A stretch of 64,000 nucleotides of DNA, taken from Rhina ancylostomus (taxonomy: Eukaryota). The notes under the pieces were generated by a model, which was not told the origin of the DNA, did not search any database, and saw only the letters and a list, made by a program, of their open reading frames with translations. The stretch is from NCBI GenBank assembly GCA_030265395.1, contig JARFYF010000065.1, positions 12,215,202-12,279,201 of the forward strand, given 5' to 3'. A program made the translations under genes and the position numbers. Below are positions 1 to 64,000 of this stretch, piece by piece. Position 1 is the first letter of the stretch; the number at the start of each line of letters is the position of its first letter.

Positions 1-15740: not shown

Positions 15741-16544
15741 TTACAAGTCCGTAAAAGTTAGAACAGGCATTTATAAGAAATAACTCACCAGTGGAAGGCA
15801 GTTACTGAGAGCAGGGTGAAGGGCCTTGGCTGTGGGATATCTACAGACCAGAAAACGTTACTGCAAAAAGTTGAAGAAAGGAAAAGATTAAAATTGAAAT
15901 TAAAATAAAAACTGCATTTGCTGGAAATCTAAACAAAATCGTGTCTGACCAGCTCTGCCTTGACAGAATGTTCTTTTAAAAAAAACTATATGCTGTTGAA
16001 AGGCTTGAGGCCACACTTTAGAGAGGAAATTTCAAGATGCCTAAAAGGCAATTGAGAACACTCTGTTCATTTGTCTGTCCTAACTTCCCTGATGTAGGTG
16101 CTTTCAAAGCACTGGGATGAAACCAGATATTTGCTGACACAAGTTGAAATGCATCTGGCAATCTAGGAGAAAGTGGAACTCAGCAGGAGATGTGAGAACA
16201 AAAGGGGTTCACGTGGGCCCAGAACAGCAATCGGTATTGGATGAGTACCTTCTCCGTGTATTAACAGCTGAAGGCAATGCCTACCTGAGCAGTGTACAGT
16301 GCTGCATGATGTATGTGCATGGTGTTACTATTCCATAAGAAAACCAAATATCTGGGAAACTGCTGTTCCTTCATCATAGCCAACGATTTGATTGCTGGAG
16401 ATTATCTCATTCTTCATTGACCTATAACAATGCATTCCTACAACCACGGTCCTTGTACTGATCCATTGTGTTGTCACAATCTGACCAGGAGCAAGTGCAC
16501 GACTGTCAGTCTTTGACAAATGTCTGTACTCATTATGTTCTCAG

Positions 16545-16663
16545 GAGGGCAGATTGTGCAACTGATCATGGAATACCTGCCACTGGGCAGTCTGCGGGAC
16601 TACCTCCCAAAGCACAACGTGGGACTCGGGCAGCTTCTGTTGTTTGCACAGCAGATTTGTCAG
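16545..16663 (+). CDS. TYK2: TYK2 exon, JH1 hinge (GGQIVQLIMEYLPLGSLRDYLPKHNVGLGQLLLFAQQICQ)
   Basis: tctcag / gtaaag, phase 1-0. QLLLFAQQIC is TYK2-type rather than JAK1-type. Confidence 0.96.
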
Positions 16664-17384
16664 GTAAAGCAATGGTCATTTTCATGTTTTCTTCTGATTG
16701 AGTTACTTATCTTCCTTATAAATCTGTCTAGAGTATAGATGGCAATCAAACCATCAAGCTTCTTCCCCATTGCCATCAGGTTCATGAACTGAACTAAAAA
16801 AACACTAACGTTATCTCAGGCTATATTTCTTTTTTCTCTTAATTTGCATTAATGTTGTTATGTTTATCTTTGTTTATTTTGTCATTTATGTATAATTTGT
16901 TCATTTAAGTCTGTATTAACGTGTTTATCATGCATTGGGCTGCTGCTGCTGCAAAAACTAACTTTCATGGCATTTATACCGTGTATACTGTATATGCCTA
17001 TAACAGTAAACTTAAACTTGACCTTCACTATTTAGTTTTAGCAGATATTTCACACAATTTTTGGTGTTTAACCTGTACATAGCCTTTCTAATCATTCATA
17101 GGCAATAGGTGTTGCTGGCAAGTCCAGCACTTATTGCTAATCAGCGATTGGCATCGGAAGTTGATGACGAACCACAGCCTTGAACTGCTGCAGATCATGT
17201 GGTGAAGATCCTCTACAGTGCAGTTGGGTTGATTATGAAGGAGTGCTGATATATTTTGAAGTCATGTGAGTTGTAGTAAGCTTTGCAGCACAGGAACCAT
17301 AAGCATATTGTGATACCAAGAGTGTTCGAACAGTAGTTTCCTGAGCAGGGATTTTGAGGTTGACCCAAGTAGTCAGGTCCCTAA

Positions 17385-17585
<201 letters not shown>

Positions 17586-18739
17586 TAAGCTCTTGCACAG
17601 CAACAATGGCAGTTCTAAAAGGGCTGGTTGTTCCATTAAGAATGTGGAATATATTACTGGAGAATGTTTGTGACAAATAACGGCATGGTTTTAAGGAAAT
17701 GTTAATTACACAAGGAGGCTTGTGTGGAGTGTAAGTACCAGTGTGGATTACTTGGGACAAGTAGGTGTTTTTGTGCTGTCAATTTTCCATAATCCTCAAT
17801 CATTCACTGTCCAACACAAGTCATTCAATGGCTAAGAGAAGCAGGAAATCGACGGCCTTCCTCTCGTTACTCTCTGCCATTGAGGTCACTTGCAGTGAGC
17901 TATTCACTCATTGTGGCTTTACACAATACAAGTGAATACTTGAAGCCACTGGAGCAGGATCAATGTGGTTTAATGTTGAGTTTGAAGCATGTTTGTCTAA
18001 TTCGGGTTGACAGAGAGTGGGAGGGTGGCCTTCTCCCGTTTCCAGCTGTGTCCTACTGGTTCTTGGATAGTGGAGCCGCAGGAAGTGTGGGGCAGTGAGG
18101 AGTGCTGGGGTGGGAGATCCCCTTGCAGTGCTCACCTGGCAGGTGATCTGCATCCCTCAGCTGTACCACATGCAAGGGTTGCAGCCAGCCTTCATCTTAC
18201 CAAATATGAGAGCTTTTCTTTCTCAAGCTCTGCAAATCCATTCACAGCCCTGTCATTTCCTTTCATCCTGCCCCATCGCCATTCAGTTATTTACTCTGCA
18301 GCCTTTCCCCCATCACACTGCTACCCTTTTGTTCTTTTCCTCTGCGCTTTGTTTATGAATTTGTTCAAACACTTGTTAATTTATTAACTTTATATATGAT
18401 GCAAATTCATCAATCTGGAGCATTAATTCTATTTCTCAGAGTATTTGCAGAATTTTGTTTTTATTTTGGGTCCCCAACATCCACAGTATTTTGCTTTAGT
18501 TTTTTCTGTTGAAGTGACTCCTACTAAGTGTGGTGATGTGGCTGGAGACACGTTCTTCGATCTTTTCAAAGGCTCAATCACCCTCTGTTCAGCAGCCTCT
18601 TGTTTAAAACAATTGATGCCAGGAGTTCACCACGAAGGTATTCACAACAATGAGAGCACTGTGTGCTGATTGAACAAAGAAGTTGTTTTCTTTGCAACAA
18701 GTTGTTCTTCAGTGATTGTCATTGCCCTCTTGAATGGCT

Positions 18740-19140
18740 GGATAGGCTAAGACTTTTTCCCTGGAGCGTAGGAAACTGAGGCATGACCTTGTAGAGGTTT
18801 ATAAAATCGTGAGGGGCACATGTAAAGTGAATGGTCACAGTCTTTTTCCCAGAGTTGGGGAGTCTATAACTAGAAGGCCAAGGTTTAAGGTGAGAGGGGG
18901 AAGATTTCCAAGAGACCTGAGGGGCAACTTTTTCTCACAGAAGGTGATAGGTATATGGAATGAGCTGCCAAAGGAAGTGGTAGAGATGAGTACAATTACA
19001 GTGTTTAAAAGACATTTAAATGGGTACATGTTTAAGAAAGGTTTAGAGGCCAAACTCAAGCAAATGCGACTAGCTTAGGTAGACAACTTGGTCAGCATGT
19101 ACGAGGTGGGCTGAAGGGCCTGTTTCCGTGCTGTGATAAC
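18740..19140 (+). mobile_element. CR1 LINE 3' end
   Basis: RFKVRGGRF..DLRGNFFSQKVIGIWNELP..VVE...FKRHL is a typical CR1 ORF2 C-terminus. Confidence 0.88.
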
Positions 19141-19943
19141 TATGGCTCTACTGGCCATGGCCAATAGCTGTGCTGTGGAGCCAATGGCCATTCTACATGC
19201 AAGACCATTGTTGGCAGGCTGTAGGATTGAAATAAAAAGCGTCACAGCCAGCCTGATCTGCTCTTCCATATGCCAGCAGGTGCACTCTGCTGCTGGCTTT
19301 CAGTGTATTGTTAATCATGGTAATCCTCTCTCCCATCAACTAGGAATCCTGAGCCCATCCAGTGGGAATATCAGCATGTAAATAGGTGTAGGAGTTGGCT
19401 ATCCAGCCCATGGAGCCTGCTCCACCATTCATCAAGATCATGGCTGATCTTCTGCCTCAGACATTTTCCAGCATAATCCCTCAACCATTGATTCCCTTCA
19501 TGTTCAGATATGTATTGATTTGTGTTTTGAATGAACTCTGAGTCTCTAAAGCCTTCCAGAGTAGAAAATTCCAAAGGTTCACAACCCTCTGAGTGAAGAA
19601 ATTCCTTATTTCAGTCCTAAGCAGTGTACCCCTTATTCATGCACTGTACCCCTGCTCCTTGGCTCCTCAGCCAAGGAAAACATCTTCCCTTCATCTATCC
19701 TTAAAGAGTTTTGTATATTTTGATGAGATCTCCTAAATTCTGGAGAATACTGTCCAGGTCCACTCAATCTCTGCTGGTGCAGCAATCTGTCCATTCCTGG
19801 AACCAGTCAAGTAAGTCACCTCCTGAGCTAAGGGCAATAAAATCAAGAGTGCATTGTATTTGAATGCCAACCAAGTGCTTTGTAATGGAGGCAGATTATT
19901 TTTTGATCATCTGGCTACCTCTGTGAAATACATTAATGACTGA

Positions 19944-20153
<210 letters not shown>

Positions 20154-21574
20154 TGAAGACAGATTTGAGCTTTGCACTTTTTGTGTATCCTTTGCTTCTC
20201 TGCTGCACACATGATCTTGATTGTTAGTATTTTGTGCTGGAATGAACCAACTACAGGAGAAATCCCTTTAACCTGGCCATGACATGGACCCAATTCCCAG
20301 TGGCTCAACAGGCATTGAACCCATTGCCTATTCTGCCCTTGCTAATGGATTGTGAAGTGACCAGAACCAGTCTGCAGAAATCTGTCTGTGACCCGGTCAA
20401 CCTTTCTGCACAGTGACTCTAGTAAGGATTGGCTTTGAGGCAGATCTTCAGGTTCTAATGTCAATCCTCCACAACCCATCCAACCCCCCCTGAAACCAGA
20501 CACTTGGCCACACCATCACTAGTTACATAGGCTGTGAGCTTGTTTGGCAAACTATTTGTGGCTGGTTATTGTTTGGCTATTCTTAGAAAAGGGTGAAAAT
20601 ACATGATAAATTGATAAATGAGTGCTGGAAAAGATGCACCTGTTTGCAAGTCTAGATTTAGCACAATTTTAGTCTGCTCATTAACATAAGTAGAATTTTC
20701 TTGGAGGTGCTTAAACAAATGATTTGTAAGATTAACTCTCAAATGCTGATTGTACTCAATTTTCATGCAGTGGTAGCTAGGGGCTCCTTGCACCCACACC
20801 TAATGAAGGTGTGGAATGAGCTGCAAACAGTGCAGGTTTTGGATGATGCAGGAACCGAGTGAGAGGATGCATGGGCCCTTGGGAGTGCCACTGGATGTCT
20901 TGCTGGTACAGAGGAGAATTAATGTCTGGAAGGTAAAAGGTTGATTGTCTCACATCCTGCAGCAGTTAGTGCTGATCTGTTGGGACTCTTTAACTGTTCA
21001 CCTGCAGATGAAGGGGGACTCCGAGTAAGTTCTCCATAAATAAGCTCTCTGTTCTGATGATAACGTTGAGCATCACACATTTCTCTCTTTTCCTTCAGTG
21101 AATCATTAGAGTGGTTGTTGAAAATCTGGTAAGGATTTGACAAAGTGTTTCAAATATATTTAAATGTTCAGGTGTAAGTGAGCAGTAAAAGGCCGATACA
21201 TCTTTAAGTAATAATTGAAATACCCTGTGACTTTCTTTATACAAGTCAGTTGGTTGCTAATGGCAGAAGGCATTAGTTGGACCACCAGGCACTAAAATGG
21301 AGAGCAACCTCTTAGTGAATGCAAGCAGACAACTTCAATGGAAGTCAATTCTTTAATGATTCTACAGGTGGCTGTTCCTGACGTTGGTTTCAACTCCTTT
21401 ACTAAGGTGGTATTCTGGTTTAAGTCTGTGAACCAGAGTTTCAGTTCAAACCTCCATCTTGTCCCCTACGAACACCATTAGAGTGGGAAAGAGTCATTGA
21501 TAATCAAGCCCACAGTTTTAAACACATCATCAGTGTATAAAACAATCACTTAGTTATTTTCGACATTTTTACAG

Positions 21575-21685
21575 AAATTTATCGAGATGATTGGAGTGAC
21601 ACATGGACAGATGACAGTGGTCCGACTGATTGATCTGCTGGAAAGGGGCAGACGTTTGCCTTGTCCAAAGTCCTGTCCATTAGAG
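21575..21685 (+). CDS. TYK2: TYK2 exon, JH1 ([37 protein letters not shown])
   Basis: ttacag / gtaaga, phase 0-0. Confidence 0.95.
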
Positions 21686-22978
21686 GTAAGAGTATAAATC
21701 TCTGGCTTATAAGTGCACATAGCCTCTCCCATGGTACAAATGAGAATGATCAATATGTTCTGGACTTATTTACTTAAAGTGAATTTCAAGAGTCTGTGAG
21801 AGGCTCATGTGAGCAGTTGTGCTGTTTTCCTTTAATCCTTGGAGTCCAGCTCTCATTTTGGAAAATCTGCACCACATTCTCTTCAGAGCCAATATCTTTC
21901 CCCAAGTTGTGATACCCTGAACTGGTTGCACTACCTGGGGTTTAGGCTGACCAGGGCTTTGGATACCTTGATTCCAGCATTTATCCCTGTGCTTTTATCC
22001 TTTAAAGACCAGCATTCCATTAGATATCTTCTTTGTTTTTAGAACCTGCCCATGACATTTTAGTATTTACACATCAAATTAAGTCATTTTGGACTCCACT
22101 GCTAGATTTTCCCCATTTACAAAAATATTCCCTTTAGGTCCAAACCTCATCTTCCTGCATTGAAGTCTCTTTGCTGCAGTTCTGCCTGTTCACTTCATCC
22201 CTGTAATTTAGTGCTTCCATCTGCATTGCTGACATCTCTGTCTGTCTTTGTGTCATGGACAAATTTGCATGCAAGGCTTTCTACCTGGGCCATTTATAAA
22301 TATGGTGAATGGTTGTGGCCCCAAACGTAGATTTTTGTGAGACACCAATTGGTCATGTCCTGACAAAATTAATATCTCCCCTGCATCCCAACTTCTCCTG
22401 CCATTTGGTCAGTTTCCCAGCCAGGTCAATAAGTTGGCTTCAATGAGCGACTTTATAAGGGACCTTTATCCATGCTTTCTGGAAGTGCGTATGCATCCAC
22501 AAACATTACCTTTCTCTCGTTTTAGTCACCCCTTCTCAAAATGTTATCACACTTGTCTGACAAGACTTGCACTTTACAAATCCATTCTGGCTGTCTCTGA
22601 CCAAGATTTTCAGGCATTCTATCATTAGATTTCGATAATTTCCAAACTTTGGGTTGACTGATGTATTTCCTTGTTTTGTCCCCACCCCTGCTTCACCTTT
22701 CTTAAGTAGCAGTGTGACATTCACAATTTTTCAATCTGAAGTAACAGTTCATGAATCTAGAGAACCTACCTACTTCCTTCAGAACAGTAGAATAGAAACC
22801 ATGGAGGATTGTTTGAAACATTTGTTACCATTTGTCCTTTATTCGTCTCTGGAATATTTTGCTTAATTTTCTTGGGATGTCTGGCTTGTTCCTCACTTTA
22901 CTTTAAGCCTGCCATTTTCTTATTTTCTTTTGACAGTTTGATGGTGAATAAAGTTCTTTTCTTTTTTTTAACCTCCAG

Positions 22979-23116
22979 GTTTATCAGCTGATGAACAAGT
23001 GTTGGGAATCTGACCCAGCTCGGCGACCCAAATTTCAGGAGTTGTCTCCAATATTTCAGAAGCTGTATGAACGATACAAAAAGATTGAAACTTCAGGCAT
23101 TCTGCAGAAGTATTAA
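22979..23116 (+). CDS. TYK2: TYK2 last coding exon (VYQLMNKCWESDPARRPKFQELSPIFQKLYERYKKIETSGILQKY*)
   Basis: ctccag acceptor, phase 0, CW..RP.F subdomain XI, TAA at 23114-23116. Confidence 0.93.
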   Translation, partial: VYQLMNKCWESDPARRPKFQELSPIFQKLYERYKKIETSGILQKY

Positions 23117-24531
23117 ACACCTAAAAGCTTCCAACCAACCTCATCTTTCTTTATTACTGCCCCGCTGCTATCCCGATCTCCTACAGNNNNNNNNNNTTCC
23201 CAACAGAGTTGCCGACTGTTGCAACAGCACCAAAAGTGGTAGCCATATTATGAACAGCAAGCTCCCATAAATGGTATTGTTTGCTTTTGGTGTTTGACCA
23301 TGGCTACATGTTGACCAGGATACTGACAGAGCACCCTGGAACTCTTCAAATAGTGCCGAAACAGGGAGGCAAGGCCTCGATATTGTGTCTCAGTTGGAAG
23401 ATATGAATAGCACTGGTCGCGTCTTTAACTGTGGAATCTCATTTGGATCATTGCTGTTCAGTGGAGATTTTGGTGAATTGTGGCCAAGAAGTGCAACTGC
23501 AGTAAAGACTTCTGCTGAAGTTCAACATTTTTTCTTAACTCCTTCCAAACATTCGGAATGGGGGTGTGAACTTGACCTGAAATCAGGATAATCAAGTATA
23601 CAGTGGCACATATACTACACTTTGTTAACTTTTGTGAAGTTCACGTGCCATGGATAATTAAGTATTGGGAAATACAATTTGATTTTCCTTATGAATAATG
23701 TCTGTGAGAGCCCTAATGAAGCTTAAAAGATGCAGCTCAGTGTCTGGTGTAATCTGCTGTGTCACACAACAAAACTGATATAGCAGTGTCTATTTTCTGA
23801 ACTACGCCAAGAGTTCACTGGTGCATCTGACCCTGTTGCTTTTTAATACTGTCAATATTTGTGTTATACCAAATGCTAATAGACCTATATACTTTGTTTT
23901 TTGAGTTATGAAATATAATGGAAACAAATTAACTTTCAAGATATAGCAAGGTTTATACTGTTGGGAAATGAAAATCACCGCCATCTTCCATAATGTGTCT
24001 ATCAGCTACTAGCATTGCATGCCTCTGCATTATGTCTGCCAAACAACGTTACCTAGCATCATATCGGAGGAGAGGAATCATCACTTGTTCCCCTGCCATA
24101 GTTGTGATATAGCTGACTTTACTGAATGCTGAATCTGTTTGTCTCTTCATTGTAAAACTGTGTCCTGCTGCAGTGTGGAGTAATATCAGTGACACATCAG
24201 TACAATAGTTTCATTGTGCTAAGATCATCTGAGCTGCAAGCATACTGAAGCCAGGCAGGTAAATGCAGCATGGTCTCTCTTAACTGGAAACATAAAAGTC
24301 CCACAAGTAGAAACATGACTCAGTATCCATATAACCTGTAGAGGTATTGAGCAGACAGTATGACCAGCACCTCCTCCAGGTTTCTGGTATTCTCCCGCAC
24401 TTCTTTTACAGTATATGCATGCTGTTCCACAACCACTGTTCTGTTGGTATTCAAAGACTTCATCTTGCAATGCAACAAAATTGTGGAAAGGCACTTCATA
24501 AATCATGTTAGTATTAAACTGATAGTTACAC

Positions 24532-26066
24532 TTGCTTAATTGTGTAGTTTGCATGATGCAGCTAATGTTTATGACCGCAGTACCCACTCATGAGGAAAGT
24601 TTGCTGCAAGAGTTACTGAGCTCAATTGTGGCACAGTTAAATGACATTTTAGATGATCTTGAGAGGGTTCCTCCAGTTATTGATGAATACAGCCACTGCC
24701 TGATCTACCTTTGGGAATTTTCTAAGTTTGGTTTGCAGCCTGTGCTGAGTTGTTGCCCTTGGCTGGTGCCACACAATTGGCCCTCAGCTGATGGGATTAC
24801 ACAAACTCTGGTCATTTGGGTTAGGAACATCATCAGGAGAGTGGAGCCAAGAATGGGGTTGGCACACTCTAATTCCTTCAGTTTCATCGTTGAGCTTCAA
24901 ACATTTTTCAACAGTTCCTATTTTTTTGAACCTGAGAATTTTTTTGATTCTTTGTATCAGTGCGTGGCTTTTTATCAGTTGCTCCCAGTACAGCTCAAGC
25001 TTTGAAAGTGATTTTGGATTTTTGAACAGCCTATTGAATCAAGGCTGAATGACTCTGTCAGTCCCCAGGCCCCTGAGCCAATTGGAATTATCGGCTTCCC
25101 TCGACCAGAATGCCATGAGGTAGACAATGAATCTTGGAAAAAGTCAGATGAGGGATGTAAATATGATGGAGGGTTTGTTCTCCACTGCCCCTCTCCCCAG
25201 TGCATGCAGTAGATGATCATTTTACACCAGGCTGTGATTTATGCAGACTGCAGACTTATCAGTTTTGCCTTGTCCATGACGTGTGAAGTGATGCAATTGG
25301 GGAGAAAAAAAGCTGGAATTACCAAGCAGATATTTTGTGTTGATCTGCAACTTTTACAGTGGGGAAGGAGCACAGCTTTGGATCTCACTACTTATTATCA
25401 TGGTGACAATTTGTTCTTGCAGCAGTGACCAGTTTGTGAGAACAAGGAACTGAACTCTGCAGCAAAAAATACACCTGGAGGAAACAAGCTGATGTTTCAA
25501 GAATAATTTGCTTTTGTGTAGCAGCTCCTGTATAATAAAATGACCAAAGGTGCTTAATGGGTTTATTATAAAACAAGTCCATCACTGAATTATTGAACAG
25601 GAACTTGATTCAAGCATTTGAACTGGACAAAGAAACAGGTTTGAAAATCACCAAAGATATAGAAAAGTCAAAAAAAATCTCTTGTCATAACATGAACTTT
25701 ATGGGATCTTTGTGTAATTATCTGCACCATTATATTTGGAGATTGATTGTCAATGATGGGAATATTTGACAAGAACTTGTGGCCAATTTACTNNNNNNNA
25801 TTGTAATTATTTTAAGTTCACATTGATGGACACAGCATAAACTATTTTGGAATACTGTGTGTGGAAGGCTGGATGTGCACACACAGATTTGCACTTTGTA
25901 AATGCAATCTGGCAAAACTGTAGCCAGTGAATGATTCTACCTTTCTTTCTCTAAAGGGCTTTAATGGTAAGATTATGATCTTGTGAATGTGATTGGGGAT
26001 ATCATCATTCATGTGTTTATACCATTTGGCATATTGGATGATTTCAATAGACCTCCACTAATTTAA
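24532..26066 (+). pseudogene. Candidate decayed intronless coding sequence of unknown family
   Basis: One + frame (24532-25503) has only 4 stops in 324 codons. Further protein-like segments follow in shifted frames to TAA 26064-26066. No homologue recognised. Confidence 0.35.
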
Positions 26067-27118
26067 TCTTTTTTTTTATTGTCTTCACTCTCGTCAGCTT
26101 GTCCCTATGCCCGCACCATTTATTTATTCATGTTACGCAACTAAGTTGCATTGAAATTCATTTAAACAATGAATCGCATTAAAGCAGTGTGGTTTATATT
26201 TTTTAATGTGAACATTAATTTCTTATAAAGTACTCCCTTTTTTGAGTTCATTTTGGAAAACCAACCTCTGAGTATGTGTATTGCTTGGGGATAAACTCAG
26301 TCCCCATGTGGAGTCTTCACATTTGGCCTTGTGAAACAATGGAGGGATGTGTGTTTTATTCATTGCGGATGTGACCGGGAAGGCTGGTATTTCCTGCCGA
26401 TCTCTAATTTCCCATGGGAATGTGGTGGTTCACCACTTCTTGGAGCCCTCTGTATCCATGTGGTGCAGTTATCAGGGAAGGAGGTCAGGATTTCGACCCA
26501 TTGATATGTAAAGAAAGGCAGTAGATTCCCAGTTCAGAGTGGTGGGTGACCTGTAAAGGGTGGCATCGTGCTGCTGCCCCTGTCTTTCTAGGTTCCAGGA
26601 TGGGCAAGTCCCTGCAGTGCATCTACTGTTGCTTTTGTTGGGTTTACTCCAGATCGTGGTTTTGTGAGGAAAGAAGCAATATAGTGATGTGAGCACCTCG
26701 TGCCATGCTCTTGTCATAGCTTTCCCTAATATGTAAATCTCTTCTCAGCTCTGAGTTTTAAACCACACCTTGTACTTTGGGAAGCAATGCTATTTCACCA
26801 AAAGGTTAAAAAAACTAACTTTAGTGATAGAGGTAGAAAGAGGTTCCACATGTCTTGCCAAACACCCAATAAATGTGTGAGTGACAGTGTTAAAAGTGGA
26901 CTGCACAGCTGGGTTAGTTTGCTATGCTGCAGATTAAATTATCTTGCCAATGATTAAGGAAAATGGGTCTTGAAATTAAGAATGGATTGGATTATCTGCA
27001 GATCTTTTCCATTTTTAAGTAGAGCAAATGCCAATTCACATCATTTATCATGGAATGTTTTTATTTTATTCTGATAACCATATTGTGTTCCAGCATTGCA
27101 ATTATTCCTTCTAAAAGT

Positions 27119-27124
27119 AATAAA
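27119..27124 (+). promoter_or_regulatory. Candidate polyadenylation signal (AATAAA), possibly the distal TYK2 3' end
   Basis: AATAAA with T-rich sequence upstream and T/GT-rich sequence downstream. Other AATAAA sites at 25534 and 26868. Confidence 0.35.
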
Positions 27125-29159
27125 CCGTTCATTTTCACTCTCTGCTTCTGCTTGTTATTGCCTCCTGCAATTAGTAGTACAGGTTCTAATTAAATGTGGA
27201 ATAAACCAAACTGATGGAAATTTGACCAGAGCTTTTGTAAGATCAGACTCTAATCTTGGCCAGGCCAGTGCTGTGCAACTGGCAGTACTCAGGTAGGGGA
27301 AATCAGTCACAGGGCTGCCACCAAAGGGGACCCCATGGGGAAATTGTGGTTTTGAAAATTGTTTTCTTGGGATTGAGTATTGTCAGCACAGCCTGACGTG
27401 ATTGTCCTTCAGAATCTCGAGTTATGCTTCTTCAAAATGCTTCATCCTTGTGCAGATCCTTGAGCTGGACTTGCAGATGAATTGTGACCACCTGAGTGAG
27501 GACCTGCTGATGGATTGCCCTTGGGTCCCCAACAGCTGTAAGGATGGGAGACTATGATCAATGCAGTGATGTTGTCCTACTATTTGTGCATAGCAAGCTC
27601 CTAACAAAACTTTGACGAAGCACTGACCTAAGTTGCAGTATTGCAGGTTTCTCCCTGTCAGTTCACAGCTGAAGTTGAGTGGATTGTTCAACTTGCCTTT
27701 GCTTCCTGGATCCCTGGCTTCCATGTCAGCCACTCCTCAGGCCTCTGATTTTGCACTTGGTCAATTGCAGGGTTTGGCCTCCACCTCGGCCACTTTCAGC
27801 CTGACCTGTTTTCGCAGCAAACTCAGTTAACTAAATCCAGTGACATCCCTGATTGGAGGAGTGAATTGCAGTGCCCCAAGAACGATATATGGATGTGTAT
27901 GGGGGGGAGGCGCGGGAGGAAAGGTGTGGAGGGTTTGTGAAGACAACTATTAAAGCATTCCCACAGACTTGATTTAAAATTTTATTTATACTTTCAAAAT
28001 AGGCATCAAGTATTCAGTATTTTAAGTTTCACCCCTCCCCTCAAGTTGCAAGTTACTCCAATTTTTAAAAAAGTAAATATTTTTTGCAACTTTGTCCCGG
28101 TCTATTTTCTGAAGTTCACCCTGCTGTTTGGGTACAGCATTGTGGAAGACCATGTGATCTCTTATTGGTTGTGGTGCGTTGGACAATCGCTAATTATACA
28201 AGACTACTCAGTGGTACCTGAATCCATGATCTTCTGAATTTAGACAAGAATCTTGCCCACCGTGTGTTATCCTTTTGCCTTACCCCATCTGGCATCGTCT
28301 TTGGATGTGTCAAGACTGCAGACGGCATTCAGAATTAAATATATGAGGTGATGTTCTTAAAGAGCAGGAATGCACCCCTTGCCTTTTGACAACTGTGTTC
28401 TGTCGGTCATTTTTCCCCGAGTGTACCACAAATTATTTCATTTCTTCATTTACACTTTTGATCGGTGTTCAGGACCATCATCCTTTATTGTGAATTTGCA
28501 GCACTTATTTTTTGTAATCAACAGCTTGATTCTGACCAACTTGAAAGTAATTTAATAATATACAGCTAACTCTGCGGGGGTAGGATATTGTACACCGCAC
28601 AATAAGTTTGAACACCTCTGCCTGGGATTGAAGCCTGGTTGGATACATGTTACACAGCACTTGCCTACGTCCACACCTCCTCTACCTTTTTGTTATATTT
28701 GCCTTCACAGCCATCCTCAATTCACCCCACAACTAATTAAAACTGAACCTCAACTCGATCCACAGTCAGGAATCAGCAACCTGATTTTCTCATCGGAAAT
28801 TTAGATAACGGGTAAAAGCAAGTATTAGTTTAATACTGGTATTAAAACAGTGGCCAGGACATTCCTCGCCACTTCAATAGGTTACCTCCTACACAATGAG
28901 CTTTTATTTTCTGGAATAAACTCTGCTGCGGCACCTTATCAAATGCTTTCTGGGAAATCTAAATATAGTACATCAACCAGTTACTTTATTGGCATCAGAT
29001 GTTACACCATAACCGTTTGTCATTTGAACTCGCATCTGGACTCACTAGTTTCTAATAGCGCCCAATGTTTCTCCATTCATTTTTCCCATAACTATTTACC
29101 AGTGATATCTACCTTGTCTTAATACAAATGCTCTCGGAAGAAATTCCTCCTTTACAACA

Positions 29160-29770
29160 GCTGTGCCTCAGTGGTTTGCACTTAATTTGTGACTGCATTC
29201 GTCTGGGGATCGTGAGTTAAAGTCTTGCTTCAGCGATTTGAACACAACAAATCCAGACAGTGCAATACGAAGGGAGCATCTCACTGTTGGAACAGCAGTG
29301 AGAGAGTGCCGCACTATTGGAAGTTCCTTTCACATGAGGTTTTATCATTCCTATTTGGATGGAAGTAAAAGAACAAGATGCTGTTCCCTGATAATCAGGC
29401 ACCAATAGTTATCCCTCAACAACTAAATGATATCTGGCCTTCATATGTTCAAATTGGCTGCTGAATCCCCTGGAGTGCCCACGCATTTAAAGTGACTTTA
29501 AAGTCTTTTAGAATATTTTGAACGCCCTTTTTTCCCTTGAAGCTGTAAATAATGTTGACCCACCCCCACAAGATGCTGTTCCCTGATAACCAGGCACCAA
29601 TATTCGTCCCTCAGCTACTAAATATATCGCAGTGATTATCATATCGTGTGGGATCCTGCAATGTTCACATTGGCTGCTGAATCCCCACGCATTTAAAGCG
29701 AATTTCGAGCCTTTTGGAACATCTTGAACGCCCTTCATTCCCTTTTAATTAATGTTGGATACCCCCCTCC
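29160..29770 (+). mobile_element. DeuSINE-like (SacSINE/LmeSINE-type) relic with a tandemly duplicated 3' part (about 195-bp period)
   Basis: tRNA-like head ctgtgcctcagtgg; Deu-like core (gagagtgccgcactattggaag, ccaatagttatccctcaac, aaattggctgc); copies start at 29373 and 29568. Confidence 0.6.
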
Positions 29771-30430
29771 TCATCAAATCTCGCGAGATTTGCCCATCGC
29801 GGAAGGGTGTTTGGAGCGTAAACTAATCAAAGCCCGCCTTACTCAGCGGTACACGTCCGTGTTGGTTTCATCTGTCCAGCCAATGACAAGCGGCGATCCT
29901 GTTGCTAATTCAAGATGGCGGCCCCCGTGTCCGTTACTTCGCCGGCCAGCGAGTTGAGGGAGAAGGGAGAGGATGAGGGGAGGGAGCAGGCGGAGGCGGA
30001 GGGAGAAGGCTGCTCGGAGGGCGAGCCGTGCTCCAGGGCCGGCCCAGAGGCCGGAGGAGAGGAAGGCGGGGAGGCGGCGGCGGCGGCGCACGGGCGGACT
30101 CCCGAGGAGATGCTGGCCGAGCTGGAGGCCGAGGAGAAGCAGCAGCGGCTGGAGCGGAGCCGCCGCGAGTTCCGCAACCGCCGCAAGATCATCATCAGGA
30201 ACCTGCCGCTGGACATCATCGCCCAGGTAAAGGGCGGCGGACGGCAGCACCGCGGTGGAGCCGCGGCCCCGGGCCTCGCCCGCCGCACGGCGGTGGCGCG
30301 CAGCCTGTTGGCCCGGATGTCAGCTGTCAATCAAAGGCCGGCCCCGGGCTCACGCTGCTGCGTCAGCGGCGGCTGCAGGGGCTGCCCCGCTCTTTGTTCC
30401 TTCCACCGGGGAGCCGGGCCTCACTGATGT
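29770..30430 (+). promoter_or_regulatory. CpG island / RAVER1 promoter with TCTCGCGAGA element (29779-29788), ETS-like CGGAAG (29800-29805), CCAAT box (29880-29884) and YY1 motif CAAGATGGCGGC over the ATG
   Basis: Abrupt high GC and CpG density against an AT-rich background; motifs read directly from the sequence. Confidence 0.88.
29915..30226 (+). CDS. RAVER1: RAVER1 exon 1 (MAAPVSVT...RLERSRREFRNRRKIIIRNLPLDIIAQ)
   Basis: Strong Kozak context aagATGG, cag/gtaaag donor; matches human MAADVSVT...FRNRRKILIRGLP. Confidence 0.94.
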
Positions 30431-33400
30431 TTCATGAGCGTTGAACACTTTAGTTTGCTGTTTCATGGAAAGTTGCACATTTGAGTGTGCTATTTCATGA
30501 AAAGCTGCACGCTTTAATAGAAGGCTAACCCTTCAATTATATCGCACAAAATATATCCCAGTTTCGAGCCATCTGTGTGACTTTTTTTTGAAGTGCTATT
30601 CTTTTGTAGGAAATGGTGCCACGGCAAGTTTCCGCAAACTAACTAGACTGTTGATGCAATTTACTTCAAGGGTAAATACTGGCTAGGGGAGGAACTTCAC
30701 ATTAGTGCAATGGGGTTATTTATGGTAGAACAAATCAGGTCTTGTTTTATGATCTTAGTAGAAAGACCCCAGTCATTTATTTGTGCCTGTACTTTTTTGC
30801 TTTCAAGTCTCTGAAGTTAGACTTGGACCCACGTTCTGATTTAGAAGGAGGCATGTGACGTAGCTGGCTACAACTCTTAAGGCACTGTGTCCAGTAGGGT
30901 TTTAAAGAAAAAGTGGGGAGAATTCTTTGGAACAGGGTTGCCTGATGGGAGACTTAATCGAGGTGCATGCAATCTGAGGGGCCTAGGTAGAGTAGGTAGG
31001 AAAAGTCTATTTCACTTAGCTGATGGATTAAAAATCTGAGGCCATAGAACCTGCTGGAAGGACCAGAAGGGAAGTGAAAAGAAGGCTTTTAGCTCTGAAG
31101 GTGGTAGTGGTTTAAGAGTATGTGAAAAGGTAGTAGGGGCAGAAAACATCACCACGTTTTAAAAAGTGCCTGGATGTGGACATTAAGAACTGTGACCTTC
31201 AGGGCTGTGGTCCAAGTGCTCTAAGATGGGTCATAGGCAAGTGTCCTCCTGGGTCATGAACTTTCTGCAATTATATGAATTCTTGAAATCAAATTTGGAA
31301 TGATGAATTTTGGCATTCTGAAGGTTATTGCTTGCTTGCTAATTGCAATGTGGAAGGAGTCCATTGAGTCCATGTGGGGTCCCAGCAGAGCAATCCAATC
31401 AGGCTCATTTCACCATCTTATTTTCCCTGCGGACCTACAGCAACTTCTTTCTTTTTCAATCTTTTTATTAATTTTCAAATTAAAGAAAGCAACTTCTATC
31501 TTTGATGTTTATCAATGCCTTTTGATTCTTTTGACACTTAACCACTTTAAGGGTGAGTGGAAACTGCAACAATCACAGGGAAAGTGCAGACAACACCCAG
31601 CGTCAGGAACTGTGACCAGGTCAGTAGTCCATTCCACTCCCACCCATGTTCAAAGATCCTATGGTTACAGAGGTGCTTCAAAGTCAGCACTGGAGAGACC
31701 AGATCTCTTGAACTTCAGCTTGGACGTGGTGTGTGGTAGAGTGGCAGAAGGCTGTTTGTGCTCTGTTTCAGTAATGTATAAACTTGATCAAATTTGCAAT
31801 TCTAGCCTATTAGTTGTACTCACGATGCTCAGCAAATGCAGGTACTATGATGGACAGTATCTAGTTGAGGGAGATTTTGAGTCTTTCACATCTGTCATCA
31901 TCATCAAGCCCCACTTGAAGATTGTGCACTTTTTTTTAAGCATTTGGTTGAACTGTAACAGGAATAGTTATCATTTCCCTCTTCCCACCCATTGTCCTAA
32001 TGCACATCAAAGTAAGTGATTTTTGTCCTTGATAATTAGTAGTTCTTGTTACTGAGCAAAACAGACCTATAGAATTACTATAGTTCTGTATTGTGCACCT
32101 TTGCTTAAAATTTGAAGCTATTCATAGGGTTGGATTTAAGTTTAGATACCAAAGGTAAAGCAGCATTTTGCCTGACTTCACCAACCCAGTCTTTGTATTT
32201 CTTAAAAAGAACTTGTTTTTGGTGTGGAGGTGATCCAATTATGGAAACTTGTTAATCTGATGCTATTTTGCCCTATTCAATATCAGGGGATCTCAAACAA
32301 CAGTATGTTACCAAGCAAATGATCACAAGTCAGCCCACAGGATTAATGAACTTAAGCAATAAATACAAGAGCATGGGGAGAATATCTGCAAGTATGCAGT
32401 CTGCTTTTTTGGATAAGATGTGAAGGATGAGATTCATTAAAGCAAATTTATAATTTGAAATTAATCTGGTGAACATTTATAGTGCGTGACAATGCTCACA
32501 AATAAGTTGGATATTAATATTGGAAAATTGTGCTCTTCATTAAACTCGTATGAGCTGGTAAGTTGTTGGATGACGATTTACACTCTCTATTGAATTAAAT
32601 ATGATTTATGAGAAAGCAATCAATTTTCTTGCTGCAATGAAATTATATTCCCTCTCCCACAGAATCCAGTGCTCTCAAATTTTGTTCAAAATCCAGTTTT
32701 ACTAGTTCTTTTTATTGCCCTTTTCCTTCGCTTTGTGATGGCTGATATAAAAATGATTGGCAGAGTCTCAGCTGTTTCATATGGGAGAAATGTTTATCAT
32801 AAATCTGAAGTTCATGAATGGTCCTTGGACAGCTAGATAGGTTTTCCTTAATTTAAAGTATGTCTTTTTTCAATTTTGAGGGAATTGGGTGTTCTTGAAA
32901 AGTCATAGGATGAGTTTAACTTGCACCTGGGAACTTGGTTGGAGCTTTTGATATCTTTTGTTTGCCTTGGGGGGTGAGACATAAATATTCAGCAAGAAAA
33001 CTTCTAAATATTCAAATTTAACAACTGTAAACTGATCCAGTTGTTAAATCTTGCTTTTCCAAAATGGTGTTCAGGTGGCGTTAAAACAATAAAAATCAAT
33101 AATTATTAAGGTTTTGCTCTCAGTGCAACATGAGTTAGCATATGTGATCTTGACTCTACACCCCTTTCCTTTCTCCCCCTAGTTTGCTAAGTTCTGTAAA
33201 GGCAAACAGTTTGTGCTTCAGGCTGCTTGTACTAAAGAGGCGGTTCTTAACTGATTAACCCACGTCCATTTCTCGGAATCAGCTTTAGTTAACTTCCAAT
33301 AGTTACTGTTTTAAATTTTGAGACTTGAACAATGAATATTAATTATTGTACAATTTAAAACTCTCCTGAATGGGTTCGCGTTAAATAGTAAGGTTCCACA

Positions 33401-34764
33401 CATTGCCTGGTTATTTATCCTGGGGCTATCTATTTCATTAACGTTTGGTAGGATTCAGGAAAGCCCTTTTTCTTCCAGTTAGTACCATGGAAATTTTTTA
33501 CACTTGTCTGAGAGGACTAAAGAAATCTCACCTGAAGATGGCACTTCCAAACCTGAGCATTGCTCGGTTTGTCAGGCTAAGCTTCAAACACTAGCACTGG
33601 TCACGACTTGACTCTCTCCATAGTGGTGCACACTGTCACCCCATTTTAGTTTAAATTCTTCTTCATGACCATGCTACCTCAAAGCTTTTTTTCTTTGCTG
33701 TCTACTGTCTTACCTGCCACTGCAGATTGGATTTTACCTTTATTGATTTACAGGATATGGATGTTGCTGGTGAGGCCATCTTTTATTCTCCTATTGCTTG
33801 AGACACACCCCAAACCACTGGAGTATGTATGGTGAAGATACTCCTGGAGTGCTTTTGGGGAGGAAGTTCCAGGACTTGAACTTGGCAACAATGAAGAAAA
33901 GGCAATATATTTCTAAGTCAGGATTATGTACATCTTGGAGAGAAATCTGTAGGTGGTGGTGGTCTTATGTGACCACTGCCTTTGTCCTTACTGGCAGTAG
34001 CAACTGTGGATTTGAGAAGAAATCTTACTAAGGTGCTGCAGTGCCAGTGATGAGTGAACTTTTAGTGTGGTGGGTTTGGATGGCATTCAAGTAGGTTGCT
34101 TGGTTCTAGATGCTGTCATGCTTTAGAGGGTTGTTAGGGCTACATTAGTTCTGAGTTCTCCTTACTTTTGCCTTGTAGATAGTGGACTGTCTTTGGGCAG
34201 TCAGGAAATAAGTCACTTACTATACCATAGCCAATCTCTGTGTGGCTCTGGCATGAGTGGTACTTGTGGCAGATCCAGCTCAATTTCTTGATGATGGAGC
34301 ACGTTGGTAATATCATTGAATTTCAGGGGAGTTGATTGGACTTTTAATGGAAGTGATCAGAGCAAAGCAACTGTGTGACCTTAGTATTCATTTCAACTTA
34401 TCGGCCTCTGCCCTGACATTCTTGATCTTACTCAGTGTAAGTAAGTACCACTTCTTTATCCATGGAGCTTTCTGAACATTGTTCCAAGTCCTTTACTTTC
34501 ACTGTCAAATGTTGCAAACCTTGTAATTATTTTAATGTTGCCTCTCGTCACCACTGCAGATTTCTCTCCCACTTCCTCATTGTTGCTGCCTCCCATTTCA
34601 AGTGCTTTGACATTGTGTCCAATATACTGAACTGTATCATCTATTTGAGTAAATATTTTTCTGGCAAAATCTTAGAGTTAGTAAGTATCTTTGTTCTATT
34701 TATCAAATAAAAATGACTGTTGACTTTCCTTTCCCTTTCCCCTCTGTAGGAGGGTAGGGAGATT

Positions 34765-35340
34765 GGAATTGGTTTATTACTGTCACGTGTACTGAGGTAC
34801 AGTGGAAAAACATGTCCTGCATACTGTTCATACAGATTAATTCATTACACAGTGCATTGAGGTAGTACACAGTAAAACAATAACAGAATGCAAAATAAAG
34901 TGTTATAGTTACAGAGAAAGTGCAGGTAGACAATAAGGTGCAAGGTCATAACGAGGTAGGTTGTGAGGTCAAGAGTCCATCTCACCGTACTAGAACTGTT
35001 CAATAGTTTTATAACAGCAGGATAGAAGCTGTCTTTGAGCCTGGTGGTACATGCTTTCAGGCTTTTGTGTCTTCTGCCTGATGGGAGAAGAGAGAATGTC
35101 CTGGGTCAGAGGGGTCTTTGATTATGCTGGCTGCTTTACTGAGGCAGCAAGAAGTATAGATAGAGTCCGTGGAGGGGAGGCTGGTTTTCCATGATGTGCT
35201 GAGCTACATCCACAGCTCTCTGCAATTTCTTGCGATCACAGGCAGAGCAGTTGCTGTACCAAGCCGTGATGCATCCAGATAGGAAGCTTTCTATGGTGTA
35301 TCGATTAAAAATTGGCAAGGCTCAATAGGGACAAGCCAAA
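34765..35340 (-). mobile_element. Rex1/Babar-type LINE 3' end
   Basis: Minus ORF YTIESFLSGCITAWYSNCSACDRKKLQRAV resembles the Rex1/Babar RT C-terminus; AATAAA-type tail on the minus strand. Confidence 0.8.
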
Positions 35341-37528
35341 TTGGAGATGGAGGGAAAAAAGCATGAATAAATTGTATGTCGTTGATTTAACTGATCCTGG
35401 ATGAGGCAACGAATGGGGGTGGGGGGAGAACTAACTTCTGTGAAAAGTAAGGAGAAAAAAACAAGAGGTGCTGGAAACACTCAGCAGGAGCAATGGAAAG
35501 TGAGGGCTTTTGACCTGAAATGCTAACTCTGTTCTTCCCCGGACACTTGCTGACCCGCTGGGTGTTTTCAGCATTTTCTGTTTTTATTTTGGATTTCTAG
35601 CATACACACTTTTTTCTTTGATTTGTTTTTTCAAAGTTGGGTGACAGATTGGATGGCAGTCAGGGTCACTGTCTTTAACCAATGTCTCCTTGGAAGCTGT
35701 ACATGGAGTTTGACTAAGGGCGAGTTGGACTGTGTTTGTAATACATCCCATCACCTTCCCCTTCCAGAAATCTTGTAAGGGCCCCTAAACTTTACCCATT
35801 ACTTAAACTTGATATCTGCAAGCTAAAGATTGGGAGCTTGGACTACCTGCCCAAAACCACCACCTTCCTGGTAGGAGTCAAAATCAGGAAGTGGGAGAAA
35901 AATAAATAGAATAACAATTGAGGATGTGTATGGCTGTCAATGACTGGAAACATTTTAGTCTATGAAATAAAACCCCAAAACAGTATATCGGTACAATAGT
36001 TTTACCAGAATGCCTCTTTCTCTTTCCCCTCACCACCAACCCCCCACCCAAACCACCACCAAATCACACAAATAAATAAATTTTCTTTAAGGTTGAGATT
36101 GATTTATTGGTGTCAAGTATTCTTGAAAAATATTTTTCTATTATGTGACAAGTTGAGAATAAAAAAGATTCTTGCTATTGGTCCATATCCAAAGTACATA
36201 AAGGAGCAGAAAAGTTTTGGGATTGATTTGGATGAAGTCCTTATTAGTGGGGCTGATTATTCCTTCCAAACCAATCGTAAGAGTTTGGACTCTGTGATAT
36301 ATCTGCCTTTCTTGCTTGCAAGCTCAGTAAGAGGCAGTACAAATGCCTCCACACTTGGTGATTTGTGGAATGACTTTGTAACAATCTAGTTCTATTGTGT
36401 AATTACTAATTGACTATATGATACATTCAGGTAGTTACAGCACAACCCACCCTCAAGCATGTAACTTTTCTAATTAAGCTTTGAAGGTAAAAGTGTCCAA
36501 TCGGCACCTATCTAATTTGACTTTTCAAACTTTTTTTCTTCAGAATCAATCTCCTCCATCAGAATTCCATTTAGGTTTTGGTGGCTTCCAGTAGCCTGTG
36601 CAACTTGCCTTTCCTCGTACGTTTTGATTGGCTATTTGACAACAGGGTTGTCACAAACTACCCTGACTCTAGCTGTCTCTATCATCCACATTCTTGTACA
36701 TGCTATAGTGGGTGTTCTGTTTGTATCTCTTGTAGGAATGTACTGAGGGGAAATGTTGACTGGTGTTGGCTCACTCACCACAGACCTGTGATCTATGTAG
36801 CTCAGCAACTTGCCAGCTGAATTCACTGATGTTTCAAAAATAGGAAAGAGTCACAGGCAACAGATACTCTGGTTTATGCACAGTTGCATTAAATATATTA
36901 ATGAGTAATGAATGTTGAATTTGCAAACATAAGTTGGTCATGCCATAGTTGGAAGGGTTTGCAGTCTGAGTTGTCTCATTTTACGAAGATTATCAGGCTG
37001 ATTGATCACTAAAGCAAATGTTTACCTGAATGATACAAGAATGAGAGAGAATTGTGAAGACTTGTATCTGTTATCACTCATACGAAACAGGATACAAGAT
37101 CTTGTAAGGTTTTCAAAATTCAAAGGTTGATAGATTGAACAGTGAAAACACCACCATTGGGAGAGGCTTTGACAGTGATCACTAAATATCATGGAGAAGT
37201 TATAATTTTACCTAACAATGTTTCATTGTGAGTGCCTATTATGGCCCAAATCATTGGATAATTTATTAGGGATTGCATTCAGAATATGTAAGGGTACAGG
37301 AAGTGGCAGTGCCCTCTACTTGATCAGTTGGCATCAGGCCAGTGCAACAAATTGGCATTTACTGAGTTGTAAAAGAGCCCTCTCGCTTTTTTTTATATAA
37401 AGTAAAATGTGTGTTAGCTTTTCGTTCACTTTTAATGTTGTGAATGTGCTGAATTGTCAACAATTCTTCAGCCCAGACATTCTAGTCTTAACTTTCATTT
37501 TTAATAATTCCTGTAACTTGTTTTCCAG

Positions 37529-37595
37529 GAAGTCTATGAACTGCTGAGTGATTATGATTTAAAATACTGCTTTGTGGACAAGTACAAAGGCACAG
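37529..37595 (+). CDS. RAVER1: RAVER1 exon 2, RRM1 ([22 protein letters not shown])
   Basis: ttccag / gtaaat, phase 0-1. CFVDKYKGT is RAVER1-type. Confidence 0.95.
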
Positions 37596-38215
37596 GTAAA
37601 TGTTCTTGAATATTCCTTAAGTGCCCGGATTTCAATGAAGAGTGACAAGTAAAATTTGACTGTAATAGATGCAGTACACCAGGGAGCATGAAGTATGCCA
37701 GGAAGCAATGAACTTTACCACATGTGAAATCCTGATCTCAAATATTCAATGAGACTGGAGGAAAAGTAATACAATAAGCTTAAAAGCTCATTCTTCTCTG
37801 GCACATTATACTCTCCTATTTGTAATTCAGATAACAGATTTTTATTTCTATTTCCTTGATGGACCTGAAAATTTATTATTCTTTGCAAGGCTTTTTTTTA
37901 GTACTTTTCAAATATGTTCTTTTAATTTCCACTCATCTGATTTGTATTTTCTTTTGTGTACTTTGAAGTAATAATTTGGAATTAAGTTGTCTTTTTTTTA
38001 AATACCTCTGTCAGCCTCAGCAAGGTTTCACCTAAACTACCCTTTCTACAGATGAACAAGGTTCAATCTTCACCCCACCCCTCTGTGTGAAATGCTAAAC
38101 TAAAGGCGTGAACTATTTCTATTTTCCCTTGACCCCATTAAGGGAGAAACAGTTACAAAGTCGTACTTTCACACAGATAAATGTATTAACTATTTGTTTC
38201 CTTGTTTACTTCTAG

Positions 38216-38685
38216 CTTTTGTCACACTATTAAACAGGGACCAAGCAAACTCTGCCATTGAGAAACTTCACCAGTCAACATTACGAGACCGAGAAATTTC
38301 AGTTCAGCTGCAGCCCACAGATGCTCTGCTCTGTATTGCAAATCTGCCACGGTCCTTCACTCAGCAGCAATTTGAAGAGCTGGTGCGACCTTTTGGAAAT
38401 CTGGAACGATGTTTTCTTGTATACAGTGAGGTCTCTGGGCACTCCAAAGGGTATGGTTTTGTGGAATACATGAAGAAGGACTCAGCTGCCCGTGCTAAAT
38501 CAGAGCTCCTTGGGAAGCAGCTGGGCACACGGACCCTGTATGGTCACTGGACAGATGTGAATCAACTGACTCTTGATCTCATGCATTCTAAGTGCCTGTG
38601 TGTGGACAAACTACCACATGATTATAAGGACCTGCAGGGACTCAGTCAAGCCTTCAGCTGTGTCTATCAGCCAACCTACTGTCAG
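38216..38685 (+). CDS. RAVER1: RAVER1 exon 3, end of RRM1, RRM2, start of RRM3
   Basis: ttctag / gtatga, phase 1-0; [37 protein letters not shown]. Confidence 0.97.
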
Positions 38686-40612
38686 GTATGATTAATGGAC
38701 ATGGGATCCAGCCATTCTTAAAGGCAAGGATGATCCAGAGGGTATTTTAAACCTATGAGCAACACTGACCATCTGTTACTTTCATAGCATATTCTTGTTT
38801 ACTTGGGTTGAAGGATTTGTTGTTGTGGGTTGCTTTTCTTCATTCATTCTTCATTCTTCTGGAGACCACTCCTCACCACTACGCATTCCCTGTGATGGGA
38901 AAAGTATCTGAGAAATTTTGGAAGAATGGTGGTGGTTAACCTGTGATTTGAAAATTTAATGTAGCATAAGTCTGCCTTTTAATTTCTCCCTCCTTTCAGA
39001 ATTCCCTTCTCTAATCTTTATCCTGTTTTCATCATGCTGACCAGAGGATGGAGATAAACACTTAGATATTCCTCTTAATTAGTCTGGAACTATATGGAAC
39101 CATCAGGGTTGAGAATATGGTATCTAAATTTGTGTGCCTGTGGACTGGCTTATCCAGAAGCTTTTGATACCAGATGTGATGTCTGAAGTGCTCTACTGGT
39201 AGTTGGTAAATTTTAGATCTTGAGTGGATTTGCACTCTTCTAGTATCCTTGTGGGTTTTTTCCTCCATTATTAATGACAAGCAACCTGTTCAGCAAAGAA
39301 TTGCCTACTGATTATATAGAAACTTCTATTCTGGTGATGTTACATGAGGTCGCAAATCTTTTGATGACTAGCCCACATACTGTAATCATAGTTTATCTGC
39401 CTGGTTCCCTTGGTGCCCCAATATTATGTTGTTCTTACCCTAAATATATTAATGACGAGCATTCGTAGCAGTTTGAAGAATTGAATAGAAAGGTTCCGAG
39501 CAAAAAGGATTTATCTTTATTCCAGAATGAATATTTAATCTTAAAATGCATTTCATTGAAGTCATTTCTCACTTTTCTAAACTGAGAAGGGTATTAGCCT
39601 CAGGTGACTCTACATTCGTATGATGTGGAATATCAGAGGAATCTTCATTGTTGATTAAAATAGTAATTTTTATCATTAAGGCCCTCGAATGTACAACTGC
39701 ATTGGAGATTAGGAAGGAAAACCCTGCACTGTGCTGGGTTGCTGAAAACTTGTAGACAGCAATTTAAGGGGGTCTAATTAAGTTTGAGAGCCTTAGTGCA
39801 AAGACTGCTCCCCGTGACTGTTCAGGCCTGCCTCACTGTATTTAATGCTATGCACTGTGAAGAAGGTCCTTGAAAAACACTGGTCAGAATAATTGTACCT
39901 TTGCAAACCTTTAAAGATTATGACAACTTTTGACTGACCAAGAATTGTCTGACATCACTGAAAGCATAATATATTTTTTTAAAAAAACTTTTATCACCTC
40001 TGTTCCTCTTTGGTGACGGGATCAAGCTTGGCTGTGACAATCTACTCAATCTAATAGTTGTGGCCAGCACTTATAAAGATGAAACTGAGGGAATCTGGGT
40101 TTTCAGGAGAGGGAGAATTCTTTACAACCGCAATTATGTTGTAAAAATGGAAGCAGGAATATGGCCCTTCATGCCTTGTCCACCTTTCAGTAAGGTTGTG
40201 GCTGCTTCTGTCTGTGGTCCAGTTTCCCACTCCAGTCCCATATCTCTTGGTACTCCATATCTAGAAACCTTCCTTCACAGCTTTGAATGAATCCAATAAT
40301 TGGGCATCTGCAGCCCTTTCTTGGTTAGTGGTTTCAGAAGATTTTAAACTGCGTACAGAAATTTCTTATGATCTCAAGCCTAAATAACCAACCCCTTATA
40401 CGTTGTCACCCCCACCCCTGTAAAGGATAATGCATAGAATGAATAGATTTATTCCCTGCTGACAAGTATTTTGTATTTTGAGAGTGGTTTCACCGAATAA
40501 ACCGGTGTCAGCTGAAGATTGTTATCTTCATTCCTTGTTTACCTTTGTTTATTTCTCTTCCCTTGCCCCATTCCTTTTCCTCAATCACTCATTTTCTGTC
40601 CCTTTCATGCAG

Positions 40613-40804
40613 CTGGCTCAAGGACCTGATGGGCAATTCAGAGGCTTTGCAGTTGTCGAATACGAAACTGCAGACGAAGCGGAAGAAATGCAACAAGAGA
40701 TGGATGGGATTTGGGTTGGCGGGAACCATGTTCGAGTTTCATTTTGTGCACCTGGACCCCCTGGGCGGAGCATGCTTCCTGCCTTGATAGCAGCTCAAGC
40801 TATG
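40613..40804 (+). CDS. RAVER1: RAVER1 exon 4, RRM3 ([19 protein letters not shown]...[24 protein letters not shown])
   Basis: atgcag / gtaagt, phase 0-0. Confidence 0.96.
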
Positions 40805-41003
40805 GTAAGTCAGCAATCAAATTTACACTTCTGTACTGATGTCAAGCACTGGATAACCAGGATGTCTAAGGTGTAGACTGTGAATGGGGAGGGAAATAGA
40901 GTTCTTATTGGTTATTAGGGAAAAGCTAGTTCAGCCTTGAACATTCTGTTCACTTAGATTAGACATTGTACCTTGTCTTCACTTGTTTTAATTCTTGTCC
41001 TAG

Positions 41004-41133
41004 GCAATGAACCGAGGGAAAGGTCTGCTCCCAGAGCCTAATCCTGTGCAGATTCTGAATAGCCTCAATAATCCAGCAACACTGCAGCTTCTCTTAAACC
41101 CATTAATCCATGGAGGAACTGGTGGGCAGCAGG
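41004..41133 (+). CDS. RAVER1: RAVER1 exon 5 ([43 protein letters not shown])
   Basis: tcctag / gtgagc, phase 0-1. Confidence 0.94.
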
Positions 41134-41427
41134 GTGAGCAATGGAGTACATGAGCTATAGATGGATGTGTTTATTGCTAACTACTATCTCTCTCGGGTTG
41201 TTCACAGTGTGACAGGATGCAGTAGTTCAGATCTGAATGGAGTTACCAAGTTGCCACGATTGGGAGGTACCCAGACCATAGCCTGTTTACTCAGCGGATT
41301 AGCGTTATTCCTGATGACTTGGCGGCTTCCAGTGTTGTATTGTTATGGAAAGCACTAGAAATCATGAACAAGGGCAGAGATTGTCAGATAGATTAAGTGT
41401 ACATTGGCAGAATTTTGAATTTTTATA

Positions 41428-41677
41428 CAGCAAGTCCCCAACTTACGAAAACCCATATTTGCAAACCGACCTTCATGGTTGGTTTGTAAGTGGGCCTGGC
41501 CCCCGATCCTACCACGGCGGCGGTACACCTTTGGCCCAACCCTGGGCCAAGTACACATGTGTGGCCGGGGAACCCTGGGCCAAGTGCACATGCATGGACA
41601 CTGTTCTGAGTTGCATACAAAATCGGGTTACAAACAGTCTCAAAAATAGAACTCGTTCGTAACCTGGGGACATCCTG
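41428..41677. mobile_element. Tc1/mariner (Tigger-like) MITE, 250 bp
   Basis: Imperfect 22-bp TIRs (cagcaagtccccaacttacgaa / ttcgtaacctggggacatcctg) flanked by a TA duplication. Confidence 0.8.
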
Positions 41678-41709
41678 TATTTGGAGGTTCTGCAAAGTGG
41701 TCTTCATGC

Positions 41710-42150
41710 TGTCATAGAGTCGTACAGTGTTGAAGTGAGCCCTTTGGCTCAACTTGTCCATGCTGACCAAAATGCCCATCTATGGTAGTCCCATTTCCCA
41801 GTGTTTGGCCCATATCCCTCTAAACCTTTCTTATCTATGTATTTGTCCAAGTGTACTTTAAATATTGGTGTTGTACCTGCCTCAACCACTTCCTCTGGCA
41901 TCTTGTTCTATAAACACACCACCTTCCATCTGTCGCATTAAACCTATGCCCTGTAGGTTTTGATTCTCTTCTCCTTCCCTGGTACGTTCACCCAATTTAT
42001 GCCCCTCATGATTTTGTACACCTTTTTATAAAGTTGCCCCTCAATCTCATGCTCCAATGAATAAAGTCCCAGCCTGCCCAACCTCTACCTCTCTCTCAGG
42101 CCCTTGAGTTATGGCAACATTCTCGTAAGGCTTCTTTGCACTCTTTTTAG
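41710..42150 (-). mobile_element. CR1 LINE 3' end
   Basis: Reverse complement resembles the copy at 18740-19140. Confidence 0.8.
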
Positions 42151-42879
42151 CTGTCTTGTGGAAACAGTGTTGATGGTAGACTCCATTTGAAGAAGTTTGG
42201 TTTTCCCCTGTAGTCACGCAGCTCAACAACTCAAATTCTAATTCCTTGCATCTCGCTATTTTGAAATTTCAAATTGTTTCTGTTATTTTGAGTGCAGTCC
42301 TAAAGTTTGTACTTTATCGTTGGATATGCCATGACATTGCTTACAGTTGACAGACCATAGTTGTATAGCCACTGGCTCAGCGTTTCTTTAATCCCATTAT
42401 TCGGGCCAGTTCTCTCTATTGTGAAACTGTTTGAATGGAGTTTCGTCAAATGCTTTAAAAATTGTGAACTCTGGTTGGATGCTGCTGCCCATCAGTAGTT
42501 GCCTTGAAGTCTCCTTTAGCAGCTACAATCCATGTTGTGAAACTATTGCTCTGGGGTGTTAGGGAGGGTGTTCCAAATGTCTTGTGGGATTGGAGAGAAA
42601 TACGTTGGTGTTACCACATGTTAGCTGTCCATATTCTCCTTCATGGGATGGTATATTGTTTGTTGGATCTATAAAGCTTGAAATCGCCAAGGGTTCCAAT
42701 TTAGAAAATTGAACTCCTTAAACTTTTGTCACCTTTTGATTCATCTTGATCTCAGTAAATTTTATTTTTAAATTGGTATCCTCTAAATTCACTGAACATG
42801 TTGTAAATCTTTTTATGATGAATAAGTGTGGAAATTCCCTTACAAGTACAATGTATGCTAATTTCACTATTTCTGTCAG

Positions 42880-44850
42880 CTTCAAGATTCCACCACCAGA
42901 CACACATCTTCCCTTTCCTTCCCTCCCTCCCTCCCTCCCTTCAGTATTTCAAAGGGACCACNNNNNNNNNNNNNNNNNNNNNNNNNNNNNNNNNNNNNNN
43001 NNNNNNNNNNNNNNNNNNNNNNNNNNNNNNNNNNNNNNNNNNNNNNNNNNNNNNNNNNNNNTTACAATCCTGCTCTTCTGTCCCCACCAACCAATGGTGC
43101 TTTCCCACCCAACCGCAGAAGATGCAACATCTATCCTTTGACTTCTGCCCTTCCCATCATCCTGTCCTTCCAAGTGAAAAAGCAATTCACTTGCACTTCT
43201 GGTCTGATGATTAGCATTGTATTCACAACATTGTGGCTCTACATTGGAGAAACAAAGCACAAATTTGGTGATCATTTGCAGAGCACCTACATTTACTCCT
43301 CATGGATGACCCTGAGCTTCCAATTGCCTTCCACTTGAATTCTCTATCCCACATTGACCCATTTGTCTGTAGCCTCCTAGACTGTTGTGATGAGGCTCAG
43401 AATAAACTTGAGGAACAGCAACTCATCTTCATCTAGGCATATTGCAGCCTTCTGGTCTCAATATTGAACTCTATGGTGACCAGTAACTTGCTTTCTGTGC
43501 CTGTATCAGAACAGCCATTTCTGCTGTAAGTCACCTATCTGTGATATTGGCTCAGTTTTCCTCCGATCTGCTGTGTGTGTCCTACAGCCCTGTATTTTGA
43601 AATTCTTTATGCTCCATTGCTTGTATTCTTGCTCTCAAATTGCCTCCATTAACTGAATGAAAAACACTGGTGCTGGAGGAACTCAGCAGGCCAGGCAGCA
43701 TCCGTGGAGAAAAGTAGGCGGTCAATGTTTTGGGTCAGGACCCTTCAGGACTGAAGATAGGAAAAGGGGAAACACAATGTATAGGAGGGAAAAGCAGAGC
43801 AGTGATAGGTGGACAAAAGAGGGGAGACGGGGTGGGCACAGGGTGGTGATTGGTAGATGCAGGTAAGAGATAGTGATAGGCAGGTATGGGGGAGGAGGGG
43901 AGAGCAGATCCACTGGGGGATGGGTCAAAGGTAAGGAGAGAAACAGGAGAATAAAGAGAGGTTAGGAAAGGGAAGAAGCAGCATTGGAGAGCGTTGGGGG
44001 TTACTTAAAATGGGAGAATTCAATGTTCATGCTGTTAGGCTGCAAGGTTCCAAGACGGAAAATGAGGTGCTGTTCCTCCCGTTTGCACTTGGAATTCTCC
44101 TGGCAGTGAAGGAGGCCAAGGACTGACATCCTGCTCCCACCCTGGGAATTTTCCACTGGCCCTGCCATGGCTACAACACCTGCCCCAACACCACCTCCAT
44201 CCAGGGATCCAAGCAGTCCTTTCAGGTGAGACGGAGATTCGCCTGCACCCCCCTTAATATCATATTCTGCATTCGGTGCTCCAAACGTGGCCTCCTCTAT
44301 ATTGGTGAGACCAAACGCAGACTAGGTGACCATTTTGCAGAACACCTGCGCTCTGTCCGTAACCGTGATCTGCATTCTCCCCACTGCCAGTTACTTCAAC
44401 TCCCTCTCCCACGCTATCACTGATGACAGTCCTCAGTCGACTCCACTGCCAGGAGAATTCCAAGNNNNNNNNNNNNNNNNNNNNNNNNNNNNNNNNNNNN
44501 NNNNNNNNNNNNNNNNNNNNNNNNNNNNNNNNNNNNNNNNNNNNNNNNNNNNNNNNNNNNNNNNNNNNNNNNNNNNNNNNNNGCATCTTCAGTCCTTTGT
44601 TTCTCTGCTCCTTAACTCGTTGATTGGATGGTCTCTACAGTTTATCCCCATAGAAACCCGGTTATACCCTATTGCAGATGTTTCATTCATCTTATCCATC
44701 CTTCTCCCACCTTCCCTATACATTGTTTTCTCTCCTTCCAAGTTCTGATAAAGAGTTTTCAACCTGAAATAATAACTCTGATCTTTCTGTCTAAGCTACT
44801 GCATGCTTTCAGCTTGTCTCTTTTTCTTCAGATTTCCAGCATCTGCAGTT
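42880..44850. mobile_element. Cluster of Penelope-like elements with GIY-YIG endonuclease remnants and an inverted arrangement
   Basis: NIIFCIRCSKRGLLYIGETKRRLGDHFAEHLRSVR (44226-) and LYIGETKHKFGDH (43240-); perfect 21-bp inverted repeat 44088-44108 / 44444-44464. Confidence 0.82.
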
Positions 44851-44888
44851 TTTGGTGTCCATGCCAACAGTTATGCTTTTTCTTTCAG

Positions 44889-44992
44889 GAATTCTGGGAG
44901 CTGCTCCTTCAATGCCACTGTTGGGGAATCCTGGTTTAAGTGCTGCCCTCCTGCAGCTGATTTTACAGAGCCAAAATCCAGCGCAAGTCCAG
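44889..44992 (+). CDS. RAVER1: RAVER1 exon 6 with PRI motif (GILGAAPSMPLLGNPGLSAALLQLILQSQNPAQVQ)
   Basis: tttcag / gtaaat, phase 1-0; matches human [24 protein letters not shown]. Confidence 0.93.
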
Positions 44993-46356
44993 GTAAATTT
45001 CTTCATACACATACATTTGATTGTAAAAAGGCTACAAGGAAGCTTTGAAGCTGGAGTACAAACTTGAAGAGATTACATTTGTCGCAAAGTGTGGTGTTTC
45101 CAATAATTTCATCCTTTTTGTTGCTTCAGCTATATTGAGGCAATGCTGGGATTGTTAGTGTCCTGAGTAAAACTGATGCTCAGCATGAAATTGTTGGCAG
45201 TTTTGCAGCTCTGTGTTTCATTTACTATAGATTGAATTTGGTTTCAAATTAAATTTATTTGGTTTAATCCCCTTCCTGTAGTTTTCTCATTGCCCTCTTG
45301 TGAGCTTGAAAATGATTTTCAGCCAGATGTGAAATGTTAACACTAGCTCGTTGAATCATTATCTGGACGAATGGTATAATCTATCAGGATGATGAGAATT
45401 GCTGTTTTCTTGAAACCAGCTGAACAGGTTGGTGTGAGAAGCAACAAGACAAACATAATCTGAATAATACAGCAGTTTTGTATATCAGCTTAGACAGATG
45501 TGGTGCTTTCCTAATATCTTAAACTATAGACAAATTGTCCTATAGATTTGTCCACACGATTCATGAAGCTTCTGCAATGTGCATTAGTCATTGAATTTTG
45601 TGTCCATTCTCTCAGCATTGCTGAATTTGGAGTTTGCCATGTGGTGGTTATAGAAAAAAAATGAAAATGAATTTTGCAAATCTGACAAAAGATGCCCACT
45701 GAGTCACACATCTGAATGGAAAAGCATTACCTTTCAGCTGAATAGATATTCCACAATAATTATTTTGTTGACTGTTAATCCTTCCTTTTACTGATGCTCA
45801 GTTATTCTATTTTATTTTGTACCTTATCCAAAGGTATTTGGGGAGAGATTGTCCAATTGTTTCTTTGAGATTAAAGGCCATGACATAAGGAATAGGAACA
45901 GCAGGAATGAGCTATAAGGCCCCTCAGGCTTCCTGTCCTGTGGAAATAATTTCTCTGTGTACAAGGTTTGAATCTGGAGTATAAATGTTGTGCTTGAAGT
46001 TGTTGTGAAGCTTAAAGTGTTTTAATGCAGTGTGCAAGATCCTTGGGGATTGTTATGTAAGTTGTATAAATGCCTGTTCATCACCATTGGGCAAAAATTG
46101 GCCCGTACTAGGAGACACTATTACCAAAATGGGCATGATTTCAATTCCATGTTTTGCTACATATTCCTTGCAGTTTTTTTCACACTTTTGTTTTCTTTTT
46201 AAAAAAAAAATTGGCTTCTAATATCAGTTCTTAAGGGCAGTGGAAATTTTGTTGGTTGCATGGCGACAGGATAAATGTTGAAGTACAGCTCTTGCCCAGC
46301 TGACCCAAATTTCTGCTCTATGTGAGTTGTGCTAAAGTGTGAGCTGTTGTGTTGGC

Positions 46357-47425
46357 AGAGCAGGATATCACAGCTGGGCACAGTTTTGTACCCTAATGCT
46401 CAGCCACTTATTAATGTGGCTGTCACTGGAAAGTGAGTCGCCTTAATGCTGTAGACCACTACTGTTGTACCTCCCTGACAGAAACAGAGGTTGCCACGCC
46501 TTGCTCAAATCAACTAATGTCTGTGACTGACAGTTGAAGTTGGGATGTTCTGGTGTTCATACTTTAGCCCATGAGGGAGGGCTTTCTTAGTTTTATTCAG
46601 GAAATATCTTCCTTCGTTTCCTCGGTGGGAATATTGCATTAGTTGTGTAAATCTAACCTCCCTAAGTGAATTAATGTTTATTTCAGTTCTTGTGGGGTCA
46701 GAAACAATCAACTTCTTTTTTTCCATTGTTGGCTAGTTATCTTGTACAGGTTGTTGTTGGAGTCTGTACTGAACAGAAGGCTGTACGTTGAAATGCTTTA
46801 TGAGTATAAGGGAGGCAGAGAGTGGTGTTTTAGGGAGGTGGTCATATCAAAAGTTCAGTCAGGTAGATGGGTGACCACCAGGGGAGGTAGGCAGGTAGAG
46901 CAGGAGTCACTTGTGGCTATCCCACTCTCAAACAAGTATGCCAGTTTGGATACTGTTGTGGGAGATAGCATCTTGGGGGAAAATAGTGGCACCAGCCATA
47001 TCAGTGGTACCATGACTGGCCCTGCTGTAAAGCAGTGTAGGACAAAGTCTGGGTGACCAGTAATAAGTAACTACATAATCAGGGGCACAGACAGATGTTT
47101 CTATGGCTGCTAGCAAGACTCCAAGATGGTCTCTTGCCTCCCTAGAGCAGGATATTGCAGGTGGGCGCAGTTTTCTACCCTAATGCGCAGCCAATTATTA
47201 ATGCGGCTATCACTGGATCATGAATGACCTTGATGCTGTCGACTACTACTGTTGTACCTCCCTTGCAGAAATGAGGTTGCAACCCCTTGCTCAAATTAAC
47301 TAACTTATATGATTGACAGTTGAAGTTGGGATATTCTGGAGTTCATACTTAGCCTATGAGGAAAGGCCTTCTTAGTTTTATTCCAGGAATATCCTCATTT
47401 GTTTCCTCAGTGGTAGTATTGCATT
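46357..47425 (+). repeat. Diverged direct repeat of about 283 bp (46357-46640 and 47144-47425) enclosing a CR1 ORF1 fragment
   Basis: Colinear alignment by eye (e.g. shared tgacagttgaagttgggat); spacer encodes WVTTRGGRQ..VAIPLSNKYASLDTV. Confidence 0.88.
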
Positions 47426-47479
47426 CACCATTATCTTCACTGACAGGTAAGCAGAGGAACATGAGGCGTGGATTGGTAC

Positions 47480-48050
47480 ATAGGACTGGGCTGTCATGTT
47501 ACAACTGTACAAGTTGTAGTGAGACCACACTTGGAGTATTGTGAGCATTTCTGGCCATCCAGCTATGGCAAGGATGCTATGGCAAGGGTGCAGAAAAGAA
47601 TCATGAGGATTTTACTGGGCTTGAGTTATAAGGAATGGCTGGATAGGCTGGAACATTTCCTCCTGGAGCGTAGGAGATTGAGGGGTGGCCTTAGGGGTGT
47701 TTAAAATTGAGAGGGACGTACGTAAGGTGAATGCTTAGTTTTTCCCCCAGGGTAGGGAAGTCTAAGACTAGAGGGCATCAATGTAACGTGAGAGGGGAAA
47801 GATTTAAAAGGGACCTGAGGGGCAACCTTTTCATGCAGAAGGTGATTGGTATATGGAACGAGCTGCCAAAGGAAGCTGTGGAGGTGGATACAACTAAAAT
47901 GCTTAAAAGACTTTTGGACAATTACATGGATAGAAAAGGCCAATAGCAATATGGGACAAATGCAGGCAGATGGGACTAGCTCAGATAGCTATCTTGGTCA
48001 GCATGGACTATTGGGCCAAAGGGCCTGTTTCTGTTGCTGTGTGACTCAGT
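47480..48050 (+). mobile_element. CR1 LINE 3' end
   Basis: VRPHLEYCEHFWP, LERRRLRG, TRGH, IWNELP motifs. Confidence 0.88.
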
Positions 48051-48926
48051 GACCCAGAATGTTTTCAGTTCTGTATGACTATAACCCTGGAGCTTCTGCA
48101 GTTGCATAATATTACTCCTGGAGGAAAAAGCTTTTGCTTTTTGGGTAATGTGCATAATAGATCATTCACCAATTAAATTAATCAGTTACAATTGCTTGAT
48201 CATAACTTGATCAAGCAGTAAGCTGACTTGTTGCACTTGCCTGCTGGTGTACTCGCCTCAAAGCTACGTAAGCTGCTATGACTTTTCCACTGTCTTGCAG
48301 GTTCCCTTGCAGTGAACTTGATGGTATTGCATCATAGAATAAAGACAGAGCCACATAGTGGTCTTGTCCAAAGGCTTTCTCATGTAACAAGTGTTTTGTC
48401 TCCAAACAAAGCATGATGGATTGCATAGCAACATAACCACCTGTGTTGTTACTTTGAGTGGATTTGAATTGGCCTTGTTATTAGTGCTACCAGTTCCAGT
48501 TGAAACTTATTCTGAACTCTGCACATCATCAAATTGACAACTGGGATGTATGTTTACTTGGAAGACACAAAATCCCAAATACGCATTAATTTCCTTCTTC
48601 ACCCTTTTAACAGTGTTAGAGTATAGTAGAATGTTGTATGTCAGAGGTGTGAGAGTATCTGTGGCATAGTCCTAAAAATTTACTGCACAGAATGAGACAA
48701 TTCATTCCATTGTGTCTATGCAGGGTAAAGATTAATCGGTGACACGGATGGGTTTTTTCAACAGCCTGGTAGTTTCATAGTCACTGTTACTAATGCTTTT
48801 CAAATTCCATATTAAATTCACTAAATTTAAATTTCCCAGCTGTCATGGTTGGATTTGAACATGTTCAATCCAGGCCTATAGACTGCAAACCTTGTATTTT
48901 AATTACTCGTACCAAACTTGCTGCAT

Positions 48927-49140
48927 TTAAATAAAAAGAAGATGCTGGAGGAACTCAGCATGTCAGGCAGCATCCGTGCGGAAAAGCAGACTGTCAAAGT
49001 TTCAGGTCAGGACTGAAGAAGAGCCCTGACCCGAAACGTTGACAGTCTGTTTTTCTCCTCAGATGCTGCCTGACCTGCTGAGTTCCTCTAGCATCTTGTT
49101 TTTCATCTAGATTCCAGCTTCGGCAGTCCTTTGTTTCTCT
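48927..49140. mobile_element. Penelope-derived palindromic short element with 13-bp target-site duplication and hammerhead-like core
   Basis: TSD aaacttgctgcat at 48914-48926 and 49141-49153; inverted arms 48939-49097; ctgaaga at 49013 and gaaacgtt at 49033. Confidence 0.78.
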
Positions 49141-49453
49141 AAACTTGCTGCATATTTGTTTGTGTCTACACTTGCAGAAAAAGGGGGTAAATTATGAGCA
49201 CATCTTGGCCTCTTTTTAGATTTTGTCATGTAATAAATAAATGAATTTGAATATCTTCAATAGCTACTTGTTGCTTTCAAAATTGTTTAAACATTGATTG
49301 CTTTATTAGGTCCTGTTCAAAATGAGGTTTTCTTTCGCCTGTGGAATTTTGGTAGCTTTTTACTAATTTTCTTTTCTGTTTAATGACTAATCTTTCCGTT
49401 TTCTGCCGCACCCTTCCCCATGCTCCTATTTTCCTCTACACTTTGTGTCCTAG

Positions 49454-49540
49454 AATGCTTTGCTTGGGAACCCAGTTTTTCTGCAGAATCTGGTTCGGAC
49501 CCAGCTGATGCAAAATAAGGAAAACCAGGCATTCCTCAAT
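49454..49540 (+). CDS. RAVER1: RAVER1 exon 7, probable cassette exon (NALLGNPVFLQNLVRTQLMQNKENQAFLN)
   Basis: Long pyrimidine tract plus tag acceptor, gtaagt donor, 87 nt, phase 0-0, open frame. Confidence 0.75.
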
Positions 49541-51991
49541 GTAAGTGCACAGATCGTCCTGCTAGGCTTTGTCTTTGTAGTACCTGCTAACCAATTTTAG
49601 TATTGCTGTCATCCTCTATTTTACAATTTTATTTGGATAAAGTGGTGGCCAGCAGTTTGGTTTATTTGCAGCAAATAATTGAGTAAGAGGGGCGGTTTCC
49701 AGGTATAACAAATTAAGGCTGTTGGATTTACAAATTTAAAAAAAAAGAACAACTGTAGTTGTTGGAACTCTGAATAAATAAAATGTTGGAAGAAGTCAGC
49801 AGGTCAGGCAGCACCTGTGGAAAGAGAGACTGTTGGTCTGTGGCAGTGTCTTTTTGCAACACTCCCTGATACTTGTGATAATATATTCAGTGTTTTCATT
49901 GAATTAATAAAATATTATAATTATACATCGTTACATGCAAGGCACTTTTTGTTACTGCCTTTCCTGCAGTTTTGCAGAATTTCATTGAAATATAAAGGGC
50001 TCCTTGGGACGTGAAATAATTTGTGTTTAGAAGATTTGATATCATCTCACATTGAAATGTGTGAGACGGTTTGTTTTCTCTGACTGAAGAGTTAAGAAAT
50101 GGAGGTATTGTCTCAGGATAAGTCAGCCATTTGGGGCTGAGGTGAGAAGAGATTTCTTTTGAAGTAGGGTTGGGGAAGGTGTGTGGAAATGCTGGCTGGG
50201 GTAAAGTATCAGCCATGTTCTTATCAAATAGCACAGCCTGCTCATATCTCTTTCTTTCTCCTGCCGTTTTTAAGTTGCTCTGTCTCTTAACTGTTTTTCC
50301 CTCTGCTTGTGCAGTTTAGGAATTCCTTTCACATAGAATACAATTATCTGCATTTTCAATAAAACTAAAAATACTTAAAAGCATATTTTTAATCAAGTTT
50401 TCTATGTGCAACCTGGGTGCATTCTGCCCTCGTTCATTAGAAACTGATGCAGTAAAGCCTCCAGCAATCGTGGTCTTCTCTGTTTCCTATTACCGTACTC
50501 CAATCATTCCTCCTTCACCAGTGTTCCCTGTGGTAACTGCATTGAAATAAGCATTTGATGTTTCAGAATGGTGTCACCAAACTATTTTGATCCTCTTTGA
50601 TTTGCACTTGTGTTCATTCTTGCAGGTTGTATCTTGCACCTGTACATTGACTTGCCAATGAGATTTTCTCTATAACTAGCTGGCTTTACTGCAATGAAAT
50701 CTGGTTGAGCAACTGAAAATGCATGGGCTGTAAATGTTGCTGTTTGCACATTGTTTCAGATTCCAGGACATTGCATCCATGAGTTGGCTTTCCATGAACT
50801 GTTCTAAATCCTTCTGCCGCTGTGAAGAAAACTAGGCACCAGATATAGCAGTAGAAGCATTGTGAGGTTAAAAGCTTTGTTCTCTTGAACTCAAAAATGT
50901 AAGGCCATGACTTTAAAACGATTAACTGGGATTAGGCAGTCATCCAGTATCATTAACATTAGTAAAATGTTGACTTGATGATTCACGGGTGGTGGTTCCA
51001 CCTGAAACCTCATGAACCTTGATGAAGATTAATTGGATTTTCAGTTGCAGAGGGTGCTGTGGCCGAGCCCAGAGTACACGTGCATTTGCAGCAGGATGCT
51101 TCTTTACTTGCATCTCTGGCCCTTGAGAACCAAAGGTTAACTGTACAGTCTTGGAATTCTAATATCAATCCCTGCCCTTTCGCACCGATGCAGTGCCCTA
51201 CCATTTTTGTGGTGATGTTTTGTATCCTGTTGTAAATGACTAAGTAATAAACTAAATTGTGGGTTCCGGGCTCGTATAAGTAAGTTTTTAAAAGATGGGT
51301 AATAAGGGAATGTTGAGTTAGATCTGGGGTTAATGATAAAGTGAACCAAGTTTTGGTTTCCAGAGGCTGACAAAGAGAGCATCAATAGTAAGACTGAGGG
51401 GTAAGGAATTCCTAAACTAAGATGCACTAAGACTGAATTGAGGATGCTCTGTAATTTCATCACGTGGCCAGGAGGGGGAGCTAGTATTGGATTCCTCATA
51501 AAATTCTTCAGCAATAATGATCTCTAAAGATGGTGATGTTGCTGGGGATGAGATGAGAGAAATTGAAGATGTCATCCCTTTTATTATGTTGTTATGTTAG
51601 ATAAGTAAGGTGGGAGATGGGAATTGGCCTTTGAGTTATCCTGTACTCCACGTTCCAGTGATTGGTACATTAAAACAAATCGAAGAGTATCTTTCTGCAT
51701 GATGATGTTCTTTCAAGACTGTGTGGATTGAATAGAGATTTATTTGTGTAGTTGCAGTGATGATGGCCTTCAGTTTTGGAAAGAAACTTCAGCGTTGATC
51801 GAGATTCATCGTTGGAATTCAAAAAGGATTTTTAAACACTAATTGTTAATAGAACTGACTAGGTTGTTCTTGGGACAATCTAACACTGGCTTTATGGCCT
51901 GAACTGTGCTGTTCTGTAATTCTAGCTAACTAAATCGAGCAATTCGTGACCAGGTAAAAGTCCGGCAATGTCTGTGTATATTTTCTTTCAG

Positions 51992-52143
51992 AAACCTGNN
52001 NNNNNNNNTCTTCAGACAAGTTTGCTAAATTTTGTTCTGGTGGATTTAAATGAACTTGGTAGAAGTAGTTTAACAAAGAGGAGGAGAGAATAAAAACCAG
52101 AAATCCCAACCCGGGAAAGGACTTCTTGGGAAATCACCCTTGG
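51992..52143 (+). CDS. RAVER1: RAVER1 exon 8 (KPG..gap..LQTSLLN...KSQPGKGLLGKSPL); has a 10-N gap and an apparent frameshift
   Basis: tttcag acceptor followed by KPG as in RAVER1/2; g/gtacgt phase-1 donor fits the next exon; the 5' and 3' halves are in different frames. Confidence 0.65.
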
Positions 52144-52264
52144 GTACGTCAAAGCCTTGGAAGCCCAGAGCCTTTATTAGTTTGGCACTTGCAGCCCAAT
52201 ACATTATTTTTTGTCAGCTACTGTATCTCAATCTCAGTCCTGTTCTGGAAAAATGTTGTAGCTG

Positions 52265-54785
52265 AGTCATGGAGCTCAGAAACGGGCCCTTCGACCTAAC
52301 ACATACATGCTGACCATGCTGCCTATCTGCACTAATCCCATTTGCCTGTATCCCTCTGTTCCTTTCCTATCCAAGTACCTGTCTAAATGGCTTTTAAATG
52401 TAATTGCATCTGCCTCTACATCTGGCAGCTTGTTCCATATAACCACTAACCTCTGTGTGGGAAAACTTGTCCCTCAAATCTCCTTTTAAATTTCTCCCCT
52501 CTTACCTTAAACCTATAGCATCCAGTTTTTGACACCCACCCCAGGTAAGTATGTGACTATTTACCCTGTCTATGCCCCTCTTAATTTTATAAACCTATAC
52601 AAGGTCACTCTTTGGCCTCCTACATTCTAGTGAGAATAAACCCAGCTTATCCAATCCTCCGTAACTAACTACAGCCGTCCATTCCAGGCAGCGTCCTAGT
52701 GAATGTTNNNNNNNNNNNNNNNNNNNNNNNNNNNNNNNNNNNNNNNNNNNNNNNNNNNNNNNNNNNNNNNNNNNNNNNNNNNNNNNNNNNNNNNNNNNNN
52801 NNNNNNNNNNNNNNNNNNNNNNNNNNNNNNNNNNNNNNNNNNNNNNNNNNNNNNNNNNNNNNNNNNNNNNNNNNNNNNNNNNNNNNNNNNNNNNNNNNNN
52901 NNNNNNNNNNNNNNNNNNNNNNNNNNNNNNNNNNNNNNNNNNNNNNNNNNNNNNNNNNNNNNNNNNNNNNNNNNNNNNNNATGTCCAGTCAGTATTTGAC
53001 ATCCCAAAATGCATTATGTCACACTTGTCTGGATTAAACTCTTTCTGCTACCACCTTGCCCAGCATTCCAGCTGATCTATATCTCTCTTCATCCTTTCAC
53101 AACCACCTTCACTATCTACTACAGTAATTATTGACATCAGCAAATTTACGAATCTGTCCACCTAAATTCTCATCCAAGTACTTTAGCATCAATCCCTGCA
53201 GTACATCACTGGTTACAGACTTCCAGGCAGAAAAAGACCCCTCAACCACCACCTTGTGTCTTCTATCCCCAGCTAATTTTACTCACTAATCTTCTATTCA
53301 GTATCATCATCATCATCATCAAATCATTAACTTATTAGCCATGCAAAATACTGAGTGCCAAGTGAAAATCAATGACATCCCCAGATTCTAAAAAGGGTGG
53401 TGAGGGGAACGGGATGGTTTAGATCTTAAGTCAGTAGTTTAATAGATGTATTTTAGTGGCTTTTATCTTGTTGCTCAGTGGTAATTGCTTCACAATAACT
53501 TTCAACTGGAATCACCTCCTGCAGCACGGGGGAAAGCGCAAGGTCAGTGTTGCGTCCTGCAGCTGAACAGGCTGTAAATGGAGTACCAAAGGCCTATAGC
53601 AGAGCAACTCCCCCAGTTTCATGGGGCCAATGGAGCCACTCTGCTTAGATCATAAACCAAACCACTATCCAGCACTGAGCCAGGCCCTTTGGCCCAGTTC
53701 GTCTGTGCTGACCAAGTTGCCTAACTAAGCTAGTCACATTTGCCTGTGTTTGGCCTATATCCCTCTAAACCTTTCATATGCATGTAGATGTTCAAATGCC
53801 TTTTAAATGTCATAATTGTACCCACCTCTACTTGCTCTGGCAGCTCATTCCTTACACTCACCACCCTTGGTGTGGAAAAAGTTGACCCCCTGGTCCCCTT
53901 TAAATCTAGTTTTCTAGTTTTGAACTTTCCTACCCCAGGGAAAGATTGTAGCTATTCAGTTTATCCATGCCACTCATGATTGTAGAAACCTCCTGTAAGG
54001 TCACCCCTCAACCTCGTATGTTCCAGGGGGAGCAAAGTGCTAGCCTATCCAGCTCTTCCTTGTAACCCAAGTCCTCCAGGCCCAGTAACATCCCCGTAAA
54101 TGTCTTTTGCACCCTCTCCAGTTTAATGGTATACTTCCTATAGCAAGGTGTCCAGAACTGTACGCAGTACTTCAAATGTGGTGTTGCCAACATCTTACAC
54201 AATTGTAACATGACATTCTAACTACTGTACCCAGTATTCTGACTGGAATGCAAGTGTGCTAAATGCCACCTTCACCACCCTGTCTACCTGTATTGCAGCT
54301 TTAAAGGGACAATGTTCCTGTATCCCTAGGTCTTTCTGTTCTACAACACTCCCCAGGGCCCTACCATTTGCTATGCCAGTCCAGGCCTGGTTCGTCTTAT
54401 CAAAATGCAATACTTCGCATTTATCTAAATTAAACTCCATCAACTTGGCTCACTAGCCCAGTTGATTAAGATCCCATTGTAATCTTCAATAACTACCTTT
54501 TGCAGATGACACTAAAATGACACTGTTGACCATGCCATCAATTTTAGTGTCATCTGCAAACTTGCCATGCCAGCTACGTCCTCCTCCAAATTGTTAATGT
54601 AAATGATGGACAACAGCTGACCTAGCACTGATCCCTGTGGCACCCTGCTGGTCATAGGCCTCCTTATCTGTCTCCCACTGTCAAGTCAAATTTGTATTCA
54701 ATTGCTCACCCTGGATCCCATGTATCTAACTTTCCAGACTGCCTACCATGTGGTACTTTGTCAAAGCCCTTGCTAAAGTGCATGT
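52265..54785 (-). mobile_element. Two CR1 LINE 3' fragments (about 52265-53280 with a gap, and 53680-54785)
   Basis: Minus ORFs MEFNLDKCEVLHF, PHLKYCVQFWTP..KLERVQK. Confidence 0.85.
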
Positions 54786-55392
54786 AAGATGACATCCTTC
54801 CTACAGCAGGGCAATAGGGGATGTGGAAGACATTTTATTCTAACAAGGTTTCCACATGCTATTTAATAATATATAAAGTTTGTAACTGAAACAATCCAAT
54901 CATTGGACAATTTTATGTAAGGAGTAGAATCTATGGAATATGTAGTTTTAAACTTTATTTTTCCCATGTTATCAAATACCACTTTCAGAAAAATGCTTTG
55001 GGACTTGAATGATGGTCTTCAGCCTGTCTATCTGTGACCATTATTGAGCAGTCTGTCTTTACCACTTCCTCTTCAGTTTCTATCTGTCTGAGGTGCTGGT
55101 CTTTAAGTTGACAACTTCCAGAAACTCTAGGCTGCAAGGTGTGAGGTAAAAGGCTCTTTGGCAACCCACCTGTCCGTTTTAGAGAATTTTCTGTGGTGAT
55201 TTTTAAACCTCTGAGGACTGTCCATTTTAGAATAGTGAATTGTAGAAGTAGCATGTCTACACTCCATTCCTCTGTAAATTATTATGCAGGATTGTTTTAT
55301 TGAAGAGTTACTTCTGTTTTAATTGAGTTTCTGTCTTGAATTGATTTTTAACTAAATTATTTTCTAACCTTTTTGTATTTTACCCTATACAG

Positions 55393-55646
55393 GACTGAAT
55401 TCTGAAAGAGGACATCTGAATCCACCTTTGATGCCAATGGGGTCATTGCCAAACCAACAATATCATGGACAAATGCCAGCTGATGTGCTAGGTATGATGG
55501 ATAATCCATCTCATACTCGGCAAGTCTCCTCTCCTCCGGCTCCCCTGCAAGGAATCCCCACATCCATCCTGGGTTCTGTGCTCAGTGATTTGAAGAAACA
55601 GAGGAACCAGAACGTATCTCAAGAGACTGGCTTGGCTGCATCAGGG
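55393..55646 (+). CDS. RAVER1: RAVER1 exon 9, low-complexity region (GLNSERGHLNPPLMPMG...PTSILGSVLSDLKKQRNQ...AASG)
   Basis: atacag / gtgaga, phase 1-0, open frame. Confidence 0.82.
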
Positions 55647-57377
55647 GTGAGAGATCAACCTTAAACAGATGGTTGTAGCTCTAGTTGTAGAATATTGAAA
55701 TTTATTCCTGAGTCATCAGAGTTAACTGGAGTTAATATTTTTGAAAAGAACACTTGGAATATGATTAATTTAGAGGAGTATTTGCCTTGCAAATATCAAT
55801 TGATCCTGAGATTAATTTAAACCTCTTCCTCCTGTCTTTCAGTTTGTGATCTATACCATAATTGACTGAAATGAAGGTCTGTGCNNNNNNNTAAATGTAT
55901 TGTTAAAGCTACATCTGGGAAACTCTTCTGAATTATGGGCAATGATAGAAAGATTGTTGGACCAGAAATGGTGCAGGGGAAAGTAAATAATGGGAATATT
56001 AGTGTCTGCTTTGCACGTTGTTAGTGGCAAACGGTACGGATCGATCAGCATTCAATCCTTTAAGATTGAAATCACTTGTTCAAAAAAAAAGTTGGGAGAC
56101 GACACTGCAGATGCTGAAGTCTGGAGCAACAAACAGTCTGCCAGAGGAACTCAGCGGATTGCACGGCATCTAGATTGTTTGTGGTTCTTTGAACCAGTTT
56201 TTGGTTATCTGTACTGAAAGCAGGTTTGATGTTAAATTTTGCTTGACAATGTTTGTGTGAAGCAAATGCGCTACACAATTGGTTGTTTTGTGGAAAGTTT
56301 GCAAATTTATCTTGCCTGACAAAACGAAACTTGCATGACTCTGCAATACAATGGGGAATGAAAGAACTCATTTCAGAATGAGGATAAAGCTATATGTTTT
56401 AACATCAACATGTTTAATGTTGTAATCAATCCAATCTTGCAGATGAACTTCATCCTTGAATACTCTGACCAAGACTATAAGAGTGTCAGTTTCTACAATT
56501 TATTTGTAATTTGTGAGCAAAGTCAATGTCAACTCTGTGACTGCAGCAACTTGGGCTGCAGCTCTCTCCAATCAGAAAGCCTTCTCTCCATAATTGTTAA
56601 CATCTTGGGCCTGAGCTGTCAAAGATGAGTGTTTTCTTAGCCTTGTACCATCCATCAATATAAAGGATCATTTTATCAGTGGGTACAGTGGTACTGGTTT
56701 ATTTGGTGAATGGTAGCAGAAGGATCAGTGGTTGGAAAAATTCTTTCAATATAATATATTGCTTATTGATTATAATATTAGATAACTCTCACAGATTTGC
56801 TCAATAAGGAGAGATTAATCAGATTGGGCAGTGCTCTGGAGTTTGAAGGAATAAAAGGTGATCTTGTCAAAACATACACAAAAAAAATTCTTTATGTGCC
56901 AGGGATGATTATTCCACAGGCTGGAGTGCCTAGAACCGGGGGTCACAGTTTCAAATTAAGTGATTTGACTGTTTGGGTCAGAGATGGGGAAACCAATTCT
57001 TCAGCCAGAAGTTAGTGCATTTCTAACATCCTCTACCTAAGAGGATTCTGGGGATTCTGTTGTTCAGAGCATTGAAGAATGATTGGCAGCATCAGAACAT
57101 TCTCGTCTTTAACATTTCCTTGTTTTGATGGTTATTTACCTGAAACATTAACCCTGTTTCTCCCTCCACAGATGGAGATTACCAGCAATTCTGTTTTTTA
57201 TTTTGGATTTTCAGCTTTTGCAGATTTTTATGGTTTTTTTTCATTTAACCTGTCAAGTTTGCCTGGTGCAGTTAGGGTATATGTCGTTGTTCTGTTGCTG
57301 GAGCACTCGATGATTAGAAGCTGTTATCTTGCACAATTCTTGGACGTGGCTTGAATACCACCAAATTTGTGTTGCAG

Positions 57378-57468
57378 CCATCTCTGTTGGGAGAGCCACC
57401 AAAGGATCTGCGGATGCCTCAAAATCCATACCTCAATCTCCGAAGTGTGTTCCCCGCTAACCTGCCTG
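57378..57468 (+). CDS. RAVER1: RAVER1 exon 10 with PRI3 ([30 protein letters not shown])
   Basis: ttgcag / gtaagg, phase 0-1; matches [25 protein letters not shown]. Confidence 0.95.
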
Positions 57469-58314
57469 GTAAGGGACAGGCTGGTAGGTTTGATTTACTT
57501 TGTTCAAAGGGTGAAGGATGGGGAGAGTGTGGTAAACAAGGTCTGCTGTTGCACTTTGTCCTGTAAACTGCTCTGTGATGAATGTGAAACTGAAAGATTG
57601 TTCAAATTCTNNNNNNNNNNNNNNNNNNNNNNNNNNNNNNNNNNNNNNNNNNNNNNNNNNNNNNNNNNNNNNNNNNNNNNNNNNNNNNNNNNNNNNNNNN
57701 NNNNNNNNNNNNNNNNNNTGCTGCTCTTACATAAATGGAAAAATATTAGCTATCCTCCAGTCATCTGATACCTCACCTGTGGCTAGCGAAGATGCAAAAA
57801 TCTGTGGGGGTCCCAGCTATCTCCTCCCTTACTTCCCATAGCAACCTGGGATGGATCTCATCTGGTGATGGGCATTTATCAACTCTGTGTGTTTCATTAC
57901 ATCTAATGCCACCTCCTTAATACTGACTTGCTTCAGATTATTCACACACCCTTCCCTGAACTTGCTATCTTTTTCATTCTTCTCCTTGGTGAATATAGAT
58001 GAGAGGTATTCACTTAAGATTTGGCCCACATTGCCTGGCTCCACATATAGATTGCCCGGCTCCACATATAGATTGCCCCTTTGGTCCCTGGGGGAACTAT
58101 TTTTTCTCTATCGCTTCTGATATATTTATAGAATGACTTGGGATTCTCTTTAAACTTGCCAAGGATATTTCATTGCCTTTTTGCCCTCCTAATTTCTCAA
58201 GTTTTCTCCTACACACCCTATATTCCTCAAGATTCCATTGATTCTTGTTGCCTATCCCTGCCACTTCCTATATTGAAGACCTTTTAGGCCTGAAAATATT
58301 GTCTTCTCCAACAG

Positions 58315-58502
58315 CTAACACCAGCAATTCAATGTCCTATGGACACAGTACTGGTCTTCTGGGAAACTACCCAAGCTCCAGTCCCAGAATTCATCATGGA
58401 TCTGGCATCAGTGATTATCCAGAGGCTGGAAACAAACAGTCGAGTTATGGCAGCTTGGAAAACTATGATAATTACAACCACTCTTACAGGGACTATGGGC
58501 AG
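58315..58502 (+). CDS. RAVER1: RAVER1 exon 11 (ANTSNSMSYGHSTGLLGNYPSSS...YRDYGQ)
   Basis: tctccaacag acceptor (alternative in-frame AG at 58287), gtatgt donor, phase 1-0. Confidence 0.8.
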
Positions 58503-59301
58503 GTATGTTATTGATTTGCAACACAGTTGGGTTTAGTATAATTGGGTTCTTCCTTTTTCAGGTATGGCCATCTATTGTTGAATCCTTGTAAACAGTGTAA
58601 TTTGCAGCGAATAATAAACCTGCACAAAGATTTAGCGTAGTTTTCATCCATACAATTAATCTTAGTTTCCTTCAACAACTGCTCATCTGGGTAATTGCTC
58701 TATTTGCAGCAAATTCTGAAACCAGAAATGTTGTTAAATACAGGCAAGAGTTTACAGTAGACAACAATAGGAGGCTGATTGCATCCAGTCTTTGAAATAC
58801 TGTGGGAGGGGTATGTGAAAACTACTGAAAAGTTGTATTTGCGAATATATTATCAAAAATCTATAATTTTTGCAACTTTTATTATGCACTGAAGTACTTC
58901 ATTGAACAGATAGTGTTAAATAAATGTGCTACATATCTGCTCGGTGGTTCTCTTTGGATTTCAACAAAGCAGTTCTCTTAATGCCTTGTTCAATATTTAC
59001 CTTTCGACTAACAACACTAAACAGTGTTGCGGGTTCATACTGTGCATGTTTGCTGTGGAATACTGGAACCTCTTGGTTTCTTGCCCATGGCAACTTCCTT
59101 ATCTCTATTGGGTATGCAATGATTTTTATTGAAACATGTTGCTGCTGGTGCTAAATAGGAGTAATTTGCCTCGTACCCATTAGAATGGTGACCTTAACTG
59201 TTGCGACTCTAACAGAAGTGTGGCTGAAGTGTAAATACTTTGGAAGCAGCAGGAGAAAACTAAGTATATTTCAAGTGAACTGTCTAACTTTATTGTGGCA
59301 G

Positions 59302-59373
59302 GAAAGAGAACTGGAGCAATACCCACCATCGTGTGATCCTAGGTTTCGAGGGTATGGTCGTGACAGAAATGAG
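59302..59373 (+). CDS. RAVER1: RAVER1 exon 12 (ERELEQYPPSCDPRFRGYGRDRNE)
   Basis: ggcag / gtaaat, 72 nt, phase 0-0, CpG-containing codons. Confidence 0.72.
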
Positions 59374-59821
59374 GTAAATATAATTAAATGCATTCTGGGG
59401 GCTATTCCTTGGATAGCTGAGCTAGGCTGGGCCCTGTACTCATCAATCTAACAACACAGTGGAGCACTGTTGGAGCTCTCTTGATGCGCAGTGTAGCAGA
59501 TTTAAAAACATGGACCAGGAATCCTCTGATTCCATTTTTTTAGATTTGTATAGAGTTAACTTGTCTCCACCAGAATAGTAGTCATGAATCAGATCTTTAT
59601 CTGTGCACTGGGTTAGAGGGGGTAATAGTACCAGCTCCAGCAAGAGTTGTGGAGAGGTGAGGCTTGGCTTTGTGAAGGATAAATACCTGTTAACTGTCCC
59701 TTGAGACTGACTATCGTGACCATCTGAACGGGAGACCAGTAAGTAATGAGAGAAGGAATTCAACAAGAACAACTGCTTCAACGGTGAAAACCTGGTTTAA
59801 CTGAATTTTGTTTCTGATTAG

Positions 59822-59902
59822 GATAGGGGGCTGGAGAGATACTCAAGGTTCCGTGATCCTGCCGTGGGGGGAGTTCGGGGCTATGGACGTGATCGTAACG
59901 AT
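59822..59902 (+). CDS. RAVER1: RAVER1 exon 13, paralogue of exon 12 (DRGLERYSRFRDPAVGGVRGYGRDRND)
   Basis: gattag / gtgagt, 81 nt, phase 0-0; peptide similarity to exon 12. Confidence 0.75.
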
Positions 59903-61354
59903 GTGAGTATTGCAAAGGAAAAGCCCAATTAGAAACAAGTGTTCAAGATGACATACTAGCCTGGGAATATCAGACTATGCTTTGACAGGGTAGGAGAGAG
60001 GCTCAGCATAGTTGCTGTAAATGTTAAGTAGGTGTGAAATTCCTTTTTGAGATGGACTAAAATAGCTGTCTCAGTGAGAAACATACTGGTAGCATTAACG
60101 TGAAGTGAATGAAGGATTTTGACAAGAAGAATTTGATGAGAGAAACTGGATGCACCTATTGCAACTTTTTCCCGTAACTCATGTTTCAAGCAGAGTGTTT
60201 TGGTGCGACAGGGTCTGTAATCACTGCTGCCAAGTGGTATGACACTGAACCATGAAAACTAGGCCTAGGTTGAGATTGGTTCCCATCAATGGAAGAGGTT
60301 GGGTAACAACTGTCTGACTCTGCTACACTGAGTTAAGGTCATTAACATCCTGGTATTTATGATTGACAAATTGGCAAAAATTTTGTAAAGATGCTGTAGC
60401 ATATTGAATAACCTGTCTACTTTTACTGTTCATAATAGCCAGCTTGGACATTATTTGGATTACCCCAACAATTTAGAAGGGAAATACTTTTGGGAATATC
60501 TAACTAATCAAGGCTTCCTTTGTAGGAAAGGGAGCTGGAGCGATATCAACTTCCACTTGATCCTGGACTTGGAGGGTATGAAACTGACCAAAATCAGGTA
60601 AAGATTAGACTAAAGCACCTTTCAAATGGTCAAGAGATTAGTGCTAGAATCCTCATTGGGGATTGTATCTTTTGCATCTTAGCTGGAACTGGAATGGTCA
60701 GAATTATTAATTAATGAAATAAAATGTNNNNNNNNNNNNNNNNNNNNNNNNNNNNNNNNNNNNNNNNNNNNNNNNNNNNNNNNNNNNNNNNNNNNNNNNN
60801 NNNNNNNNNNNNNNNNNNNNNNNNNNNTAAAGCTCTTGTTTTGGCACAGAATGATGGAGTGTCCAAAGTAGTAATCCACCAGATGAGGAAATGCACCATG
60901 TAAAGCTGTGTAAGCCTGACATGGATCAATTCTTGGTCTTTGGGGTATTAGCTCAGTTTGGAGGGGCCGACCTTTGTGGTTCATCAAGTGGTGGTTGTCT
61001 ACTTGCATGGGATGGGATAGTGTAGGAATTGGAGGGCTTTTGCTCCAGGTCCTCCTGGTAGCCCTGTCTGCAAGTCTGTTGAAAATTAGATCATGTTTGT
61101 TACTACACTGGCCATTAGAGGAGAGCCTGCCAGCACAAAGTGTCCAGATTGTATATGAATGTCTTCAAGATTAAGGCATTGAAGAGTGGCCAAAACAGTG
61201 ATGTGCACCTTTACAGAGGTGGGGGAATATAAAGTGATGAATATCTGTTCTTTCTGGGCTGCTCTGGAGTTGTACATAACCTTAAAGTGTTGGTAGAAAT
61301 TGATCTTTGTTTATAATGGAGGATTGTTAATAATCTATTTTTTTGTTTAAAAAG

Positions 61355-61477
61355 CGATCAACTTCATGTGGCTACAATGATTTGGAATCTGCTCCACCTC
61401 CACTGTACTCCAGCTCCCCCACATCCTATTTCACAAGTGGCTTAAGAGCAGGACTCCGACAGGGTTACTCCTCCAAG
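61355..61477 (+). CDS. RAVER1: RAVER1 exon 14 (RSTSCGYNDLESAPPPLYSSSPTSYFTSGLRAGLRQGYSSK)
   Basis: T-tract plus aag acceptor, gtagat donor; matches human YSGSPTSYFTSGLQAGLKQ. Confidence 0.9.
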
Positions 61478-62279
61478 GTAGATCATCAATAATGGTGGAA
61501 TGTATCATTATGTACATTCATTTACAGGCTGTTGTGAAGAAAAATTTTCTATCAATGACACAGTAGTTAAAAAGATGGCCCGCACTGTAAGTTGCTCTGA
61601 TCCTGTGAATAAAGGATTCCCTCCCAACTTGATTGGAGCCTTCCATTGTCCAAATGACCTTGTTAAAACGATGGTCCTATTACTGCATAGAATTCTATCT
61701 CTGTAAAGCCAGAGGAAATAAGTGCACACCCTGTAGTGCAATCTTACTGTTATGTTCACTTGGCCAAGTGTGGAATGCTGCTGGTAGACTGTTCTCTTGC
61801 ACCTCTAGTGCCATGGTTTAGTATGAAAATAAATTGCATCTTGGGTCAAGGGAGAAGTTGTTTTGTGATGCTCTCGTACCTCTCAAAGATATCTGCGTTA
61901 GTGAATTGCTTTGAGAAGCACTAATCAGCAAAAATGATACAAGGTGTCCTCTGTGCTGTTGAACAGGCCTTTCCCACAATAACCTGCTCATTGATGCCAG
62001 GTTTAGTTTTCACGTGTAAATTCCAAGAGTGATGAGTGAACTGCCCTTGACAAAAAAATACTGCCCTTCAGGTGTGGCATCAGGAGGTCAAGTAAAACTT
62101 AAGTCCTGCTTTCATAAAAGAAGGTGGCTCTGATTGTATAAAGTCAATCAACTCAGCCTTCAGATAACATTGCAAGAGTTACTTGGTGCACTACCCTGGG
62201 CCTAATCTTGGAGAAGCTTGGGTGCTAATTATGCTAAATTCAATATCATTTGTAACTCCTGTACAGCAGTCCACGCTGA

Positions 62280-62935
62280 CTTGCAGCAAGACCTCAAGAA
62301 CATTTGGGTCTGGGCTGATGAGTAGCAAATGACATTGACTTCACAAAGGTACCAGGCAGTGAATGTGTCCAGCAAGACAGAGATAAATCACTGACCCATG
62401 ATATTTGATGGCATTCCCATTACAAAGATTCCTTCATTACCAACTCTTTCCACCACCTACAAGCCCCAAGCCCCAGAGTATGATGGAATACTCTCCACTG
62501 GTCTGGATATGCGTAGCTCCAACAAACTCAACACCATCCAGCACAAATCATCCTTGTGATTGTCACTGTTTTCATCACTCCTAAGAATTAATTCTTCTAC
62601 CAGTGACTGCAGTGTGTGCCATCTACAGAATGCACTGCAATTACCTGCTTGGGCTACTCTAATGCTGCATTTCAAGCCTGCAACCTCCTTCGCCAGAAGG
62701 GACAAGAGCTTCACGAGTGTGCACTCTCCTAAGTTGCACGCCACCTTGATATGGAAATAGATATCTAGTCCTTCAGTGGGTGTAAATCCTGGAACTCTCT
62801 ACTCAACAGCCTTTGTAGGCATACCTTCACCAGAAGGACCAACGGTTCAAGGCAGTTGCTCACCATTGCCTTCTGGAGAGCAGTCTTGGCTGGGTAGTAA
62901 ACGCTGGCCTTGTTAATGGAACCCACATCCCAAAA
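62280..62935 (+). mobile_element. Degraded CR1/L2-clade LINE 3' fragment; related minus-strand relics near 17095-17280, 26355-26700 and 33750-34340
   Basis: YKPQ..SMMEYSPL.W-like remnant and a 3' end (gctggccttg...cccacatccc) shared in reverse with the other copies. Confidence 0.6.
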
Positions 62936-63563
62936 AACTTTTCCTGCTTAAGAAACGATTGACTAAGCTGACTTGCACCATTTAACATTGGAAATGATTT
63001 TAAATAAAGCCCTTTTTAATTTTTCCCCTTCAGAACTAAGAGCTATGCTGATCTATAGCCGGCTGTTGAATAGAGAATGTTAAGTTCCATTCGCCACTTG
63101 TTGCTGCCTGTGTTAACTGGAGCAGGTTGCAGCTTGCTAATTGATGCTCTAGTGGCTGCATCTTGAGCAGCTGCTAGGAAACCTAGGGTTCATTTGGCAT
63201 CCTAGAATCATTGGTCTTTGTTGCATGCAAACTGCAGGATGATAACACCAAAATGTACACGAGTGTGAGGTACGTGGGATCCCATAGCACTCCTATGAAT
63301 TTTTGCCCCTTTAAGACCAACAAATCTATTATCTCAAAATGCCAGAGATTCCCAATCAGTCTGCTTCTCTTCATTTGTCATATTCTGGCTGACTAATAAA
63401 TCAGCAAGAGCAGAAAATGTGTGCTTTGGGTTGAGGGAAGAGGCTTTCACAGACTTCTTATGGCCAGTGTTATGTTTTTACTGTTGTTTGATTATTGTCG
63501 TGGTATGAACTGAATCTGCTGTTAAGTCAGTAAGAGATGTAACTTTTCTTTCGCCTGTTGCAG

Positions 63564-63641
63564 TTAAATCCACTGCTGAACTCTGGGGCAGGACTCCTGG
63601 GTGCTCGGCCCTCCAGCTCCCCACCAGGCTCCCTGCTGAAG
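63564..63641 (+). CDS. RAVER1: RAVER1 exon 15 with PRI motif (LNPLLNSGAGLLGARPSSSPPGSLLK); terminal exon lies beyond the window
   Basis: ttgcag / gtaact, phase 0-0; matches human GEGLLGLSPGPNGHSHLLK. Confidence 0.88.
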
Positions 63642-64000
63642 GTAACTGTCTCACTTCTTGATTCACTTGTCTGCTCGCATTGTAAGTTGGAATTGTGCCT
63701 ATGCAAACTGCATTGTAGCCACAGTAAGTATTTCCCCAATGTTGTAGCTTTGACTGGCAAAGGATTGTGCCTTGTGTCATAATTTCTCAGTAACTTAATT
63801 GTCTGTTAAAAGTCCAGAAAGTTACTTTCTTGGAAATCAGCTATGTTGAAACAGGATTTAAATCAAGACATTCCATTGATATTAGTTAAATACTGCTTTA
63901 GCTGGAGATATTCACACATTTGGTTATGATCTCTGAGTGGGAAAGAGAAGAATCCATTAGTGCTAATCACTTAAACTGGATGACTGTCTCATTTCTCTGA

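What the first reader, a model, noticed from the sequence alone, without database searches (positions are those of the whole stretch)
24532..26066. Unidentified decayed intronless gene between TYK2 and RAVER1
Seen: a single + frame from 24532 to 25503 has only 4 stops in 324 codons (TGA 25003, TGA 25009, TAG 25210, TGA 25426). Each is one C>T change from CGA or CAG. It reads EESLLQELLSSIVAQLNDILDDLERVPP..LIYLWEF..IGIIGFPRPECHEV..LHQAVIYADCRLISF. Protein-like text continues after frameshifts (ITELLNRNLIQAFELDKETG; TILEYCVWKAGCAHTDLHFVNAIWQ; DYDLVNVIGDIIIHVFIPF*). The antisense frame in the same register is also stop-poor over about 24650-25580, so the strand is not certain. I see no LINE or transposase motif. 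Inference: a pseudogenised gene of 500+ codons, a retrocopy, or an endogenous viral/transposon relic, possibly inside a long TYK2 3' UTR. I cannot name the family.
Basis: partly seen in the sequence, partly recalled or inferred. Interest (0 to 1): 0.72.

Follow-up and report, generated by a model that had tools for sequence, protein, structure and literature searches.

The report
Chance low-stop frame in TYK2 UTR
A stretch with few stop codons lies just behind the TYK2 gene, but it matches no known protein, is broken by frameshifts in three related species and shows no sign of selection on its protein, so it is likely ordinary non-coding tail sequence of the TYK2 message rather than a lost gene.

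Summary
The counts hold: 4 stops in 324 codons at 24532-25503 (+), and 5 in 310 on the antisense strand. But such frames are common: 0.2-0.9 per 64 kb in simulated non-coding DNA, and 17 in 400 kb of flanking genome, only 2 with a Pfam hit. No homologue was found in Pfam, PDB, 1.84 or 5.8 billion proteins, viral contigs or the own genome. Orthologous DNA of three relatives (about 2% and 5.5% diverged) breaks the frame with several indels; relative C has 8, 10 and 13 stops in 218 codons. One base that keeps the frame continuous is found only in this species. A probable RNA contig of relative C spans the stretch and fits the TYK2 last exon up to a poly(A) signal at 26868. Best reading (0.68): neutral TYK2 3' UTR with a chance low-stop frame. 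An old coding relic is not excluded (about 0.27 for both strands): mild codon periodicity and an antisense synonymous excess (family-wise P 0.02) remain unexplained.

The parts
22979..23116 (+). TYK2 last coding exon, ending at the stop codon
   Evidence: Acceptor AG ends at 22978 and the frame reads YQLMNKCWE...ILQKY*; an upstream exon's best PDB matches are TYK2, E 4e-27 against 3e-18 for JAK1
23117..26905 (+). Likely TYK2 3' UTR of about 3.8 kb (end inferred)
   Evidence: A 3968-nt contig of run X4 (relative C; RNA is the tool's guess) spans 24300-26150 in one piece; if colinear it runs from about 22972 to 26905
24532..25503 (+). The low-stop frame: 4 stops in 324 codons; stop-free from 24526 to 25005 (159 codons)
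24652..25581 (-). Same-register antisense frame, 5 stops in 310 codons (at 24784, 25039, 25144, 25222, 25354); weak synonymous excess
24939..24945 (+). T run, one base longer than in relatives B, C and D; this base keeps the two halves of the frame in register
   Evidence: one letter left out at 24939 in X2, at 24941 in X4 and X12; the X1 contig of the same organism has 0 differences and 0 gaps over 24723-25763
25286..25367 (+). Weak SNORD65-like match (30.5 bits, gathering score 41), no D box; chance or a decayed snoRNA copy
26868..26873 (+). AATAAA, candidate poly(A) signal of TYK2
   Evidence: lies about 30 nt before the projected end of the X4 contig
29915..30225 (+). Likely first coding exon of RAVER1 (end approximate), next gene downstream
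   Evidence: ORF 29909-30427; a later exon matches Raver-1 at E 1.5e-71

Best explanation
The stretch is likely neutrally evolving, non-coding 3' UTR of TYK2 in which one reading frame is stop-poor by chance, and lineage-specific indels likely put its pieces into one register only in this species. Shown: it lies 1.4-2.4 kb behind the TYK2 stop, is single-copy in the searches made, has no detectable homologue, and relatives carry frameshifting indels and extra stops in it. Inferred: it is transcribed as part of the TYK2 last exon up to the AATAAA at 26868, is not translated, and a 159-codon chance ORF (24526-25005) was joined to two mildly stop-poor pieces by a one-base gain in a T run on this species' branch and by 7- and 16-nt losses on the branch it shares with relative B.
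For: Base rate: 0.17-0.90 such frames per 64 kb in simulations; 17 in 400 kb of flank (32,625 N), of which 2 of 17 have a Pfam hit, 6 of 17 are at least 40% repeat, and 9 of 17 have neither; 6 of 17 have an amino-acid score as protein-like as this one, 5 of 17 as few antisense stops. No homologue: Pfam on all six frames of 23200-26501, PDB sequences, 0 hits in 1.84 billion representatives, 0 in the 5.8-billion set at near and longer lengths (antisense, longer only), viral contigs, own genome self-match only at E below 0.4. Broken in relatives: B has -1, -15, -1, -14; C has +2, +5, -1, +16, +2, -2, -1 inside the frame; C has 8, 10 and 13 plus-strand stops in 218 codons against 3 in 211 here. 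[quoted passage not shown] A relic old enough for 4 stops yet free of frameshifts over 972 nt has a best-case probability of 0.001-0.01 at 6-15 substitutions per indel. UTR placement.
Against: Among 119 simulated chance frames, 0 had 5 or fewer antisense stops, 2.5% had as strong a codon-position bias, 2.5% had 28 or more stops in an off frame, 8% were as protein-like, and 1.7% met two of these four; this stretch meets all four. Among the 17 real flanking frames only 1 (a true exon) has a stronger position bias and none reaches 28 off-frame stops. Amino-acid composition P 0.01 with a UTR-trained null, though 0.22 with a self-trained one. The antisense frame has 25 of 56 synonymous changes against 16.0 expected, family-wise P 0.02. 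In C and D the indel pairs (+7, -1) and (+16, +2, -2, -1) each return to the register, a 1-in-9 coincidence, although the shifted pieces hold stops. No outgroup polarises the indels. The protein libraries were not given a positive control for this animal group. X4 being RNA is a guess, and contigs cannot show start, end or strand.
Confidence: 0.68

Rival explanations
1. Decayed + strand coding relic (old retrocopy, transposon gene or viral insert of an unrecognised family) that died before the four species split and was taken into the TYK2 3' UTR.
For: Only 4 stops in 324 codons; E, D, Q and P above the local null; position bias P 0.02-0.03; 28 stops in one off frame. Two stops are shared by all four species, so neutral substitutions are what a dead gene would show.
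Against: No hit anywhere; a relic with only 4 stops should be about 80-90% identical to its source. 4 stops with no frameshift is improbable. Register depends on a base found only in this species. The downstream 'continuation' is at background stop density.
Confidence: 0.17
2. The relic is on the minus strand: an old gene antisense to TYK2, whose same-register complement happens to be open.
For: 5 stops in 310 codons (0 of 119 simulated chance frames match this); 27 of 56 substitutions at its third positions and 25 synonymous against 16.0 expected.
Against: Four of its five stops (24784, 25039, 25144, 25222) are also in relative C, which has 7 in 218 codons, so protein-level selection on these branches is not possible; composition is null-like (P 0.5); no hit in Pfam, own genome, the window's own LINE remnants or the longer-protein search.
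Confidence: 0.1
3. A live gene in this species: the 150-codon ORF from ATG 24553, or a longer protein made by stop read-through or selenocysteine.
For: In-frame ATGs at 24553, 24556, 24565, 24571; three of four stops are TGA.
Against: The closest relative (about 2% diverged) has a frameshift inside this ORF and TAA at 25009; C and D have a stop at 24802 and frameshifts; of 10 changes on this species' own branch 2 are synonymous; it lies behind another ORF in the same message.
Confidence: 0.02
4. Part of the stretch (25286-25367) is a decayed SNORD65 copy; this is compatible with the best explanation and would speak against a protein relic.
For: 30.5 bits, E 0.0026 on 7 kb; 13-nt guide, C-like, D'-like boxes; fifth of 8 matches in the genome, E 0.06; C's differences complete the C box and remove 3 nt where the model has a 3-nt insert.
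Against: Below the gathering score of 41; no D box; pairwise scores to the genome's two true SNORD65 copies (29, 30) are no better than shuffled queries on 64 kb (mean 31.9); a stronger non-host match (38.3 bits) lies in an 81-codon exon-like frame, so such scores arise by chance; a control on 70 kb gave a chance hit at E 0.0012; no flank homology to the host locus.
Confidence: 0.25

Closest known systems
Long vertebrate 3' UTR with a spurious ORF
   Same: Behind a stop codon, same strand, ends near AATAAA, neutral substitutions and many indels, no protein homologue.
   Different: Mild 3-periodicity and a stop-poor antisense frame are stronger than in most chance frames.
Processed pseudogene or retrocopy
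   Same: Intron-free, single copy, stops shared between species.
   Different: No parent in the genome or libraries, no poly(A) tract or target-site duplication seen, register not shared by relatives.
Decayed LINE, DNA transposon or endogenous viral element in a UTR
   Same: Position and neutral decay would fit.
   Different: No second copy in the genome searches or 400 kb of flank, no RT, transposase or viral match.
SNORD65 (RF00571) retrocopy
   Same: 13-nt guide and partial boxes at 25286-25367.
   Different: Below cut-off, no D box, not intronic, not closer to the genome's true copies than chance.

Membership tests
TYK2 3' UTR | Downstream of the TYK2 stop, same exon, no gene in between | tested here: met
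   Stop at 23114-23116; no Pfam hit in six frames of 23200-26501
TYK2 3' UTR | One transcript from last exon to a poly(A) signal | tested here: inconclusive
   X4 contig projects to 22972-26905 with AATAAA at 26868, but RNA is a guess, it is a relative, and contigs show no start, end or strand
TYK2 3' UTR | Stranded or long reads joining TYK2 coding exons to this stretch | not testable with these tools
   Only contigs were offered
Processed pseudogene / retrocopy | Homologous parent gene | tested here: not met
   Own genome: self only below E 0.4; libraries 0 hits. Genome search scores few candidates and spliced parents match exon by exon, so sensitivity is limited
Processed pseudogene / retrocopy | Reading frame ancestral and shared with relatives | tested here: not met
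   Frameshifts in B, C, D; 8, 10, 13 stops in C's three registers; no outgroup
Processed pseudogene / retrocopy | Poly(A) tract and target-site duplication | tested here: inconclusive
   None seen; old copies lose them
LINE or DNA transposon relic | Other copies in the genome | tested here: not met
   counts are lower bounds
LINE or DNA transposon relic | RT, endonuclease or transposase domain on either strand | tested here: not met
   Pfam six frames; no match to the window's own LINE remnant. Control caveat: Pfam also missed flanking frames that look LINE-derived by eye
Endogenous viral element | Similarity to a viral protein | tested here: inconclusive
   0 hits in 1.84 billion proteins and viral contigs for the + frame; divergent animal-virus families may be missed
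SNORD65 (RF00571) | Score over gathering cut-off 41 | tested here: not met
   30.5 bits; true copies 58.5 and 55.3
SNORD65 (RF00571) | C box, guide, D' box, terminal D box | tested here: not met
   13-nt guide and C-like box present, D box absent
Leptin (PF02024) | Sequence similarity (lead recalled from memory) | tested here: not met
   The genome's leptin lies on another contig; the window is not among 5 matches; pairwise P 0.42

The most novel reading that the evidence does not exclude
A fossil of a protein family with no detectable relative among billions of proteins (an unknown mobile element, virus or lineage-restricted gene), possibly encoded antisense to TYK2, was captured in the TYK2 3' UTR and is still intact in some deeper lineage.
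Probability: 0.15. Interest if true: 0.55.

Novelty: not a real feature. Interest (0 to 1): 0.12.

Why it matters
If the best reading holds it matters only as calibration: in this genome a frame with 4 stops in 324 codons turns up about once per 25-100 kb without any gene behind it, so such frames need comparative support. It also suggests a 3.8-kb TYK2 3' UTR. If the relic reading were true, it would date and place an unknown protein family next to an interferon-signalling kinase and give a handle for finding an intact copy.

Tried and rejected
No RNA holder listed by the run search; X4 is only guessed to be RNA. Single-sequence AlphaFold models were low-confidence (pLDDT 37.3 for the + frame; 35.9 for the antisense frame); fold searches with the + model gave no match at E 0.001 in BFVD or PDB and only generic helical bundles at Z 8 or less; these say nothing either way. 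The protein-atlas look-up gave no result, so language-model look-alikes remain untested. LINE reverse transcriptase on the antisense strand (motif likeness seen by eye): no match to the window's LINE remnant in six-frame tblastn, own genome or Pfam; one search used the wrong antisense frame and is not counted. Pogo/Tigger helix-turn-helix likeness (recalled): no Pfam hit. Leptin likeness (recalled): rejected. Second Rfam hit sR43 at 24649-24705, E 0.46: chance. No tandem array or meaningful repeat. Earlier findings of the scan: nothing. Paper searches listed nothing on this interval; supplements were not read. My first notebook entry misquoted the regional shuffle as 23 of 1000; one search gives 77 of 1000.

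Full report
Setting. The window holds the 3' part of TYK2 (best PDB matches TYK2, E 4e-27; stop at 23114-23116) and RAVER1 on the same strand (E 1.5e-71). Their neighbourhood is conserved in zebrafish (PMC3296744, passages). The genome has 2.2 Gb; I did not test which animal it is.

The observation. The + frame 24532-25503 has 4 stops in 324 codons at the stated places, and the same-register antisense frame has 5 in 310. An independent contig of the same organism has 0 differences and 0 gaps over 24723-25763 (it may be the source sample), so this is not an assembly error. The signal is mostly one 159-codon ORF, 24526-25005; the window has several other ORFs of 150 codons or more outside exons, the longest 246 codons with no Pfam hit. 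The supposed continuation after 25503 is at background stop density in all three frames.

Is it more than chance? Locally yes: 1 of 5000 shuffles. At the scale on which it was picked, no: 77 of 1000 shuffles of 7.9 kb; 0.17, 0.90 and 0.64 events per 64 kb in order-1, -3 and -5 simulations (4, 21 and 15 events in 1.5 Mb each); 0.63 in a 24-Mb order-4 simulation. In 400 kb of real flanking DNA there are 17 N-free frames with 4 or fewer stops in 324 codons; 2 of 17 have a Pfam hit, 6 of 17 are at least 40% repeat, 9 of 17 have neither (4 of these 9 are GC-rich, 0.52 or more, against about 0.43 here). Secondary features are more unusual. Among 119 simulated chance frames 8% were as protein-like in composition, 2.5% as periodic, 2.5% had 28 or more stops in an off frame and none had 5 or fewer antisense stops. 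Among the 17 real frames 6 were as protein-like, 5 had 10 or fewer antisense stops (this stretch has 10 over the exact 972 nt), 1 was more periodic and none reached 28 off-frame stops. True RAVER1 exons separate far more clearly from the same nulls (P 0 of 600 and 0.007). The amino-acid background used in these tests was recalled.

Homology. Nothing was found: Pfam on all six frames of 23200-26501, PDB sequences (best E 0.36), HMMER against 1.84 billion representatives (0 at E 0.001), the 5.8-billion set at near and longer lengths, the antisense frame at longer lengths, viral contigs. In the own genome DNA and protein queries found only the stretch itself, plus two matches at E 0.47 and 0.56; 400 kb of flank gave no blastn match below E 0.03 and no tblastn match. 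These searches have limits: few candidates are scored in the genome, no positive control for this animal group was run in the protein libraries, and Pfam missed flanking frames that look LINE-derived by eye.

Relatives. Public runs hold the orthologous DNA in organisms B (about 2% diverged), C and D (about 5.5%) (5 of 15 listed runs were laid). I counted 56 substitutions inside the frame: all 22 listed A/B differences in 24532-25503, and 27 shared C/D plus 7 C-only differences in 24690-25324; 97 rows and 37 were not displayed. C differs at 5.5% inside 24690-25790 and 5.6% outside. B keeps all four stops by the listed rows and has -1, -15, -1 and -14 indels; C has +2, +5, -1, +16, +2, -2, -1 in the frame and +11 behind it, which accounts for all 40 of its gap letters. 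C and D lack the stop at 25210 but have one at 24802; 25003 and 25009 are shared; 25426 lay beyond the displayed rows. Over 24691-25324 C has 8, 10 and 13 plus-strand stops in its three registers, against 3 here. B, C and D all lack one base of the T run at 24939-24945, so by parsimony the base that joins the halves was gained on this species' branch. [quoted passage not shown] About 4% of substitutions would make a stop here; at 6-15 substitutions per indel the best-case chance of 4 stops with no frameshift is 0.001-0.01. A relic young enough to keep its frame should be easy to identify; an old one should be in pieces.

Results against this reading. The antisense frame has 27 of 56 changes at third positions and 25 synonymous against 16.0 expected (P 0.005; family-wise over six frames 0.023, or 0.018 without 4 changes next to indels). 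I cannot explain this by selection, because four of its five stops are shared with C and indels break it; only 9 of 56 changes are in CpG-type context. It may be noise or an echo of old codon structure. In C and D two indel clusters each return to the register, but the shifted pieces contain stops.

Transcription. Run X4 (relative C; 94 million letters, 310,353 contigs, RNA by the tool's guess) has one 3968-nt contig across the stretch. Projected without further indels it starts at about 22972, next to the TYK2 last-exon acceptor at 22978, and ends at about 26905, 32 nt after AATAAA at 26868-26873. Both ends fit a terminal exon; this is an inference, since contigs show no start, end or strand.

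The snoRNA lead. Rfam gives SNORD65 at 25286-25367 (30.5 bits, cut-off 41), and C's differences move it toward the model. The true SNORD65 and SNORD49 copies sit together on another contig. Pairwise scores to them are at shuffle level and flanks do not align; the best non-host match in the genome, 38.3 bits, lies in an 81-codon exon-like frame (CEP290 by recall), where the guide simply spells Ala-Gly-Ile-Thr as it does here. I rate a real decayed copy at 0.25. Retroposed snoRNA copies are known in mammals (PMC1802619, start of abstract only).

Verdict. Most likely neutral TYK2 3' UTR with a chance low-stop frame (0.68); + strand relic 0.17; antisense relic 0.10; live gene 0.02. No family can be assigned. 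Paper searches listed nothing on this interval, and the scan's earlier findings held nothing.

Noticed in passing
window 31279-32019 +: A 246-codon stop-free frame in RAVER1 intron 1, no Pfam hit, composition and periodicity null-like: another chance ORF.
   Followed up: partly
window 1251-3279 +: Decayed L1/Tx1-like ORF2 with a YADD motif in a TYK2 intron (family label recalled).
   Followed up: partly
window 18746-19078 +, 42862-44423 +: CR1-like and Penelope/GIY-YIG-like remnants by recalled motifs.
   Followed up: no
L008 and L009 (G000:C94, about 67,332,600-67,335,000, minus strand); L011: SNORD49 and SNORD65 host cluster with two copies of each, and an inverted partial SNORD65 copy about 3.6 kb away whose flank aligns with one true copy.
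   Followed up: partly
L010 1472-1717 +: A 38.3-bit SNORD65 match lies inside an 81-codon exon-like frame (CEP290 by recall): a clear chance Rfam hit close to the cut-off.
   Followed up: partly
L019 (G000:C51:15672743-15673120 +): The genome's leptin gene, 82.9 bits, no stops.
   Followed up: no
L045 8843-9814 + and L041 6424-7395 +: A leucine-rich-repeat gene exon about 19 kb past the window's end, and a TYK2 FERM exon upstream of the window.
   Followed up: no
L048 2310-3281 +: An unexplained low-stop frame with scores much like the one studied here (4 stops, protein-like composition, 10 antisense stops, no Pfam hit).
   Followed up: no
window 24225-24587 - and 23298-23591 +: Further 120- and 97-codon open frames in the same UTR, no Pfam hit.
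   Followed up: partly
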